Virus record (IMG/VR): IMGVR_UViG_3300028534_000020 | Location: 23,622-87,621 of that record | Length of the DNA stretch: 64,000 bases | Direction: 5' to 3' (one strand) | Source of the DNA: a virus | Part shown: positions 1 to 64,000 of the stretch, piece by piece | How the letters are laid out: each line of letters begins with the position of its first letter | Position numbering within the stretch: position 1 is the stretch's first letter | Program-made: the position numbers and the translations under genes | Notes under the pieces: generated by a model | What the model was told of the DNA's origin: nothing | Seen by the model: only the letters and a program-made list of their open reading frames with translations | Database searches by the model: none

Positions 1-648
1 TGGGTAATAATAACGCCAACCTAAACGGTTTGTTGGTGGGTAATGTTGCCAGGGATAATCGCCATTTTCATATTCTACATCGAATTTATATTTTCTACCG
101 TTTACTTGAAATTCTACGTTATAGATTTTGTCTTTTGCATTTATAATTTCAATATCGGCGTATATATCGAGAATTTCGTCATTAAAAGCAATATCATTTG
201 ATAAAAATATTGATTTATACCAAGCGCGAGATTTTATCCAGAATAATTGAACCTCAAATTTATATCCAGCTGGCGTTTTCTTTATTGCTGGGACAATTGT
301 GTATAAAATTTCGTCTGGGTCGTTCGGGTCTTGATAATCTACTTGCCCTAAAATATTATAACCATTCGGGTCTGGTGAGTCTGTGCCTTTAATTTCGAGT
401 TTATAATGTAATTTGAATTTATTTCCTGAGTCGTAAGTAAATGGGTGATTATCATTCCACGCGGCTTCAATATTTTCTGTACCTATTTTAGCACCCCACA
501 TAGGGACAATAACAGGGTCATCAAATTCTTTAAGCTTTTTTAACGCTGTATTAACAGTTTCTAAATTTTTAAACTGTTTATTGTCAGAAAAAATTGTGTC
601 TTTAAGTGCAGCAAGAAATTGTTTTGTATTATGTAGATTGATTGCCAT
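1..648 (-). CDS. hypothetical protein, runs off the left edge (>=216 aa, MAINLHNTKQFLAALKD...)
   Basis: Translated by hand: open frame from ATG at 648 to base 1; absent from the ORF track. Confidence 0.8.
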   Translation of the reverse strand, partial: MAINLHNTKQFLAALKDTIFSDNKQFKNLETVNTALKKLKEFDDPVIVPMWGAKIGTENIEAAWNDNHPFTYDSGNKFKLHYKLEIKGTDSPDPNGYNILGQVDYQDPNDPDEILYTIVPAIKKTPAGYKFEVQLFWIKSRAWYKSIFLSNDIAFNDEILDIYADIEIINAKDKIYNVEFQVNGRKYKFDVEYENGDYPWQHYPPTNRLGWRYYYP

Positions 649-680
649 ATCTCGTAAGTTTATGTAAAAATATAAAATTA

Positions 681-1637
681 TTACGAGATAACAGCTATAA
701 TTTTTCTATCAATTTTCATTTCAGTTTTATCAGAATCGTCAGGTTTAACAATTATTGTGCGCTGTAATGACGCTTTATCTACATAAACGCGTTGTATAAC
801 GCCTGTTTTTATTTCTCCGTGTTTATTTTTGTATTTAACGCGTTGACCTTTAATAAATGGGCGCCCATCGTTTTTTATCGGTTTATCTTTACCTGTTAAT
901 ATTTTGTATGACGTTCTTGACATAAATGATTTTACGAGATTAGCTCTCATAGATTTTTCAGAATATGTTTCTTGAAGTATGTTCCTAAGAAAACGGTTTA
1001 TAGCACGTTTCTTTGAAATAAATGACATCGCTTTATGTTCTATGTGGTCTTTGTAATATTGCTCTGCTTTTTCATAAATTTCACGTTGATTTATTCTTTC
1101 AAGAAGTGTAGTTTTTTGGTGAGGCGTTTCTGGACGTGGATTGTATTTCTTTTGTAAAAATCTTACAACTTTTTGAAAATATTTTTCAGGGATAACTTCA
1201 TTACTGTTCTGCCATTCTGTTATTGAACGCCCAATTATTGAGCCTTTACTGTCGTATTCACGTTTATTGACAAGTTTTTGTTCAATTATTTTTGAAATTT
1301 CACGACGCGCTTTTTTATAATCAAATTCTTTATTGTTTTTTGTACTACTTAATTCTAAATCTGGCTGCTCATTGTCAAATTCTTTTTGAATTTCATTTGT
1401 AGACATTGCTTGTGGTACTTTTTCAACTGTATAAAAAGTTCTAAAACCAACTTTAACTGGCTGTATAAGATTTTTTTCAAGCAATGATTCGATTATAGGA
1501 TTTGCCCAGCGAGCGGCTGATTTTACAGGTTTTTTGCCTACTTTTTCACCAATAGAAGTTTTACTTACAGGCTTTTTGTTGCGTTCAACATATTTTAACA
1601 CTTTAAGTTCGTCGTCAGTGATATTTAACTTTGTCAT
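681..1637 (-). CDS. putative DNA-binding protein with N-terminal winged-helix-like segment
   Basis: Start moved to MTKLNIT because the longer start crosses the promoter at 1665; ELKVLKYV...IIESLLEKNLI pattern resembles wHTH. Confidence 0.55.
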   Translation of the reverse strand: MTKLNITDDELKVLKYVERNKKPVSKTSIGEKVGKKPVKSAARWANPIIESLLEKNLIQPVKVGFRTFYTVEKVPQAMSTNEIQKEFDNEQPDLELSSTKNNKEFDYKKARREISKIIEQKLVNKREYDSKGSIIGRSITEWQNSNEVIPEKYFQKVVRFLQKKYNPRPETPHQKTTLLERINQREIYEKAEQYYKDHIEHKAMSFISKKRAINRFLRNILQETYSEKSMRANLVKSFMSRTSYKILTGKDKPIKNDGRPFIKGQRVKYKNKHGEIKTGVIQRVYVDKASLQRTIIVKPDDSDKTEMKIDRKIIAVIS

Positions 1638-1664
1638 ATCGATAATTTTTATTGTTTCACAATG

Positions 1665-1690
1665 CAAATATACAAAATATATTTTAATTT
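1665..1690 (-). promoter_or_regulatory. TAnnTTTG (TATATTTG) Bacteroidota-type promoter
   Basis: CAAATATAC on + at 1665, 27 nt before the ATG at 1637. Confidence 0.7.
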
Positions 1691-1940
1691 GAGGTGCGCA
1701 ACGTAAATTTTCGCATATATAGATTATCAAAGAGATAGATAATCAAGACCCTACTGGTATATACGACTGATACTAACTAAGTATTAGTAGTACTAAAGCA
1801 TAGCTTTAATAGCTTATAATACATAGCTATGCTTAAATAAATATTACTTACTTGTAAGTAAGAGAGAAAGCTTATCTTTTAATTAAAATTAAAAAATAAT
1901 CTTTCTAAACTTTTGCTGTACTGCAATGAAAATCACCAAT

Positions 1941-1973
1941 AAAAAAAGCAGCCTATAAGCTGTTATAGACTGC
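1941..1973 (-). terminator. intrinsic terminator
   Basis: Minus strand GCAGTCTATAA-CAGC-TTATAGGCTGC followed by T7. Confidence 0.8.
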
Positions 1974-2007
1974 CAAATGATAAATTATATTATTTCAAAT
2001 AAAAAAT

Positions 2008-2511
2008 TTAATCTACACGTCCAGAATCGTCTAAGAATTGCATTAAATTAGCTGGCGAATAGTTAATTGATTTTAATTGTTTGTTATCACTCATTCTTTT
2101 GACGAACCATTTACCATTAAACTGTACTGCATACGCATCAACGCCTCGTTCTCGTTTATAATAATCTATCGTTTTAAACGCTTCTTGTTCTGTACTGCAA
2201 GCTTTACTCATATTACTTCTATGTACCTCAATAAATGCATCATCGAAAATATTTTGCATACCTACTTCAAGTATAGTACCAGATAATACATATTGCAAAT
2301 CTGCAAGCGCATCAAGAACTTCAACTAAATTATCATCATTAAACGCTTTTGCCAGTTCATTTAACTCTTCTTGAATTAAACTAACGCGCAATTTTCTACG
2401 CTGTTTTAATGGCAATTTTGGTGCTGGCAAAACGGGTTGTTGCATTAATTTGTGGAATTCAGCGACTAAGTCGATGTAATTCACTCTGTTTTTTGTCGGT
2501 TTTTCAGTCAT
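2008..2511 (-). CDS. MazG-like / PRA-PH-family NTP pyrophosphohydrolase
   Basis: LIQEELNEL...EVLDALADLQYV...EVHRSNMSK motifs. Confidence 0.85.
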   Translation of the reverse strand: MTEKPTKNRVNYIDLVAEFHKLMQQPVLPAPKLPLKQRRKLRVSLIQEELNELAKAFNDDNLVEVLDALADLQYVLSGTILEVGMQNIFDDAFIEVHRSNMSKACSTEQEAFKTIDYYKRERGVDAYAVQFNGKWFVKRMSDNKQLKSINYSPANLMQFLDDSGRVD

Positions 2512-2525
2512 AGTTTTAATTTTTA

Positions 2526-3167
2526 TTATGATTTGATATTATATACGAATCCAAAATAAAAAGACGCTCTAACGTCATCAATATCTGGACGATTTAGAAT
2601 TTGAATAAGTTGTGTAAACCAAATATTTTTATCAATTTTGAAATAAACTGTATGTTCAATTGCTGAGGTTGGTAAATATAATTTATCGTGCAGTACAGAA
2701 ACTGCCTTTAATTCAATACTTCCAGCAAATTTCCAAGCGTCAAAATAATATTTACCTATGCCAAAATGATATGCAAAATAAGGCGTTTTCAAATCAGCAA
2801 ATTCTATTCCTATTGAATAATAAAATGAATTTTTCTGTTTTGAAGTATATTTTGTTAAAATATCAATTGTTGGCGGTGTATTTTGATAACTATCCTCAGT
2901 AAAAAGTAATTTCATATCTTGACTAAAACTAATATTTTGTGAATACGCACCTTCTAAAGCGAAAAACGCAAGTAAAATAAGAGTAGTCTTGCCAAGTATA
3001 CTCGCGAAATTAAAACCTACTAATAAAGCACCTGATATAAGCGCAATAGTTTCGATAATAAATGTCAAATTTGTTTCTTGAATTCCAGCTTTATATAAAT
3101 CGTAATTCATACTTATCGCAAAAACAATAAGTGCTATACCTAAAAAGAATTTTTGTTTTGATTTCAT
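2526..3167 (-). CDS. membrane protein; C-terminal part resembles an outer-membrane beta-barrel
   Basis: N-terminal hydrophobic helices, signal-like ...AYSQ, amphipathic strands, ends FGFVYNIKS. Confidence 0.45.
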   Translation of the reverse strand: MKSKQKFFLGIALIVFAISMNYDLYKAGIQETNLTFIIETIALISGALLVGFNFASILGKTTLILLAFFALEGAYSQNISFSQDMKLLFTEDSYQNTPPTIDILTKYTSKQKNSFYYSIGIEFADLKTPYFAYHFGIGKYYFDAWKFAGSIELKAVSVLHDKLYLPTSAIEHTVYFKIDKNIWFTQLIQILNRPDIDDVRASFYFGFVYNIKS

Positions 3168-3185
3168 AGTAAAAAATTTTTAATT

Positions 3186-3216
3186 AAAAAAGAGACGCCT
3201 TTTAGAGCGCCTCTTT
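3186..3216 (-). terminator. intrinsic terminator
   Basis: Minus strand AGAGGCGC-TCTAAAG-GCGTCTCT followed by a T run. Confidence 0.7.
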
Positions 3217-3233
3217 TCTTATGTCCGGAATTA

Positions 3234-3674
3234 TTATGTAAGAATATGAAAAAAATTTACTTTTTGTTTTGTTGAGGACTGCAGCCAAGGTAAACCACCT
3301 GCAGTGGAATTAAAACCGGAATAATTATCATTAATTAACTTATAACTATTTGTAGCGCTTCGCCTATAATTGTAAATGAGCAAATTTGATAATGTATATT
3401 GGCGTTGCGCGATACTTTTTTCTTTTGTAATTGTTGATTTGTAAAATATGAAACCGGTATTAAATGTTTGTAGTGAGTCCGTCACGTTAATTTGTTCTGT
3501 CGAAAATTGAGGGACTTGAGCTACATTAAACTCAACTACTACAAATGTAGAATCTTGTTGAGTTAGTTCTTGAATTTCAGGCGGCGGGTTCACATCTGTA
3601 AAACCCATTCCTGTGGACGCCACACTTATTTGAAGTGTAAAAAGCATCAATGCTAATAGAATGATTTTTCGCAT
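3234..3674 (-). CDS. hypothetical secreted protein
   Basis: Signal-peptide-like start MRKIILLALMLFTLQISVA. Confidence 0.6.
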   Translation of the reverse strand: MRKIILLALMLFTLQISVASTGMGFTDVNPPPEIQELTQQDSTFVVVEFNVAQVPQFSTEQINVTDSLQTFNTGFIFYKSTITKEKSIAQRQYTLSNLLIYNYRRSATNSYKLINDNYSGFNSTAGGLPWLQSSTKQKVNFFHILT

Positions 3675-3724
3675 AATGTTTAAATTTTAATAGTTAATGT
3701 TTCGAGTTATAAATATATACAAAA

Positions 3725-4087
3725 TTATTGTATATCGTAAAATTTTTTATCTAAAAATACGTTTTGAATTAAAACGCGTTCTTTAATTACCTTCGCAAGT
3801 TCATTTTCAATATTTAAAATTTGCTCGTCTGTCGCCTTATAGTCTTTTATTCTTTTCGTAATTAAAATTCTTACAAGATTACTTTCTTTAAGTTCAAGTT
3901 CGACGAGACGTTGTAATTGTTTCTTGCGATTTCTATTTGACAATAATTCGATTATTTGATAAATTTCATTTGCAAGATTTACTGGTATACTTTGTTTCGT
4001 TTGAATATACCATTGTTGAGTTTGATAATTATAGCGAACTGTAATACCATTATACTCAAATACACCTTTTCGAATATGTTTTATCAT
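3725..4087 (-). CDS. hypothetical protein
   Basis: ORF in the tightly packed minus-strand series. Confidence 0.6.
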   Translation of the reverse strand: MIKHIRKGVFEYNGITVRYNYQTQQWYIQTKQSIPVNLANEIYQIIELLSNRNRKKQLQRLVELELKESNLVRILITKRIKDYKATDEQILNIENELAKVIKERVLIQNVFLDKKFYDIQ

Positions 4088-4209
4088 CTTATTGTAAATA
4101 ATGTTGCGAGAATACAGAACAGAAATTCAAAAATGAAAATAAATAACAAAACAGTTATTACTGATAACAATGCTAATTTTTGGTCTTGATATTTAACTGT
4201 GTTGTTCAT
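4084..4209 (-). CDS. small single-TM peptide (41 aa, MNNTVKYQDQKLALLSVITVLLF...)
   Basis: Translated by hand; fills the gap and has an ATGA overlap with the next gene. Confidence 0.5.
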   Translation of the reverse strand: MNNTVKYQDQKLALLSVITVLLFIFIFEFLFCILATLFTIR

Positions 4210-4528
4210 AATATTTGGGTTTTAATACGATTAAGTCAAGTTCAATTATACGATGACAGCAAATATGACTTCTACGAACATTTAATGTATATAGTTCATC
4301 GTTTTTAAGTATTTCATTTGCCAGTACAATAGCCATCTTGCGTTCAAGCACATCAATCGGCACATTTTCAAAATCGCTATCTTTAATCGTTTGCACTACA
4401 CGAATTCTTTTTGGCTCGTATGCGTTTTCAGTTATAGTAGGCACATAACGTGGTCCATTATCAGTGGTGCCAATGTCAGTTTTCTTTTTGCGAAATAAAT
4501 TTTTTAATCTATTTAGAAGTTTTTTCAT
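4193..4528 (-). CDS. hypothetical protein
   Basis: Packed minus-strand ORF. Confidence 0.6.
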   Translation of the reverse strand: MKKLLNRLKNLFRKKKTDIGTTDNGPRYVPTITENAYEPKRIRVVQTIKDSDFENVPIDVLERKMAIVLANEILKNDELYTLNVRRSHICCHRIIELDLIVLKPKYYEQHS

Positions 4529-4637
4529 TTAATTTATGTTTTACAGGTTCAACTTGATAATTACATATACTACATTTGCCATTTGATTTTACCATAACCA
4601 TTCTGGCACATCTTTTACAATATTTGAATTTAGCCAT
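4509..4637 (-). CDS. small Zn-ribbon protein
   Basis: CKRC...CSIC; start moved to MAKFKYC. Confidence 0.5.
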   Translation of the reverse strand: MAKFKYCKRCARMVMVKSNGKCSICNYQVEPVKHKLNEKTSK

Positions 4638-5097
4638 TTTTATTTTGTTTTTCGTTAATAACATTTTGAATGACTTCGCATTTTTCGTACTCTTCATTAT
4701 CAATTGCCATTTTAAGTAAATTTTGCAATTCTGTCATATTCATTTTGCGTAAATCTTTAAGTTCTTTTTCAGATTGAATATCTGATAACTTAACTTTTTT
4801 ATCTTTACCTAAGTATTCGCGAAGAGGTTTAGCGACTTGCTCAGGAAAATGTAACGCAACAGGCGTATCTGTTATATCAAAGAAAAAGAACGCTGCTGGC
4901 GGGTCTAACTCAGCCAAAGACTGATAAATATTTTCAAATTTATATGCACTTTTGAAAAATGTATAAAGTGCGCCTGGCGATGCTATAAACTGAGGTTGGT
5001 CTTTTTTATCGAGCTCTTCATCGATATAATATGATAATACTCTATTTACATCTTCGCGTGGATAACGGTCAAATCTGATTAGTAAATAACTTTTCAT
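4630..5097 (-). CDS. protein with C-terminal UVR (UvrB/UvrC-type) coiled-coil motif
   Basis: ELQNLLKMAIDNEEYEKCEVIQNVI. Confidence 0.65.
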   Translation of the reverse strand: MKSYLLIRFDRYPREDVNRVLSYYIDEELDKKDQPQFIASPGALYTFFKSAYKFENIYQSLAELDPPAAFFFFDITDTPVALHFPEQVAKPLREYLGKDKKVKLSDIQSEKELKDLRKMNMTELQNLLKMAIDNEEYEKCEVIQNVINEKQNKNG

Positions 5098-5099
5098 AA

Positions 5100-5549
5100 T
5101 TAAATAATTTTTGTGTTTATGCCAAATTCTTGTTTAAGTTCTTTTGCGACTTCTTTTGCTGAGTCGTAATTAAAAAAATAAAAACCGTCGGTTGAAAAAG
5201 CAGGTTTGTTTTCTCTTTTGCCAACGTAATACATAAATTTATTATTGCAAGTTATCTGCAATTTATAAATTTTTCTGTGCTCGTATAAATGAAGCCATTG
5301 TTCAATAGCGTCATCGTGCTCTGTTGATATTTTATGCGTAAGTTTTACACGGAATAACTCTTCACCATTAAAAGGTTTATTTGTAAAAATTAAATCGAAG
5401 TTTTTTACATAACAATTTAATACCATACCATCATAAACAACAGCTGGATTGTCGATTTTACCTAAAACTTTTACATCATACCCTTTACTGCGAAAGAATT
5501 CTTGCAGTCTATAATTTCTTTTTAACTTGTCTTTTTCAGTAGTTGCCAT
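5100..5549 (-). CDS. hypothetical protein
   Basis: Packed minus-strand ORF. Confidence 0.65.
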   Translation of the reverse strand: MATTEKDKLKRNYRLQEFFRSKGYDVKVLGKIDNPAVVYDGMVLNCYVKNFDLIFTNKPFNGEELFRVKLTHKISTEHDDAIEQWLHLYEHRKIYKLQITCNNKFMYYVGKRENKPAFSTDGFYFFNYDSAKEVAKELKQEFGINTKII

Positions 5550-5550
5550 A

Positions 5551-5967
5551 TTATTTATCGTTTACTAATTCTTTTACTGTTCTAACGCACTCTAAAAGCG
5601 TATACGGATTAACTTTTGACCATATACCGCCAAAATATGCAGTCATTTCTCGTAAAAACATTACTGCATCGCGCTCTGTATTGATATTTTTTACTTGATA
5701 ATACTCAAGTCTTGGCGGATATTCGAATTCATTATCATAAGCAAAAAATTTGAAACAAGTTTCGCAGGTTTTTATAACGACGTAATCGTAATGAGTAGAG
5801 TCACCCGGTTCACTTATGATATGTAATGCATTTTCGCATTTTTGTACTTTTTTCATCGTTTTAGATTTTTGAAAGATATTTAGAATTTTCAAGAAGTCGT
5901 CGAAATTTTCAATATCGAGACTGTGTTTATCGGCGACTTCTTGAAGTTCCTTAAACATTTTACCCAT
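5551..5967 (-). CDS. hypothetical protein
   Basis: Packed minus-strand ORF. Confidence 0.65.
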   Translation of the reverse strand: MGKMFKELQEVADKHSLDIENFDDFLKILNIFQKSKTMKKVQKCENALHIISEPGDSTHYDYVVIKTCETCFKFFAYDNEFEYPPRLEYYQVKNINTERDAVMFLREMTAYFGGIWSKVNPYTLLECVRTVKELVNDK

Positions 5968-5968
5968 A

Positions 5969-6364
5969 TTATTTATGTTTTTTGAAAAAACCTATTGTGC
6001 ATTTTATCTGTTTGCCGTCTTGTTTTTGTAAAATTATTGGATATTTACGATTTCGCGTATTCCAGCCAACTATTTTATATGTAACACCATCGATAATAAC
6101 TTTATCGCCAGCTTCAAATAATTTACCTGGTGCTTTATGTAAATTATGCCAGGACGCTTTAAAGCTCCAATCTTGCGCAACTTTTGTGATAACTTTACCA
6201 TCATCAGAAATTGTTGATATTTTTAGTTTGGCTGTTGCGTAATGCTGTGTGTAAGAAATTGCGCCAACTTCGAGTTTCAAACCAAATTCTTTTTCAAGTT
6301 TTGCTAATTCCGTGTTTAAACGGCTTCTTAATAGATTTAATGTAGAATTGTTTAATTTTTTCAT
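5969..6364 (-). CDS. hypothetical protein
   Basis: First ORF after the promoter at 6394. Confidence 0.65.
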   Translation of the reverse strand: MKKLNNSTLNLLRSRLNTELAKLEKEFGLKLEVGAISYTQHYATAKLKISTISDDGKVITKVAQDWSFKASWHNLHKAPGKLFEAGDKVIIDGVTYKIVGWNTRNRKYPIILQKQDGKQIKCTIGFFKKHK

Positions 6365-6393
6365 TATGCTAACGTTTTATAAGTTTTACAATG

Positions 6394-6424
6394 CAAATAT
6401 ACACTATATACTTTTAATAAAAAA
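6394..6424 (-). promoter_or_regulatory. TAnnTTTG promoter cassette
   Basis: 31 bp identical to 11044-11074. Confidence 0.8.
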
Positions 6425-6453
6425 TATTTTTAAGGTTTTTTTAGAAAAATTTT

Positions 6454-7557
6454 TTATTCGTAGTCTCTAACGCTGATAAACACAGGAAAACGTGGAATAC
6501 CATCAGGCGTTAAATTTTGATAACGGACAGTCCCTAATTTCCCTATTATTTCAAATTTTTCATTTAAAAGTTTCTTGTTATAATCAAGTCCACCGCGAAT
6601 TGACGCATTAAATACATTTCCATTCGGGTGTTTAAGTTTAACGCTTCCAGCCATACCAGAACGATTACCTTTGCCTTCAATAACATCGAGTATTTCGCAT
6701 TCTACATCTACAAATTCTTTTCGTTTTAATAAGAATTTTGACCGTTTATGTTCATAAATACCATTTCCATCACGTACCATTTGCCCTTCATAACCAGCTG
6801 TAAGAAAATCACCATAAATATCATCTAATTGTTTTTCTGTAAGAATTTTAATTGTTGCGACTGGTATTGTATATTGTAATTCGTCTAAAAGTGCTAATAG
6901 ACGCGCTCTATCACTGAACGTCATCGGCTCTACTGTTATAATATCATATACGTGATATTGAACAAGACGTCTTGTAGTGTCAAGAAAATCAAGAGCATCA
7001 CGAGATTTTACTTTTTGACGTTTAACAAGACTTGTAATTTTATTGAAGTCATCTTTGAGCTCGTGATTGTATAATTCACCATCAAGTGCTACGATAAACG
7101 GATATTTTTTTAAAAATGCTTGTGTTTCTTTTAAGATATGTGGTATTGAAACAAATTCTTTACCTTTGCGCGAAAATACGCCATCACGAGATGCTATACA
7201 GCGAATACCATCAAGTTTTGGCTGAGTAAATACATTTTGAACTTTGTCAAATGATTTATATTTCTGTGCTAACATCGGTTCAATATATTGAACGCCTTTA
7301 TCAACATCTTCGATATTTTTATAATAACCGTGCTCTAATTTGCGTTTATATAACGATTGCGCTTCAAGTTCTGCTTGTTGTTCTGGCGTAGTTTCGTTTG
7401 AACGCCCGATATTTTTACCTTCGCAAACTGTAATTTCAGAGCGAATAATTTTCCCATCTACTATACCAGTTTCTGTGTAATATGTATTTCCATTAACTAC
7501 AATTTTCCATTCGCGGATTTTCCCAGTATTATCTTTTTTATATGCTTTTAGTTCCAT
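6454..7557 (-). CDS. ATP-dependent DNA ligase
   Basis: KLDGIRC (motif I), LDGELY, YEGQMVR, LLKRKEF, OB-fold tail ending GIPRFP. Confidence 0.93.
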   Translation of the reverse strand: MELKAYKKDNTGKIREWKIVVNGNTYYTETGIVDGKIIRSEITVCEGKNIGRSNETTPEQQAELEAQSLYKRKLEHGYYKNIEDVDKGVQYIEPMLAQKYKSFDKVQNVFTQPKLDGIRCIASRDGVFSRKGKEFVSIPHILKETQAFLKKYPFIVALDGELYNHELKDDFNKITSLVKRQKVKSRDALDFLDTTRRLVQYHVYDIITVEPMTFSDRARLLALLDELQYTIPVATIKILTEKQLDDIYGDFLTAGYEGQMVRDGNGIYEHKRSKFLLKRKEFVDVECEILDVIEGKGNRSGMAGSVKLKHPNGNVFNASIRGGLDYNKKLLNEKFEIIGKLGTVRYQNLTPDGIPRFPVFISVRDYE

Positions 7558-7558
7558 A

Positions 7559-7771
7559 TTATAATTGTTTTGCGATTAAAATTACTATTCCGATGAGTAA
7601 CATTTTGAAAAAGAATGCAGATAACTTTAAATAATTTAATGTATATCCTTCAAGTGCGTCAAAATGTTTTTGTAATGAATGGTCATAAATATACTGTAAT
7701 GTACTAAAGAATATTATGCCAATAATACCAATGATTATCATTGCGTATGCTATTTTACTAAGTATTTCCAT
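7559..7771 (-). CDS. small two-TM membrane protein
   Basis: Two hydrophobic segments. Confidence 0.6.
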   Translation of the reverse strand: MEILSKIAYAMIIIGIIGIIFFSTLQYIYDHSLQKHFDALEGYTLNYLKLSAFFFKMLLIGIVILIAKQL

Positions 7772-7777
7772 ATTATT

Positions 7778-8089
7778 TTAATTTTCAATTTTTGTATAAG
7801 CGCAACTTGCATTTTCAGTGTAAGACTGTTTTACACTGTTTTTATGTGTATACAGTTCTAATTCGCAAGTTTCTGACGTGTATGAAATTGTCCAAGTACT
7901 TACTTCGTGATTTATTTCTTTTTGAATAATTTGCTTTACCTTATTTACAGAACGCTCACCCCAAACTTTACGATATAGCGAAATTTTCGTTATTTGTCCG
8001 CCATTTTCATTTATGCGAACGTTTGTCGGTTTTGAACAAAGCTGTTTATCAAAAGCTTTTTTTAAATTATTTATCTGTGACATATACAA
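7778..8089 (-). CDS. hypothetical protein
   Basis: Packed minus-strand ORF. Confidence 0.55.
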   Translation of the reverse strand: MYMSQINNLKKAFDKQLCSKPTNVRINENGGQITKISLYRKVWGERSVNKVKQIIQKEINHEVSTWTISYTSETCELELYTHKNSVKQSYTENASCAYTKIEN

Positions 8090-8282
8090 TTGTTTCTTTT
8101 ACTTTACCTGTTGGATACGTTACGTATTTTTCTTTTACCAAATACCGAAAATTATAATACGTTTCTGGGTAGTTTATTTTATTGCCATTTCGAATATATC
8201 GAATATTATCCTGCGAAACATTTAGCTTTTTTGCTAATTTGCGTTTCATTTCGTTAATTGTGTCTTTTGATTTTCGTCTCAT
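8067..8282 (-). CDS. small basic hypothetical protein
   Basis: Start moved to MRRKSKD to remove a long overlap. Confidence 0.5.
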   Translation of the reverse strand: MRRKSKDTINEMKRKLAKKLNVSQDNIRYIRNGNKINYPETYYNFRYLVKEKYVTYPTGKVKETIVYVTDK

Positions 8283-8293
8283 AGTTGTAAATT

Positions 8294-8944
8294 TTAATAC
8301 CAATGCATTCCTTCGCGTTCTTTTAATCTTTTTGGTGTAGGTAAATATCCACCAAAATATTGATATTCGTCGCCGTGACGCCAATTCGGTTGATATTCGA
8401 ACATTTCTGTGTCTACATCTTCGTGTAATTCCCAATACTCATCAATACTCGGAAAATCGAGTGAATATTGTTTTGCTTTTTCAAATTGTTCAGCTGTAAC
8501 GCTATGAAATTTAAGCCAAATTGTATTTTCATCTGTTTCGTTTGTTATTTCATATTCAGCACCAGACTTAAGTAATGCATATATTTCATCTACATTTCCA
8601 AGTGCTAATTGACTATCACGATTACACCATTGTGTAACAGGAACGTCGATTGCTTGCTTACAGATTTCAATGAGTTCATCGCGCGAATAATCTGTTCTAT
8701 ATGGCTTCCAATCTTTTTTGCTTAAGTATATTTCTCGACCTTGCTTAAATGACTCATCGATTAAAAAGCCATTTTTACGAACTCGATACGCGCATAATTT
8801 CGGTTCTGCAATTTTATACACATAGTCATTTTTTAATTCACGCACTAATTCAATTTTGCAATTTTGTTTTGCTTTGTGATAACTATAACCTGATTTTTGG
8901 CGAACTTTAAAGCGTGTTCCGCCTTGTAATATTGCTTTTTTCAT
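8294..8944 (-). CDS. hypothetical protein
   Basis: Start moved to MKKAIL. Confidence 0.6.
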   Translation of the reverse strand: MKKAILQGGTRFKVRQKSGYSYHKAKQNCKIELVRELKNDYVYKIAEPKLCAYRVRKNGFLIDESFKQGREIYLSKKDWKPYRTDYSRDELIEICKQAIDVPVTQWCNRDSQLALGNVDEIYALLKSGAEYEITNETDENTIWLKFHSVTAEQFEKAKQYSLDFPSIDEYWELHEDVDTEMFEYQPNWRHGDEYQYFGGYLPTPKRLKEREGMHWY

Positions 8945-8948
8945 AGTA

Positions 8949-10076
8949 TTAAAGTATAAATAATTTTTCAAATGCTGGTATATCATACGCTGTAATTCTT
9001 ACAGCTGGTATTTTATTGTCCAAACCAAACGTTAAAAAACCGCCATTGATTTGTCCATATTTGTATAAAAATTCTTGTTGTTCTTTCGTAAGATGATTGT
9101 TTTTATCTTGTTCTTTAAGTAAACCTGCTTTACGTAATTGTGGCAAGCCTGCAAGAACTCTTCGTTTCGAAACGCGTATCCAACCTTTGCTTTCGAGATA
9201 TGCGTCTTTTGATATATACCCTTCTGGGTTAATTATTCCATTTTCAATAAGCAAATCAGAAATTCTATCGTGCAATAAATTTGCAATATCACCATTCAAG
9301 CCATAAAAATCGCCATTTGGCGCGAGCCAACCAGCATCTTTATTTTCTTTAAGAATATCTTTTACTGGCTCGATAGTTTTAAGATTATCAAGTTCGATTT
9401 GCTCATCTATGTATTTTTCAACGTCTTCTTTTGAGCGTTTAAAATACACTTCGTTTTTATCGCTATCGAATACGTCTAATTCACCATCAATATATCTTTT
9501 GTATTTATCAATGATCGTTTCAAAAGAATGCCAGTCTCTGTGGTCTAATGAACTTAGATTTTCGTATACTGGTGGTATAGGTATTTCATTTTTGAAATTT
9601 GCATCTACGTCATTGAATAATATGTTTATATATTTCAAATTTTTCGTAAGCTCGCGAAGTTCATCTTGTTTTTTCAAATAATGTTTTGTGTCAGCAAGGC
9701 CTTCACAATATCCATTTGAAATTCTACGGTACGAAACGCCAAATACACTTTGATTATTGAAATGTTTGTAAATTTTATCTTTAAGCAAATAAAGTTCGTT
9801 TTTCGTGTTTTCGTAATTATCGTATATTTTCTGTACTACTTCTTGAAGTTCCTCTGGTGTAAGTGTTTTATCGATTTTCTCAAGTGTAAATTCGTTTACG
9901 CCTACGAATTGTTTACAGCCAATTAAAATACTTCGAATTATTTTGTAGTTATCTGTTATCGTTTTGAGTATTTGCACGGCTTTATGCAAATTGTATTCTC
10001 GGGTAAATAATTCAAATGTCAAATTTGAAATGTATTCACCACTAATTGAGAAATGTAATGTTTTCGAATTTTCCAT
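8949..10076 (-). CDS. hypothetical protein
   Basis: 375-aa ORF; C-terminal GWLAPNGDFY...H...GWIRV pattern that I cannot assign. Confidence 0.7.
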   Translation of the reverse strand: MENSKTLHFSISGEYISNLTFELFTREYNLHKAVQILKTITDNYKIIRSILIGCKQFVGVNEFTLEKIDKTLTPEELQEVVQKIYDNYENTKNELYLLKDKIYKHFNNQSVFGVSYRRISNGYCEGLADTKHYLKKQDELRELTKNLKYINILFNDVDANFKNEIPIPPVYENLSSLDHRDWHSFETIIDKYKRYIDGELDVFDSDKNEVYFKRSKEDVEKYIDEQIELDNLKTIEPVKDILKENKDAGWLAPNGDFYGLNGDIANLLHDRISDLLIENGIINPEGYISKDAYLESKGWIRVSKRRVLAGLPQLRKAGLLKEQDKNNHLTKEQQEFLYKYGQINGGFLTFGLDNKIPAVRITAYDIPAFEKLFIL

Positions 10077-10092
10077 AACGTTTTATATTTAT

Positions 10093-10110
10093 AGGGCGCC
10101 AAAGCGCCCT
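10093..10110. other. GC-rich intergenic hairpin
   Basis: AGGGCGC-CAAA-GCGCCCT perfect 7-bp stem with no U-tract. Confidence 0.55.
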
Positions 10111-10113
10111 TGA

Positions 10114-10362
10114 TTAGAACATTTTAAAAGTTAGTTTACCATTTTCATACCATTCCTGGATTGAAGGGTCGTTATCAGGGTCTAAATAACCAGTTAATAA
10201 TACTTCAGCAATATCTTTGCGCTTACTTAACTGTTTAGCTCTGTGTTGCGCTGTTTTTACGGGATAACGGTTTTCATAGCAGGTGTCGAGTTCCCAATCT
10301 TGACGTGGGTCAAGTTCTTTTATCTTTTTATATTCAATGCGTATGAATTTTGAACGTGTCAT
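10114..10362 (-). CDS. hypothetical protein
   Basis: Packed minus-strand ORF. Confidence 0.6.
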   Translation of the reverse strand: MTRSKFIRIEYKKIKELDPRQDWELDTCYENRYPVKTAQHRAKQLSKRKDIAEVLLTGYLDPDNDPSIQEWYENGKLTFKMF

Positions 10363-10363
10363 T

Positions 10364-10600
10364 TTATGCGATTTTTGTACTTAATGTTATTATTTCGCCT
10401 TCTACATTATGCGTTTCCTTAATTTCATAAACGCTTATATTTTTTGCATTTATACCAAAGCTATGCATATATGCCATTTGTTCAAGCGCTTCCCATTTTT
10501 CATATCGACGTGCCTTTGTAATATCCTTTGTCCATTGTACAATACCAAAGAACATATTTTGCTGATAGCCTTGCGTTGATTTAATTACAAAATTTTTCAT
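10364..10600 (-). CDS. hypothetical protein
   Basis: Packed minus-strand ORF. Confidence 0.6.
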   Translation of the reverse strand: MKNFVIKSTQGYQQNMFFGIVQWTKDITKARRYEKWEALEQMAYMHSFGINAKNISVYEIKETHNVEGEIITLSTKIA

Positions 10601-10603
10601 AGT

Positions 10604-11005
10604 TTATAGTTTTATTACTGAGAAGTTTTTACTCATTTCTGTGTAAGCTGTAACAGCATCCATTCTTAACATTCCAATTACAGGAGTAGGGTCATAATCT
10701 TTAAATGTTTTTTCAAGTACAGTTTTTAACTGGTCAAGATTTTCGCAAATTTGAGCACAGCCAGTATATCCAAATGTTAATTTATAACCTTTGTCTATAT
10801 TGACAATTTCAGCGTTAAATGCCGTCATACTATCAAAAAATGATTTTTTATTTTGAGCTTGAAATTTTGTATTATATACTGCGGCTTCACATAGTTTGTC
10901 AGTGAAATGCATTCTGCCGTGAGAACTGCCTTTATAATACCCTTTTTCAGTTTTAATTACAATTACTGTTGTGTCTGGTAAGTTGACTTGTACTTTTGTT
11001 TTCAT
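10604..11005 (-). CDS. hypothetical protein
   Basis: First ORF after the promoter at 11044. Confidence 0.65.
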   Translation of the reverse strand: MKTKVQVNLPDTTVIVIKTEKGYYKGSSHGRMHFTDKLCEAAVYNTKFQAQNKKSFFDSMTAFNAEIVNIDKGYKLTFGYTGCAQICENLDQLKTVLEKTFKDYDPTPVIGMLRMDAVTAYTEMSKNFSVIKL

Positions 11006-11043
11006 TTTGCTAACGGTTTTAATTATTGTTTTGTTTTACACTA

Positions 11044-11074
11044 CAAATATACACTATATACTTTTAATAAAAAA
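11044..11074 (-). promoter_or_regulatory. TAnnTTTG promoter cassette
   Basis: 31 bp identical to 6394-6424. Confidence 0.8.
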
Positions 11075-11145
11075 ACTTTTTTGACATTTTTTTATAAAAA
11101 ATTTATAGTTTGTAATTATAATCAGCGTTTATAGCGCAAAAATTT

Positions 11146-11568
11146 TTATAAAATATTTCTGTTTTGCAATAAAATTCGCACTTTTTCCCAATCTACAAAT
11201 GGTCTATTTGATACATTTTTGTCAAATTTTAGCGGAATACCAAGCCCTGCGTCATCAATATACAAATGACAATACACCTTTGGCGACGTAGTCCAAGTGC
11301 GTTGTTCTGGGTTTTCATTTGCAGCATATAATTCTATACCATTTTTATTAAACCATTCAATAGCGTCGCTTAAATACGTTCCTGGCTGAGGTATAATTTC
11401 TGCAGAATTACTTTTTGGGTTGTCAATATCAGAACGCATTGTATATAATATCAATTTATGCCCTGCATTGACAAGTTCTTTTAATATAGGTATTGCGCCT
11501 ATATCTTTACCTATGTTTGGAAACTCGTGTGTAACGCAAGTTCCATCAAAATCAATTCCTATTATCAT
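11146..11568 (-). CDS. small HAD-superfamily hydrolase
   Basis: IIGIDFDGTC (DxDGT), LYTMRS, LYIDD. Confidence 0.85.
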   Translation of the reverse strand: MIIGIDFDGTCVTHEFPNIGKDIGAIPILKELVNAGHKLILYTMRSDIDNPKSNSAEIIPQPGTYLSDAIEWFNKNGIELYAANENPEQRTWTTSPKVYCHLYIDDAGLGIPLKFDKNVSNRPFVDWEKVRILLQNRNIL

Positions 11569-11891
11569 TTTTTATAATTTTTTAATACTTCGCAGTTATC
11601 CATATTACATAAAGGCCCATCGACGTGAGCGCAGCCTTCATTTAAGTATATGGGACAATCTTTTACAGGGTCATAAGGTAAAAATTCAAGATTTCCCCAC
11701 CAATAAATATCAATAGGCCCTTCGCATTCAGCGCAGTATACATTTTTAGTTTTGTATTGCTGTTTAATTCTTGCAAATTCAAGCCATCGAATTTCATTAC
11801 CAATTTTAACTGGCCACCATAGAAATTTAGTTTTTTCCCGTATTTCACCCACTTTCGGTTTGGGTTTTAATTTTATTCTCATTTTAATCAC
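11565..11891 (-). CDS. Cys-containing hypothetical protein
   Basis: Packed ORF with CAEC and a C-terminal Cys cluster. Confidence 0.55.
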   Translation of the reverse strand: MIKMRIKLKPKPKVGEIREKTKFLWWPVKIGNEIRWLEFARIKQQYKTKNVYCAECEGPIDIYWWGNLEFLPYDPVKDCPIYLNEGCAHVDGPLCNMDNCEVLKNYKK

Positions 11892-13059
11892 AGTTTATAG
11901 TATATTTTGCTCTTATTTCCATTCTTTCAAGGTCGAGCAATAATAAACCTTGTTTGGGCGTTTCAAATTCAAAGCCTAAATCACTTGCGAATGCGTTATA
12001 TCCAATTAATGAACCATTAACAAGTGTCTTTTTGTTTGCTTCGAATAATGTATGAAAATGACCAATGATATTATAATCAGCTGCGCGATTTTGGTCAAGT
12101 CGCAATATCATTTTATTTAATGGAATTGTTATTCCACCGACACCACCAGCAAATCTTATATTATCGCCGTGAAATGTTCTTAATACGAATTTCTTTGTTT
12201 TATACAAAAACGTAAAATAACTAATTAGCGATTTTGCGATATGGAATTCGAAAGTTTCGTCTTTACTAAAATAATCTGCTATATCGCTATACATCAACCA
12301 TTCGTACGAGTTTTTATATGCAGTTTCGCTAAAACGCTTTTTAAGCGTTGTTCGCCCGTGATTACCATAATTACATTGAACTATAATTTTCTTTACGTTA
12401 GTCTCAGTTTTTATGTGCTCTAATCCTGCGATTATACGTTCTTTTGCAAATTTTATTGCTTGAGTTGGTGATAATTGATTTGCTTCTTTTAATTCCTCGT
12501 GAATATACCCAGAAATTATATCACCATTTAGCAATATGTATAATGTGTCTATGTTATAATACGTTTTTAAGTGATTAACCAATTTATGCGAGCGATTAAA
12601 GCATTTTTTTATGCGTTTATCTGATATTTCTAAATTGAATTCATTTAAACCATTCACTGACTCAGGCGAAACTGTCTCTTCAACGTGCCAATCAGAATAT
12701 ATCAATATGGGTATTGCTTTATGCAAATCTTGTTGTTCATTATCGACTGGCATTCTGTATTCGGGTTTTAATGATTTAATATACAAAAGTGTATTCAGCC
12801 GTTTCTCAGTTATATCAAGATTTTCTAATGCTTTCTTGTATAGTTTATCTTTTTCTTTTAATTGTGTTTTTAGAATACGTTCTTTGCGGTCAAAATGGTA
12901 TTTTATATCAGTATGCTTTTTTACTTTTTGCTTTTTGTAATACCTGGACGAAAACGTTTTCTCACTCATACCTGATATTTTTGCTAATCTGCGAAACCAG
13001 GCGTTATTTGATTCATTTTTCTTTTTTGGATAATTGTGTAAAAATTCTTTTGCTGTCAT
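11884..13059 (-). CDS. calcineurin-like metallophosphoesterase with N-terminal HTH/coiled coil
   Basis: SDWH, NGDII, GNHGR, FHGD, GHFH motifs. Confidence 0.85.
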   Translation of the reverse strand: MTAKEFLHNYPKKKNESNNAWFRRLAKISGMSEKTFSSRYYKKQKVKKHTDIKYHFDRKERILKTQLKEKDKLYKKALENLDITEKRLNTLLYIKSLKPEYRMPVDNEQQDLHKAIPILIYSDWHVEETVSPESVNGLNEFNLEISDKRIKKCFNRSHKLVNHLKTYYNIDTLYILLNGDIISGYIHEELKEANQLSPTQAIKFAKERIIAGLEHIKTETNVKKIIVQCNYGNHGRTTLKKRFSETAYKNSYEWLMYSDIADYFSKDETFEFHIAKSLISYFTFLYKTKKFVLRTFHGDNIRFAGGVGGITIPLNKMILRLDQNRAADYNIIGHFHTLFEANKKTLVNGSLIGYNAFASDLGFEFETPKQGLLLLDLERMEIRAKYTINCD

Positions 13060-13090
13060 TTGTATTGCGTTTTATGTGTTCAATACAAAA

Positions 13091-13621
13091 TTAAAAAGGA
13101 ATTTCATCGCCCTCATTATGATTTATATCACAATTATCGTCGCCGCATTCGCACGTTTTTGAAGTATTTAAGTCATCGTCAAATACTTTTGATATATTTT
13201 CCCACATATTATCAATTTCATCTGAGTCAATATCTACTTTGCTTTTTTTGACAGTCGCAACTACACGTTTATTCAAATCGTCATAGTATGCGTCAAGTGT
13301 TTTTGTATATTTTTTTGAGTTTTCTGAGAGCGTCATAATTTGTATATTATCAAGGGTATATCCCTTATTATTATCAATTCTATCAATCGAATACGAGTCC
13401 TTCTTTTTACCTTTTCCGACAAAATAATCTGTCTCGATTGCAAATTTCTTAAACTGTTCAAACGTTAAATCAAATTCTTTACCTCTGTGCTTTGCATTAC
13501 TTCGTAAATTGTAATATGCATATTTCATAGGGTGACGTTCTTTATAGCGTCGTTTTACGCAAGCATAGCAATATTTACCCTGCTTTGCTTCACGTCTGCA
13601 ATATTTAGTCGCGCATTTCAC
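13091..13621 (-). CDS. HNH-like endonuclease
   Basis: SIDRIDNNKGYTLDNIQIMTLSEN; N-terminal Cys cluster. Confidence 0.75.
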   Translation of the reverse strand: MKCATKYCRREAKQGKYCYACVKRRYKERHPMKYAYYNLRSNAKHRGKEFDLTFEQFKKFAIETDYFVGKGKKKDSYSIDRIDNNKGYTLDNIQIMTLSENSKKYTKTLDAYYDDLNKRVVATVKKSKVDIDSDEIDNMWENISKVFDDDLNTSKTCECGDDNCDINHNEGDEIPF

Positions 13622-14783
13622 TTTGAATTTCTATTTGTGCAACGTTATTCTCAAGTTCTTTTTGTCGTTTTAATAGTTTTTCGCGTATGAGTTCTTTAAC
13701 AGTTTTTGCCTTCTTAACTTCAGTATGAGGTATATCGATTATTCGCTGTAATACTTGCGCAGTTTTCTGTTCACGTTTATTTACTTCCTGATTCATTTGC
13801 ATAAGTTTATTTAAGTCATATACTTGTGCAGATGGATATTCTGGTAAGTCATAAACTTTCTGTTCGTCTTTCGGCGCAAATCCTGTATATTTTGCATAAT
13901 AACTGTTTTGCAATCTATACAGCAATAATAATGGGTTAATGCCTGTTCTTGTCGCTACCCTGGTGATTATGATTTCGTTAATCGGAAGTTTTTTGAATAA
14001 TTCTCTATGTATATGGATATTTAACGTATGTTCGATATTTACGTTTACATCGCCTTCGATACGCAATACATCACCATCGACTTCACGTCTTATAGACTCA
14101 AGCAAATCTTTAAGGAATTTACGGTCATCACGCGATTTTGCAGATTGATATTGTTCTTTCGTTTCAAGATATAACCACAAATACTCTTCGAGACGCGATT
14201 TCTTATGCGCCAGACGAACAGTTTTAAAGTTATTCGTGTATTCCTTTTGAAGTTCAAGTATTTTTTCAAGATTTTTGGCGCGAAACGACTGTATAGCATT
14301 TATTGAAATATCAATTCCCCATTCCTTTACGATTTCGCGATGAACTTCTTGTATTGACCACATCTTGCCAAACATAGCAAGTATTTCTGCTTTTCTATTA
14401 TCAATAACAAGATAATCATCATAATTTAAGCCATAAAATACAGAATGACCACTTTCGCCAAGTGCGGCTTTCTTAAGTGTTGTTAATTTATTATATGCGT
14501 TTGTGACAACATTTCGTAATGCATATATGTATTTTTGCTCGTTATCTGGTAGGTGCCGAATCGCTTTTTTGATTTTATCATCACGAGCTAATAAATCGAT
14601 TTGAAGTAATTTATCGTTTTGTGATTGATAAAAACGTTTTTCTGTTATCCACGGGCTTTCGCGTAGTTTTAAAAATTGATTGTAATACGTTTGATTTTTT
14701 ACTTTAAGACCATCAATTTGCGTATACTGTACAGATGAACCCGCGTTTGATTGTACTAATATCTTTTCCTGTTTTTGTCCCAT
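13605..14783 (-). CDS. possible terminase small subunit-like helical DNA-binding protein
   Basis: HTH-like EILAMFGKMWSIQEVHREI followed by RLEEY...LESIRRE; resemblance only. Confidence 0.35.
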   Translation of the reverse strand: MGQKQEKILVQSNAGSSVQYTQIDGLKVKNQTYYNQFLKLRESPWITEKRFYQSQNDKLLQIDLLARDDKIKKAIRHLPDNEQKYIYALRNVVTNAYNKLTTLKKAALGESGHSVFYGLNYDDYLVIDNRKAEILAMFGKMWSIQEVHREIVKEWGIDISINAIQSFRAKNLEKILELQKEYTNNFKTVRLAHKKSRLEEYLWLYLETKEQYQSAKSRDDRKFLKDLLESIRREVDGDVLRIEGDVNVNIEHTLNIHIHRELFKKLPINEIIITRVATRTGINPLLLLYRLQNSYYAKYTGFAPKDEQKVYDLPEYPSAQVYDLNKLMQMNQEVNKREQKTAQVLQRIIDIPHTEVKKAKTVKELIREKLLKRQKELENNVAQIEIQSEMRD

Positions 14784-14806
14784 ATTCGTTTAATAGTTTA
14801 TCAATA

Positions 14807-14815
14807 CAAATATAC
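14807..14815 (-). promoter_or_regulatory. TAnnTTTG promoter
   Basis: CAAATATAC 23 nt before the ATG at 14783; upstream part differs from the cassette copies. Confidence 0.6.
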
Positions 14816-14871
14816 ATAATAAATCTTTAAGAACAGTACCTCACAAAATAGCAGTGACTTTTTTACATATT

Positions 14872-15120
14872 CTAATTAGAAAAATACTTACCACATATAT
14901 CGCACTTTAAACGTGAGTAAGGTGACGCAAAGGCATCATCTGAGATTGCAGAGGTGCCATCAGGATATTTGTGATTACATTCATTTTGCTTTTGTAGTTT
15001 GCGAACTTCTTTAAGCGTAACTTGAAATGCCCATTTTTCTTTACGCATATCACCAAACTCATCACACGATTTTATTTTGCGTTCTAAGAACTTTATTATA
15101 TCATTACACATATTTACCAT
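14872..15120 (-). CDS. hypothetical protein with C-terminal Zn-ribbon-like motif
   Basis: CNH...CDICG. Confidence 0.55.
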   Translation of the reverse strand: MVNMCNDIIKFLERKIKSCDEFGDMRKEKWAFQVTLKEVRKLQKQNECNHKYPDGTSAISDDAFASPYSRLKCDICGKYFSN

Positions 15121-15347
15121 AGTTTTAAATAATAATTAAATATCAACGCTAAAACAGCGATTGTCAGTTCTAATTCCCATAATACAAGAATAACAGCAGT
15201 TATATCCCATACTTCATATTCAAGATATGCTTCATACCAGTCTATCCAATGACTTAATGCATATCGTATTCTATGGTACAGATATATAATTGTCTGGATA
15301 ATGAATATAAATATTAATATTTGAAGTGCTTCGTTAGTTATTATCAT
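15114..15347 (-). CDS. small two-TM membrane protein
   Basis: Two hydrophobic segments. Confidence 0.55.
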   Translation of the reverse strand: MIITNEALQILIFIFIIQTIIYLYHRIRYALSHWIDWYEAYLEYEVWDITAVILVLWELELTIAVLALIFNYYLKLW

Positions 15348-15444
15348 TTTCTTTTCGTTTTTGATAATAATGTAATGCTATCAGTACTGCGATAAACATC
15401 AGTGTATCGTCTGCTATTATGATTAAGTTATCTTGTAGTGTCAT
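15334..15444 (-). CDS. small hydrophobic peptide (36 aa, MTLQDNLIII...)
   Basis: Translated by hand; fills the gap. Confidence 0.4.
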   Translation of the reverse strand: MTLQDNLIIIADDTLMFIAVLIALHYYQKRKENDNN

Positions 15445-15447
15445 ATC

Positions 15448-15777
15448 TTAAAAGTCTGGTATTAAGTATTGTATAGTTCCTATTGCTGTCTGTATTAGTT
15501 TTCTTTCGTGTTTATACAAGCGAGCTGGCTTAAATTCGTTATAGCGTTCTTGTAATTTATTTATCATATTTTCTTTTGATAATATGATTTGTTGAGTCAT
15601 CAGTTTGTCTGCTATCTGTTCTGCTATCTTAAGATATTCTTGTCTTTGCGCTTCGTTTTCATATTCGTAATTATCATATAGCGTTTCGTATACAATCTTT
15701 TCAATGGCTGTGTGTTGTGCTTTGAATATAGGGTCTTTGTGTAGTTTTTCTTTTAGTGCGTTTTCTGTTATGCTCAT
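15448..15777 (-). CDS. hypothetical protein
   Basis: Packed minus-strand ORF. Confidence 0.55.
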   Translation of the reverse strand: MSITENALKEKLHKDPIFKAQHTAIEKIVYETLYDNYEYENEAQRQEYLKIAEQIADKLMTQQIILSKENMINKLQERYNEFKPARLYKHERKLIQTAIGTIQYLIPDF

Positions 15778-16117
15778 TGCTTATAATTTTTATTTCGTGA
15801 TTACTTACAGCTATATGGTCTGCAAATATTTTACTTCGCTGTCCATTTAACCATACGTCGATTTCGTGTAAATTTCTCATTTGGAAACTGTCTACGATTA
15901 TATGGCTATAATTTCCGTCATTGTCAAGCGATATCCAATACATTTGCTTGTATGTTATTGTTTTTCTTTCGCAAGATGATAATACTACAATCATTATTGT
16001 TATAAGTATTATCAGCACAGCTTTAAAGAATTCTTTTCTGTTTTGTAATTCTTTATAATGGCATATACCTTGCCAATTGCCGTCATATTTTTTGAAGGGT
16101 TCTGTAAAATATTTCAT
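15701..16117 (-). CDS. putative lipoprotein / membrane-anchored protein
   Basis: Hydrophobic stretch ending in lipobox-like LSSC; start moved to MKYF. Confidence 0.5.
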   Translation of the reverse strand: MKYFTEPFKKYDGNWQGICHYKELQNRKEFFKAVLIILITIMIVVLSSCERKTITYKQMYWISLDNDGNYSHIIVDSFQMRNLHEIDVWLNGQRSKIFADHIAVSNHEIKIISNEHNRKRTKRKTTQRPYIQSTTHSH

Positions 16118-16118
16118 A

Positions 16119-16763
16119 TTATTTTTCGATTTCGTCAATTTCATAAAATGTTTCCATTGAATCGCGTTCTTGTATGAAAGCGTCTAACCATTCCTCAGCT
16201 TCGGGATATTTCATTTCACTTATTGTGAGTTCATCTCCGTTTTCTTGAGCTTTCTTTAATTGATTGTACACATTACTTGGCATTTTTACATCGCCTAAGT
16301 GAACTGCATATTTTACATTTACGTGTAATTTCTTTACAGATATTGAATGGCCATCTTTTTGAAGTTGGTCTTCGATATATTTTTTTGCGCCACTTATTAA
16401 ATCTGCTGGAAACGCTGAGTTAAATGCTCTTTGCATTTCGTCAATATCGATTTTATTAAGTATTTCAAGCTGTTCTTTTAAAAACTTTTTTACTTCGTCT
16501 ACTTCTTGTTCTACTTTCTGTACAGCATATATATTTGCTTTATCATTTACATTTTCTGATACCCAAGTACCATCATCACTTACATAAATAAAACCTAACG
16601 CAAAATCATCAATATGTACGCCATCTTCGAATTTTCCTTTTACAGTCAAATTTGACCGAATTACTTTAAATTCTCTATCGATATAATCGAATTTTAAGAT
16701 ATTTACTTTATCTCCGGGTTTGAGTTTGTATAACTCATCTAATGTTAATGTTTTGTTTTCCAT
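16119..16763 (-). CDS. hypothetical protein
   Basis: Packed minus-strand ORF. Confidence 0.65.
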   Translation of the reverse strand: MENKTLTLDELYKLKPGDKVNILKFDYIDREFKVIRSNLTVKGKFEDGVHIDDFALGFIYVSDDGTWVSENVNDKANIYAVQKVEQEVDEVKKFLKEQLEILNKIDIDEMQRAFNSAFPADLISGAKKYIEDQLQKDGHSISVKKLHVNVKYAVHLGDVKMPSNVYNQLKKAQENGDELTISEMKYPEAEEWLDAFIQERDSMETFYEIDEIEK

Positions 16764-16767
16764 TTTA

Positions 16768-17004
16768 TTATGATTTTATTGCTTGACTTGCTGCTTTACC
16801 AATTTCTTGTAAAAATTGTTTTATTTTTCTAAACAGAATTTGCTTTTTCGTTTCAGTGTATTTACTTTTAAAGTTATCACAAATTTCTGAGTGTTCCCAC
16901 GTATGAAAATTACGCGTTGCTCCACCTACGCAAAAGCCTTCTTTTAATGGCTTAAAGTCTGGTCCAATGTACGGGTCATAAAATGTACAATCTTTACAAG
17001 TCAT
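16768..17004 (-). CDS. small Cys-rich protein
   Basis: CKDC...C...C. Confidence 0.55.
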   Translation of the reverse strand: MTCKDCTFYDPYIGPDFKPLKEGFCVGGATRNFHTWEHSEICDNFKSKYTETKKQILFRKIKQFLQEIGKAASQAIKS

Positions 17005-17398
17005 ATATCAAGCTTTGAGGTTTGTTTGTATTTCTATCGTAATGTATTTTCCCTTTGCCTATCCATTCAACAAGTTCAGGGTTGTCGTGAAAAAATTTTT
17101 GAATTTCTCGTAAATCTTTTCTATCAACTATACAATGCTCTTCATCAAGTTCGTGTAAATCTTCGAGATGGCGATGTGTATGTAAATAATTAAAACCAAT
17201 TATTTTAGTTTTATTTTCATTTACAACTTCAGCACAGAATAATTCTTTAAGATTTTCTAAATCTTTTTCGAATTGTTCAGATTTACTATACTGTTTTGAT
17301 AACAGTATTTCAGATATTCCATTCTTTTGCTTAACAAGCGTTAATACTCGCTTGTCTTTTCCTTTTGCTTTGTCGATTGAGATTTTATAATTCCCCAT
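16994..17398 (-). CDS. hypothetical protein
   Basis: Packed minus-strand ORF. Confidence 0.6.
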   Translation of the reverse strand: MGNYKISIDKAKGKDKRVLTLVKQKNGISEILLSKQYSKSEQFEKDLENLKELFCAEVVNENKTKIIGFNYLHTHRHLEDLHELDEEHCIVDRKDLREIQKFFHDNPELVEWIGKGKIHYDRNTNKPQSLIYDL

Positions 17399-17636
17399 AA
17401 CTTTGTACTTTTAAGTTGATTATTGTTTCAATTCCAAATTCGTTATATCGCTTTTTGTCAACACGAGCAATTTTTATATGTCTTTTATCTAACTGTGTAG
17501 TGTCTATTAAATCTTTTAGCGATATTCTTGGGTTTTCCCAAGCTAAATTTTTTAATAGCTTAGAACGCAATTTATCAGCGTATACTGGCAATAAGTTTTC
17601 AAATTCTATTTCGAGTATTATTTTAATGTTTTCCAT
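17385..17636 (-). CDS. hypothetical protein
   Basis: Packed minus-strand ORF. Confidence 0.55.
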   Translation of the reverse strand: MENIKIILEIEFENLLPVYADKLRSKLLKNLAWENPRISLKDLIDTTQLDKRHIKIARVDKKRYNEFGIETIINLKVQSYGEL

Positions 17637-18093
17637 TTTCTTTCATTTTGATATATTGCTCTTTTGCAAGTTCCAAAACTTCTTTAGCGCCTTTACATTC
17701 AAGTATTTTATATGTGTCGATATAACCTTTTTCGTCTCGAGTGATTTTAATACAATTTTCTTTTTGTTTTATCATCATATTAAACCATTCAAGTAATTTG
17801 TCTTGCCCTCCACCTAATATGTAAAAGTCATATCCCAAATCTGCTTTTATTACAAAATCATTTTTAACACGCTCAACTTCCCAACCAGTAAAAATCGGTT
17901 TTGCTTTTTTTAACAAAAATGCTTTGCCTTCAACGAAATATGTCGTTTCATCATTATATGTTTTCGCTTCAACTTTATTTTTTACAAAATTTAATAACTC
18001 ATCACGAGTTGCGAATTTATACCCGGCTTTTTCAAGTGCTTCGATAAATATTTTATCGTACATTTTTGTAAATTCTTGCTTTAAATTTTCCAT
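17623..18093 (-). CDS. hypothetical protein
   Basis: Packed minus-strand ORF. Confidence 0.6.
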   Translation of the reverse strand: MENLKQEFTKMYDKIFIEALEKAGYKFATRDELLNFVKNKVEAKTYNDETTYFVEGKAFLLKKAKPIFTGWEVERVKNDFVIKADLGYDFYILGGGQDKLLEWFNMMIKQKENCIKITRDEKGYIDTYKILECKGAKEVLELAKEQYIKMKENGKH

Positions 18094-18100
18094 AGTTGTA

Positions 18101-18313
18101 TTATGTTAATAAATTATATCCAGTTATAAAGCGAATATCGTCGTGCTCTATTGCTATCAATTTGATATTTACGACATTTCTATCGCTTGCCATTTTTATA
18201 TCAGCGTCATCGAAAAATTTATATAATTTTTCCTCTGCTTGAGTCGGGTGTTTAGCAACTACCCAATAATCGCCAAAACCTTTCGTTGTTAATTTGTAGA
18301 GTTTATTTTTCAT
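18101..18313 (-). CDS. hypothetical protein
   Basis: Packed minus-strand ORF. Confidence 0.6.
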   Translation of the reverse strand: MKNKLYKLTTKGFGDYWVVAKHPTQAEEKLYKFFDDADIKMASDRNVVNIKLIAIEHDDIRFITGYNLLT

Positions 18314-18567
18314 AACACTTTATTGATTTTTATAATGACAGTCGTCACTTTAAGTTTACTTATACTTTTCGCGCCATACGTATAACGAAAATAATGATTT
18401 ATACGTAATACAGTGCCATAAATTCTTTTATCTTTTACGTCATATACACTTGGCGCAAAATTTTCTATCACAATATCTATTTCCTCACCTACTTTAAAGC
18501 AAGATTCACCTTCAACTTCAAGAATAATATTCTCGTTTTCGTCCGTTATGATTATTTTATTTCTCAT
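18310..18567 (-). CDS. hypothetical protein
   Basis: Packed minus-strand ORF. Confidence 0.6.
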   Translation of the reverse strand: MRNKIIITDENENIILEVEGESCFKVGEEIDIVIENFAPSVYDVKDKRIYGTVLRINHYFRYTYGAKSISKLKVTTVIIKINKVL

Positions 18568-18584
18568 ATAATTATTATTTATAA

Positions 18585-18662
18585 ATGATAACTGCCAAGG
18601 GTTCGCACCTTATTCCCAGTTTTTTGAGTTTCGAGCTCATTTCTATTTTTGGCAGTTATCAT
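18585..18662 (-). other. 78-bp element bounded by a perfect 14-bp inverted repeat; tRNA-like fold lacking a D-arm
   Basis: ATGATAACTGCCAA (18585-18598) and TTGGCAGTTATCAT (18649-18662); internal TGAG-CTCGAAA-CTCA and TAAGG-TGCGAAC-CCTTG hairpins on minus. Confidence 0.35.
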
Positions 18663-18666
18663 AATA

Positions 18667-18915
18667 TTATTTAAACGTGACTTGTGATTTTTTCAAAAAC
18701 ATAAATTGGTGATATAATTGCATATTATTTAATTCAAATTCAATTATGCCAGTCATTTGCGCAGCCTCGCCACCACCTTGTTTTGCTGTAATTGTTGTTG
18801 TAAGATTGTTATTTTTTATTTCGCGCAATGTCGCACTTACTTCTTCAAGCTGTTCTTGTAATTTTTTGCCGAGTTCAATTGCTATTTCCTCGTTTATTAT
18901 TTTTTTATTTGCCAT
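18667..18915 (-). CDS. hypothetical protein
   Basis: Packed minus-strand ORF. Confidence 0.6.
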   Translation of the reverse strand: MANKKIINEEIAIELGKKLQEQLEEVSATLREIKNNNLTTTITAKQGGGEAAQMTGIIEFELNNMQLYHQFMFLKKSQVTFK

Positions 18916-18920
18916 TTTTA

Positions 18921-19244
18921 TTAAAATTTTAAGTGTTCTACAAACATTGTTTTGTAAAAATCATCAGCGTGTTCAAAGCATTCTAATTCGCAAAACAGTG
19001 TTTTATTAGTATAAAATGTACCTATGTATTCTCTGTTTTCAGATTTAGTTTCAATCCAAAATCGAAACTCATTATTTTCGTATTCGTCTACGATAACTAT
19101 TTGCTGTTCATTTTTACATTTTTGTTCAGTAATTATTTCAAATGTAAATGAACATTCGCCTATAATCTCAAATGAGATTTCAAAGCCAAAGTCCTCAAAC
19201 ATCTTTTCAAGAACTTTGGCAATAAATTGTTCGTTAATTTGCAT
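18921..19244 (-). CDS. acidic hypothetical protein
   Basis: Start moved to MQINEQ. Confidence 0.55.
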   Translation of the reverse strand: MQINEQFIAKVLEKMFEDFGFEISFEIIGECSFTFEIITEQKCKNEQQIVIVDEYENNEFRFWIETKSENREYIGTFYTNKTLFCELECFEHADDFYKTMFVEHLKF

Positions 19245-19635
19245 ATTTAAACCAATATTTATGTTTAACAATTTTACGCTTACCAGTTGAATGATAATAA
19301 TCAGCTGAGGTTTTTATTGACTTACGTGAAATATGCAGCGTCTTAGCTGTTTTTCGTATACTTTCGAATGTATATTCAGCGCCTGTGTTTATATTTACTG
19401 CGACAACTTTTCTGCTATGTGTAAAATTGCTTTCAGGTTCAGGGCATTTTCTTGCTTGCAGATTTTTAATTTGCTCAGCTCTGTTTTTTAATAACTTATC
19501 GTTGTTATTAACGCGAGTTTGCAAAATTTCATTACGTTCTTTTTCAGCTTTTAATTTGAAATGCCGTTCAATTGCGATAATAGCAAATACGATTGCTAAA
19601 AGTGCCATTAATGCGAATGCTTGTAATTCTGTCAT
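19234..19635 (-). CDS. TM-anchored coiled-coil protein with C-terminal NUMOD1-like DNA-binding motif
   Basis: RKVVAVNINTGAEYTFESIRKTAKTLHIS. Confidence 0.6.
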   Translation of the reverse strand: MTELQAFALMALLAIVFAIIAIERHFKLKAEKERNEILQTRVNNNDKLLKNRAEQIKNLQARKCPEPESNFTHSRKVVAVNINTGAEYTFESIRKTAKTLHISRKSIKTSADYYHSTGKRKIVKHKYWFKYAN

Positions 19636-19696
19636 AGTTGTAAAATTTAATGATTAGTATATAGTTTTCATTTTTTCTTTTTGCGAAATAATTTAC

Positions 19697-19999
19697 TTAA
19701 CATATTTTTTCAGTTTTAGAACTATTTAATGTTTCAGTTAATGAATAATGCTGATTGTAATACCACTGATAATCAGCAAATTGTGGTAAGCTTTCTTTTG
19801 CTTTACACAATTCTTTAATTTGTACTGGTCCAAATTCTGCTGACTGGTCGTAAAAGTAAATACGTTTATATTGCTTGTTTATAAAATATTTACCACCGCC
19901 AATAGGTTTTGAACCATTTTTATTTGCTAAATCTCTATGGTACTCAACTTTTCCCATTCTGATTTTTCCGTCTTGGATAATAAATTTATGCTGTTTCAT
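19697..19999 (-). CDS. hypothetical protein
   Basis: Packed minus-strand ORF. Confidence 0.6.
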   Translation of the reverse strand: MKQHKFIIQDGKIRMGKVEYHRDLANKNGSKPIGGGKYFINKQYKRIYFYDQSAEFGPVQIKELCKAKESLPQFADYQWYYNQHYSLTETLNSSKTEKIC

Positions 20000-20192
20000 T
20001 TTTCTTATTTTTATTATTTATATCAATACCTTCGAGTTTTTGGTCTATTACTTTAATTTGACCATTATGCATTAACGATATTGTACTTATTATCGCGTCT
20101 TTTTCTTTTTCAGATAATAATACCTGGTATACATTGCCATCACTTCCTTTAATGATAATGGCGAGTTCTTTCATTTTTACTTCGTTGCTCAT
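19986..20192 (-). CDS. hypothetical protein
   Basis: Packed minus-strand ORF. Confidence 0.55.
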   Translation of the reverse strand: MSNEVKMKELAIIIKGSDGNVYQVLLSEKEKDAIISTISLMHNGQIKVIDQKLEGIDINNKNKKNETA

Positions 20193-20524
20193 TTTAATTG
20201 TATATAATTTTTACGTATCCACTCAATATCTACATCGTTTGGATGCTTATCAATAGCATAAAGTCCAACTGTTGTAGTTTTATAATATTCAAGTTTAGAA
20301 CAGTCCTTAAAAGCTTTAAATGAAATATGTTTCATTTCAGCGATGTTATGTTCTAAATAGAATTGCAATCCACTAATTTGCGGTGCAGTTGGCTCTTCCT
20401 TAAAACCTGCCCACATTTTGTTTCCTTGTGTGTCGCGAAAATTTGTTTTAATTAAATGTAATACAAGATTTTCACCGATTAGTACAGATATATATCTGCT
20501 GTCGTCTAAAACTTTTTTATCCAT
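20189..20524 (-). CDS. hypothetical protein
   Basis: Start moved to MDKKV. Confidence 0.55.
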   Translation of the reverse strand: MDKKVLDDSRYISVLIGENLVLHLIKTNFRDTQGNKMWAGFKEEPTAPQISGLQFYLEHNIAEMKHISFKAFKDCSKLEYYKTTTVGLYAIDKHPNDVDIEWIRKNYIQLK

Positions 20525-20795
20525 TTTGCTGTTTTTTATATTCAATATTTAACTGAGCCCAGACGTAATTTATCGCCTCGGTTTTATATTCAAAAACTTG
20601 CTCTTTTTCAAATAAATAACCTACTGCAAATTTTTCGTCTTTCATTCGAAAACCAATTAAGCCATTTTGCAAAGTGCCGTCTGGCGCTTGGTACATTATT
20701 TCGTATGTTATTGAACTAATTCTATTTGATTTTTCTAAACAGTCAAATACTTCAATAATATCCTGTTTTAATTCGTCTAATACACTTTTTATCAT
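20517..20795 (-). CDS. hypothetical protein
   Basis: Packed minus-strand ORF. Confidence 0.55.
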   Translation of the reverse strand: MIKSVLDELKQDIIEVFDCLEKSNRISSITYEIMYQAPDGTLQNGLIGFRMKDEKFAVGYLFEKEQVFEYKTEAINYVWAQLNIEYKKQQNG

Positions 20796-21181
20796 TACTT
20801 TAATATTTTATATTTAACTTTTAATATTCCTTTATCATTATTAGCGATTTTTGCAAATGCGCCTTTTGACAAATCAAATTTCCGTGTTGGATGCGGTTGT
20901 AATGGTCTTAAAACTTTACCAGTTTTATCCATTTTATAAGGGCCTCTATCGTTGATAATAACAATCACTGATTTGTTATTTTCAATATTAGTTATTTTCA
21001 CTTTAGTACCAAACTTTAATGTTGGTGATGCGGCTGTTAATTTATTCATATCGAATATTTCACCGTTTGCTGTTTTTTTGCCATTAAACCTCTCGCCATA
21101 CCAAGAAACGTATGTTTCCTGGTATGAGTTTGAGTTTGAGGTTATGAGCAAATTCAAAAATAATAGAATAATGAATTTCAT
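20795..21181 (-). CDS. RlpA-family (DPBB) lytic transglycosylase
   Basis: SWYG...TANGEIFDMNKLTAASPTL.FGT.V...INDRGPY...DLS..AF; signal-like N-terminus. Confidence 0.9.
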   Translation of the reverse strand: MKFIILLFLNLLITSNSNSYQETYVSWYGERFNGKKTANGEIFDMNKLTAASPTLKFGTKVKITNIENNKSVIVIINDRGPYKMDKTGKVLRPLQPHPTRKFDLSKGAFAKIANNDKGILKVKYKILK

Positions 21182-21186
21182 AATAT

Positions 21187-21393
21187 TTATAAATTGTTAA
21201 TAAGTTCAATATAATAAGAAACATCTTCGTCCAAAAATTCCTCTAATCTATTACGCGTTTGTTCATCTAAACATTCCATACATTCTAAATCATAACCAGC
21301 GTCTGATATAAATTCAGCTAATCTACTTGCGTCATTTTCACTATATCCGTCATCTATTAACTTATTTTTTAATTTATCGTATAAATCGTCCAT
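21187..21393 (-). CDS. small acidic protein
   Basis: Start moved to MDDLY. Confidence 0.55.
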   Translation of the reverse strand: MDDLYDKLKNKLIDDGYSENDASRLAEFISDAGYDLECMECLDEQTRNRLEEFLDEDVSYYIELINNL

Positions 21394-21394
21394 A

Positions 21395-21841
21395 TTATTT
21401 CTTTTTAATATAATTAAGCCAATACCATTCAAGAGCGTCGAGAAACGTGTCAGCTTGTTCATATTCAATCAATCGAATATTTTTTGGTATTTCGACGCCG
21501 AAATATGCATCTACTTCAAAATTTCCAGCAATAGAAGTAGTATCAATTACTTCACCTTTTTTAACGTTCCAAGCGTGTTTTAATGCGATAGGCAATCCAG
21601 GTAAATAATAACCTTCGTAATATTTTAATTTATCGTCGCTTAATAAATTTATTGCTGAGTTATAAAAACATTGCTTAACTTTATGGCGTCCATCATCAAA
21701 ATACGACTTTGACAATTGCTTATTTTGCGTCTCAAAACATTCGCCATTTTTCAATAGCCATTCATAAAAACCAGCCATTTGACTTTTTTCAGTCATTTTA
21801 GCCATATTTCGTAGATAATCTTTAATTTCTTTGCAGTTCAT
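21395..21841 (-). CDS. hypothetical protein
   Basis: CFYNS...YYEGY...HAWN pattern, unassigned. Confidence 0.65.
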   Translation of the reverse strand: MNCKEIKDYLRNMAKMTEKSQMAGFYEWLLKNGECFETQNKQLSKSYFDDGRHKVKQCFYNSAINLLSDDKLKYYEGYYLPGLPIALKHAWNVKKGEVIDTTSIAGNFEVDAYFGVEIPKNIRLIEYEQADTFLDALEWYWLNYIKKK

Positions 21842-22256
21842 TTCGTAAAAATTTTAAAAGATTATCATTTGAATTCGGAATAAAAAAAGTTATATCATTT
21901 ATTTTATTTGCTTTTAATAATGCAAATTTTTCAGATATAACTTTTTTGTCAAGAGTCGGATAGGTATCAATTATCTCGCTTTCTATTTCATCAATCGTAG
22001 TTTTATTATTGCTATACAGCCCCATTAAAAATAAGATATGCTCATTGAATGTATCAAAATATGCAAGATTTACATACCTTAATATCATCTTTTCGATATA
22101 GTCAAGAGCAATATACTCGAACTGTTGATTTTCTTTAATTTTTTTGGCAAGTTTGTGTAATTCATATTTTGTAATATGCTTACGTTTACCAAGTGCTTTT
22201 TCCACTACAAATCTTAATTGATTTACTGTGGCGAGCGGGTATTGTATTGTTGTCAT
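21822..22256 (-). CDS. hypothetical protein
   Basis: First ORF after the promoter at 22286. Confidence 0.65.
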   Translation of the reverse strand: MTTIQYPLATVNQLRFVVEKALGKRKHITKYELHKLAKKIKENQQFEYIALDYIEKMILRYVNLAYFDTFNEHILFLMGLYSNNKTTIDEIESEIIDTYPTLDKKVISEKFALLKANKINDITFFIPNSNDNLLKFLRNELQRN

Positions 22257-22284
22257 ATCGCTAACGTTTAAATTGTTTTACAGT

Positions 22285-22323
22285 ACAAATATACACTATA
22301 TATTTTTAATAGAAAAATTTTTT
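22285..22323 (-). promoter_or_regulatory. TAnnTTTG promoter cassette
   Basis: 39 bp identical to 47535-47573. Confidence 0.8.
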
Positions 22324-22324
22324 A

Positions 22325-22588
22325 TTAACTTTTTTTAATAATTTTTATGTTAAGTGAAGTATAATCAGCGTTTTGAGCGACTAAAATTTTTCGTATTTTT
22401 TTTGCAAACGCACCAAAGTATTTCTTATTTGTGTCAAGTTGAATACGCAAATATTGGTCAGAAAAGTTATTTTTATCTTGCCCCAAACTATAAAATACGT
22501 CAAATTCGCCAATATAATTTTGACGCAAATAACTTTCAACTATTTCTTTTGCTTGTTTTAATAACGATACTTTAACACTCATTTCCAT
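22325..22588 (-). CDS. hypothetical protein
   Basis: Packed minus-strand ORF. Confidence 0.55.
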   Translation of the reverse strand: MEMSVKVSLLKQAKEIVESYLRQNYIGEFDVFYSLGQDKNNFSDQYLRIQLDTNKKYFGAFAKKIRKILVAQNADYTSLNIKIIKKS

Positions 22589-22599
22589 ATCTTTCTACA

Positions 22600-24060
22600 T
22601 TAAATATACGCAAATTTCTTTTTTGCGCGCGTTATCGCAACATATAATAAATTGTATTCTTGCTCTATTTGGTGCGGTTTTACAGCTAATTTCGATGGTA
22701 TAAGTTTGGGTTCAAGTAAATATACATTATCTGTTTCAAGCCCTTTACTTTTATGTATTGTTGATAACATTATTCCATCACTTTCGTTTAGAAAAATGTC
22801 GTTTATTTTTTTTATTATTTCTCGCGTAGTACTATATTTTTCAGCAAAGAGCTTAATAATATCAGCTTTTTCAGCAAATGATATATATGTTGGGTGATTT
22901 GTGGGTTTGCGTATACCACGCTCTTTTAATTTATCATAAATTTCACCCTTTTCATTGACAAGCGCTTGAAGCATTGTATTTTTCGGGATATTTTCGTAAC
23001 GTTTTATCAATTTAACAATACCTTTGCCGATTTCAGAACCTTTGATATAAGCAATTTTTTCACGACCTAAAAGTTTAAAATAAGTTTCTACAAGCGGTTT
23101 AACATTTCTGCATAAAATAAAATCACCTTCATTTACATCGTCAAGCGAGCCATTTTCATCAACTTCGCCATCGTGCATCCAATCTGGCGATTCGATTACA
23201 TTATAAATTTTATTCGCCTCATTTACTATATTTTTCCCACATCTATAACAAACTGATAATGGTAATTCGATCGTGTTTTCTTTTTGAGCAAATTTTTGAT
23301 ATGCTTCTACGTCAGCGCTCATAAAACCATAAATACTTTGTCTTGGGTCGCCTACAGCAACAAATCTACTTTTTGCATTACTTATTTTTTCAATTATCTT
23401 TTGCTGTGCAGCGTTTAAATCTTGCGACTCATCAATAAATATTTCGTCAAACTTATACAAGTAAATATTGTCATCTTTTGCAGGCAAATAAACCATATCA
23501 ACAAAATCAATAAGAAATTTTTCACCCTCAGCGCGCCAGTTTCTGTTATACTGATAATATGCTTTTAATAGCGTTTTAGCGTCTTTTGACTCATTTCCAA
23601 TAATTTCCACATTGTAATATGAAATAATTTCATCTATGGCGCTAAAATCAGTTTCTAAACGCAATCTATATAAGTTTGTTATTTTTATAAGATTATCAAT
23701 ATATGGAAATAATTTTTGTTTATCTATTTCGAAAAAATTCTGCAATTTTATTGCAATTTTGAACATTTTACTATCGTCAAGCACGATGTTATTATCATAA
23801 TATTTGTATAATGCGCGCATACCTAACGAATGCATTGTTTGTACTTTTATATGCTTTGGGACTTTTTTACGTAATTCCTCGACAATTGATTTATTAAATG
23901 CTACGAAAATCGTTTTGCGATATATGGGCGTAAATTTTAACAACTCAAGAATAGTTGTAGTTTTACCAGAACCTGGTACTGCAGAAACAACTATATTTTT
24001 ATTTGTTGTGTTATATGTGTTAAAAATTTCTAATTGATATTTAGACGGCTTGAATTTCAT
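22600..24060 (-). CDS. UvrD/Rep-like superfamily 1 helicase
   Basis: AVPGSGKTT, DESQD, VGDPRQSIYGF, CYRCG, STIHKSKGLE, LYVAITRAK. Confidence 0.92.
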   Translation of the reverse strand: MKFKPSKYQLEIFNTYNTTNKNIVVSAVPGSGKTTTILELLKFTPIYRKTIFVAFNKSIVEELRKKVPKHIKVQTMHSLGMRALYKYYDNNIVLDDSKMFKIAIKLQNFFEIDKQKLFPYIDNLIKITNLYRLRLETDFSAIDEIISYYNVEIIGNESKDAKTLLKAYYQYNRNWRAEGEKFLIDFVDMVYLPAKDDNIYLYKFDEIFIDESQDLNAAQQKIIEKISNAKSRFVAVGDPRQSIYGFMSADVEAYQKFAQKENTIELPLSVCYRCGKNIVNEANKIYNVIESPDWMHDGEVDENGSLDDVNEGDFILCRNVKPLVETYFKLLGREKIAYIKGSEIGKGIVKLIKRYENIPKNTMLQALVNEKGEIYDKLKERGIRKPTNHPTYISFAEKADIIKLFAEKYSTTREIIKKINDIFLNESDGIMLSTIHKSKGLETDNVYLLEPKLIPSKLAVKPHQIEQEYNLLYVAITRAKKKFAYI

Positions 24061-25006
24061 TTTTTGGCGTAATTTTTAAATTATCTTTAAAGTTATTTCC
24101 ACATACTGTGTTCGAAATTCTAATTAGTGATTTAATATGTAAATCAAGAACAGAATTATAATCATCTCGGCGATAACCACCAAATAATGCTAACGTAATA
24201 GGTAAATGCTTACCTGTAAAAAATTCAATTTCGTTTACCCATTCAGAAAATACTTGTGAGCAAGCTACCCAAGTTTCTGTATTCATTTTACCAGCGCCTA
24301 AGTCGTCCCATTCGTGACTATCAGCGCCGTGAGCAAAAACAACATAATGAATATATCCACTAAAAATTGCTTGCCCTAATTTTGTAAGCATTTCATTAAA
24401 TTCATTTACATATTCCCAGTCAATTCCTCGTGGGTTAAAATTAAAACCTTCGGGTATCGCGTAATTTACAAGTGGGTTAAAATTTCTTGAGTCCTCAATA
24501 CTATTACCGAAATGACCGTCTAAATCAAGATATGCACCTCTGATTTTATACTGTTCGTATAATTTTATAGACGCGATAACTTGACCAGAAAATGTACAAA
24601 AACCCATACCACCAGTTGGGCGCGCGTGGTGCATTCCAGAAACTGGTGCAAATGTCACTGTTTGCGGATTTTTATATGCATATTTAATAGCGTTATACAA
24701 TGACGAATTTGTATACGTTACAGACTCAACTAAATTTTTAGACCAAGGCAGACCATTTGAATGATAATTTCCTCGACCAGCAAAGAAATTATTTACATAG
24801 TTTGAAGTATGCGCAATTTTAAAGTCTTGCTTTTTGAAAGGTTGAAAATCACTTATAACGTCTAATAAATCAGAATACCCTGTTTCGCGTATTCTTTTCA
24901 TTAGTAAATAAGGTTTTAATGGCGACTGTGAATACGATTTATCGCGTATCCCATCGAAACAAACTTGTTTGCGCGTATAAAACGCTTTAATTTTCCGTGT
25001 TCTCAT
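24041..25006 (-). CDS. Zn-dependent deacetylase, histone deacetylase (AcuC/AphA-like) family
   Basis: AHTSNY, GMHHA, GFC, DLDGHFGN, GAD, FGGY; start moved to MRTRK. Confidence 0.9.
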   Translation of the reverse strand: MRTRKIKAFYTRKQVCFDGIRDKSYSQSPLKPYLLMKRIRETGYSDLLDVISDFQPFKKQDFKIAHTSNYVNNFFAGRGNYHSNGLPWSKNLVESVTYTNSSLYNAIKYAYKNPQTVTFAPVSGMHHARPTGGMGFCTFSGQVIASIKLYEQYKIRGAYLDLDGHFGNSIEDSRNFNPLVNYAIPEGFNFNPRGIDWEYVNEFNEMLTKLGQAIFSGYIHYVVFAHGADSHEWDDLGAGKMNTETWVACSQVFSEWVNEIEFFTGKHLPITLALFGGYRRDDYNSVLDLHIKSLIRISNTVCGNNFKDNLKITPKNEIQAV

Positions 25007-25023
25007 AAGAATAATAATTTTAC

Positions 25024-25068
25024 TGTTTACACAGCAAATATACACAATATATTTTTAGTAGAAAAATT
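25024..25068 (-). promoter_or_regulatory. TAnnTTTG promoter cassette
   Basis: 45 bp identical to 33018-33062. Confidence 0.8.
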
Positions 25069-25355
25069 TATATATATAATGTAAACTTTTCGTCTTTATG
25101 ATAATAAAGTTTTAATATTGGTAATGTATTAACTTTTTGCATAAAAATTTGAATAAAATTAGCCAAGTGAGCATTGTGCAATAATTCTGAGTCATAAATA
25201 CTTGTTATATCGCGCCCTTCAATATAATGTTTATGCGAGTGTTCTGACGCTTCATTAAAAGTATTTATTGCAAATACACGTTCGTCAATAAATAATAATT
25301 TCATTGACGCTTCTTTAATTATTTTGTCGATTAGTTCTGTTTTATGTCGTCTCAT
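25068..25355 (-). CDS. hypothetical protein
   Basis: Packed minus-strand ORF. Confidence 0.55.
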   Translation of the reverse strand: MRRHKTELIDKIIKEASMKLLFIDERVFAINTFNEASEHSHKHYIEGRDITSIYDSELLHNAHLANFIQIFMQKVNTLPILKLYYHKDEKFTLYI

Positions 25356-25666
25356 TATTCTAAAGTTTTTTTAGCGTCTAATACTTTTTTCTTTTCAGCG
25401 ATATGCTTTTTAAAATGTTCGTGTGAACGTTTTTTCAATACTTTTGCTTTTTCTTGCGGCGATAATGACGCAAATTTACCAAATTGTGGTATACCCTTTT
25501 TAACAGCTATATATTCAAGCTCTACATCACACTCATTGCATTTAATAGTTCTACCAAATTTATCTTTGTGTCCGTTAGAAGTCACTCTAAAGCGCGATAT
25601 CGCATATTCTTTACCACATTTTGGGCATTTAAAATTATTTTGCATATTATTTATAATTTTGTTCAA
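25355..25666 (-). CDS. Zn-ribbon protein
   Basis: CPKC...CNEC with basic tail. Confidence 0.65.
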   Translation of the reverse strand: MNKIINNMQNNFKCPKCGKEYAISRFRVTSNGHKDKFGRTIKCNECDVELEYIAVKKGIPQFGKFASLSPQEKAKVLKKRSHEHFKKHIAEKKKVLDAKKTLE

Positions 25667-26177
25667 TATACCAACTTATTAATAATGCGTCAATAATTCC
25701 ATCGTGATTTTTCTTTGCACGCGGCGATTTACGCAAATCTACATTTGGAAATAAACGTTTTGCAGCTATTTCAGCCATCGCTTTTGTGTCAATTGGGCCT
25801 TTGCGTTTTTTACCATTTTTATCAATTTTACTCGGTTTGCGAATTTCTGGTATTCCTTTGAACGCTTCGCGTTGCCATACTTTTGCGTTTATTTTTCTGT
25901 ATGGTATTTTATGCGCAGCGATCAGTGCTTCTGTCGCACCACAAATAAAACCAAATGTAAACGTCGCCGACGCAGATGCGCCATAAATTGCGCGTAAGTC
26001 CTCAATACCTACCATCGCATCTTCACCAGCAAACTCATCAAGTATATCAGACATTAAATGCATATCAAACTGATTGCCAACAAGAGGCATAACCATTGTT
26101 TGTATATCGTTCTTTTCTAAATCGCGAATAACTATTGCGCCATTTTTACCCAAATCAATTCCTATTGCATATCTCAT
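25647..26177 (-). CDS. RuvC-like Holliday junction resolvase
   Basis: IGIDLGKNG, GIED, HDGIIDALL. Confidence 0.85.
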   Translation of the reverse strand: MRYAIGIDLGKNGAIVIRDLEKNDIQTMVMPLVGNQFDMHLMSDILDEFAGEDAMVGIEDLRAIYGASASATFTFGFICGATEALIAAHKIPYRKINAKVWQREAFKGIPEIRKPSKIDKNGKKRKGPIDTKAMAEIAAKRLFPNVDLRKSPRAKKNHDGIIDALLISWYIEQNYK

Positions 26178-28057
26178 TGTAATAATTTTGAAATTCCATT
26201 TTCTTTTCTTACTGTAATTACATTTTCGAAATTGCTAAAATTATTTGCGTGTGTAATTACACATATTGTTTTATCAAGTGCGTCGAGTTTTGTTAATATT
26301 TCTTGAACACCAACAGGGTCAACTGACTCGATTATTTCATCAAGAATAAGTAAATCAAGACCACCTGATTTAGCGTTTATATTGATTAAATTTTGCAATG
26401 CTAATATATTACATATATCAATACGAACTTTTTCACCAGAGCTAAATTTTCCGATAGCCCCTTTAATCATTCCATTTCGCAAAACATTTACTGTAATTTT
26501 ATCGCGAATTGTTTTATTGTCTGCAAGTAATTTATGCCCATCTAATTTAATTGCTAAATTAGTGCGTATTCTTGACAAATATAAATTTGTATATGACTCA
26601 ATTGCTTTAATTGATTTATTTGATAAATATGTTTTAAATTTTTTGAATTTTACATTTATACCAATTAAATCAGCTTTTTGCTGTTCATATTTATCAAGTT
26701 CTTTATCAAGCTTTTTCAAATCTGCATTTATTTTGCTAATTGATTTTCTAATTTTAACTGTTTTATCAACAAACTCTTCGTTTTCAATTATTTCGATTTG
26801 TTTTTTAAGCTGTATAATATTAGCGTCAGTTTGGTCGAAGTCAAATTTAATACGTTTGATTTTATAATTAAGATTTGTTAATTCTTGTTCAAGCGTATTT
26901 TTTTGTTTTTCTATTGCTTTAATTTGCTGCTCTACAATCTCTCTGTCTTTTTTAACAGTATTATACAGTTCAAGTTTTTCTTTAATTTCTTTATCAGCTT
27001 CAAGTTTTTCTGCTTGCAATTCTTTAATTTGAATTTGCGCTTGTTTTACGTCAAAACTTGGGTCAGAAACAATAAATTCGTGTTTACATTTTGGGCATTG
27101 AACTTTACCAGCTAAATTCTTTTTAATACCTTGAATAAGTAATTCGTATTCATTTGATATATCGCGTAATTCTTTTCCAACATTTTGAATTTGCTCGAGT
27201 GTTAAATCAGTTTCCTGTAATAGTTGTTTATATTCAGAAATATCATCAATTTGTTGTATTTTCTTTTGAGTTTCAGTTCTTAAATCAAGTGCTTTTTGAT
27301 AATCTTGCTCAAGAATTTCAAGACGCTCAGTATGTGATTTTATTTGCGCTTCAATTGTTTTTATTCTACGCGCTTGATTTTCAATAAATTCAGCTTTAGT
27401 CATTACACTATCAAGCTGTTCCTCATACGCGATAAGCGAACCTTGCAATAATTGCTTTTCGTTATTTACAGTTTGAATTTTCGCGTCGATAATTTCAATA
27501 TCGGTATTTACAAGAATATCTACGCCTTCAATTAAATTTGAATTTGAAAATCGCGAAATTGTTTCTTTCTTTTTACTGTCAGTAGATAATAAAAATGATT
27601 GATATTTTTCTTTTGAAATTATAAAGTAATTGATTAAATCGTCGCGCGAAATACCAAGTATATTAAGAATTTCCTTATTATACTCGTTAACACCAGATTT
27701 TTTTATTTGCTCATCATTCACAAATAATTCTACTTGCTGCGATTTTTTAAGCTTGTAAGAGCGCTTAATTAAAAGTGTTTGATTAGTACTTTTATTTTCC
27801 AAATAAAATTCAGTAGAAAGCTCATTTTCGCCTTCTAATATCATTTCAGGCACTCTTACATCTTTTCGTATTAAATCACCTGTAAAATTAAAAGCGACAG
27901 CTTCAATAATTGCAGATTTTCCAGAACCATTTGAGTCTTGAAAATCATCGTCAAGATTTTCACCTTGTATCAATAAAACTTTTCCGTTCAGAAATTCAAA
28001 AGTCGTATCTTTATGACTTATGAAATTTGTTATCTGTAATTTTTTTGGTACCCACAT
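26174..28057 (-). CDS. SbcC/Rad50-like SMC ATPase (recombination nuclease subunit)
   Basis: Walker A NGSGKS, coiled coil with CPKC hook, FSSGE signature, ILDE. Confidence 0.9.
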   Translation of the reverse strand: MWVPKKLQITNFISHKDTTFEFLNGKVLLIQGENLDDDFQDSNGSGKSAIIEAVAFNFTGDLIRKDVRVPEMILEGENELSTEFYLENKSTNQTLLIKRSYKLKKSQQVELFVNDEQIKKSGVNEYNKEILNILGISRDDLINYFIISKEKYQSFLLSTDSKKKETISRFSNSNLIEGVDILVNTDIEIIDAKIQTVNNEKQLLQGSLIAYEEQLDSVMTKAEFIENQARRIKTIEAQIKSHTERLEILEQDYQKALDLRTETQKKIQQIDDISEYKQLLQETDLTLEQIQNVGKELRDISNEYELLIQGIKKNLAGKVQCPKCKHEFIVSDPSFDVKQAQIQIKELQAEKLEADKEIKEKLELYNTVKKDREIVEQQIKAIEKQKNTLEQELTNLNYKIKRIKFDFDQTDANIIQLKKQIEIIENEEFVDKTVKIRKSISKINADLKKLDKELDKYEQQKADLIGINVKFKKFKTYLSNKSIKAIESYTNLYLSRIRTNLAIKLDGHKLLADNKTIRDKITVNVLRNGMIKGAIGKFSSGEKVRIDICNILALQNLININAKSGGLDLLILDEIIESVDPVGVQEILTKLDALDKTICVITHANNFSNFENVITVRKENGISKLLQ

Positions 28058-29040
28058 TATAAATTTTCTTTTATAATTATTTCAAGTTCGTCCATTAAAT
28101 CTGGATTGTCGAGTAAAGTTTGAACGACATTATCTCTACCTTGCCCAAGTCTTGTGTCTTGATAACTATACCAAGAACCACTTTTTTTAACAATATCCAT
28201 CGCGACAGCAAAGTCCAATATTTCACCAGCTTTTGAAATTCCCTTACCATATACAATATCAAATTCAGCTGTTCGAAATGGTGGAGCCAATTTATTTTTG
28301 ACGACTTTAACTCTTGTTTTATTTGCTATCGCGTCGCCATCAGCATCTTTAATAGCAGTAGAGCGTCTTACATCAATTCTAATTGAAGCATAAAATTTTA
28401 ATGCATTACCACCAGTAGTCGTTTCAGGATTGCCAAACATAACACCAATTTTTGAGCGTAATTGATTGATAAATATTACAGTCACACTTTGCTTTGAAAT
28501 TGCGCTTGTAATTTTTCGCATAGCTTGAGACATTAACCTCGCGTGCAGTCCCATTTTACTATCACCCATTTCGCCTTCAATTTCTGCTTTTGGCGTTAAT
28601 GCTGCGACACTGTCTACAACAATAATATCAAGTTCGCCTGACCTTACAAGCATATCAAGAATTTCAAGTGCTTGTTCGCCATAATCTGGCTGAGATATAA
28701 CGAGATTATGCCAATCAACGCCTAAATTTTGTGCATAAGTTTTATCAAATGCGTGTTCAGCATCAATAAACGCTGCAATACCACCTTGTTTTTGCGCTTC
28801 GGCAATTGCGTGTAATGCGAGTGTTGTTTTACCAGATGATTCTGGCCCATAAATCTCGACAATACGTCCAGATGGATAACCACCTATGCCTAACGCAATA
28901 TCGAGACCTAACGAACCAGATGGTACAACATTTACATTTGTTTCAGGTTTTTCGTCCATACGCATTACAGCGCCATTCCCATATACTTTGTTTATTTTCG
29001 ACAGAATATTATCTAATCCTTTACTTTTCTTTTCTTTCAT
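28057..29040 (-). CDS. recA: RecA recombinase
   Basis: [36 protein letters not shown]. Confidence 0.97.
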
Positions 29041-29341
29041 TTTGCAGTTGAGCTTTTAAGATTGCTAAATAATTTATTGCATCGTTAATTGTGTCTTCGA
29101 TTGACTCATCTTTAACTGCAGCGTTTTTATCAATTAAATTTGATATTCGTGAAATTTTATCGAGTATTCTAACAAGAATACCTCTGCTGGGTTTTACACC
29201 TACTACCTTAGAATTACGAAAATTCTTAAACGGGTCTTGTTGTGTTGCATAATCTTGCGTTTTACGTTTGGCAATTTGTAAGCATTGTTCAAACGTTTGT
29301 TCCATTGAGTCAATAAGTATGTTATTTTTTACTTCTGCCAT
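29021..29341 (-). CDS. DUF1599 / nucleotide-modification-associated domain 1-like protein
   Basis: RKTQDYA...DPFKNF...RILDKISR...DTINDAINY; start moved to MAEV. Confidence 0.6.
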
Positions 29342-29804
29342 TTTTCTTTTGTTTTTGTTCGTTCCCAAATGTAGAAAAAATATCAAACAATGTAAATAAC
29401 TGTTCTGCAGTTTCTTGTGATACCATTACATTTTCCATTTTTTCCTCGATTTTATAGGGCTGGTAAAACGTAATTTCGACGTCTTCGTCTAATAATTGAT
29501 TGATTTTTTCAGTCAATAAATCAACGTCTTTTAATTTTACTTTTCTGTCTTCGTCTTTTTTGCCTTTTTCATAAACGACTTTACCGTCTTTATCAAATTC
29601 CAAATGTTCACTAATAAGTTCTTGACGTGTTCGTTCATATTTTTCAAATAATTTACCAACGTATGACTTATTTCTATGTACTATGTATAATAAATCTGCT
29701 GGTAATTTATCTTTATTATCTTGTGCACGTTTTTCGAATTCGATTATATGATTTACAATACTAATTACATCAGTATTTTTTGCTTTTACAGTTCTTTTAC
29801 TCAT
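29322..29804 (-). CDS. hypothetical protein
   Basis: Packed minus-strand ORF. Confidence 0.6.
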   Translation of the reverse strand: MSKRTVKAKNTDVISIVNHIIEFEKRAQDNKDKLPADLLYIVHRNKSYVGKLFEKYERTRQELISEHLEFDKDGKVVYEKGKKDEDRKVKLKDVDLLTEKINQLLDEDVEITFYQPYKIEEKMENVMVSQETAEQLFTLFDIFSTFGNEQKQKKNGRSKK

Positions 29805-30846
29805 TTGAATTTATTTTTAATTGTTGTTTTAAATATTTTAACATTTCGTCTTTTTTATCACAATCTGCACAGAATATCTTAAATTCATCGATGATTGTAC
29901 TTTCATTAAAAGCATTATAGCCTTCTACTTGAATTTGCTCAACGCCTTCAATAATATCTGTTTGCTTTAGTTTTACATCAATACCACTTTTTTTCAAATT
30001 CGCAGTATTTACTGATTTAATTACTGACTCTTCGCCGATAATTTCAATACGCACAAAATTGCCATTTTCTTTTTCTTGCAGTGCTTTTTTAGCAACGCTT
30101 TCTATCGTTTCTTTAGCAATATCAACCTTGAACTTAATATACTTGTTGAATTGAGTATTGATATGCTTAAATACAACTTTATCATCTTTAAGCGTTAATT
30201 CAAGAAAGCCTTTTTTATCGTTTTCGCCAAAATTAGCTTGATATGCACTACCAAAATAGTAAATATTGTTAAATTCAGAAATATCGTGATAATGACCTAC
30301 AAGAACTTTATCAAATTTCTTAAATTTAACTTTTGTTAATGCATTTTGAACCTTTGAGCCATCGTTATTTTTTACGCCATTGATTGCAGCGTGTGTTAAT
30401 AATAAATTAACCATATTTGGCTGTGTGAGGTTATTAGCTTTCTTTAATTCGTTGATATACATAGTACTCTCATCAAAATATGGTAAAAGCACAATATTAA
30501 CTTTATCATCAATAATAAAGCTTTGAGGCGCTTTTGTCAAATTAAATGCTGGATGGTGTTTGTATACATCGAGGAAACTATCATAAGACTCATAATCAGT
30601 TTTATCGTGATTACCTGGTATAGCGTATAATGTAATTCCATTTTCGTTAAACTCATCAAGTATTTTTGTAAACGCGTTCAGTGTTAATTCAGTTTGCGCT
30701 TTTCTACTTGTAAATATGTCGCCAGCGTGAAAAACAGTATCAATATTATGTTTTTTAGCATATTTTATTAGCTGGTCAAATATGGAATTGTTAATATCTA
30801 CAGTTGAGTCTTTTAAATGCGTGTCAGTTATGAACAGTACTTTCAT
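29797..30846 (-). CDS. SbcD/Mre11-like metallophosphoesterase nuclease
   Basis: TDTH, AGDIF, GNHD, LTHA, GHYH. Confidence 0.9.
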   Translation of the reverse strand: MKVLFITDTHLKDSTVDINNSIFDQLIKYAKKHNIDTVFHAGDIFTSRKAQTELTLNAFTKILDEFNENGITLYAIPGNHDKTDYESYDSFLDVYKHHPAFNLTKAPQSFIIDDKVNIVLLPYFDESTMYINELKKANNLTQPNMVNLLLTHAAINGVKNNDGSKVQNALTKVKFKKFDKVLVGHYHDISEFNNIYYFGSAYQANFGENDKKGFLELTLKDDKVVFKHINTQFNKYIKFKVDIAKETIESVAKKALQEKENGNFVRIEIIGEESVIKSVNTANLKKSGIDVKLKQTDIIEGVEQIQVEGYNAFNESTIIDEFKIFCADCDKKDEMLKYLKQQLKINSNE

Positions 30847-30855
30847 AAATATAAG

Positions 30856-30877
30856 ATTAAAGCGGGCTTACGCCCGC
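30856..30877 (-). terminator. GNRA-capped hairpin, probable terminator
   Basis: Minus strand GCGGGC-GTAA-GCCCGC then TTTAAT (short U-tract). Confidence 0.55.
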
Positions 30878-30881
30878 ATTA

Positions 30882-32129
30882 TTATTTCTTACTTGCTTTT
30901 TGTTTAGCCAATTTAAGACGGTTGCGAACTTCATCGAGTTTTGATTGTGTCGCAGACGCTGTTTTTGGCGCTTCTTGCGTAACTTCAGGCTCAGATTCAG
31001 GTTGTTCATCGTCTTCAACGTCATCGACTTCGTCGGGTTCAGTTTCGTCGATTTGTGCGCGTAATTTAAGTTGATTTCTTATTTCGTCGCGAATGTCATC
31101 ATCTGACATACTACGCTTTACAATAATCGGTAATTCGTTCTTTTTAATATAACGTTTAAGTTGTGTTCTATCCATTCCCTCGAATTCGTCTTCGGGCTCG
31201 CTTGCTTCGACTTCGTCTTCAACAGTTTCAACATCTTCGTCTTGTTCATCTTCGTCTTCGTCAGCCGGCCATTCTTGTTGTAATTTTTCTACGATCGCGA
31301 GCCATTCATCGTGCTCAAAAGCACCAAAATTATTTTGCTCATCGAATAATTGTAAGCCTTCTACTGCGAGGTCAAAATCGCGTCTACGGTATACATTAAC
31401 AAATTGCTCTTCAAGACTTTTTAATTTTAAGAATTGCTCAATTTCATCATCTGTTAATGCATAGTTTCCACGAAACTCAATATTTACTTTATATTTATCT
31501 TGAGCGCGTTCAGCATTGGGGTCGTATTTGACGATGATTGCTTTACCATCATCAGGGTCTGTAAAAGGGTCAACTGAGATAGGTTCATCAGCATCGTCCT
31601 CTGTAATTGCCAATTCGTTTAATTTCTTTTTAATGCCGGGTGTATAAGTCCAAAAACCAAAATGCTTTTTGCCGCCAATGTATTGATTAACGTACGCAAT
31701 CCATTCATATTTTGCTTTTAAACCTTTTTTCCAGTGCGTGAGGTCTTTTAACTTATCCTCAAGTTCTTTTTCGTCGTCAATTGTGTCGGTTAATAATTGC
31801 GTTACAAATTTAACGTATTCCTCGACAATATCTTGTTTTGCATTGCCGTGTATTTTTGCATTCCAAACAGGACGTTTTTTCATTTCTGTGACCTCTTCGC
31901 CATTCTTTTCGTATGTTACCATTTTTGGCAACCACCAGCGGCTATACGGGTATGTAAATGAACTTGTTCCTGGGTGAGCTGGAAATATACGCAGCTTATT
32001 TGTGCCGGGTTTGATTTTTACGTATGGCGTTCTTTCGCCGTCATTGTAAATAATGTTTTTTACTTCGCTTTCCTGCGATTTAATGTTTTGAGTGGGTGTA
32101 GCTTTTAATTTGCTTCTGTCTACTGTCAT
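30882..32129 (-). CDS. single-stranded DNA-binding protein (gp32-like), long acidic C-terminal region
   Basis: KLRIFP...DPFTDPDDGKAI..KY pattern, acidic tail, position among replication genes. Confidence 0.65.
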   Translation of the reverse strand: MTVDRSKLKATPTQNIKSQESEVKNIIYNDGERTPYVKIKPGTNKLRIFPAHPGTSSFTYPYSRWWLPKMVTYEKNGEEVTEMKKRPVWNAKIHGNAKQDIVEEYVKFVTQLLTDTIDDEKELEDKLKDLTHWKKGLKAKYEWIAYVNQYIGGKKHFGFWTYTPGIKKKLNELAITEDDADEPISVDPFTDPDDGKAIIVKYDPNAERAQDKYKVNIEFRGNYALTDDEIEQFLKLKSLEEQFVNVYRRRDFDLAVEGLQLFDEQNNFGAFEHDEWLAIVEKLQQEWPADEDEDEQDEDVETVEDEVEASEPEDEFEGMDRTQLKRYIKKNELPIIVKRSMSDDDIRDEIRNQLKLRAQIDETEPDEVDDVEDDEQPESEPEVTQEAPKTASATQSKLDEVRNRLKLAKQKASKK

Positions 32130-32158
32130 TTTTGTAATTTTTAATGATTATCTAAAAT

Positions 32159-33001
32159 TTATACTAAAACTAATTTATTTTCTTTTTCTACGCCGTTAAG
32201 CGTTAATTGTAATAATTGAGCGTCAATTTGCATACGATATAATTCATCGTTCGTAAAATCTTTGTTATGATTTAATTGATAGTTAAATGCGTTATAAATA
32301 AGCCATTTGCTCATTTCCAAATCGTGTGTTTGCTGTTCTGTATATGCGCGTTCAATAACAGCTTGCATTTGACGTGAAGGAAAACGCGTAGAATTTACAA
32401 GTAATTCAATATAACGTTCAGGGTCCGGAATGCGATGTTTAGCAAGTTCATCGAAACTTCCAATATAATTTTTTGCATTTTTGATAAAATCATCAAGACC
32501 TTTTATAGTGTCATTCATTATCTTATCGAAATTGCCAATTGAATGTTTCAAATTTATATCAGTATCATATTTATAGCCCCATAAGCCATTTGAACAAATT
32601 TGACGATAAAAGCCCATTTTTGCGCGAAATGACACAGAGCCATCGTAAGAATGTAAAATTCTAATAACGGGTTTTACAACGTCGCGAGAATTTCCTACTG
32701 TAAAATCTGAGCCTTCGATAGCATAATCAGCCCAAAATATTGAGTGATTTACGTGTCTATATTTTTTTTGAAAAATAAAATGACGCGATAGTGTGTCCTC
32801 GATACGCGGAAAAATTTCATTGTTTTTGACAAGCTGATAATTTTTTGAACAAAAATTTACAATTTTTTCGCCTTCGTCAGTTTTGACCTTAATAGCGTAT
32901 TCGCTTCTATTCGGCAATATTACCGAGTCATTTTTAAAAAGTGATTTTGTTTCGATTTTTTCTGCTAACGCGTAAAAATCATTGTTGATTTTTTGTGACA
33001 T
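32159..33001 (-). CDS. DUF932-like protein
   Basis: NYQLVKN, HSYDGS...GFYRQICSNG, W..YNA. Confidence 0.7.
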   Translation of the reverse strand: MSQKINNDFYALAEKIETKSLFKNDSVILPNRSEYAIKVKTDEGEKIVNFCSKNYQLVKNNEIFPRIEDTLSRHFIFQKKYRHVNHSIFWADYAIEGSDFTVGNSRDVVKPVIRILHSYDGSVSFRAKMGFYRQICSNGLWGYKYDTDINLKHSIGNFDKIMNDTIKGLDDFIKNAKNYIGSFDELAKHRIPDPERYIELLVNSTRFPSRQMQAVIERAYTEQQTHDLEMSKWLIYNAFNYQLNHNKDFTNDELYRMQIDAQLLQLTLNGVEKENKLVLV

Positions 33002-33017
33002 AACTTTAATGATTTAT

Positions 33018-33062
33018 TGTTTACACAGCAAATATACACAATATATTTTTAGTAGAAAAATT
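33018..33062 (-). promoter_or_regulatory. TAnnTTTG promoter cassette
   Basis: 45 bp identical to 25024-25068. Confidence 0.8.
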
Positions 33063-33615
33063 ATTTTATCAATTTTTCAGTCATTTTTATTTTTACGCCG
33101 TTAATTACGCCTTCAATTATCTGTTTTTCGAAGTCCTCAGGCTTTAATGAAATTGACGCGTTGTCAAGTTTCGCAGCTTTATCTCGCGCTGACCAATAAA
33201 AACTATCAATTTCATTATAATTACGTACTGTGCGTAAATATGTTTTCATTCGTAATTGATAACCTTTGTCTAAAAGTACAGCGTTCTCAACTTCAGGGTT
33301 CGTAGGCAATTTAACTTTTGTTTTACCTTTTTCGTCTACAGTTTTCTTAACTAAACTTTTACGGTACATTTCAGATAATTTTGCTTTATACACTTCAAGT
33401 GCAAATTTTGCTTTCGCCATTGCGTCGTCCATTTCAGCGCGTAGTATACCTATTCTATTTAGAATAGCAGAAAATGTTAATACTTCACCTAAAATATTTG
33501 TGTAGTCAATTTTCAAAATATCGTCCATATCAATATCGACGTCAAAATCTGGCAATTTCAATATAATAAATTTATCACCTCTACTGATTTTAATAATGTT
33601 TTGTTGCTCTTCCAT
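33061..33615 (-). CDS. UvsY-like recombination mediator (tentative)
   Basis: Helical protein with ENAVLLDKGY; lies between SSB and the polymerase. Confidence 0.4.
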   Translation of the reverse strand: MEEQQNIIKISRGDKFIILKLPDFDVDIDMDDILKIDYTNILGEVLTFSAILNRIGILRAEMDDAMAKAKFALEVYKAKLSEMYRKSLVKKTVDEKGKTKVKLPTNPEVENAVLLDKGYQLRMKTYLRTVRNYNEIDSFYWSARDKAAKLDNASISLKPEDFEKQIIEGVINGVKIKMTEKLIK

Positions 33616-33618
33616 CGG

Positions 33619-36600
33619 TTATTGTTTTAATGTTATTATTTCTGTTCTATCGTTTGTCATCAACACATTTTGCTTTTTGAAATTATTATAATCAATAGTT
33701 CCATTTAGCAAAACGATTTTTTTTGTTGAATTATCAATAATATCTTTATACTCTTCGTATGTATCTGGCCAAATTGTGACGAAAACTATTTCATTATTTA
33801 CTTCACATTTTAATTCTACAAACTGTTCTCCAGCTCTTGTTTTTTTCTTATTGATAAACTCAACTATACCACCAAATACTACGTCTTTACCTACTACATC
33901 GCTATTTTGAAAATCTAATTCGTTTACGTATTTTCCTTTGAATTTATTGCGTCGTAATAACTTATCGAAATGAATATAACCATACCCGCAAGCTTGTCTT
34001 TGCTTAATTAACCACCAATAATCATATTTAACAGCTGGGTTCATAGTAGGCAAATACTCATCTTTAAGTTTTGCGTTACTTGCTTTGTATAATTCTTTCA
34101 TTATTTCAATACGTTCTTTTGGCGCGTATACATCATACATTTCATCAAAAGCACCCGACAAAATAAGATATTCGATTACGCGTTTATTAACAGCTTTTTT
34201 TGGGACAGCAGCCATAAAATCATCTAGCGAAAAGAATTCACCTTCTTTTTGCCGTGCTTCAATTATAGCATCAACAGCTTTACTTCCAGCAAATTTAACA
34301 GATGAAATTGACCAGTATATTTTATGTGTTTCTAAATCTGAGTAAAAACCATCGCGACTTTTGTTAATTGACGGTGGTACTAATTCTACTGTCTGGCCTG
34401 AGCGGTTTATTTCAGATATTCGTTTATGAATTTCTTTATCGTTTGCAAATTGCAATGACGTAGTCCAAAACTGCAATGGGTAATGAACTTTTAAATATTG
34501 ACAATAATAACCTGTTAATGCATACGCAACTGCGTGCGACCTATTAAAACCATACGAAACGAACGCGATTATTTTATCCCATACTTTATTTGCATATTCT
34601 TTTGTTACGCCAAATTTTTTTTGATAACCTTTGATAAATTTCCCATAATATTTATCAGCTTCATCAAGCGTCATTCCCATTTTTCTATAATGACCAAATT
34701 TCGCAGTAAATTTTCTAAACGCATCTGTTTCGGCGACTTCACAGTCTGTTAACTTTCTGTATGCAAGCATTAATTGCTCTTGATATACCCATAAACCATA
34801 AGTAGGTCCAGTTATGTCCTCCATACCTATATCTATATCAGGTTCTTTTTCGCCGTGCTTAATTTTCACAAAATCAAGATGCGCATTTGACTCAATAGGT
34901 CCTGGTCTATATAACGCGTTCATAGCAATTAAGTCCTCAATATTGTCAGGTTTTACTTCCTTCGAATATTTCTTTTGCGCGTCAGAACCAAATTGAAATA
35001 CATCATCATTAAGACCAAGTGAAAACATTCTATATGTTTCTGGGTCATCAATTGGAATATCTGTGTGGATATTTATTTTTTCGCCAAGTTGTTTCTCAAT
35101 TAAATTAAGCGTATGTGACCATTTATCAAGTTGCGCAATACCTAAAATATCCTCTTTAACAAATTTTCCTTTATCGACATAAATACCTTCCCATTCTGTC
35201 AATAAAACGCCGTCTACTTTTTTTACTGGTAATAAATCGTAAATTTCTACATCGTTTCCATATTTATCTTTATGTGGCACAATTATAACGCCAGAAGCGT
35301 GGATTGAGCGCGCTCTATGATTTTTTATAACAATCGACACATTATTTATCAATTCTACATTTTTAGTCACAAAATCATAAATAGTTTTATCGTTAACGGC
35401 GGCCTTAAATAATTGCATAATATCAGCGCCATCACCTTCCATTACTTTACCTAAGTGTTTTGTAATAAAGTTTATGTTTTTGTGGTCATAGTCCATTACG
35501 CGACCAATATCTTTAAGTCCCGATTTAACTTTTATAGTTGTATATGAGCCGATTGACGCAACAGAATGAATACCAAAACGCTCTTCCATATATCTTTTAA
35601 CATCATCGCGTCTTAGTCCTTCAAAATCACAATCAATATCTGGTACAGAACTATATCTTGCGGGGTTCAAAAATCGTTCAAAAAGTAAATTATATTTAAT
35701 TGGGTCAAGATGAATAATATCCATTAAATATGATACAAGACTACTTCCAGCAGAACCACGACCTACGCCAGTAAGTATTTTATCGCGTTTCGAATATAGC
35801 ATAATATCCCAAAGAATTAAAAAGTAGTCAATAAAACCACCATTTTTAATTACTTCGATTTCGTATTTAAGTCTATCACGATAAACTTGTTCGTCTTCAA
35901 CTTTACCTTTGATTTTTCGCTCGAATCCCTCTTCAATGACAGCGTAAAATAACTCTTCACTATCTTTATATTTTTTCGCCTCGTCATCTGTCAATTGATA
36001 CTCTGGCAATTTCATCGTTTCTGTGTCAATAATAAAATTACATTTATCAGCTATTTCATTTGTATTCTGTACTGCAATATCGAATAACTTTTTGAATTTT
36101 TCAGTTTTGATAATTTTTGCAAATTCATAAATCTGGTCAATTGACTTATAATATCTATCGTCTGAGCGATTTTCAAACTTTAAATTTCCAACTTTATTAA
36201 GTAATTGTCTAATATGCGCATAATCTTTATCAATATAATACGAATCAGAAATTACAACTGGGTCAATCTTATCGGCATATTTGTTAAAATATAATCGAAT
36301 AGCACGCAAATTTTCAATTTCTTTTTTTGGCGATTTGTATTCTGCAATATCAAGCTGGAAGTATTTGTCTTTAATAAAATCGAGCTCGTCGAAAAAATTC
36401 CAATCAAAATCTGTCCCTAACACAATTACTACATCATCTGCGTATTCTTTTAATTGTTCAATAGTAATTGTCTCATCGCCATTAAAAACGTTTACTAACG
36501 AGTGAATACGCAATAAATTACGCCAACCTTTTTCGTTTTTCGCAAATATTTTAATATCGCGTTTAATAAGTTCAGAAAATTTAACTGTAATTTGTTCGCC

Positions 36601-37068
36601 AAAAATTGGCTTAATTTCTGCATCGAGCATTGCTGATTGAAAATTTAAAGCGCCAGCCAAAGTATTTTTTTCACACAGCGCGAGGCTTTTATGTTCCAAA
36701 AATTTTGCTTTTTTTGCATATTCTTTATACAATCCAGAACCATTAAGTAATTCATAAGAACCGTGTAAGCCCAAATGTGTATAATTTTCTTGTCTTTGTC
36801 TTACAGCTTTACCAACATACTTTAAACGTTTTAATGAGACGTCTTTTATTTCATCAGCTTTTGTGTAATAATACACTCCACCAAACTGATATGCTATAAA
36901 ATCAATATCATCTGGAATTGACTGTATTAACAAATTCATTTCATTATCAAAAATACGCTGAGATTTGAATAATAAAAATTTTCCTACATTATTTATTATA
37001 AATGTATTTTCTGTAAAATCTTGCGCATCAATTAACTGTTCTTGTAAGTAATTCCGTAAATCTTTCAT
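33619..37068 (-). CDS. dnaE: DNA polymerase III alpha subunit (C family)
   Basis: PHP HLGLHGSY, GRGSAGSSLV, PDIDCD, HASG, FQF, YQEQ, YGFNRSHA, C-terminal OB fold. Confidence 0.96.
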   Translation of the reverse strand: MKDLRNYLQEQLIDAQDFTENTFIINNVGKFLLFKSQRIFDNEMNLLIQSIPDDIDFIAYQFGGVYYYTKADEIKDVSLKRLKYVGKAVRQRQENYTHLGLHGSYELLNGSGLYKEYAKKAKFLEHKSLALCEKNTLAGALNFQSAMLDAEIKPIFGEQITVKFSELIKRDIKIFAKNEKGWRNLLRIHSLVNVFNGDETITIEQLKEYADDVVIVLGTDFDWNFFDELDFIKDKYFQLDIAEYKSPKKEIENLRAIRLYFNKYADKIDPVVISDSYYIDKDYAHIRQLLNKVGNLKFENRSDDRYYKSIDQIYEFAKIIKTEKFKKLFDIAVQNTNEIADKCNFIIDTETMKLPEYQLTDDEAKKYKDSEELFYAVIEEGFERKIKGKVEDEQVYRDRLKYEIEVIKNGGFIDYFLILWDIMLYSKRDKILTGVGRGSAGSSLVSYLMDIIHLDPIKYNLLFERFLNPARYSSVPDIDCDFEGLRRDDVKRYMEERFGIHSVASIGSYTTIKVKSGLKDIGRVMDYDHKNINFITKHLGKVMEGDGADIMQLFKAAVNDKTIYDFVTKNVELINNVSIVIKNHRARSIHASGVIIVPHKDKYGNDVEIYDLLPVKKVDGVLLTEWEGIYVDKGKFVKEDILGIAQLDKWSHTLNLIEKQLGEKINIHTDIPIDDPETYRMFSLGLNDDVFQFGSDAQKKYSKEVKPDNIEDLIAMNALYRPGPIESNAHLDFVKIKHGEKEPDIDIGMEDITGPTYGLWVYQEQLMLAYRKLTDCEVAETDAFRKFTAKFGHYRKMGMTLDEADKYYGKFIKGYQKKFGVTKEYANKVWDKIIAFVSYGFNRSHAVAYALTGYYCQYLKVHYPLQFWTTSLQFANDKEIHKRISEINRSGQTVELVPPSINKSRDGFYSDLETHKIYWSISSVKFAGSKAVDAIIEARQKEGEFFSLDDFMAAVPKKAVNKRVIEYLILSGAFDEMYDVYAPKERIEIMKELYKASNAKLKDEYLPTMNPAVKYDYWWLIKQRQACGYGYIHFDKLLRRNKFKGKYVNELDFQNSDVVGKDVVFGGIVEFINKKKTRAGEQFVELKCEVNNEIVFVTIWPDTYEEYKDIIDNSTKKIVLLNGTIDYNNFKKQNVLMTNDRTEIITLKQ

Positions 37069-37664
37069 AATATCGATTTTAATAATTTATCTAATTCGTC
37101 TAATTTTACAAACTCAAGCGCTGGCAGTTTTTGCTGAGTAGTTGTAGTTATAGTTATTCTCATTTTTTTAGCGATTTCGCTGACGTCAAATTTATCTGTA
37201 TAAAATACAGTATAGCGTACAAATAATTGCTCATTTGAGTCAATTGTAAAACCGCGAAATGCAAAATATTTTTCTTTATTTTTATACGCGATAACAGCAG
37301 TTTTATTAACTTTATAAGTCAAATTATTGTTTTTAATCACATTCTTTATTTCACTTATAAACATTTTAGCAATCTCGGGCATTGAGCTTACAAATTTTAC
37401 AGGCATTTTTGGCCGCGTAAATTCTGATATAGGTTTGAATTTTTTTAATAGGTTCTTATATCGTTTATATTCAATACCCTTTAAAATACGAAGCGTATCG
37501 ACAATTTGTGGAAATGATAAAAAATCTATATCTGTAATATCATATTTTGCGAGTTCATCGCGTAAAATATCAGATACAAGTTCATAATCATTATTGACTT
37601 TTTTTTGCGGAAAAAAGTCTTCTTTTAACGCTTCAAATAATTTTTGTTCTATACTAACCGGCAT
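37065..37664 (-). CDS. hypothetical protein
   Basis: Packed minus-strand ORF. Confidence 0.65.
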   Translation of the reverse strand: MPVSIEQKLFEALKEDFFPQKKVNNDYELVSDILRDELAKYDITDIDFLSFPQIVDTLRILKGIEYKRYKNLLKKFKPISEFTRPKMPVKFVSSMPEIAKMFISEIKNVIKNNNLTYKVNKTAVIAYKNKEKYFAFRGFTIDSNEQLFVRYTVFYTDKFDVSEIAKKMRITITTTTQQKLPALEFVKLDELDKLLKSIL

Positions 37665-38092
37665 ACGTCATTTATATTTACGATTAAATCATCTTTAAGT
37701 TTAATCAAGTTTTTGTCTAAATCATACCATTCAATTTTCTTTATAAGCACACCACTTCCGTTTTTTACTTTTACGTCTGTGCCAGGTTTAAAATAATGGT
37801 ATAAGTCGCGCTTTTTTAATCTACGCTCTTGTACAATATCTCTATACTGTAATTTTGGAATACCCCAAACAAGAATTTGTGATATAAGTTCGTTATATTT
37901 TTCTTTTGAGTCAAATATTGACTGTAATTTATTTCGTAATGCAATGTCAAGAATTTTATTGCGCTTATGTGCCATTATTGTTTGCCAATATTTTACATCA
38001 CTTTCGTTTTTATATATTTTACTACGAATTTCAGCGCTTAAATATTCAAGCTGTAATTGATTATAATATTCATATATTGATAATTGTCTCAT
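37649..38092 (-). CDS. hypothetical protein
   Basis: Packed minus-strand ORF. Confidence 0.65.
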   Translation of the reverse strand: MRQLSIYEYYNQLQLEYLSAEIRSKIYKNESDVKYWQTIMAHKRNKILDIALRNKLQSIFDSKEKYNELISQILVWGIPKLQYRDIVQERRLKKRDLYHYFKPGTDVKVKNGSGVLIKKIEWYDLDKNLIKLKDDLIVNINDVCRLV

Positions 38093-39075
38093 TATATAAG
38101 TTTCTTTTTGTTAATAGTTTCGTAAAAGAATTCCTCTGGCTCATATAATTTATCGAGCGTTTGCAATAATTGTTCGAGCGTCATATCGCCAGGGTCTTTT
38201 GCTGTACTAAGTGCAACTTTTACATTAAAATATTTTTGTAATTCAACAGAGTAATTTTTTGACTCTTTAATAGCGTCTCTATCATATAACAAAATTACTG
38301 ATTTAACATTTTTTTGCTGTAAAAGATAAATTTGCGATTTTGATATTTTTTTACCAAAACAAGCTACTGACTTTAATTCGTTATCATAAAATAACTGTAA
38401 ATGTGTGTCAACTTTTAATTTATCAAAAATGCCTTCTGTAATAATTACAGTGTCTACATTATCAAGTTCATTTATGCCAAATAAATATTTTGAAAAATCA
38501 GCACCTGGCGAATTTAGATAACGTCTGTATTTTTTACCAGTTTTTTGTTCTTTTTTTTCAATTTGCTTATTTAACAATGTTGTTCTTGCAATCCACGCTA
38601 CTGGCTCATTATCGAGTTCAAGTAAAAATATAAGATAATTTTTAAGTTTTGTATAAATACTTGTTGTACCGATTTTATGTACTTCAAATACTTTTTTATC
38701 AATACCTCGAATATCTGTTATATATTTATGCTCGTAAATACGCTTAAAACCTAATGGCTTTTTCGCTTTATGCATTATTTCAAACTTAAACTCTTCATCT
38801 TCAATACGTTTTAACTTTTTTTCAAGTTTAATTTCAACATCAATACCGCCAAGCTCATCAATTAAATCTTGCTTACCAATATATTTCAGTAATTTATATA
38901 AATTGCCGTGTTCGCCGCATTTAAAACAATTAAATGAACCAGCACGACCGCCAAAATTAATGCCAAGATGGTCCTCTTTACCACAATATGGGCATTTAGT
39001 TGAATACCAACCTTTGTTGCCAGTTTTTTTCAGTTTAAAGAAATTATCAATATGTTCTTTTTGTATTTTACCCAT
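38092..39075 (-). CDS. DNA primase (Zn finger plus TOPRIM)
   Basis: CPYC...CFKC, ITEGIFD, YDRDA. Confidence 0.88.
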   Translation of the reverse strand: MGKIQKEHIDNFFKLKKTGNKGWYSTKCPYCGKEDHLGINFGGRAGSFNCFKCGEHGNLYKLLKYIGKQDLIDELGGIDVEIKLEKKLKRIEDEEFKFEIMHKAKKPLGFKRIYEHKYITDIRGIDKKVFEVHKIGTTSIYTKLKNYLIFLLELDNEPVAWIARTTLLNKQIEKKEQKTGKKYRRYLNSPGADFSKYLFGINELDNVDTVIITEGIFDKLKVDTHLQLFYDNELKSVACFGKKISKSQIYLLQQKNVKSVILLYDRDAIKESKNYSVELQKYFNVKVALSTAKDPGDMTLEQLLQTLDKLYEPEEFFYETINKKKLI

Positions 39076-39949
39076 TGATATACTTAGTGCCCTTAAACAC
39101 TTCTTTTATTTGTAATTGTGTTTTGCTTCCAAAAGATTTACTTTGCATTAACCATTCTTTATATAAGTTTCGCGGAATATACATTGAACCAAGCGCTACC
39201 ATTCTTATTTGCTCTAAAAATTTCTGTTCAGAAATATCAAAACCAAATGATTTCATTATTTCGTCTGTACTCATATCAGAACCTAAAAATTTGTCATAAA
39301 CTTGTTTAACTTTTTTTGGCCCGTTCCCTTTTGGTAATAATCTTGCTACATTATCGCCTGAGTCGCCTAATAAAACTTTTTCAAAACGCAATAAACTTGG
39401 GTCAATAACTTGCGCATATTGCGCATATTCTTTACCAAGGTTATCAATTACAATCTGTGTATTAACAGCAAATATTTTATAATTACGCGAATTTGCTGTA
39501 AAAACTACAGTGTTGGGACTTATACATTGTCTAACGTCTGCGTCGTTTGTAATAAGTACTGTAAAATCTTTTTGCTCGCCGTATAAAGCTAACAAATCAT
39601 CAGCTTCGAGTCCTGGTATTTTTACAGCGTTATAACCACTTTTTTTAAGCAAATCATAAATATCATTGATAACATCGTAAAACTCTTGTTCTTTGCGTGT
39701 TCTATTGCCTTTATAATCAGAGCGTATATCATTTCTAAAATACGGTTTTGCGTCAAACGCTAACATTAGCTCACTGGCGTTAAACTTTTTAGTGAGTGAC
39801 GCTATATCTGTTATAAATTTGCGTCCAAGTTTTTGTTGCCATTCAAGTTTTGTTATATCAAAACCATCGTATCCAGAAACAATAGCGTAGGAACGATGAT
39901 ATATATTTGAAACATCAATTCCTACTTTCATTTTCTTTTTGTATTTCAT
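39068..39949 (-). CDS. 5'-3' exonuclease / flap endonuclease (T4 RNase H-like)
   Basis: IDVSN, FRNDIRSDYKGNR, EADD, DAD, GDSGDN. Confidence 0.88.
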   Translation of the reverse strand: MKYKKKMKVGIDVSNIYHRSYAIVSGYDGFDITKLEWQQKLGRKFITDIASLTKKFNASELMLAFDAKPYFRNDIRSDYKGNRTRKEQEFYDVINDIYDLLKKSGYNAVKIPGLEADDLLALYGEQKDFTVLITNDADVRQCISPNTVVFTANSRNYKIFAVNTQIVIDNLGKEYAQYAQVIDPSLLRFEKVLLGDSGDNVARLLPKGNGPKKVKQVYDKFLGSDMSTDEIMKSFGFDISEQKFLEQIRMVALGSMYIPRNLYKEWLMQSKSFGSKTQLQIKEVFKGTKYING

Positions 39950-40616
39950 ATTCTGATTTGGGTATTACGAGATTTAATTGCTCGTTAATTAAATTTGGTG
40001 TTGTGCAGCTTTCATTAAATGTAGCGTATTCTGTATTCGATGGCCATCTACCACAAGATGCAAATAAACAGCCGAAAGCATTTGATAAAAAGTCAGCTTG
40101 CGAATAATCACATTTTTTAATGTAGTCACAGCCTGGTAAATAATCGTTTGCTTTTGAATATCCAGCGTCCATAAGTAATTGTCGCAATTTCCAATGAACA
40201 CCTACGATAAACTCTTCTTCGCAGAATTTTAATCTACGCGACATTTGACCAGCAAGCGATTCGTAAGTTTGAACAACTGTATATTCACAACTTCGTGACA
40301 TTAAATAATAATCGTCTTTAAGCGCAGCTTTTTCAATCATTTTTTCGAGTTTTTGAGCTGCTACAATAAACTTATCTAGCATCGCTGGGTTATTCATTAA
40401 CGTATCGTATGTATGTGTATACATAATATAACGCGGTGTTTTACTTACTTGATAGTCTTTAAATTCTACGCCAACTCTTGCTCTTGAGTGTTGGTCATAT
40501 TCACAAATGGGCGCATTTTCTACTTTATACGTAACTGTTTTATCATTAACAGATAATAACGTAATTTTTAAGTCCTCTACGCCTCGCGAAATTTCTATGC
40601 CGTGTAATTTTTTCAT
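39915..40616 (-). CDS. ThyX-like flavin-dependent protein, paralogue B (lacks the usual N-terminus)
   Basis: TVTYKVENAPICEYDQHSRAR aligns to the ThyX TFEIEG...QLVRHR segment; DDYYLMS, MSRRLK, C-terminal Cys cluster. Confidence 0.6.
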   Translation of the reverse strand: MKKLHGIEISRGVEDLKITLLSVNDKTVTYKVENAPICEYDQHSRARVGVEFKDYQVSKTPRYIMYTHTYDTLMNNPAMLDKFIVAAQKLEKMIEKAALKDDYYLMSRSCEYTVVQTYESLAGQMSRRLKFCEEEFIVGVHWKLRQLLMDAGYSKANDYLPGCDYIKKCDYSQADFLSNAFGCLFASCGRWPSNTEYATFNESCTTPNLINEQLNLVIPKSEYEIQKENESRN

Positions 40617-40618
40617 AA

Positions 40619-41443
40619 TTATAATTGTTTAAAATATTTTAAATCTTTTGCGTCTAACGTATCTACAGTTAACGCATTTATTTTTTCAAAAATCTCATCA
40701 TTGTCATTAAATATAGTTTCAAGATATAATGCAATGAGTGGAAATTTTTCTCGAATCTCGTTAATAATTGCAATATATAATAGACCAAGATATTGCAATT
40801 TTATCGGCAATTTTGGGTTTGACAAATCTAGCGTTTTATTAGCGTGAAATGAATACATCGACACAATCGAAAGTAAATTTTGGCTAAAATGGTATGAGTG
40901 CGAATATGACTGTGGTAAAAATGCTCTCGCAGATTGCCAACTACCATTACCCAAATTTAACGTGTCCTCGTATAAATCTTTTAACATTTTAAATACATCA
41001 AAATATTCAATGTTAATATCAAGCTGTTCACTTACAATGTCAGCATCAAGTTTATTGTTATCTCTACAGCCTATTGACATAAATGTCGTAAATTTTACTG
41101 TAGTGTGATAATCAAATAACCATCGCGGGACACCTTTTACACGAAAGAAAAACATAACAGGCTCCTTTGCTTGTGGCAATGTATTATTTGTTAATACAGC
41201 TTTAATTACTTCCAATTTGCCTTCTAATGAAGTTATCGGCCATTTTTGTTTGAATTCATTATCACCCCACGTTGACGTTGCAGCTAAAAACATAGCTTTA
41301 TATGGGTTATTTGAATGGTCCTCAAGAGTTATTTCAGCAGAACCAAATAATGGTAAAACTCTTGTTCTTTTTTTTGGCGATGTTGAGGGTTCTGTGCCCA
41401 TTGCTAATCGCAAATTTTGAATTGTTTTAATTTTTTTATCCAT
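40619..41443 (-). CDS. ThyX-like flavin-dependent protein, paralogue A
   Basis: ITLEDH...FFFRVKGVPRWLFDYH...CRD and SARAFLPQS; RHR motif degenerate. Confidence 0.65.
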   Translation of the reverse strand: MDKKIKTIQNLRLAMGTEPSTSPKKRTRVLPLFGSAEITLEDHSNNPYKAMFLAATSTWGDNEFKQKWPITSLEGKLEVIKAVLTNNTLPQAKEPVMFFFRVKGVPRWLFDYHTTVKFTTFMSIGCRDNNKLDADIVSEQLDINIEYFDVFKMLKDLYEDTLNLGNGSWQSARAFLPQSYSHSYHFSQNLLSIVSMYSFHANKTLDLSNPKLPIKLQYLGLLYIAIINEIREKFPLIALYLETIFNDNDEIFEKINALTVDTLDAKDLKYFKQL

Positions 41444-41463
41444 ATTATTATTGTTTACAAATA

Positions 41464-41480
41464 CAAATATACTAAATATA
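41464..41480 (-). promoter_or_regulatory. TAnnTTTG promoter
   Basis: CAAATATAC 20 nt before the ATG at 41443. Confidence 0.65.
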
Positions 41481-41948
41481 TTTATGTAAAGAACTAACTG
41501 TTACATAAATTTTTCCAAATTCAAGTTTATATTTCTCAGTTAATAATTTCATTACCAACTGCAAAGTCTGATAATCATAATCAAAATTATTATCAAAATT
41601 TTGCGACCTAAAATGCGCAAACATATAAACTTTACCGTTCCTTAATAGCGCGTGAACCAATGAAATGCACGCTGCTTTATTTTTATCATCTTGATATTTT
41701 GGCTGTATTGCAGCTTGCCTTGTTCCCATATCTTTATCAAAATCATAACTGTCGAAATAATTTAATATTTCGTCGCGCTCAATTTTATCGAGTTCATTTG
41801 GGTATTCTACAATAACGTCTGTCGTTAATATAGGTTGCTCGATTACATACTTAAAACCAATTATTTCAAGATATGTAGCATCAGAGTTTTTTCTTGACAT
41901 TTTGTCAAAAATTCTATTTGCTTCTTTTTTAACGTTTATCATAACCAA
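41472..41948 (-). CDS. minimal thymidylate-synthase-fold enzyme, dCMP-type
   Basis: TRQ, ACISLVH, FRSQNFDNNFDYDY, SLHKY. Confidence 0.75.
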   Translation of the reverse strand: MVMINVKKEANRIFDKMSRKNSDATYLEIIGFKYVIEQPILTTDVIVEYPNELDKIERDEILNYFDSYDFDKDMGTRQAAIQPKYQDDKNKAACISLVHALLRNGKVYMFAHFRSQNFDNNFDYDYQTLQLVMKLLTEKYKLEFGKIYVTVSSLHKYI

Positions 41949-42868
41949 TAAGGTTTTATGTTAGTATTTTGTACAGACTGTATTACACTGGCAATATCTT
42001 GCTCAAATGTATCATCATTAAAATAATCGCGTATTTTCGTGTTATCTATATTATGCCAATGTAAATAATCAAGTTTTGGAATGAATTTTATTTTATCGCC
42101 AAATTTAACGCCAAATGACTCGATTATATCTATTAACTCAAACCAATTATTAGCTTTTTTATAATGTTTACCAATGTTAAACTCTTCGTGCCATCTTTCA
42201 TCACTAATAAGTGCAATAATCGCTGACGCGATATTTTTTACGTGCGTATATGATTTGCGTATTTGTTTATCAAGTAAAATTGTCAAAGGTTTATTATTAA
42301 CTGACGCATAAATAGCTTTTGTTAATGCAGAATGTAAATCGTGCGGAAATTCAGAAAAACCGAAAACAGGTCTTACAATCATTTTATCAGTTTTACACTC
42401 ATTTTTTACAATAAGCTCAGCAGCATATTTTGTTATCCCGTAATATGTTTGTGGGTTAATATTTGTTTTTTCTGTTATCGGTGTTCTTTTTGAATAATCA
42501 TTAATGTCAAAAATTGCTGTAGTTGATAAATATACAAGTTTAATGTCGTATTTATTGCATATATCGACTATATTTTTTGTACCATATACATTTGAACGCG
42601 CAGTTTCGGCTTGATAATTTTGGCAATAATCTGTCCCAACAAAAGCACCAGAATGTATTATAATATCTGGTCTATCTTTTTTGATACAAGCTTCAAAATA
42701 TTCACTTGTAAAATCGAGTTCAAAATCTCTTACTTCAAACGATTTATAAGTTTTATATTTTTTTGGATAATCTATGAGTTCAAACTCATTTTCACGAACG
42801 TTTGTAATTATTTTTTTAAGTGCACTTGGAATTGTGCCTTCCTCGCCTGTTATAAATATTTTTTTCAT
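41939..42868 (-). CDS. extended SDR NDP-sugar reductase/epimerase (RmlD-like)
   Basis: IFITGEEGT, HSGAFVGTD.C, NVYGT, LSTTAIF, YGITK. Confidence 0.85.
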   Translation of the reverse strand: MKKIFITGEEGTIPSALKKIITNVRENEFELIDYPKKYKTYKSFEVRDFELDFTSEYFEACIKKDRPDIIIHSGAFVGTDYCQNYQAETARSNVYGTKNIVDICNKYDIKLVYLSTTAIFDINDYSKRTPITEKTNINPQTYYGITKYAAELIVKNECKTDKMIVRPVFGFSEFPHDLHSALTKAIYASVNNKPLTILLDKQIRKSYTHVKNIASAIIALISDERWHEEFNIGKHYKKANNWFELIDIIESFGVKFGDKIKFIPKLDYLHWHNIDNTKIRDYFNDDTFEQDIASVIQSVQNTNIKPYWL

Positions 42869-43716
42869 TTTATTATGTTTTTTATTTCGTTGATATATTC
42901 TTGTTCAGTTTTTGTATTATAAATAGTTACAGTGAAAGGACTACTAATTTTGAACAAATTTTGCGCTGGAAACTTTACATTGCGTTTAAATTGTTTATAC
43001 GTATCATTTCCTGTAACTATTACAAATTTGGGCTTATAAAATTTTATTTCGTTTTTAAGATTATCTGCGCAGATTGAATACTGCGTATCGTTTACATCAT
43101 AAGGCGCGTTGCATTTAATAAGTGACGAAATTTGATAATCATTTATTTCTGTTTTTTCAAGAAATTGCTGCAATTCTTTTGCGTCATTTGCTTTACGCGT
43201 TACAAATAAATATTTAACTTTATCATTCTTTATATTCAGCGTATTTTTGCCGAATTTTGCAAGACTACACATTTTACATTTATTTATTTCACGTTCAAGA
43301 ATTATTGCTTCAATTTCACGTAAAATAACTTTTACATCTTTATCAGAATTTACTTCATATATTTTTACGCCTTTTTTGCGTAATTGCTCAATAACTATAT
43401 TAAACACTTTTTTGTGTTTATCAATATCAGAGACTGGCAAATCTTGTTCGTTTGTTTTTTCGAAACGTTTTTCAAGTTCATCAGTAGACGCTTTTAACAC
43501 AATAAAAATCTCGCCGCGTTTTGAAGCGTCTACTGCATTCTTTATAAAAAACTGTGTATCAATACGTCTATTATAAATTTTTGCATAGACAAGCTGCGAA
43601 ATAAACGAACGCACGTGTACAAGATAATTACCTTTACTACTTTTTATAAGTGCACTTTTAATTGTATCTTTACCAGTTCTATCAACGCCATCGATATGTA
43701 TTATTTTGCCGCCCAT
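42865..43716 (-). CDS. dNMP kinase fused to a family-4 uracil-DNA-glycosylase-like domain
   Basis: N-terminal DGVDRTGKDT P-loop; C-terminal CKMC...LIKC...ICADNLKNEI.FYKPKFVIVTG. Confidence 0.7.
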   Translation of the reverse strand: MGGKIIHIDGVDRTGKDTIKSALIKSSKGNYLVHVRSFISQLVYAKIYNRRIDTQFFIKNAVDASKRGEIFIVLKASTDELEKRFEKTNEQDLPVSDIDKHKKVFNIVIEQLRKKGVKIYEVNSDKDVKVILREIEAIILEREINKCKMCSLAKFGKNTLNIKNDKVKYLFVTRKANDAKELQQFLEKTEINDYQISSLIKCNAPYDVNDTQYSICADNLKNEIKFYKPKFVIVTGNDTYKQFKRNVKFPAQNLFKISSPFTVTIYNTKTEQEYINEIKNIIK

Positions 43717-44000
43717 TCCTTATACTTTTTGTTAATAAATTCTAATTGCTCACCAGTAACTTTGCCAAATATCAATAATTTATGAAATTTACCGTATAAA
43801 TTAAGCATAGTATTTATAAGCGGTTCATCAATTGCGCCAATCGGCATTAATATTAAATATTCTTTATCTTGAATATTAAATACAGTAGAATTTTTAAGCG
43901 TTAAATGCTCAACAATTTTATCTTTCATTTCATTATACCAATAATCTACGTGAGGTTTAGCGTCTGGCTTTTGATATAATGCAATAGTTATTTTTTTCAT
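43701..44000 (-). CDS. hypothetical protein in the modification cluster
   Basis: Overlaps both neighbours. Confidence 0.6.
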   Translation of the reverse strand: MKKITIALYQKPDAKPHVDYWYNEMKDKIVEHLTLKNSTVFNIQDKEYLILMPIGAIDEPLINTMLNLYGKFHKLLIFGKVTGEQLEFINKKYKEWAAK

Positions 44001-44941
44001 AATACAATATCTTTAAGTGTATGAATTATTTTTACTTTTTTTGATACGCGTGACGTATCATTATAAAGTTGAGGGTTATATAATAAATATGTGACGAAAT
44101 AATCTGCCAATTTATTAACATTTTCAATTTGGTCGTCGACAACGAGTTTAATATTTTTTATGTCGAAATTATCAAGTAAATATTTTTCTTTATCGTTTGC
44201 AAAAAACAAAAAATCAAATTTAATTTCATTATCTTGCAACCAATTTACAGTGTCAAAAAATAAGCGTGTCATTTTATTATATGGACGTGCTGTCAATAAT
44301 ATTATGCCATAACCTTGTTCTTTTACGCGTCTAATAAAATCTAACGCGTCTCTATTAACAGTACAGTTTCTTTCCTGACCAGTTATACGATATTGATATT
44401 TTAGCTGCTTATAACGTTGTGTTTCAGTAAACTTAAATTTCATTAAGTCTGTTACTTTTTCGCCTTGCGTATTAAAATAATCTATTACGTTTGCTGGATA
44501 TGTATTCAATACACCATCGATATCGATAACAACATATTGTTTTTCTGTTTTACGAATTTCTTTTAATTGCTTTTCTTGTTCATAACGAATATCTACGACT
44601 ATGCTTTTTTCAAGAAATTTTTCATAAAATTTGTCAGGGCCATAACCATTGATAATAAATAAGTTCAAAAGAAATTTAAACGCGTCAATTCCCTCTTCAA
44701 TAAAATTATCCATATTATCGTGCTTGTTAAGATAACGGTGCGTTTTCCAATTTAATTCGTCAAGCATTTCAAACATTTCTTTTGCGCCTGACAAAATATA
44801 TTCTTTTGACCATTTTATACGGTCTTCGTGAGTTAAATCATTAAGAGATTTTCCATATTTTTCAGCGAATAATTTTTCTGTAAACTTTCGCTGTATTTCA
44901 AACATTTCAGTTAATTCTAATAGCTTATTTTCTGAGCTCAT
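43997..44941 (-). CDS. all-alpha dUTPase/dCTPase-like NTP pyrophosphatase fused to a HAD nucleotidase
   Basis: KEMFEMLDELNWKTH...EEGIDAFKF; IDIDGVL, LTARP, VDD. Confidence 0.8.
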   Translation of the reverse strand: MSSENKLLELTEMFEIQRKFTEKLFAEKYGKSLNDLTHEDRIKWSKEYILSGAKEMFEMLDELNWKTHRYLNKHDNMDNFIEEGIDAFKFLLNLFIINGYGPDKFYEKFLEKSIVVDIRYEQEKQLKEIRKTEKQYVVIDIDGVLNTYPANVIDYFNTQGEKVTDLMKFKFTETQRYKQLKYQYRITGQERNCTVNRDALDFIRRVKEQGYGIILLTARPYNKMTRLFFDTVNWLQDNEIKFDFLFFANDKEKYLLDNFDIKNIKLVVDDQIENVNKLADYFVTYLLYNPQLYNDTSRVSKKVKIIHTLKDIVL

Positions 44942-45821
44942 AATATTTAATTATTTCATTTGTTTTTACAGCGTGATTCCATTGAGCAAATCGGCCCAAT
45001 AATTGAACGCCTTGAATATCGCGTATATCAATCGAATTTACAATTTGGATAGGCAAATTATTGATAATTTTTATAATCTTATTGTTTTCCAAATCTTTTA
45101 TGTAAGATAATGGAATAAGTGTTTCATATACGATATAATCTTTTACGTATGTTTTTCGCGAATAAACGCCATTTGTTGAATATATATACGCAAAATATTT
45201 ACTTAATTCTTTATCGCGCTCGTTTTCGAGTCTTGTAATAACAAAATGTTTTTTTAGCGCCTTCGGTTTAATTTCGTTAATATCAAGTATTTTTAATAAC
45301 ACTTTTAAATTTAGCGTTGAAATAAGTTCATCGTAATTAAACAAACCTTTGTCGCAGTGAATTTCTTTATCTTTTGTGTTTAAACCTGTAACTGTCATTT
45401 TTTGTAACTGTCCTCGCTCTATAATTTTTTTCAGTACTTTTTCAAATACTTTTTTGAAAAAATCATCTGAGCCATCTGTAAATATTTCAATACTTGTAGC
45501 TCCACCAGATAAAAATGATTTTTCGACTTTTTCTGTTCTGCGTGTCAAAATTGAATACCGTCGCCGAAAAGTACCATCAGGTTCAATCATATCTTTATCG
45601 TTGTTTGTAAAACCTATATCGATTTTTTTTATATAAAAATCTACGCCAACCTTTTGCAAAAACTGCTTTACATATTTGTCAACTTTAAAAATCCGTGGCC
45701 CGAGTTGATATTGACCACTTATTTGCCCTAATGGGTTTGAGTCGATAACTGTCGCATTTTCATTATAAAATGCTGATATAAGTCCAGCAGTTCCTGCGCC
45801 TAAAATTACTGTATTTTTCAT
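44925..45821 (-). CDS. FAD-dependent oxidoreductase, UDP-galactopyranose mutase-like
   Basis: VILGAGTAG, LGPRIF, LISTL, LLGRFAQW. Confidence 0.7.
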   Translation of the reverse strand: MKNTVILGAGTAGLISAFYNENATVIDSNPLGQISGQYQLGPRIFKVDKYVKQFLQKVGVDFYIKKIDIGFTNNDKDMIEPDGTFRRRYSILTRRTEKVEKSFLSGGATSIEIFTDGSDDFFKKVFEKVLKKIIERGQLQKMTVTGLNTKDKEIHCDKGLFNYDELISTLNLKVLLKILDINEIKPKALKKHFVITRLENERDKELSKYFAYIYSTNGVYSRKTYVKDYIVYETLIPLSYIKDLENNKIIKIINNLPIQIVNSIDIRDIQGVQLLGRFAQWNHAVKTNEIIKYYELRK

Positions 45822-46147
45822 TGTTTATAATTTTTTACTGTTATATTCCCAGTGAAATTGTGTATATGATATTTTCGTTTTCTATTTGGTAAATTATATG
45901 TTACTATTAAAACACCTTCGAAGACTGTACCTGGCTTTAAATGTTGGCGTATTATATTATGTGGCGAAGAGTCATTACCTATTTGTCTATCGAATACATT
46001 CATAAATACGCGCTCATTATTAAGTTCGTAATTATCGTCAATTACGCGAAATATACATACATTATATTTATAACCAGCATATTCGCCATATTTTGCCATA
46101 CGTTTTGGCTGTATTTTTTCTAAAACTACTCTTGTTAAATTACTCAT
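45818..46147 (-). CDS. hypothetical protein
   Basis: Packed minus-strand ORF. Confidence 0.6.
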   Translation of the reverse strand: MSNLTRVVLEKIQPKRMAKYGEYAGYKYNVCIFRVIDDNYELNNERVFMNVFDRQIGNDSSPHNIIRQHLKPGTVFEGVLIVTYNLPNRKRKYHIHNFTGNITVKNYKQ

Positions 46148-47501
46148 CGTCTTCTGGAAAATAAAATTCGCTTAATGTACATTTTCTATCATAAAATCTA
46201 TCGTTCTTATATGATTGACAGATTGTTATTAACTTATCGCTTGGATAATTACGTAATTTATCGACGTATAATCGCATTACGTTATTTTGTTTTTCATCTT
46301 TTGTTTGATTCATTGTCACAAACATCGAAAACGGTTCTGCAGCGTTTTTGAATTCTGATAAATGATTTCTTGTCATAACAAAAGATGGGTCCTCTGACAA
46401 AGCAAGTGGTATATTTTGCGCTTGCGTTGCTGTTACAATTCTTGTTTTAAATTCAATCGCTAAATTTTTTAATGCGCGACCTATTGCTCTACGTCTATCA
46501 CGCTCTTGTGCAACTTGATATTTTTTGCCGTCGCCCGGCGAAAATAATTCAAAATAATCTAATAATAACAAATCGACGTGGCCGTGATTTTTTTCAATAT
46601 CTATTAAAACTTTGCGCACCTCTGCGATAGATGGCGAAGTAAACTGTTCATACGCGTGAACAAATATTTCGCCACCGTGTATTTGAAGAGTTTCAGCAAT
46701 TTGTAAAAGCCGTTTGTATAATTTATCATCATACGACGCAAATTGTATAAGTTGATTTGTTATACCAGTCCAAGTTGAGTCATATCCTCGCAAAGTTTCC
46801 TCTTTTGAACCTTCAGCTTGAATATGTAAAACACGATAACCTCTACGTGCAGCAGATACACCATTCCAACGTAAAAATTTTGTTTTACCTACGCCTGATT
46901 GAGCAAGGTATAATACAGTATCAGTTTCGTCAAGTCCGCCATACGTCAAAGCATCAAGTTCATCAATACCTAATGGCACTTTTTCAAATAATACCTCTGA
47001 CGTTTCACGCATTAAAATACGTTGTCTATGTCGTTCTCTAAAACCTTTGAAAATTCTATCGTAATAATCAGTGTTGGAAGTAATTGAAAATGTGTGTATT
47101 TTTTCAGCTGTCTTTTTTAATAAATGATATGCTTGCTCTTTTTTATTTTCGTTGTATAAATCAGCGATATTCTCGTACATTTCAATAAACATCGCTTGCT
47201 TTATAAACTCTTCAAGAACTTCAAGCAATTTATCTTTATCAACTAAATTTGCGTCTTTAATCTTTGAAAGCAGTTCAATAACTTTTACATTACTTTCGAA
47301 CTGCTGACTAATAATACCAAACGTAGGTATTTTGCGATTTACATTATAATATGTTGTAATTGCCTTATGTAATTTTTTAAATTCTTGAGATGGCAAATAC
47401 GTATATTTTATATGCGTTGAAATAACCTCTATTATTTCACTTTTTCTAAACGCTTGTCTATATAATTCATACAAAAAATCTTTCGTGAGTTTATTCTGCA
47501 T
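46140..47501 (-). CDS. dnaB: DnaB-like replicative helicase
   Basis: AQSGVGKT, QAEGS, LLLDY, TATQ, LYVDKLRN. Confidence 0.85.
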   Translation of the reverse strand: MQNKLTKDFLYELYRQAFRKSEIIEVISTHIKYTYLPSQEFKKLHKAITTYYNVNRKIPTFGIISQQFESNVKVIELLSKIKDANLVDKDKLLEVLEEFIKQAMFIEMYENIADLYNENKKEQAYHLLKKTAEKIHTFSITSNTDYYDRIFKGFRERHRQRILMRETSEVLFEKVPLGIDELDALTYGGLDETDTVLYLAQSGVGKTKFLRWNGVSAARRGYRVLHIQAEGSKEETLRGYDSTWTGITNQLIQFASYDDKLYKRLLQIAETLQIHGGEIFVHAYEQFTSPSIAEVRKVLIDIEKNHGHVDLLLLDYFELFSPGDGKKYQVAQERDRRRAIGRALKNLAIEFKTRIVTATQAQNIPLALSEDPSFVMTRNHLSEFKNAAEPFSMFVTMNQTKDEKQNNVMRLYVDKLRNYPSDKLITICQSYKNDRFYDRKCTLSEFYFPEDDE

Positions 47502-47534
47502 AGTCCAATCTAAAATCTGTTATTGTTTACAAAG

Positions 47535-47573
47535 ACAAATATACACTATATATTTTTAATAGAAAAATTTTTT
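47535..47573 (-). promoter_or_regulatory. TAnnTTTG promoter cassette
   Basis: 39 bp identical to 22285-22323. Confidence 0.8.
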
Positions 47574-47574
47574 T

Positions 47575-49221
47575 TTACATAAATGTAAAATCAAACGATT
47601 CATTTATATAATCAGCTGCGAGACGCGCTAACCATAAACTCATCGCTTGGTCATCGTGAGCACCTACGCCTTCTAATTTACCTTTTTCTGTCCAAGTCAC
47701 AGTAGAAAGTTCCATACAAATTGAATCTGTAATATCTCTTGAGCGCTGGTCACCGCGCGGAAATTTAATTCGCGCTTGCTCAAATAAGATAGCTAATCCT
47801 GGTAAACCTGTTCGTAAATCGTGTTTGTTAGTTCCAGTTGTATGTTCAACTACTGGTAAACCTGCTTCTTTTGCGCCTTGTGCAAAAATTGCTTGCATTT
47901 GATTTACTTCCATAAATATAATATCAGGTTTAAAATCTTGATTTAACTTTTTCAATACTGCAATTTGTTCATTATAACTCTTACCTTTTGCTCGCCACTG
48001 GTGTAATAAATGATAATTATTTAATTCATCAACGCCAAGCACAGTAAATACAGAATAATCTGCGCCTACATTCGCAGAAATTGCAAAATCACAACCAATA
48101 ACAACACGTTTAAACTTACGTTCACTTGACCAAATGTTATCAATTATAGTAACATTATCCATACCCAAGAATGAGCGTTCGAGAATTTTCCAAGGAAATA
48201 TAGTAGATTCTGCTGATATGGGTCTGACAAGTATTTCTCGCGAAAAAATTAGCGAACCTTGTTCTTTCTTTTCGATAATATCGTGAATGTCGTGTCTATC
48301 TTGCCACAATAATGAACCATCTGGAAATAACGCTGGATATTCGAAAACTCGCCAAGCTTTCTTTGTTTTTAAGTCTGCAAATAAGTCTCTATCAGAATAT
48401 GGCGTTCCTACGTTAATTGCTTGTCCACCAGGAATAAGCATATTCATAACTACAGAATAGAAAAATGAAATATATTTATTTCGCTGTTCCTCAGAGTATA
48501 ATACCGAGTCATTCATAAAATCATCAAGCACAAAATAACCAGGGTGAAAACCACGCATTTTTGAACCATAAGATTTTACAAGTAATTGCGCGCCAGTTTT
48601 TGTTCTTATTTCAGTCTCAGCCCATTTTTTTGTATTTCCTGGATATAATGCATCTCGTAAAAAATCATTACTTTCAATCTCTTCTTTAATCATTGACAAA
48701 AAGTGTTTCGCGAGATTAAATTCATTCGTAATAATCATTCCATATTTTGCCAATGCCCAATCTTTGGGTACAGAAGTTAATGGCGTCTTTTTAGTGAATT
48801 GATAAAGACGCCACAAAATATAAGCAAACGAGAAAAAATAAGATTTACCGTGGTCACGCGCAGCAATAATAACAAGCTTCTTATACATTTGTACAAGATT
48901 ACCCCATTCTATATGGTGCCAGTTCATTTGAAATTCTGGCAAAACTGTAACAATAAAATAATTAAGACTAAATTTTCGTAGAGCATCATCGAACTGGTCT
49001 GTGAGTTTATCGAGATAACCAAATGCGCCTGATTGTATTTTGCCTTTGTTATTGATAATTACACCAGCTGTCTCTTCTACCATTAAATCTAATAACGCAT
49101 CTACGTCATTAAAATTCCCAGCAGTTAATTCAGCGATAGCCTGTTCGTCAAGCGTGTCGATAATTTCGTCTACATAACCATATACTTCTTGTAATTGTAT
49201 ATGTGTCAAATCTTTTATCAT
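47575..49221 (-). CDS. terL: terminase large subunit
   Basis: AARDHGKS, RGFHPGYFVLDD, VGTP, IGCDFA, HDDQAMSLW. Confidence 0.92.
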   Translation of the reverse strand: MIKDLTHIQLQEVYGYVDEIIDTLDEQAIAELTAGNFNDVDALLDLMVEETAGVIINNKGKIQSGAFGYLDKLTDQFDDALRKFSLNYFIVTVLPEFQMNWHHIEWGNLVQMYKKLVIIAARDHGKSYFFSFAYILWRLYQFTKKTPLTSVPKDWALAKYGMIITNEFNLAKHFLSMIKEEIESNDFLRDALYPGNTKKWAETEIRTKTGAQLLVKSYGSKMRGFHPGYFVLDDFMNDSVLYSEEQRNKYISFFYSVVMNMLIPGGQAINVGTPYSDRDLFADLKTKKAWRVFEYPALFPDGSLLWQDRHDIHDIIEKKEQGSLIFSREILVRPISAESTIFPWKILERSFLGMDNVTIIDNIWSSERKFKRVVIGCDFAISANVGADYSVFTVLGVDELNNYHLLHQWRAKGKSYNEQIAVLKKLNQDFKPDIIFMEVNQMQAIFAQGAKEAGLPVVEHTTGTNKHDLRTGLPGLAILFEQARIKFPRGDQRSRDITDSICMELSTVTWTEKGKLEGVGAHDDQAMSLWLARLAADYINESFDFTFM

Positions 49222-49847
49222 ATTTCAAAAGTCACGCGTGGTGATTTTTCTTGTTGAGTTTGTGTGTTAATATTTTTTTCTGAACGCAATGTTTTGACAA
49301 GAAACTCGTGCAATTTTTTGTTCGCTTCTACATCATTCATCGCTCTATGCGCATCAATTAACTCGATGCCAGCAAGTTTACAAGCAGCGCCCAAATTAAA
49401 TTTCTTTGTTTTACCTAACCATTTCGAGCGTGCTAAAAACAATGTGTCCTCTTTATAGTCTTCAATATACTTATCAATATCGTCGCCATTACGTTCGAAC
49501 AAATATTTCAAAAATTTATAATCAAACTTTGCAATATTGTGCCCAACTAATATAGGCTTATACGCAAAGCGTTTTGAACCATACGTAAACGTTTTAAAAA
49601 CGTCTTTAAGTATTTCAACCAATTCGTTAGCGTCAATACCGTCTTTTAACATCTCTCTTGTAATGCCTGTTGCTTTCAATGCACCTTCTGTTAATATAAG
49701 GTCATCATAAGGTTTAACAAGAGTTTCGAATCGAAATTTCTCTTCGAATGTTTTACCATCATAAACGATAAACGCTATTTCTGTAATTGGGTTCTCTTTT
49801 TCCGTAAAGCCGCCTGTTTCAAGGTCTAAGCAAATATAATCAAACAT
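49218..49847 (-). CDS. DEDDh 3'-5' exonuclease (DnaQ/epsilon-like)
   Basis: LDLETGG, VGHNIAKFD, AHRAMND. Confidence 0.9.
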   Translation of the reverse strand: MFDYICLDLETGGFTEKENPITEIAFIVYDGKTFEEKFRFETLVKPYDDLILTEGALKATGITREMLKDGIDANELVEILKDVFKTFTYGSKRFAYKPILVGHNIAKFDYKFLKYLFERNGDDIDKYIEDYKEDTLFLARSKWLGKTKKFNLGAACKLAGIELIDAHRAMNDVEANKKLHEFLVKTLRSEKNINTQTQQEKSPRVTFEI

Positions 49848-49851
49848 ATCT

Positions 49852-50088
49852 TTAATTTTTGAAGTTTAGTCGTAAAATTTTAATGCCTACTGTTGGGTTC
49901 TCAATTACCTTAATAGTAGCACCAGAATATTGTTCAGGTAAACGACCTCGTCTCATATACTGATAAATATCTTGATTCGTAAAAGGTCGCCCTGATTTTT
50001 TGACACCATACTTTTCAGTAAGCCATTTCTTAAGTTGAGATGGCGTAAAATCTGTATTAGTGTTAATTGTTACTGTTTTAGTTGTCAT
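49852..50088 (-). CDS. small putative DNA-binding protein
   Basis: Short basic helical ORF. Confidence 0.55.
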   Translation of the reverse strand: MTTKTVTINTNTDFTPSQLKKWLTEKYGVKKSGRPFTNQDIYQYMRRGRLPEQYSGATIKVIENPTVGIKILRLNFKN

Positions 50089-50579
50089 ACAAAAATTACA
50101 TTTTTATAAGTTTCTAATTGCCGTTTAAGATTTTCATATACTGTTTTAAATTCTTTTTCGCTAAAAAATTCAATTTCCGTATTTGCGTATGGTACTTTAA
50201 CATTCTCTGATTTGTTAATTACAAGTACATTTATATTACGCTTTAATTGTGCGTCATATTTCTCATACGAGGAAATTGCAAATATCATAGCTAAATCACC
50301 GACGAATTTATCGCTTATTGATAACATCGGGTGTTTCTTTCTATCAATCTTGAAACTTTTATAATATTCTTGTAAAAGTCCCAAATACTCTTCATCTGGC
50401 AAAACTTTATACATTGCCAGTAATTCACTAATCTTATCGTCGACAGATAAACGCTCGATAATATCAAACCAAATACTTAAAATGTTTGCATCTATTTCAG
50501 ATATTGGGTTAATTCCTAATGCATCACCAAAAACTGCATACGCTTCTGTCGCTTTTTGTAAATTTATTCTATTCCCCAT
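50085..50579 (-). CDS. hypothetical protein
   Basis: Packed minus-strand ORF. Confidence 0.6.
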   Translation of the reverse strand: MGNRINLQKATEAYAVFGDALGINPISEIDANILSIWFDIIERLSVDDKISELLAMYKVLPDEEYLGLLQEYYKSFKIDRKKHPMLSISDKFVGDLAMIFAISSYEKYDAQLKRNINVLVINKSENVKVPYANTEIEFFSEKEFKTVYENLKRQLETYKNVIFV

Positions 50580-51052
50580 TTCGTCTTTAACAAATTATAA
50601 TATTGCTTATCTTTTCTTTTTATATATGTCATCATATCATTAAAAGAAAATAATTCTTGTTTTTCTTTTAATGAACCGTGTTCCCATTTTATATGACATT
50701 TTAAACATAAATATTTGATATTTTCTTTATCTGTTTCTAAATCTTTACGTCTGGCACGAGAAATTGTGTGTGAATGTGTTAAACTATTACTTGTCCCACA
50801 ACCTTCACAAATATGTGGTCTTTCTTGCGCTATCTCATCGTATACAGATTGTAATTTATTTATTTTCTTTTTTGTTTTTACAATATTCTTTTTTAATACT
50901 TTATGTTTAATTATTTTATTTTCTTTTTGTTTATCTAAACGCTCGCGATTTTTTTGAGCACATAAATAATGCGTTTTATTTACAATCGGTCTTTTTTGAC
51001 CACAGTCACATTTACTACAATAATCTATTATTATGCTGTTAGTTCCCGACAT
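50564..51052 (-). CDS. HNH / NinG-like nuclease
   Basis: CEGCG...HSH...NIKYLCLKCH. Confidence 0.75.
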   Translation of the reverse strand: MSGTNSIIIDYCSKCDCGQKRPIVNKTHYLCAQKNRERLDKQKENKIIKHKVLKKNIVKTKKKINKLQSVYDEIAQERPHICEGCGTSNSLTHSHTISRARRKDLETDKENIKYLCLKCHIKWEHGSLKEKQELFSFNDMMTYIKRKDKQYYNLLKTKWGIE

Positions 51053-51573
51053 TCTATACTAAAATTACATTTCAAACACGTTTCTGACTTTTCTGTATAG
51101 CCTGACGTTAATTGCAAGCAATGAACCAAACCTATCTCTGTATTAAAGAACCTTTTTCGTTCAATTTCCTCGATATAAAATAAATCTGGCTTCTTTGTAT
51201 AATCAAGACCAACTTTAAAATCATCAATATAAATTTTATTTTTTGCTGACCATTCAATAGCATCATTAACTTGTTTATCTGTTTTATTTTTCCAACGCTC
51301 AACTGCTTTATCATTTATTATATGGCCAAGTTTTAAGAACCGTTTACTTTTCAAAGTTCCTGGCTGAGTATAATAATAAAATTGAAACGAAAAATAATTA
51401 AACAAAAAATTAATGCCTATTGTTTTTTTGCCTTGAATATTTTCGATTTTTTTTATAAATGAAGCTATATTTTTTTGCGTACTTTTTAACTCTTTAAACG
51501 TATACTTTTCGTTACGTTGAAAGATTTTATTGAATTTTTCAAAAAAAAGCACTATTTGTTTGTTAGCTTCCAT
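51031..51573 (-). CDS. hypothetical protein
   Basis: Start moved to MEANKQ, 4 nt after TATATTTG. Confidence 0.65.
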   Translation of the reverse strand: MEANKQIVLFFEKFNKIFQRNEKYTFKELKSTQKNIASFIKKIENIQGKKTIGINFLFNYFSFQFYYYTQPGTLKSKRFLKLGHIINDKAVERWKNKTDKQVNDAIEWSAKNKIYIDDFKVGLDYTKKPDLFYIEEIERKRFFNTEIGLVHCLQLTSGYTEKSETCLKCNFSIECRELTA

Positions 51574-51577
51574 ACGA

Positions 51578-51598
51578 CAAATATACAAAATATATTTG
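51578..51598 (-). promoter_or_regulatory. TAnnTTTG promoter, near-leaderless
   Basis: Minus strand TATATTTG-TCGT-ATG. Confidence 0.65.
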
Positions 51599-51604
51599 AT
51601 ATAT

Positions 51605-52141
51605 TTAAGCCCAATTAAAATTTAGTTCGATATTTTTTATTGAATTTGTAGATTGAGCGAGCTCTTCAACGTTATCACACTCAGATATATTTTGTGTATC
51701 AGCTGATTTTAAACGCTGTAAAAAAATACCAATATATGACTGAGGTTCAATAGTACCTATAAGAATCTCGTTTTGTTGCGAAGTAATATCATTAAATTCT
51801 GCATAATAAGGTAAATCACGCTGAGTTTTCAACTCTTCAAAAATCGGTGCGCCACAACTTGATATATTTGGCGTAACAATTGCTGCTAATAGTTTATAAC
51901 CTTCTGGCACATTCGCATATAACGTAACATCTTGTAATTGCGTATCTGTTATATTTTTTGCAGCTATACAGATTATTTCATTTTCGTTCTTTACTTTTGT
52001 GTAATAAGAAATATCTCGAAACAAATTATTTTTACGGCCATTTGGAATTTGTGTACCTGATATATAACCGCCAAGTGATTTATGGATTTCTTTCTGTTCT
52101 GCACCATTTTCAAGTGCACCCGTGTAATATAATTTTATCAT
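51605..52141 (-). CDS. putative virion structural protein
   Basis: LYYTGA...SLGGYIS...IPN...NLF.DIS start resembles phage structural proteins (from recollection only). Confidence 0.4.
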   Translation of the reverse strand: MIKLYYTGALENGAEQKEIHKSLGGYISGTQIPNGRKNNLFRDISYYTKVKNENEIICIAAKNITDTQLQDVTLYANVPEGYKLLAAIVTPNISSCGAPIFEELKTQRDLPYYAEFNDITSQQNEILIGTIEPQSYIGIFLQRLKSADTQNISECDNVEELAQSTNSIKNIELNFNWA

Positions 52142-52533
52142 TTGTCAATTAGTTTATAAGTCGTGAATGTTATTATAGCAACACTAAAGCCAAATATAAA
52201 ATATTTTGTTTTAATTACTATTAAATTAGTTTGCCGTTGAGGTACTGCAATTTTTTTAATAAGTAATTGATTTTCAAGTTTTAATTCAGCTATTTGTTTC
52301 GTTCTATTCAATAGCATAGTGTCTTTTACAGCGACACGAAATTCACAGCTATCAAGTAAAACTCGCTGTTGAGTATTGATACTATCAAGTCGTTTGTAAT
52401 TAAGCTTATAAAACGCTAATTTTTTTGCTGTTTCAACATTAACGCATAACGTATCACTCTTTTTCGAGGATTGCCCGTAAACTGTCTTTGCTAATACCAG
52501 GGTTAACAGGAATAACAGGGTGATTTTTTTCAT
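52138..52533 (-). CDS. spanin-like protein (signal peptide, coiled coil, C-terminal TM)
   Basis: Topology; 80-bp overlap with the upstream TM/coiled-coil gene. Confidence 0.5.
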   Translation of the reverse strand: MKKITLLFLLTLVLAKTVYGQSSKKSDTLCVNVETAKKLAFYKLNYKRLDSINTQQRVLLDSCEFRVAVKDTMLLNRTKQIAELKLENQLLIKKIAVPQRQTNLIVIKTKYFIFGFSVAIITFTTYKLIDK

Positions 52534-52789
52534 AATCTTTTAATTTTCTGCGCAGTCTTTTATATTCAACACTTAAAATACTATCTTGCTTTTTACGCAA
52601 ATCAAAATCTTGTTTAAGACCATCATAACGTTTTAACGACTCATTATATAACGAATCTAAACGTTGAATTTTTTCTTTATTGATTTTATCAATTTCTCTT
52701 GATAATTTATAATTTGTAAAAAGTAAACCACCAAGAATTGCTACAAATATGCCAAACGAGACATATATAGCGATATTTTTAATAGTCAT
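52454..52789 (-). CDS. i-spanin-like protein
   Basis: N-terminal TM plus coiled coil, directly after the putative endolysin. Confidence 0.55.
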   Translation of the reverse strand: MTIKNIAIYVSFGIFVAILGGLLFTNYKLSREIDKINKEKIQRLDSLYNESLKRYDGLKQDFDLRKKQDSILSVEYKRLRRKLKDYEKNHPVIPVNPGISKDSLRAILEKE

Positions 52790-53213
52790 TGATAATTTCT
52801 ATTGTAGTTTCTTTTAAGCCTTTTAAGACGCGCTCAAAATCAGCTGTAGTACGCGTAGAACTTGTAACATCATAATATCCATCTTTATTCAAATCTTTAA
52901 GACGAATGCCTGGCGCTACACAACCGTTTAATTGAGTCCAAAAATTTGCAGGATGAATGCGTATTCCACTTCTATTGGGTACCTCATCTATAAGCCAAAC
53001 AAAACGTTTAAACTTTGGTGACCAAGTAAATCTTAACGGATAAATACCTTCTGGTATATTCGATACGTTTCTTTGATTATGACGTTCGCCACGTTCAATA
53101 CACATCGAACCAAAAACAGGTTGACCTGTATTATTGTCAATAATCAACAATATACCAGTCGACTGATTTTTATCAGCCCACTGTCTTTTAAGCTTGACTG
53201 ATAGATTTTTCAT
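52779..53213 (-). CDS. DUF5675-family putative endolysin
   Basis: STGIL...CIE...IPEGIY...VPNRSGIRIHPAN...LNGCVAPG. Confidence 0.75.
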   Translation of the reverse strand: MKNLSVKLKRQWADKNQSTGILLIIDNNTGQPVFGSMCIERGERHNQRNVSNIPEGIYPLRFTWSPKFKRFVWLIDEVPNRSGIRIHPANFWTQLNGCVAPGIRLKDLNKDGYYDVTSSTRTTADFERVLKGLKETTIEIINDY

Positions 53214-53562
53214 CTTGTTGTTTTTTTACTGGCTTAATTCTCAAAATAAAATCTTTACCTTCGCGCTCTTTTGTAAAATGACGCATCGTTGTTACAATAT
53301 TCCACGCTATCAACGAAATTATAAACCAACCAGAATTTTGTATCATATAAAAATTCATAAACGTCTCAAAATCTGCCAAATTGTATACCCATATAATAAA
53401 TGACGTATATGTCACTAAATATAAAATGATAATTGATACGTGTGCAGACGCGTGGTCTTCTGTTAATGCGCCATTATCGTGAATAAGTTCTTTTAGCTCT
53501 TTAACAGCTAAAAAGAATGAATACGCATAAAATAACAGACTTAAAATTGCGATTAGTTTCAT
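53188..53562 (-). CDS. multi-TM protein, holin/antiholin candidate
   Basis: Three hydrophobic segments inside the lysis cassette. Confidence 0.5.
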   Translation of the reverse strand: MKLIAILSLLFYAYSFFLAVKELKELIHDNGALTEDHASAHVSIIILYLVTYTSFIIWVYNLADFETFMNFYMIQNSGWFIISLIAWNIVTTMRHFTKEREGKDFILRIKPVKKQQDEKSISQA

Positions 53563-53912
53563 ATTTGTTTATTTTTTTTTAGCAAATTTGCAATTGAACT
53601 ACCAAGTGTGTCATTTTTCAATAAAAACACTATAATACTATACGCAAACACAGTTGTTAATAACATAATAAATATTCGCGTATCAGTTTCAAAAAGTTCT
53701 GGATAAAAGTGTTTAACGCCGAACGAAGCACCCCAGCCCGTTACAGATGACGAAATTAAATTAGAAATTATTGGGTAAACTTTCTTTTCTATTTTTTTCG
53801 CTTCAATCATAGCAGCAACGAATACAATACCAAATACAAAATATATAGGTAAATCTGCGAAAACAGCTAAACTTCCAGTTGTTACAGCCAAATAAATATT
53901 TAATTTACTCAT
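53559..53912 (-). CDS. multi-TM protein, holin candidate
   Basis: Three to four hydrophobic segments. Confidence 0.5.
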   Translation of the reverse strand: MSKLNIYLAVTTGSLAVFADLPIYFVFGIVFVAAMIEAKKIEKKVYPIISNLISSSVTGWGASFGVKHFYPELFETDTRIFIMLLTTVFAYSIIVFLLKNDTLGSSIANLLKKNKQI

Positions 53913-53928
53913 AGTTAATTGCGTTTAT

Positions 53929-54282
53929 TTACAATAAAATTAAATCAATTTTCAAAATATCATCATATTTTAATGCATTTTGCAATTGAGCATAATCTAC
54001 AACGTACTCACTTCCGTTATAATCAAAGGCGCAAGATTTACCATTCACTTTAATACACGTTATTTTTTGTTTACCTCTAAATAGTAAAAGAACCTTATTA
54101 TTATCCCAATCCCATTTTACACCAATAAAATTGATTATTTGGCCAGTGTCGAGATTTATATTTTGTAACCACGAGCCACAATTTATGCGTAAAATATTAT
54201 CTTGTGTGTCTACTACTATATGATAATATTTACGTTTTTTAAAGCTTTTACAGTACTTTTTTAATTTTTTTAATAGTTTCAT
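53929..54282 (-). CDS. hypothetical protein
   Basis: ORF immediately after the ncRNA-like island. Confidence 0.55.
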   Translation of the reverse strand: MKLLKKLKKYCKSFKKRKYYHIVVDTQDNILRINCGSWLQNINLDTGQIINFIGVKWDWDNNKVLLLFRGKQKITCIKVNGKSCAFDYNGSEYVVDYAQLQNALKYDDILKIDLILL

Positions 54283-54309
54283 TATTTGAGTTATTAAGTT
54301 GTTCTAAAA

Positions 54310-54553
54310 TAAAAATCGAGGCTCTTCTCGTCGCGTCCGGCGAGCGTCTATGCCTCGAATTTAGCTCCAACCTGCGTCCAGGCCTTCACAGCTAAAAGCA
54401 TTACACAAAACACGTAAGTGTCTATTTCACTCCCCTATTTCAGGGTTCTTTTCAACGCATCTTCCAACTTTGGCTTTCACGCACAATGGCAGACGAATTC
54501 CACGCCTTCTACGCTGGAAGCGCGACTTACGCATTAAGCGTAATGCAAGGGTT
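54310..54553 (-). ncRNA. putative structured non-coding RNA ending in a terminator hairpin
   Basis: About 49% GC by hand count (118/240 for 54311-54550). Arms 54525-54546 and 54398-54419 pair (G.U only on minus). Further hairpins and TCGAGGC/GCCTCGA followed by a T run. Confidence 0.7.
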
Positions 54554-54718
54554 GCGTAATTGGGTATCTTTGCGAGATTCCCACGCGAGAAGTCAATCAC
54601 GGCTAATCGCGTAATTGGGTATCTTTGCGAGATTCCCACACTGCCAGCCTATCAGAACTAACAGTGTAATTGGGTATCTTTGTGAGATTCCCACGCAAAA
54701 TTTGTCAATGAACTAATT
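54554..54718. repeat. three 55-bp units: 33-bp hairpin repeat plus 22-bp semi-conserved linker (CRISPR-like mini-array)
   Basis: GYGTAATTGGGTATCTTTGYGAGATTCCCACRC at 54554, 54609 and 54664; exact 55-bp period. Confidence 0.95.
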
Positions 54719-55822
54719 TATAATTTTATAAGTTATAAATTTTGAATAACCATCTTTATTTTTATATCCAAGCATTTTTACTTTTGCTAAATATTTTGAA
54801 ACATACGTTATAGCGCCTTGTTTGTATAATTTAATTTTAAACGCTAAATTTACATAACCAACTTGAGGTGAATGAGGCGTTATACGACCTCTCGATGAAC
54901 CATTTGGCACACCTTTTGGAGATGGATAATGATTATCTTTAAACCAAAGTTCAGGTTCAATATCAATCCAAGTGCAAATATCTTTTATTTCAAAATGCGT
55001 TTTTCGTCCATATAAATCACCATATTTAAGTTCACGATAACCAGCAACGCGTTTATTACGCGCCTCTGGACCTTTATACGCTGCGTGTCTATATCTATCA
55101 ACTACAACTTCTACTTTATCGACAAAATCAAATAAATCATCTACATTATTAAGACACACTCTTAAAAGTTTTGCTAAACCATTACCACTATCAATTGCTT
55201 TTACATAATTTACGTGTGGCACATCGTGTTGCTGATAATTATCACTTGTTAATTTATCTGACCAAGATACACTAAATGCATTTTGTAAAACAATGTCAAG
55301 TACATTTAATTCTTGAGATTTAAGAAAATCTTTTAATGAACTATTTCCAGTAACATTATGCGCCTTACGGTTGAATGAATAAGCTATATCATAATCAACT
55401 AACATAGAGTCAGTAGTTTGCTGTTTTGAAATTGTAGCAAAATCATCATAATCATATTGTGTTCCGCCTTGACCATAATTACCAGCATCAGTTGGCGTAA
55501 ATAAATATACAGCTTCACTTAAAACATTGTCATCTGAGTCTTTATTTGACTCGAAAAATAAATGAACTTCGCCTTCGTTGACTACAAATTGTTCCTGATT
55601 ATCTACAAATTCTTTAAGCGTAATTTGTAAAATATGATACACTTTATTAAAAGAAGCTACAGCGCCAGAATTTGAAGTATTTAACGCTTGCCATTCTTGT
55701 GCGCCAAAATTATACACTTTATGTACTTTTTCACGCTCATCAAACCATAACATTATTTTCGTCACTGGTGGATTGACGCCTGAGTGTATCGCTTTTACTA
55801 AACCTAAATTAAAAGTCGCCAT
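54713..55822 (-). CDS. tail-associated protein (fibre/accessory)
   Basis: N-terminus MATFNLGLVKAIHSGVNPP...LWFD resembles phage fibre starts; follows the tail genes. Confidence 0.45.
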   Translation of the reverse strand: MATFNLGLVKAIHSGVNPPVTKIMLWFDEREKVHKVYNFGAQEWQALNTSNSGAVASFNKVYHILQITLKEFVDNQEQFVVNEGEVHLFFESNKDSDDNVLSEAVYLFTPTDAGNYGQGGTQYDYDDFATISKQQTTDSMLVDYDIAYSFNRKAHNVTGNSSLKDFLKSQELNVLDIVLQNAFSVSWSDKLTSDNYQQHDVPHVNYVKAIDSGNGLAKLLRVCLNNVDDLFDFVDKVEVVVDRYRHAAYKGPEARNKRVAGYRELKYGDLYGRKTHFEIKDICTWIDIEPELWFKDNHYPSPKGVPNGSSRGRITPHSPQVGYVNLAFKIKLYKQGAITYVSKYLAKVKMLGYKNKDGYSKFITYKIIN

Positions 55823-55823
55823 A

Positions 55824-56381
55824 TTAAGTAGTTTGTGCTTTAACTGTTATATATTGATAATTTGTGTCTGTTTTTGGAATCTCATACTCTGTATCATCAA
55901 TTTTAAAACGAAACGCTTCTGATATAGCAGTAGGGAATACATTAAATTGTAATGTATATTCTGCTAAATTTGTTGTTATTTGTCCTACATTATTTGTCGT
56001 ACCAAATTTTTTCCACTCGCCATTTAATAAAAATTGAACCTCTTTATTAGCTTGACTATCAAACTCAATTATATACATAAAAGTAGGGACTTTTACATTA
56101 TATAATACACGCACTTTTTTTTCAATTTTCCAATCGCGAATATTCATATATTCTATGAGTTCAGCATCTGTGACAGTACTTAAAATAGAAATTGGCGATG
56201 CTTCAATTGTAGCATACAAATTCGTTAAATTAAATCTACCTTCACTTATTAACTTTTGAATTAAAGCATCAAGCTCTTTGTTAATAAGAGCTTGGCGGTC
56301 TTCGTGCGATAATAATTCCCAGTTAATAACTTTTAATGCTTCTTCGATTGTAAAATCAATATTGGGACAAGTTTCTGCCAT
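55824..56381 (-). CDS. putative tail protein
   Basis: Position in the tail module. Confidence 0.45.
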   Translation of the reverse strand: MAETCPNIDFTIEEALKVINWELLSHEDRQALINKELDALIQKLISEGRFNLTNLYATIEASPISILSTVTDAELIEYMNIRDWKIEKKVRVLYNVKVPTFMYIIEFDSQANKEVQFLLNGEWKKFGTTNNVGQITTNLAEYTLQFNVFPTAISEAFRFKIDDTEYEIPKTDTNYQYITVKAQTT

Positions 56382-56383
56382 AA

Positions 56384-58756
56384 TTAAATAATTTTTTGAA
56401 TATATAATAAATTTCTATAAGGTTGCATTACATTTAATGGTACATTTTGCCCTCCTAACCATACGTAAATTTCTATCGTTTCATTTGTTGTATTACGCCA
56501 ATCAGAACCTTCGTTATTTTGTTGCATCCAACCTAAACCACTTTCACCTTGATGTGGTGATGCCGGTATTTGATGATGGTGCGCTAATTGTGTTACTGGT
56601 AATTGATAATTTGGTAAATTTTCACGCAAAATAGGTTTTGTCGCATTACCGCCAGCTTGTTTATGCGCAGATGGGTTGCCAGGGTCTGTCCCGTTTATTA
56701 CGCGTCCGATTAAATTTTCTGTACCATTATTACCATTACATATCGCCCAACCTAATGTATTTGGCGTCATTCCAAGACCTGAGCTATCAAAGTCAGTAAT
56801 ATCACCAGAATATGCGACAATACTTCCGATAGGCGTTCCATATTCATTTGAAATTGCAAGCCACCATTCACTTCCATCGTAATTGAATATCATTGTTAAA
56901 CCAGAACTTTGAAGTCGTCTATGGCGTTTTATAAACGCTATATCGCGTTCGTTTATATCTCTAACTAATGTATAATTAGTAGGGTCTACATAATCAGTAA
57001 CAATTTTAAGATTTCTGCCATTCAAATCAATATCGCCTTGAATTTGAATTACAAATCTATTTCCATTAACACAATCGTTACCGTTTTCTTGTTGCTTTTT
57101 AAGATTAACGAAAATATCATTATTAAGCACAACGTCATTAAAATGTAATACTTGCATTTGTCTATCGCGCCCTACGATTAAATGTGTTACTGGCGTAGCA
57201 TTCGTAATATTTTTATGGTCGACGCCGAATTTATCGCCTGTCATAATTTCTTGAAATAAGATATTATAGTTTCGAGGATTTGGCGTTAATTCGATAAAAC
57301 CATCTGTAAGTGACGCTGTATAAGGTTTAAGCGTTCTATCTATCGGGTTCGCGTTTAATTGACCATTTTCATCAAATGAACTTTCATCATAATATCCTAC
57401 TTCGTCATCGTTAAATTTTAGCCAATCTGTATAGCGTCCAAAAACTTTATAGCGATATGTAAGGTTATATTTATATTTTGTATCACTATCTGTGATACGA
57501 GCGTAAATTTTACCTATCGGCTCGTTAATAGGAAATAAAAATGTTTCTGTAAGTTTTGAATTTACGCCAACTACAGCATCATAATTAAGTTTAATTTCAA
57601 TAAAATCTACGTCTGGCGTAACTAATAACTCATCGCCCGTTGAAAATTCTGTACTTATAAGTGCGTCTAACTTTAAGTTTAATTGACTTCCAGATTTTGA
57701 AGATGAAACAACTGTAAAATATTTTCCAGATTTTGTATACAACCGCCAACCATCAAATTGACCGTTTTGAAATAATGATAAATCATTTTCTTTAAAAATA
57801 CCGCCTTTACCAGATGATATTGTAACAACGTTTTGCGTAGTATCAATTGACCAGTTCGTACTTCTATATACCCAAGCGATATTTATTTCATTTTTATCGC
57901 GCGGCGTAGTCATTAAGTCCCATTTAACTGCTTCAACGCCTATCAATGGGTTATTAACTGTGCCTAATAACTCAAGTAAATTTTGCGCTTGAGTAGTCCA
58001 CCATTCTGTTCGTTTATCTTTTATTTCAACGTTTTGTCCAACTGTTCTTACTTCAGCGATTATAAAATCGATATTTTGGCGCAAAATATTAGTGCCTGTG
58101 TTTAATTCAGACGTTCTAATGATTTGTATATCAATATCATCATAATAATACAAATATGGGACAGTTGGAGCGCCTGGCGTGAATGTACCTATAACTTTAT
58201 AACGTAAATTTTGTTCAGCTACAAATTCGCCAGATAAAATAGCCTGCTCTCTATCAATTACTGTAACTACTTCATATTCACCATTATTTAAAGAGTTTTC
58301 AAATTTAATTTTAACAGGAAAATTGGGTTGCCCGCGCAACACTTCATCAAAATACGTGCCATTTCCAGTAAGTTCACCAGTTTCAGAAATATTTACCACA
58401 CCTTCCTCGAGATTACTGTATTTATGTGATATAACAATGGTATACCATTGTCCATTATCTGGTATTTCGAGCGTTTTTTGCTCATTTAACGTTAAAATAT
58501 TTCCATTTTTATCGATTGCACGTCCAGGGTTGATATTAACTTTATAATTAACACTAAGATTTTCATTATTGATTTTGAATACATCTGCTTTATCAATAAT
58601 TATACCGTTCGGTAATTGATAACCTTTAAGTAAACCAAACGTAGCTGTATCAAACAAAAATCTTTGTTTAAGACCGTCTATCTGTAAAAATCTTAAAATG
58701 CGGTTATATTCTTGTAAACCTAAAAATATATTTTCTTTAATACGTATTTCTGACAT
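56384..58756 (-). CDS. tail fibre / baseplate protein with C-terminal tail-collar-like domain
   Basis: PIGSIVAYSG...GWAICNGNNGT.NLIGR...GG...NVMQPY. Confidence 0.7.
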   Translation of the reverse strand: MSEIRIKENIFLGLQEYNRILRFLQIDGLKQRFLFDTATFGLLKGYQLPNGIIIDKADVFKINNENLSVNYKVNINPGRAIDKNGNILTLNEQKTLEIPDNGQWYTIVISHKYSNLEEGVVNISETGELTGNGTYFDEVLRGQPNFPVKIKFENSLNNGEYEVVTVIDREQAILSGEFVAEQNLRYKVIGTFTPGAPTVPYLYYYDDIDIQIIRTSELNTGTNILRQNIDFIIAEVRTVGQNVEIKDKRTEWWTTQAQNLLELLGTVNNPLIGVEAVKWDLMTTPRDKNEINIAWVYRSTNWSIDTTQNVVTISSGKGGIFKENDLSLFQNGQFDGWRLYTKSGKYFTVVSSSKSGSQLNLKLDALISTEFSTGDELLVTPDVDFIEIKLNYDAVVGVNSKLTETFLFPINEPIGKIYARITDSDTKYKYNLTYRYKVFGRYTDWLKFNDDEVGYYDESSFDENGQLNANPIDRTLKPYTASLTDGFIELTPNPRNYNILFQEIMTGDKFGVDHKNITNATPVTHLIVGRDRQMQVLHFNDVVLNNDIFVNLKKQQENGNDCVNGNRFVIQIQGDIDLNGRNLKIVTDYVDPTNYTLVRDINERDIAFIKRHRRLQSSGLTMIFNYDGSEWWLAISNEYGTPIGSIVAYSGDITDFDSSGLGMTPNTLGWAICNGNNGTENLIGRVINGTDPGNPSAHKQAGGNATKPILRENLPNYQLPVTQLAHHHQIPASPHQGESGLGWMQQNNEGSDWRNTTNETIEIYVWLGGQNVPLNVMQPYRNLLYIQKII

Positions 58757-58757
58757 A

Positions 58758-60269
58758 TTACTTAATTTCGTTTATAAACAAATTGCTCCCGTATGGAATT
58801 AGTTTATTTGATATTTCTCGCTGCACAAAATCAATATCTTTATTTGATTTGTTCTTTACAAATATATCAATAAAGTTTGAATTATTAACAAAAGCTTTAT
58901 TACGTTTATAACTCAATGGTCTTATTTGAATATTGTAAATATATAATTCGCCAGGTTCTATATCACCAATTATACAAATTTTTGGATATAATGCTTGAAT
59001 TAACAAGCTATTAAATTTAATATTTTGACCAGTATTTGTATTTAATTTCTGTGCTGCTATTTGTTCATTATAACCATAAATAATTGCAGAAATTATTTGC
59101 CTACCTTGTTCTTTATATATTTTTATCGGTCCAAATTGTTTATAACCATATTGATTATCTGCACAGTCATAAAACGCAACACCCAAATTTATATTTACTT
59201 TTTCGGACTCAGCTTGAATGTCGAAAAGTATTTCATAACTTTGCAGTGGATCTACAATAACGTGACCAATTTTATATTTAGCGTCATTTTCAAAACCTAT
59301 GCCACCAGAACAATTTTTATTATCATCTATTACAATAATATCGTCTCTAACACCTACAACATCGTCGCCAAAAAGTATAACATTTGGCCATCCTGTTTTA
59401 CTTAACGGTTTTAATAATAAATTATCTTGACGCGTTCCTTTGTATAAAACACTATTTTTATTGATAGAAAATGGCGAATTGTATTTGTTAATTATACCAT
59501 ATATAAATTCATCACAATTATCGACACATAAAATACGTCTAATTTCGCCACCTGGCTCAAATATGTGTTTTGTTCCACGTTTACCAAATTCAGTTAATAA
59601 ATTTGCAGTATATTGCTGCATATTATATAACGTTTCATTTTTTGTACAGTTTAACAAATCAAACTGTGTTAAATACTCAAGTAATAAATCTCTATCAAGA
59701 ATTATACGTTGAAATACATAACTATATGATAAAATTGTTGCAAAAAAGCAAACTATACTTTTCCAAAAAACATCAAAATCAGCAGAAGTTTTATCAATAA
59801 ATTTTGGTAAAATTTTATCTGATTTTATTTTGCTAATTAAGTTTGCACAAATTGACTGCCGTAATACTTGCGCTTGTTGAAACTTTTGTAAATATGTAGA
59901 ATCTAATTGTACTGTAGATATTTGAAAAAGTTGTGTATAAGAATAAAATCTAAAACCAAGAACTTGTACTGTATTATTTGTTAATGATTTTATAGCAGTA
60001 TCAATATAAAACGAACCATCAATCGTATCAAATTCTATGTTTGGATTGCTGTTATGGTGTGTTAATATCCAGTCTGACCAATTTATACCATCAACGCTAT
60101 ATCGAAATTTTATTTCAGTTTCTTGTATATAATCGCCTTCGATATCAAATTTCGTTAATTTTATTTTTTTTGCGCTACTATTCAATAATGACGATATAAT
60201 GACAGTATCGCCATATTCAGTTAATTCAACATACTCAGCGTACCAATTATTTGAAATAATGTTAATCAT
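58758..60269 (-). CDS. baseplate wedge / tail protein
   Basis: Follows the baseplate J-like gene; ends with LIPYG. Confidence 0.5.
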   Translation of the reverse strand: MINIISNNWYAEYVELTEYGDTVIISSLLNSSAKKIKLTKFDIEGDYIQETEIKFRYSVDGINWSDWILTHHNSNPNIEFDTIDGSFYIDTAIKSLTNNTVQVLGFRFYSYTQLFQISTVQLDSTYLQKFQQAQVLRQSICANLISKIKSDKILPKFIDKTSADFDVFWKSIVCFFATILSYSYVFQRIILDRDLLLEYLTQFDLLNCTKNETLYNMQQYTANLLTEFGKRGTKHIFEPGGEIRRILCVDNCDEFIYGIINKYNSPFSINKNSVLYKGTRQDNLLLKPLSKTGWPNVILFGDDVVGVRDDIIVIDDNKNCSGGIGFENDAKYKIGHVIVDPLQSYEILFDIQAESEKVNINLGVAFYDCADNQYGYKQFGPIKIYKEQGRQIISAIIYGYNEQIAAQKLNTNTGQNIKFNSLLIQALYPKICIIGDIEPGELYIYNIQIRPLSYKRNKAFVNNSNFIDIFVKNKSNKDIDFVQREISNKLIPYGSNLFINEIK

Positions 60270-60525
60270 TTAAATACAATACTTTATTACTATTAGACGC
60301 ATTTTTATACGCTAAATATTGTTTTTCGATATAACTTTTAGTTATTTCTGTTCCTTGTGTAAACACAAGAAATGTAGTACCATTATATTTTAATGCGTTA
60401 TCGCCTATAACAGAATCAACTGTATAAACAGTTTCGAAAGAATCTGACCTTACTACGTCTAATTTAACGCTTGAAAGTTCTTTGTTTGTGTCAGAATCTA
60501 AAATTGTTAATAATATTTGTTTCAT
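60262..60525 (-). CDS. hypothetical structural-module protein
   Basis: Packed minus-strand ORF. Confidence 0.5.
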   Translation of the reverse strand: MKQILLTILDSDTNKELSSVKLDVVRSDSFETVYTVDSVIGDNALKYNGTTFLVFTQGTEITKSYIEKQYLAYKNASNSNKVLYLND

Positions 60526-60824
60526 AATTCTAAAATTAAAAAGCCATTATCATCTATTGAATAATTATCTTTTGTTGTTATTAAATGACCGTCAATATCA
60601 ATTGCAAAATCATAAATATCATCACCGCCAACTAAAGCCAAATCGCAAGGGCGTATTTTTATGCCATCATTTATTATACCTGTATCGTTATTTACACCGC
60701 AATAAGCGTATTTAACTATATTCGCGTTTTTTATAAGCCAATTATACACTGTAATAGACATTGTACTTTGTGTTCTATTAAGTGTATTTGCAGATTTTCC
60801 GACATTAATTACTTTAGTTGCCAT
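60522..60824 (-). CDS. hypothetical structural-module protein
   Basis: Packed minus-strand ORF. Confidence 0.5.
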   Translation of the reverse strand: MATKVINVGKSANTLNRTQSTMSITVYNWLIKNANIVKYAYCGVNNDTGIINDGIKIRPCDLALVGGDDIYDFAIDIDGHLITTKDNYSIDDNGFLILEL

Positions 60825-62020
60825 TATATATCTTTTAATACAGTCGCGATAAATTCAAAATCTGTTTCAGCTGGATAATATACAGGCTTAATATTATTAT
60901 TTGCTAAAATTAAATCGCCTTGTAAATTAAGCATCTCAAAGCCTCTTACACGTGGTAATTTATATTTTGAAATGAAAATATCTGTTCTTGGGTAAAAATG
61001 ATTATCTGGTACATATTTTACGCCTTTTGTTCGTTTAACAGCTGTTAACAGATTATCCCATTCTACTTTTTTCAAACTATCCCACGTTCGCCAATCGAGT
61101 TCTTGATTGATATTTACTTGAATTTCTTTTAATACAGAATATACATCGTAATTAGCATCAATATCAACTCTAAATGAAATATCAATATATTCCCATTCAA
61201 CGTTGACTAATTCTAATGACTGATTACTTGTTCCATACTGCAACGACTCTGTTATACTCAAATATTCTTGCGTAGCATCTAATAATTCTTGTAATTCAGT
61301 CTGCGATAACTGTCTACCTGACGTAGTTACAATTGCAAGGCGTATTTTTCCAGTATCAGTAAAACCATAATTAAATACGCGTAAAATATCGCTGTTATAC
61401 TTTAAAAATAACTGCGTTAAGTATTCCAATGTATTTTTTGACAAAATATTAAGAGAGCGCTTAATTCGCTGTCTAAAAACTTCATCTGATTCAGTATCTC
61501 TACCGCCTTGCATTTGGTATTCATTGATAGCATATTCGTGCCCTACTGGTATAGGTGATACATTTGTGATTGCTAATGGCGGAATATTTGTATTACTACC
61601 AACTTGCTCACTTTTTACTTTTACATAACCATACCCAACATCAGAAACTGTATAGCTTTCTGTCACTTCAAATGTAATACCACTATCACTAAAGAATTTA
61701 TGATAACCAGCAAGATATTGCGTTCCTGGCGTTGCGAATACTCTGACATAACCTGACGATTTCGACTCGCCAAGTCTGGGCGCTATACCTCGCATTTCAG
61801 CTATATTGTCAAGATATTGTCCAGTTGCTGTATCTGGAAATATGTTTGCCTCAATGACAGCAATATCTTTTAATGTTTTTTGAGCCAATTTAGCAATACC
61901 ATAAGCAGTACCGTTTAATACAGAACCCGGCGCTATTTTTGTCACCTTATCTGTATTATTTAACAGTATTTCAGTAAATAACTGTTTAAGCTTTTCTATC
62001 GGCAATATTTTTGTTATCAT
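60824..62020 (-). CDS. baseplate J-like protein
   Basis: DTATGQYLDNIAEMRGI.R, G...N, GGRDTESDE.FRQR. Confidence 0.88.
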   Translation of the reverse strand: MITKILPIEKLKQLFTEILLNNTDKVTKIAPGSVLNGTAYGIAKLAQKTLKDIAVIEANIFPDTATGQYLDNIAEMRGIAPRLGESKSSGYVRVFATPGTQYLAGYHKFFSDSGITFEVTESYTVSDVGYGYVKVKSEQVGSNTNIPPLAITNVSPIPVGHEYAINEYQMQGGRDTESDEVFRQRIKRSLNILSKNTLEYLTQLFLKYNSDILRVFNYGFTDTGKIRLAIVTTSGRQLSQTELQELLDATQEYLSITESLQYGTSNQSLELVNVEWEYIDISFRVDIDANYDVYSVLKEIQVNINQELDWRTWDSLKKVEWDNLLTAVKRTKGVKYVPDNHFYPRTDIFISKYKLPRVRGFEMLNLQGDLILANNNIKPVYYPAETDFEFIATVLKDI

Positions 62021-62928
62021 AATATAGATTGCGCTTCTATTAGCATTTTTAATTTTGTTTCAACTTCAAATTTAATAAATATCTTGTCCTCTTCGTGATT
62101 TATTTGCTTTATAGTAAAATTGACAAATAAATCGTCAGTTAAAAATATCTTTTGCATATCAAGAGATATACTCGCATATATAAAACTACCAATATTACTG
62201 CCTGTATAAAGTCCAGACGGTATTCCAAGTTCTGGGTATTCTGGAATATGCCCTTTTAATAAACTTGACAATATGTTAACTGTTTGAAAGACAGTCTCTT
62301 TATAATTTAATACCTTTATATCGTCATTTTCAAATAAAAATGACTTATCAATATCACGTCCATAAATTCGCTCGCCAACCATTATATCAAAAACTGACGT
62401 CACAAAGTCTTTAACAAATTTTTCTTGATAAATAGTAATATTTGGGTTATTATTAACTGTATAATCGATTTCAAGCAATTTATTATTTAATGCTATTTTT
62501 GTCCAATCATTATCCCAATCTGTATCTTGTTTTATATTTTTAGACACTTGCTCTAATGACTCGTTTGACAAATTATAAGAATGCGCATATCCAGATTTGA
62601 AATTAAAATCTGTTCTACTTGAACGTAAATATTTTGGTAATTTTGATATTGTTTGTAATTTGATATAAAAATCTGATAATGTATCAACAAGTTCCCAAAA
62701 ATCAATATTATCAAGTAAATAAGCGAAATTGTTAACTATCGCGTCTATTTTATGTGCCTCGGTTATAAGTTCATCATATTTAGCAATTATATCATTATCA
62801 AGTTTTTCAATATCGCCACTATAATATGCTACAATACTATAATAATCATTTTTGAAAAATTTAGACATTTTTTCAAAATAACTAGTTAAATCATACTGCG
62901 TAATATTTTCAAATCGCTTTATTAACAT
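62017..62928 (-). CDS. baseplate protein with C-terminal gp25-like region
   Basis: Upstream of baseplate J; KGHIPEYPELG...DDLF pattern. Confidence 0.5.
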   Translation of the reverse strand: MLIKRFENITQYDLTSYFEKMSKFFKNDYYSIVAYYSGDIEKLDNDIIAKYDELITEAHKIDAIVNNFAYLLDNIDFWELVDTLSDFYIKLQTISKLPKYLRSSRTDFNFKSGYAHSYNLSNESLEQVSKNIKQDTDWDNDWTKIALNNKLLEIDYTVNNNPNITIYQEKFVKDFVTSVFDIMVGERIYGRDIDKSFLFENDDIKVLNYKETVFQTVNILSSLLKGHIPEYPELGIPSGLYTGSNIGSFIYASISLDMQKIFLTDDLFVNFTIKQINHEEDKIFIKFEVETKLKMLIEAQSIL

Positions 62929-62929
62929 T

Positions 62930-63658
62930 TTATATTTTATTATTTATAAATTGTGTAGCTTTATCAGCTAACATATTAATGCCTTTTGTAATTACGTGTA
63001 ATTTTAACAATTCATTTATACTACTTTTAAGTGCTTTCTGCCCACCTACATATACATTATTACTTTCAGCGATTGTTTTAATATTTAACTGATAATTCCA
63101 CATCATATTATTTTCAAGTGACTGATTAAAAGAAAAATCAGTAGTTTCAATTAAATAACTTGTACCAAGCGATAAATTATGTAAAAATAACAATGAACCT
63201 TCCTTTTTTGACGCTTTAATTATTCGCTCAAGAATCTTTATTACGCCATACCCTGTTTTAACTGTTGCGTTTGCTTCTTTACTTACTTTTGTAGTAAAAC
63301 CAGTTGCTGGTGTAGCGTTCGTGTTTTTTGACAATAAAATACGAATCTTTTTACCAAATGTTCCTTGTATTGAAATTACACGTGGTGCGTATGATACATT
63401 TTTTATAATATTAACAGATGACATAGTTTTTTTAATATTCGTCAATAAAACCTCAGACTCAGAAATAGCATTTGGCATTACTGGAAATATTAATGAGTCC
63501 TCTAACTCATCTGTATAAAAATCATACAATTCAAGTACTAACATATAATACTCGAATTCATTTGGGTATAACGAATGCAAATATGCTCTACCAGCTGCGC
63601 CTGCAACTGATTGTATAGCTTGCTCTAATTCATTATTTATTTTTCCTAAGTTTGACAT
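62930..63658 (-). CDS. tail/baseplate hub-associated protein
   Basis: FPVMP..I...ISIQGTFG pattern; structural context. Confidence 0.45.
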   Translation of the reverse strand: MSNLGKINNELEQAIQSVAGAAGRAYLHSLYPNEFEYYMLVLELYDFYTDELEDSLIFPVMPNAISESEVLLTNIKKTMSSVNIIKNVSYAPRVISIQGTFGKKIRILLSKNTNATPATGFTTKVSKEANATVKTGYGVIKILERIIKASKKEGSLLFLHNLSLGTSYLIETTDFSFNQSLENNMMWNYQLNIKTIAESNNVYVGGQKALKSSINELLKLHVITKGINMLADKATQFINNKI

Positions 63659-63662
63659 ATTA

Positions 63663-63671
63663 CAAATATAC
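63663..63671 (-). promoter_or_regulatory. TAnnTTTG promoter, near-leaderless
   Basis: Minus strand TATATTTG-TAAT-ATG. Confidence 0.55.
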
Positions 63672-64000
63672 TAATTCCAACTCACAACTGTACCAGAATT
63701 ATTATTAGTAGCTTTACCAGATTTTACATACGTATGAATTTTATCAGCCATTAAGTTAGCCACCTCACTTGCTTTTAAGTATTCTCGAATACTTTTATCA
63801 AATATCGGCACTAAATCTAATTGTGTAGGTGGCAAAATCGGCGTAAACGTTGGCTGCATTCCATTTGCCATTATTGACACGTATGTTATATATGCTAAAT
63901 TAAATTGTGTTCTATAATTATACCTGTTAATACCACTAAAAATACTTATAAATGACATTTTTGCAGCGCTGTGCGCTGTACTTACTGGAATAATTTCATT
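63671..64000 (-). CDS. structural-module protein, truncated at the right edge
   Basis: Frame stays open upstream of the ATG at 63958 to base 64000 (NEIIPVSTAHSAAK-MSF...). Confidence 0.6.
   Translation of the reverse strand, partial: NEIIPVSTAHSAAKMSFISIFSGINRYNYRTQFNLAYITYVSIMANGMQPTFTPILPPTQLDLVPIFDKSIREYLKASEVANLMADKIHTYVKSGKATNNNSGTVVSWN

Follow-up and report, generated by a model that had tools for sequence, protein, structure and literature searches.

Bacterial mRNAs that imitate rRNA sites let spare ribosomal proteins switch off their own operons. The S10 leader of E. coli is one case: uL4 acts there by NusA-dependent attenuation and mimicry of rRNA, and the mRNA element, believed to copy the uL4 site of 23S rRNA, is followed by a terminator-type helix and a U run and controls the genes downstream (PMC10931766). 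The likeness of this leader to 23S rRNA is a loose, structural one, it precedes the gene of uL4 itself, and it is limited to some Gammaproteobacteria. The B. subtilis infC leader, as outlined in one report (PMC1865079), also carries a mimic of an rRNA site, the protein-bound form of which favours termination, but there the protein is bL20, the rRNA site is a different one, and the control is cellular autoregulation. In 23S rRNA of E. coli, nt 281–359 (the H18/H19/H20 junction) are bound by uL4 and uL24 only and are the primary site of both (PMC6426284), while H16–20 contact H24, and H24 is bound by uL24 (PMC6367999).

The element described here lies in a 90.6-kb IMG/VR phage contig (31% GC, with nearly all genes on the minus strand), of which a stretch of 64,000 nt, referred to as the window, was analysed. 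Judged from its sequence, the core of the element combines an imitation of the H18/H19/H20 junction with one of H24, both enclosed by a new closing helix. Imitation of 23S rRNA, a helix followed by a U run, and control of downstream genes, the last of which is proposed here for the phage element, are all shared with the S10 leader. In contrast to that leader, the phage element is a near-literal copy, includes H24, and stands before phage genes. It also departs from autogenous control, where the operon encodes the binding protein, in that the genes on its flanks are tail-fibre, capsid and lysis genes of phages. An account of such an element was found neither in Rfam 15 nor in the papers that could be searched.

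Results

A structured RNA island

The island fills the largest non-coding gap of the window (54283–54712, 430 nt, 45% GC), and its GC content of 0.46–0.49, compared to about 0.30 in the surroundings, agrees with the contrast pointed out in the initial annotation. The entire gap folds with a z-score of −5.7, and its 149-nt core reaches −52.3 kcal/mol (z −4.9) on the minus strand but only −34.7 kcal/mol (z −2.6) on the plus strand. A long-range pairing had been proposed between two 22-nt arms (54398–54419 and 54525–54546); these are 77% Watson–Crick complementary, with three extra G.U pairs exclusive to the minus strand. The CCCT-GAAAT-AGGG, TTTAGCT...AGCTAAA and TCGAGGC...GCCTCGA hairpins, the last with its T run, were likewise recovered in the sequence and fold, as was the repeat array (three 33-nt repeats with a 55-nt period, matched in 0 of 100 shuffles). 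The GC-rich island is a real structured RNA, and its features and immediate neighbours are collected in Table 1.

Table 1. Features of the RNA island and adjoining genes, in window coordinates.
Feature	Coordinates	Strand	Basis or detail
Upstream ORF, 369 aa, orphan, final gene of the baseplate/tail-fibre cluster; TAG stop within the first linker	54713–55822	−	ORF and homology scans
Tandem array of three 55-nt units, each composed of a half-diverged linker (22 nt) and a hairpin repeat (33 nt)	54554–54718	−	Repeats at 54664–54696, 54609–54641 and 54554–54586
Core structured RNA, predicted mini-mimic of 23S domain I (H18–H20 junction plus H24) with a 9+11-bp closing helix	54398–54546	−	Fold z, homologues found with model R1, covariation
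Part common to all members, 127 model positions; inner closing helix 54525–54535 / 54409–54419	54409–54535	−	cmsearch
P3 helix, 54513–54524 with 54456–54468, around two hairpins; three-way junction like 23S H18/H19/H20	54456–54524	−	Covariation, R2 alignment
Hairpin A, AGGCG-UGGAAUU-CGUCU, putative H19 mimic with invariant UGGAA loop; then GCCAUUGU (23S: GCCAUAGA)	54491–54507	−	Covariation, 23S comparison
Hairpin B, GC-GUGAAA-GC, H20-like (23S: GGUGAUAGCC)	54473–54482	−	Manual parse
23S-like segment: junction UGAAAAGAA, H24-like hairpin CCCU-GAAAU-AGGG (54433–54445), junction GAGUGAAAUAGA	54421–54454	−	BLAST, family invariance
Extra hairpin UUUAGCU...CCUG-GACG-CAGG...AGCUAAA, after the UUUU run 3' of the closing helix	54360–54396	−	−14.2 kcal/mol, z −2.6
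Long irregular hairpin, stem 54352–54358 / 54316–54322, then U run; terminator-like	54306–54358	−	−18.1 kcal/mol
First downstream ORF, 117 aa, orphan; then putative lysis cassette 52138–53912	53929–54282	−	Homology searches

Searches for known families gave no assignment. Rfam 15, the check that had been suggested for the island, returned no family at the gathering score or at E 10 for the 64-kb, 1-kb or 441-nt sequences, only chance matches to snoRNAs and sRNAs, and a scan for tRNA and tmRNA was negative. Homologues of the whole island were absent at the DNA level from cultured phages and plasmids, its repeat pattern had no homologue in IMG/VR, and the 70-aa ORF at 54427–54639, the coding alternative raised earlier, is without relatives in IMG/VR. 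A diversity-generating retroelement was rejected, as the phage genome has no second copy and no reverse transcriptase turned up. One 25-nt match, to a Bacteroidales genome, falls antisense within a coding gene and was set down to chance.

Likeness to 23S rRNA

When the island was compared by BLAST with 401 Bacteroidota genomes, 13 gave matches, always with the segment 54421–54454 and often in several copies, at 91–94% identity over 34 nt (E about 1e-6 per genome). All targets were 23S rRNA genes. The site matched is in domain I, where the junction UGAAAAGAA is followed by helix 24, a 4-bp hairpin, and then by the strand AGUGAAAUAGA, immediately before the 3' strand of the domain-closing helix. 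A homologous element in another phage contig (L037, see below) matches not only this segment but also H19–H20, and the two matches are collinear.

A covariance model built from the phage elements alone (R2) was aligned to true 23S rRNA. It fell on the H19 loop, GCCAUAGA, H24 and both junction strands, with an insertion of 133 nt between the two parts (E 9e-7 in 701 nt). The 23S equivalents of the first part are H19 (loop UGGAAA), GCCAUAGA and H20 (GGUGAUAGCC), all within H18, the P3 region of the phage element being the part that R2 places on H19–H20; the second part is H24 and its flanks. Since a model derived only from phages aligns at these two parts with a long insertion between them, the element is a fusion that brings together two regions lying far apart in domain I.

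The likeness to domain I (E. coli nt 281–359 plus helix 24) extends to the UGGAA hairpin loop, the GCCAU junction and the GUGAnAG hairpin, and then to UGAAAAGAA, a 4–5-bp hairpin and GAGUGAAAUAGA, in the same order. There are also differences. The phage element is outside any rRNA gene, it lacks the approximately 130 nt between the two parts (H21–H23 and the return strands of H3/H4), it has unrelated helices in place of H18 and of the domain-closing helix H2, and it has U where 23S rRNA has G before UGAAAAG. It is not an LSU rRNA gene or gene fragment, as only two short segments are alike and these are joined differently, and the bacterial LSU rRNA model (Rfam RF02541) gave no match even at E 10. 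What the element does have in common with rRNA-mimicking operators is a resemblance to the rRNA site of a protein, its unpaired strands being identical to those of H19, H24 and the junctions of 23S rRNA. The four TGAAA motifs listed in the initial annotation are indeed present, and they are 23S-like loop and junction strands, a likeness that had been missed. The broader reading of the annotation, a structured functional RNA, is supported, but it did not see that two segments of 23S domain I are copied here, and it is because of this copying that a likely partner and mechanism can be put forward.

Homologues and covariation

A scan of IMG/VR for the 23S-like motif picked up two genuine 23S genes along with L035 and L037, both of them intergenic elements in phage contigs. 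L056 came from a further motif scan with covariance-model filtering, in which 44 of the 47 loci were chance matches. Under the motifs scanned, the family thus comprises four contigs in 2.9 million. With a model made from the window sequence alone and a manually drawn structure (R1), full-length matches were obtained to L035 (54.7 bits), L056 (51 bits) and L037 (28.3 bits), while the scores of the common part in the window itself were 164.6 bits (R1) and 135.5 bits (R2). The phages of L035 and L056 are related, their endolysin-like proteins being 84% identical; the window phage, L035 and L037 have essentially no proteins in common.

In all four elements the parts follow one order: the closing helix, P3 around a hairpin with a UGGAAnn loop, a GCC(A/G) junction and a GUGAnAG hairpin, then UUGAAA(A)GAAC, a 4–5-bp hairpin, GGAGUGAAAUAGA and the return strand of the closing helix. 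In the alignment of the four sequences, which was fitted by the model and so favours the structure, 91.7% of cells are paired and 27 of 34 pairs are altered on both sides. None of 500 shuffles reached the observed value, and sliding the partners by 1–3 columns gave 35–47%. Pairs altered on both sides make up 8 of 11 in the inner closing helix, 10 of 12 in P3 and 5 of 5 in hairpin A (100% of cells paired), whereas hairpin B, with 67% of cells, is the weakly supported pairing. Invariance shows the reverse distribution, with 4 of 68 paired columns unchanged across the four elements compared to 33 of 59 unpaired ones, and the invariant strands are those of 23S rRNA: the UGGAA loop of H19, UUGAAA(A)GAAC and GGAGUGAAAUAGA. 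At the level of sequence comparison, the structure and the identity of the unpaired strands with 23S rRNA are shown to be kept in four phage elements from three lineages.

The earlier proposal of a functional RNA read from the minus strand is strengthened by these helices, kept by compensatory changes in three other phage contigs. Two of its inner pairings, CGCGCTTC/GAAGGCGTG and CGTCT/AGATG, have to be revised, as the homologues favour other partners, namely CGCG-CUUCCAGC with GUUGGAAG-A-UGCG, and AGGCG with CGUCU.

The pattern specific to the mimic was found in none of the 401 Bacteroidota genomes, R2 under stricter filters matched none of 101, and no cultured phage matched L035 or L037. A match in Pseudoalteromonas phage Slicky01 lacks the GAGUGAAAUAGA strand and was rejected as chance.

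In L035 (5773–5866, minus) and L056 (28–133, plus), an additional domain of about 90–100 nt separates the major head gene from the rRNA mimic; it is closed by CCCGUG...CACGGGG and has an inner hairpin with a GAAA-type loop. In both, a 97-aa open frame runs antisense to the RNA element (L035 5622–5915, plus; L056 36–329, minus). It is probably an artefact of GC-rich, structured sequence, because the window has only a 42-aa frame there.

Parts found in this phage only

The three hairpin units upstream of the core are absent from L035, L056 and L037. The 55-nt units are 71–78% alike, but unevenly so: the 33-nt hairpin is almost unchanged while the 22-nt linkers are about half alike, with TTAG in common, and this difference argues that the repeat hairpin is under selection. 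The hairpin has no rRNA match above chance, and a loose likeness of GGGAAUCU-CGCAA-AGAUACCC to helix 7 of 23S rRNA in some Bacteroidota (GGGGAUCU-GCACACA-AGAU...UCC) was discarded, as it was estimated to be at chance level. The two hairpins downstream of the core have no counterpart in the other three members either. A simple terminator scan made no call at 54306–54358, because of the long loop. The three upstream units and two downstream hairpins are probably elements for processing, stability or additional termination; extra protein sites or a true terminator are likewise possible.

Genomic context

Each of the four elements occupies an intergenic position on the sense strand. A start codon follows the closing helix after 25 nt in L035, 22 nt in L056 and 13 nt in L037, but in the window the next ORF is 115 nt away, beyond the two additional hairpins. 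A U run after the closing helix is present in the window, L056 and L037, and absent in L035 despite its relative L056 having one.

Lysis-type genes are downstream of three of the four elements. The L035 and L056 elements are preceded by the major head gene and followed by genes for hol-like, endolysin-like and lipoprotein products, whereas that of L037 precedes a 66-aa Cys-rich ORF in the head-morphogenesis region and has no adjacent lysis genes. In the window, the genes beyond the 117-aa ORF encode two small membrane proteins, a DUF5675 protein (52779–53213), an ORF with a transmembrane segment and coiled coil, and an ORF with a signal peptide. DUF5675 has been grouped structurally with C82 peptidases and is a lysin candidate (2026 preprint). 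Because of its membrane proteins, the DUF5675 grouping and the signal-peptide and transmembrane ORFs, this set looks like a lysis cassette. The DUF5675-neighbour records L002 and L003 belong to unrelated phages and do not carry the RNA.

Upstream of the island are a baseplate J gene, a 790-aa tail fibre and two orphan ORFs of 185 and 369 aa. These two orphans and the 117-aa ORF have no homologue among 5.8 billion proteins; the 117-aa ORF also gave no PADLOC, Pfam or PHROG match, its AlphaFold model is of unusable quality (pLDDT 40), and its Atlas matches were uninformative. A 4-kb block (52138–56381), from the 185-aa ORF to a 131-aa ORF and including the RNA island, is absent from all four syntenic relatives, which were chosen by terminase (46–61% identity); one metagenome relative was too short.

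A promoter-like box, GTATATTTG, occurs eleven times on the minus strand (at 1673, 6402, 11052, 14815, 22294, 25043, 33037, 41472, 47544, 51586 and 63671), often within a longer shared cassette, AAAAGTATATAGTGTATATTTG, and presumably corresponds to the Bacteroidota −7 element TAnnTTTG. The boxes look like they split the phage genome into transcription units, and since copies at 63671 and 51586 flank the island, it would belong to a unit of 12 kb. No promoter of the phage's usual type directly precedes the RNA in the window.

Two other genes of this phage may be mentioned. On the minus strand outside the window (L025, genome 15339–17294) is a 651-aa ORF with weak intein-splicing and DUF559/MTES_1575 endonuclease-like matches, of which DUF559 alone passes the Pfam cut-off, possibly representing a phage gene interrupted by an intein or a homing endonuclease. 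At the contig end (L027 1451–3442, genome 88651–90642), a 663-aa protein with Peptidase_M23 and OmpA-like domains is probably a tail-associated lysin.

Discussion

We put at somewhat under one half (about 0.45) the probability that the core is a miniature copy of the uL4/uL24 site, bound by a host protein and acting in cis as a leader. A cis-acting leader is favoured because placement before start codons is typical of ribosomal-protein operators. No match to ribosomal L4 or L24 was present in three phage records, so any partner would be the host's, and we infer that free host uL4 and/or uL24 bind the core. The partner could instead be uL22, uL29 or an assembly factor. Binding of free uL4 and/or uL24 would stabilise the closing helix, and the stabilised helix would either increase termination at the U run that follows or block initiation at the start codon; expression of the downstream (lysis) genes would then track the host pool of unassembled ribosomal protein. 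Several observations count against a leader or attenuator of this kind. A multi-branched domain would be an unusual terminator, L037 has no lysis neighbours, L035 has no U run, and the ORF in the window is at a distance of 115 nt.

The main rival to the cis-acting leader is a role in trans: cut from the late transcript, the rRNA mimic would serve as a free decoy or sponge and titrate uL4/uL24 or another reader of the site. Assembly of new 50S subunits, or host feedback on ribosomal-protein operons, would be disturbed as a consequence. The evidence from mimicry and covariation is equal for the two, the 20-bp closing stem appears to resemble an RNase III-type processing stem, and the window RNA ends at its own terminator-like hairpin, short of the next ORF. 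On the other hand, in three of the four members the element is 13–25 nt ahead of a start codon and has no terminator of its own, a usual promoter is missing before the window element, and a single copy per genome would face thousands of nascent rRNAs. A decoy is considered possible but less likely than a leader.

It is improbable that the element is just a piece of host rRNA that was captured, binds no protein, and is kept only because its stable intercistronic fold shields or punctuates the mRNA. Its position between operon segments, a close likeness to rRNA over about 34 nt only, and the rarity of the family would suit such an origin, but the same fusion of two distant rRNA segments has been kept by three unrelated phage lineages, and a generic stabiliser would have no need of unpaired 23S strands that stay invariant next to freely changing helices.

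Two further explanations take the upstream hairpins as the main feature, and both are very unlikely. In one, they form a CRISPR-like or guide-RNA array, an RNA anti-CRISPR mimic or the repeat RNA of a type III toxin–antitoxin system, with the structured part as a scaffold or tracr-like partner. Three 33-nt hairpin repeats with 22-nt linkers invite this comparison, and the order of repeats, terminator and small ORF recalls ToxIN-type loci. However, the half-conserved linkers with their shared TTAG are not independent spacers and have no target as guides in the phage genome, the structured part contains no anti-repeat, the repeat core never forms an array in 185,579 genomes (10 single, chance-level matches), the array is missing from the other three family members, and no Cas, reverse transcriptase, transposase or defence protein was found among the approximately 60 ORFs scanned. 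A CRISPR array or RNA anti-CRISPR repeat mimic was rejected, neither identity to a host repeat, unrelated spacers, nor cas or an anti-repeat having been found. The other explanation, in which the repeats are operators, iterons or packaging signals at the DNA level and the RNA fold is incidental, could apply to the repeats alone, each of which holds an imperfect palindrome (GGGTATCT-N5-AGATTCCC) at a regular 55-bp spacing, but RNA is favoured by the G.U pairs and by how strongly folding differs between the strands, the RNA helices are kept by compensatory changes in homologues that have no repeats, and a skew inflection is absent.

Compared to the rRNA imitations of bacterial mRNAs, the phage element is predicted to follow the uL4/uL24 site, the starting point of large-subunit assembly, far more literally; it joins two distant pieces of rRNA and mostly stands before lysis genes. 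This suggests that the phages carrying it may sense or soak up spare ribosomal protein. If a cis-acting leader is assumed, it could be speculated, tentatively, that the composite copy of the uL4/uL24 nucleation site is a sensor by which Bacteroidota phages time lysis according to the state of the host ribosome factory; unassembled ribosomal protein, rising once rRNA synthesis stops, would then set entry into the lysis cassette through termination or translation. If these proteins do bind, the element would be a compact, natural RNA displaying the uL4/uL24 platform outside the ribosome, of use in studies of assembly, and would represent a new viral route to read or disturb ribosome biogenesis.

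What the first reader, a model, noticed from the sequence alone, without database searches (positions are those of the whole stretch)
54554..54718. Cas-less array of three 55-bp hairpin units fused to the structured RNA
Seen: 33-bp repeats at 54554, 54609 and 54664 that fold as GCGT-AATT-GGGTATCT-loop-AGATTCCC-ACGC, with 22-bp linkers. The first two linkers match at 11 of 22 positions (AG.C.ATCA...CTAA) and the third keeps CTAA in the same register, so they are not independent CRISPR spacers. No cas, Nop/Tas or reverse transcriptase gene is in the window. Inference, in no proven order: an RNA decoy array (anti-CRISPR repeat mimic or pseudo type III antitoxin), a guide array whose scaffold is the adjacent RNA, a protein sponge, or DNA iterons. 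Array plus scaffold plus terminator may be one undescribed RNA-based counter-defence unit.
Basis: partly seen in the sequence, partly recalled or inferred. Interest (0 to 1): 0.85.

Follow-up and report, generated by a model that had tools for sequence, protein, structure and literature searches.

The report
Hairpin triplet beside phage rRNA-mimic RNA
Three tandem 55-base hairpin units in a phage genome are real, but they are not a CRISPR-like array: they look like a one-lineage add-on to a non-coding RNA whose core copies the part of 23S ribosomal RNA that binds ribosomal proteins uL4 and uL24, and that core is the more interesting discovery.

Summary
Three 55-nt units (33-nt hairpin plus 22-nt linker) lie at 54554-54718. 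The hairpin motif occurs nowhere else in the 90.6-kb phage record.

The hairpins are far better conserved than the linkers (6/99 against 39/66 mismatches). The third 'CTAA' contains the stop codon of the upstream tail-fibre-like gene. The array therefore looks like a tandem triplication of [gene end + spacer + hairpin], not a set of acquired spacers.

The record has no Cas, Nop/Tas, reverse transcriptase or ToxN. No array with the same stems turned up in 185,579 species genomes.

The new result concerns the adjacent 'scaffold' (core 54406-54536, minus strand). It is one of five members found of a small, covariation-supported RNA family. The others are in two further phage contigs and two Flavobacterium prophage-like regions. 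The family imitates the 23S rRNA H18-H20 junction (the primary uL4/uL24 site) plus the H24 junction. None of the other members has the array.

In two lineages the RNA sits just upstream of a lysis cassette. A vent metatranscriptome holds near-identical contigs of the array only.

Best reading (about 0.4): the array is a selected 5' hairpin module of one minus-strand RNA that ends at an intrinsic terminator. What it does is not shown. The counter-defence reading has no support.

The scan had noted the scaffold before on this same window, but not on other DNA.

The parts
54554..54586 (-). Hairpin repeat 1 (33 nt), next to the scaffold; the last repeat on the minus-strand RNA
54587..54608 (-). 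Linker 1 (22 nt). On minus it can be closed by a 6-bp stem made from the ends of the flanking repeats
   Evidence: read directly from the sequence
54609..54641 (-). Hairpin repeat 2 (one change at its end)
54642..54663 (-). Linker 2. It forms a 12-bp hairpin with the flanking repeat ends, and the two repeat-end substitutions beside it are mutually compensatory
   Evidence: read directly from the sequence
54664..54696 (-). Hairpin repeat 3 (two changes); the first repeat on the minus-strand RNA. An RNA-library contig ends at 54682, inside its loop, followed by adapter sequence
54697..54718 (-). Linker 3. It overlaps the last codon and the UAG stop (54713-54715) of the upstream gene
   Evidence: read directly from the sequence
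54406..54536 (-). Core of the rRNA-mimic RNA family (closing helix P1, H18-like helix, H19-, H19a- and H20-like hairpins, H24-like junction)
   Evidence: a covariance model built from another phage's copy alone scores 52.6 bits here, E=5e-10
54492..54506 (-). H19-like hairpin with a UGGAA loop
54472..54482 (-). H20-like hairpin with a GUGAnAG loop
54420..54455 (-). H24-like junction: 36 nt, near-identical to the universally conserved 23S rRNA segment
54361..54397 (-). Extra hairpin between the core and the terminator
54306..54359 (-). Extended G+C-rich hairpin followed by U5AU4: an intrinsic-terminator-like element on minus only
   Evidence: The simple terminator scanner missed it because its loop is large
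54713..55822 (-). Upstream gene P0001 (369 aa), a modular tail-fibre-like protein
53929..54282 (-). Downstream gene P0002 (117 aa, no relatives found), the first gene after the terminator. Membrane-protein genes and a DUF5675 gene follow it (lysis-cassette-like)

Best explanation
The three units form the 5' part of one minus-strand non-coding RNA segment, from about 54718 down to about 54306. This segment follows the last tail-fibre-like gene and ends at an intrinsic terminator just before the lysis cassette.

The array arose by tandem triplication of a 55-nt piece made of the gene's stop-codon region, about 16 nt of spacer and one hairpin. The hairpin has been kept by selection while the spacer drifted.

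The array most likely acts as RNA. It would be a set of repeated stem-loops that bind a protein or block nucleases. In that role it would stabilise, insulate or load the adjacent RNA.

That adjacent RNA mimics the 23S rRNA platform for ribosomal proteins uL4 and uL24. It probably titrates or senses those proteins close to the lysis genes.

Shown: the repeats, their selective conservation, the absence of Cas/Tas/RT/ToxN, the rRNA-mimic family and its covariation, and the minus-strand terminator.

Inferred: that array and core share one transcript, that the hairpins act as RNA, and every statement about binding partners.
For: 1. All of the roughly 117 ORFs in the record are on the minus strand. 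The scaffold folds at -86.4 kcal/mol on minus (z -3.3) against -65.6 on plus (z -1.9). The hairpin followed by a U-run exists only on minus.
2. The 430-nt gap is the only G+C-rich intergenic stretch in the record: about 47% against 31%.
3. Repeats show 6/99 mismatches and linkers 39/66, Fisher p=4e-14. The hairpin is therefore constrained.
4. The 'UUAG' of the first unit on minus contains the gene's UAG stop. Linkers 1 and 3 share a 6-mer, GTCAAT on the + strand (AUUGAC on minus), offset by 2 nt. This is what duplication followed by divergence would leave.
5. The paired changes at the repeat ends flanking linker 2 keep Watson-Crick pairing across that linker.
6. A vent metatranscriptome from another study holds 85- and 92-nt contigs of the array at 96-99% identity. 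It gives no cover on the 3 kb of flanking genes. One contig ends at 54682 followed by the Read-1 adapter.
7. The adjacent core belongs to an RNA family found with a covariance model built without this window (E=5e-10). In the four-sequence alignment 27 of 34 pairs change on both sides.
Against: - The array folds equally well on both strands (z -3.7 and -4.6), and single units fold no better than shuffles.
- The other four members of the rRNA-mimic family have no such array.
- The same RNA run shows no contigs over the scaffold, apart from true rRNA contigs on the 34-nt shared motif. Co-transcription as one stable RNA is therefore not shown.
- The contigs give no strand, and DNA carry-over in that library cannot be excluded.
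- The 8-5-8 imperfect palindrome would also suit a dimeric DNA-binding protein.
- No binding partner is known.
Confidence: 0.4

Rival explanations
1. The units act as double-stranded DNA sites: three operators or iteron-like sites for a dimeric DNA-binding protein, or promoter-like elements on the + strand, spaced 55 bp apart.
For: Each repeat is an imperfect 8-5-8 palindrome whose half-sites agree at 7 of 8 positions. The spacing is exact. Neither strand folds better. Each repeat carries TATCTTTG on +, which fits the Bacteroidota -7 motif TAnnTTTG, and the phage's own intergenic regions use GTATATTTG on minus.
Against: No TTTG -33 element lies upstream of the + strand motifs (and the sequence). 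Nothing is encoded on + in the whole record. The site lies between tail-fibre and lysis genes, not near replication or regulator genes. It is embedded in a G+C-rich island that is demonstrably a structured RNA. Array contigs occur in an RNA library.
Confidence: 0.15
2. The array is a guide-type array or repeat decoy: a mini-CRISPR, a TIGR-like array, or an RNA anti-CRISPR that mimics a host CRISPR repeat.
For: Three direct repeats of CRISPR-like length with a hairpin. Once the CTAA end is removed, the 16-nt variable parts are only weakly related (7/16, p=0.09).
Against: PADLOC, Pfam and six-frame scans of the 90.6-kb record find no Cas, Nop/Tas or RT. The variable parts are 16-22 nt and share motifs. 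No tandem array with these stems exists in 185,579 species genomes, and none was found in IMG/VR or the metagenome contigs. The linkers have no match in the phage itself. The hairpin loop is 5 nt, so there is no room for TIGR dual spacers.
Confidence: 0.07
3. The array is a type III antitoxin-like RNA or a pseudo-antitoxin. Its repeats would be cut into units that neutralise an endoribonuclease toxin, either P0002 downstream or a host ToxN-like protein.
For: The order is tandem repeats, terminator, then a small ORF (P0002, 117 aa, basic N-terminus, beta-rich), which recalls toxI-terminator-toxN.
Against: A six-frame scan finds no ToxN family match. P0002 has no relatives and no informative fold. 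A 250-nt rRNA-mimic RNA separates the repeats from the terminator. From my own knowledge, the 55-nt unit is longer than described ToxI, CptI or TenpI units.
Confidence: 0.06
4. The array is a recent, functionless tandem duplication, for example by replication slippage at a gene-end hairpin, kept uniform by gene conversion.
For: It occurs in only one lineage. It is absent from the phage's nearest relatives and from the other members of the RNA family. The unit includes the gene's stop codon.
Against: The linkers have diverged about 59% while the hairpins have diverged about 6%, which is hard to get without selection on the hairpin. The array is kept at 96-99% identity in a second sample from another study.
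Confidence: 0.15

Closest known systems
Ribosomal-protein autoregulatory leaders that mimic rRNA binding sites (Nomura model; for example the L1, L10, L20 and S15 leaders, and L4 control of the S10 leader)
   Same: The adjacent core copies the sequence and secondary structure of an r-protein binding site: the 23S H18-H20 junction, which is the primary uL4/uL24 site (PMC6426284), plus the H24 junction, which contacts it and uL24 (PMC6367999). In this phage it lies upstream of a terminator and downstream genes, as the L4-responsive S10 attenuator does.
   Different: It is encoded by phages and prophage-like regions, not upstream of any r-protein gene. No phage uL4 or uL24 gene exists. It matches no Rfam leader family. 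The hairpin array has no counterpart in such leaders. Binding is untested.
CRISPR arrays and phage solitary-repeat RNA anti-CRISPRs
   Same: Direct repeats of about 33 nt with a stem-loop, separated by short variable segments, carried by a phage without cas genes.
   Different: The variable parts are 16-22 nt and related to each other. No matching CRISPR array was found in 185,579 species genomes. The unit contains a stop codon of the neighbouring gene.
TIGR arrays (dual-repeat or stem-loop) of TIGR-Tas systems
   Same: Common in phages, tandem short units, and a terminator after the array.
   Different: No Nop-domain protein. Units are 55 nt, not 36 nt. The conserved part here is the hairpin and its loop is only 5 nt, whereas TIGR stem-loop units carry two 8-12-nt spacers with box C/D motifs inside the loop (PMC12045711; bioRxiv 10.64898/2026.09.09.750476).
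Type III toxin-antitoxin antitoxin repeats (ToxI, CptI, TenpI) and phage pseudo-ToxI
   Same: Tandem RNA repeats followed by a terminator and a small ORF.
   Different: No ToxN-family toxin. The unit is longer. A large structured RNA lies between the repeats and the terminator.
REP/BIME-type extragenic palindromes that stabilise the 3' ends of mRNAs
   Same: Imperfect palindromes directly after a stop codon, in tandem, able to block 3' exonucleases.
   Different: REP elements are dispersed in many copies. This motif occurs at one locus only.

Membership tests
CRISPR array | Direct repeats of 23-47 nt, at least two or three copies | tested here: met
   Three 33-nt repeats
CRISPR array | Unique, mutually unrelated spacers of about 26-72 nt | tested here: not met
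   Linkers are 22 nt, agree at 11/22 and share CTAA in register. One contains the neighbouring gene's stop codon
CRISPR array | Associated cas genes, or a cellular CRISPR locus with the same repeat | tested here: not met
   No Cas effector in the 90.6-kb record; the only Cas-labelled PADLOC hit is a DEDDh exonuclease model. No tandem array with the same stems in genome contigs. The host genome may not be in the collection
TIGR-Tas | Tas protein with a Nop domain next to the array | tested here: not met
   A six-frame scan with PF01798 finds nothing at E<=1. The neighbour P0001 is tail-fibre-like
TIGR-Tas | Units with two 8-12-nt spacers flanked by box C/D motifs (36-nt dual repeat, or spacers inside stem-loops) | tested here: not met
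   The loop is 5 nt and there is a single 16-22-nt variable part
Type III toxin-antitoxin (ToxIN, CptIN, TenpIN) | ToxN, CptN or TenpN endoribonuclease gene downstream of the repeats | tested here: inconclusive
   No PF13958 match. P0002 has no relatives and its structure is not informative. CptN and TenpN profiles were not tested separately
Type III toxin-antitoxin (ToxIN, CptIN, TenpIN) | Repeats processed into unit-length RNAs | not testable with these tools
   Only contigs of one RNA run were available
rRNA-mimic RNA family defined here (model R2) | Closing helix, H18-like helix, H19-like UGGAA hairpin, H20-like GUGAnAG hairpin and H24-like junction | tested here: met
   The scaffold at 54406-54536 meets all of these. 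The array lies outside the model, and the other four members have none
Ribosomal-protein leader | Located upstream of the gene for the r-protein that it binds | tested here: not met
   Downstream genes are P0002 and a lysis cassette. The record has no uL4 or uL24 gene
Ribosomal-protein leader | Binds the r-protein | not testable with these tools
   Needs EMSA or pull-down
REP/BIME elements | Many dispersed copies in the genome | tested here: not met
   The motif occurs only at this locus
Replication iterons | Next to an initiator or replication module | tested here: not met
   The neighbours are tail-fibre and lysis genes

The most novel reading that the evidence does not exclude
The whole 54306-54718 element is a phage RNA that imitates the first assembly platform of the large ribosomal subunit: the uL24/uL4 site (H18-H20) plus H24. 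It is made in large amounts behind highly expressed late genes.

It would either soak up free uL4 and uL24 to stop the host building ribosomes, or read their free level to time read-through into the lysis cassette. The second option resembles L4-dependent attenuation at the S10 leader.

In this lineage the triplicated hairpins would add a second, multivalent binding module (a sponge) or protect the RNA's 5' end.
Probability: 0.3. Interest if true: 0.85.

Novelty: new variant of a known kind. Interest (0 to 1): 0.6.

Why it matters
Mimicry of rRNA by mRNA leaders is the classic way bacteria balance ribosomal protein synthesis. In the limited full-text search I could run, I found no paper reporting a phage RNA that copies the uL4/uL24 nucleation site of 23S rRNA. 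Such an RNA would point to a new way for phages to sense or sabotage ribosome assembly, or to time lysis.

The hairpin array itself matters less. It shows how such an RNA can gain a repeated module by duplicating a gene-end hairpin. It also removes one candidate from the list of 'Cas-less guide arrays'.

The family model (R2) makes the question directly testable by binding assays and phage genetics.

Tried and rejected
- **Rfam.** A gathering-threshold scan of the whole window and a permissive scan of 54000-55000 gave only two chance-level hits (mir-7398, a C/D snoRNA).
- **tRNA/tmRNA.** None found.
- **DNA similarity.** blastn of the gap against 50,697 phage records found no match. Exact-pattern scans for the hairpin found none in IMG/VR, the metagenome contigs or, in tandem form, genome contigs.
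- **Flanking proteins.** P0001 and P0002 have no close relatives in IMG/VR or in the 5.8-billion-protein set.
- **Structure.** AlphaFold2 of P0001 without an alignment gave pLDDT 31.6, which is unusable. ESM Atlas look-ups of P0001 and P0002 were uninformative.
- **Related phages.** Relatives with TerL at 46-61% and baseplate J at 41-50% identity have no G+C-rich gap or tandem repeat at the syntenic place. Three of them have no R2 match anywhere in the record.
- **Linkers against the phage's own genome.** Nothing better than 4 mismatches.
- **Scaffold as decayed copies of the unit.** No significant similarity.
- **Array against a Flavobacterium rRNA operon.** Scores fall within the shuffles.
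- **Terminator and promoter scanner.** It did not flag the terminator, whose loop is too large, and promoter-like hits were at chance level.
- **Sequencing runs.** For the 1.2-kb stretch, the only DNA holder is the likely source sample and no RNA holder was listed. For the 443-nt stretch, one RNA run held a small share of the words. When laid, it covered only the array and the rRNA-like 34-mer. The uncovered parts are not evidence of silence.
- **Complex prediction.** Not used. The open question is RNA-protein binding, which that tool does not address.

Full report
**Setting**

The window is bases 23622-87621 of a 90,645-bp IMG/VR virus record, 31% G+C, estimated 82% complete. All of its roughly 117 ORFs lie on the minus strand. 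It is a tailed phage with large terminase, portal and baseplate J genes. The nearest cultured relatives by terminase are Bacteroides phages at 38.5% identity. Several intergenic regions on the minus strand carry GTATATTTG, which fits the Bacteroidota -7 promoter motif. A Bacteroidota host is likely but not shown.

**The observation**

Three 55-nt units start at 54554, 54609 and 54664. The hairpin core occurs only at these three places in the window, against 0.03 expected by chance.

The units lie in a 430-nt gap (54283-54712). At about 47% G+C it is the only G+C-rich intergenic stretch in the record.

A second run, a hydrothermal-vent metatranscriptome from another study, holds two contigs that bridge repeat-linker-repeat at 96-99% identity. 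The array is therefore real, and it exists outside the source sample.

**What the array is not**

- PADLOC and Pfam scans of 77 ORFs, and six-frame scans for RVT_1, Nop and ToxN, find no Cas effector, Tas protein, reverse transcriptase or ToxN in the whole record.
- The upstream gene P0001 (369 aa) is not a hidden effector. Its first 50 or so residues are shared with 40-odd proteins of 83-1013 aa. One of these sits right after baseplate J in a related phage. The rest of P0001 resembles a few proteins of similar size. This modular pattern is typical of tail fibres.
- No tandem array with the same stems exists in one genome from each of 185,579 species, in IMG/VR, or in the metagenome contigs.
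- The linkers match nothing else in the phage.
- TIGR arrays have 36-nt dual-repeat units, or stem-loops that carry two 8-12-nt spacers with box C/D motifs inside the loop. Here the loop is 5 nt and the hairpin is the conserved part.

**How the array probably arose**

The repeats differ at 6 of 99 compared positions and the linkers at 39 of 66 (Fisher p=4e-14). The hairpin is under constraint and the linker is not.

Linker similarity is modest. It is 11/22 (p=0.016), falling to 7/16 (p=0.09) when the CTAA end is left out. Linkers 1 and 3 also share a 6-mer, GTCAAT on the + strand (AUUGAC on minus), offset by 2 nt.

Read on the minus strand, each variable part is preceded by UUAG. In the first unit that UAG is the stop codon of P0001 (54713-54715). 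The simplest history is a tandem triplication of [gene end + about 16 nt + hairpin], followed by drift of the non-hairpin part.

Two substitutions sit at the repeat ends on either side of linker 2. They are complementary to each other. They keep a stem that encloses linker 2, which is 12 bp in the minimum-energy fold. The ends flanking linker 1 can form 6 bp. The units may therefore alternate between a conserved hairpin and a linker hairpin. With only three copies this cannot be tested statistically.

**Strand**

The array itself folds equally well on both strands (z -3.7 and -4.6). The context argues for minus:
- All genes are on minus.
- The adjacent 258 nt fold at -86.4 kcal/mol on minus (z -3.3), against -65.6 on plus (z -1.9).
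- The extended G+C-rich hairpin at 54316-54359 is followed by U5AU4 only on minus.
- One RNA-library contig runs on the + strand up to 54682 and then into the Read-1 adapter. If that library is stranded in the usual way, this would be the 5' end of a minus-strand RNA inside the loop of the first hairpin. This is a weak hint only, because contigs carry no strand information.

**The adjacent RNA is a 23S rRNA mimic**

In the RNA run, very abundant contigs matched only 54421-54456 and then ran on into unrelated sequence. A permissive blastn of the scaffold hit a record annotated as 23S rRNA.

On the minus strand, 54420-54455 reproduces the universally conserved 23S junction around helix 24, matching 32 of 34 positions. 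Against shuffles the score is 47 versus a mean of 21.7, Gumbel p about 8e-7 for one 23S sequence.

Scanning the public collections for this motif with non-rRNA flanks found mostly true rRNA genes, but also four non-rRNA loci:
- L014 (also held as L046), a 24.8-kb phage contig.
- L031, a 1.3-kb metagenome contig.
- L071, in a Flavobacterium MAG.
- L079, in a second Flavobacterium genome (found later, with model R2).

I built a covariance model from L014 alone, with a hand-drawn structure. It finds L031 (E=1e-19), this window at 54406-54536 on minus (52.6 bits, E=5e-10) and L071 (E=8e-8). A real 23S rRNA scores only 15 bits.

On the resulting four-sequence alignment, 94.6% of cells pair and 27 of 34 pairs change on both sides. 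Slid controls give 40-48% pairing and 6-7 such pairs. The alignment was fitted to the model, which flatters these counts, but the margin is large.

The architecture is as follows:
- a closing helix;
- an H18-like helix that encloses an H19-like hairpin with a UGGAA loop, a small H19a hairpin, and an H20-like hairpin with a GUGAnAG loop;
- then the H24-like junction.

These match the Rfam LSU consensus for H19 and H20. In the Flavobacterium copies they also match the host-type 23S almost letter for letter, at 17 of 18 positions around H20.

E. coli 23S nt 281-359 (H18-H20) is the primary binding site of uL24 and uL4 (PMC6426284). H16-20 contact H24, uL4 binds H19 and uL24 binds H24 (PMC6367999). 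The family thus fuses two rRNA pieces that lie about 110 nt apart in the Flavobacterium 23S and touch in the ribosome.

**Distribution and context of the family**

The family is rare:
- It is absent from three of the phage's closest relatives.
- It was found in 2 of 151 Flavobacterium genomes sampled. In samples of 151 genomes each from the family and the phylum, the only match was the genome used as query.
- The rRNA genes of those genomes do not reach the threshold, so the matches are not rRNA fragments.
- No flanking protein is shared between lineages.

Position is suggestive:
- In L014 the RNA lies between the major capsid gene and a holin-like gene followed by a CHAP endolysin gene.
- In this phage it lies between the tail-fibre-like gene and a run of six genes: P0002, two multi-pass membrane proteins, a DUF5675 protein, a protein with a transmembrane segment plus coiled coil, and a signal-peptide protein. 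This looks like a lysis cassette.
- Compared with its relatives, this phage carries a 4.2-kb insertion here.
- The phage encodes no uL4 or uL24 of its own.

**Mechanism**

Everything in this section is inferred. The core most likely binds free uL4 and/or uL24.

Two uses fit its placement behind highly expressed late genes and before a terminator and the lysis genes. It could titrate the proteins that nucleate 50S assembly. Or it could sense them to set read-through or translation of the lysis cassette, much as L4 with NusA attenuates the S10 operon (established knowledge, not tested here).

The array is an add-on confined to this lineage: none of the other four members has it. I judge it most likely a repeated RNA stem-loop module that binds a protein or blocks nucleases at the 5' side of the RNA (confidence about 0.4).

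Rivals are double-stranded DNA operator or promoter-like sites (0.15), a neutral duplication (0.15), a guide or decoy array (0.07) and a type III antitoxin-like RNA (0.06).

**Verdict**

The 'Cas-less' description is right, and so is the 'one RNA unit' idea in outline. The counter-defence reading has no support.

The array alone is of moderate interest. Its neighbour is an rRNA-mimic RNA family that I found described neither in Rfam nor in my literature search, and that deserves follow-up. The scan had noted the scaffold before on this same window (e1-5355074), but not on other DNA.

Noticed in passing
window 54406-54536 (-); L014 5630-5772 (-); L031 1187-1319 (-); L071 4023-4172 (+); L079 about 1501-1649 (+): A new structured RNA family in phages and Flavobacterium prophage-like regions. 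It mimics the 23S rRNA H18-H20 three-way junction (the uL4/uL24 site) plus the H24 junction. In the four-sequence alignment 27 of 34 pairs covary. It has no Rfam family.
   Followed up: yes
window 52138-56381: A 4.2-kb stretch between the 790-aa tail fibre gene and the conserved 178-aa gene. Related phages have only about 0.8 kb there. Its genes are a 185-aa ORF, P0001, the RNA, P0002, two multi-pass membrane proteins, a DUF5675 protein and two spanin-like proteins, which together look like a lysis cassette.
   Followed up: partly
window 54713-55822 (-): The first 50 or so residues of P0001 are shared with more than 40 proteins of 83-1013 aa. This looks like a swappable N-terminal anchor of tail fibres or receptor-binding proteins. 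No relative was found by word-based search among 5.8 billion proteins.
   Followed up: partly
window 6365-6453, 11006-11145, 14784-14871, 47502-47574 (minus strand): The motif GTATATTTG recurs in intergenic regions. It fits the Bacteroidota -7 promoter element and supports a Bacteroidota host.
   Followed up: no
L013 3793-3822: A 3.8-kb IMG/VR 'viral' contig ends in a true 23S rRNA fragment. It is probably a chimeric or misclassified contig.
   Followed up: no
L012 (NZ_AP027616.1, 1-2911): A 2.9-kb circular 'E. coli plasmid' record consists almost entirely of a 23S rRNA gene. It was the only record of the E. coli collection that the scaffold hit in a permissive blastn. It looks like an assembly or contamination artefact.
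   Followed up: no
L014 about 5775-5866 (-): The L014 copy of the RNA family is also preceded by an extra hairpin: a 10-bp stem around a GCGAAAGC loop, just after the capsid gene's stop codon. Upstream accessory hairpins may be a loose feature of the family.
   Followed up: no
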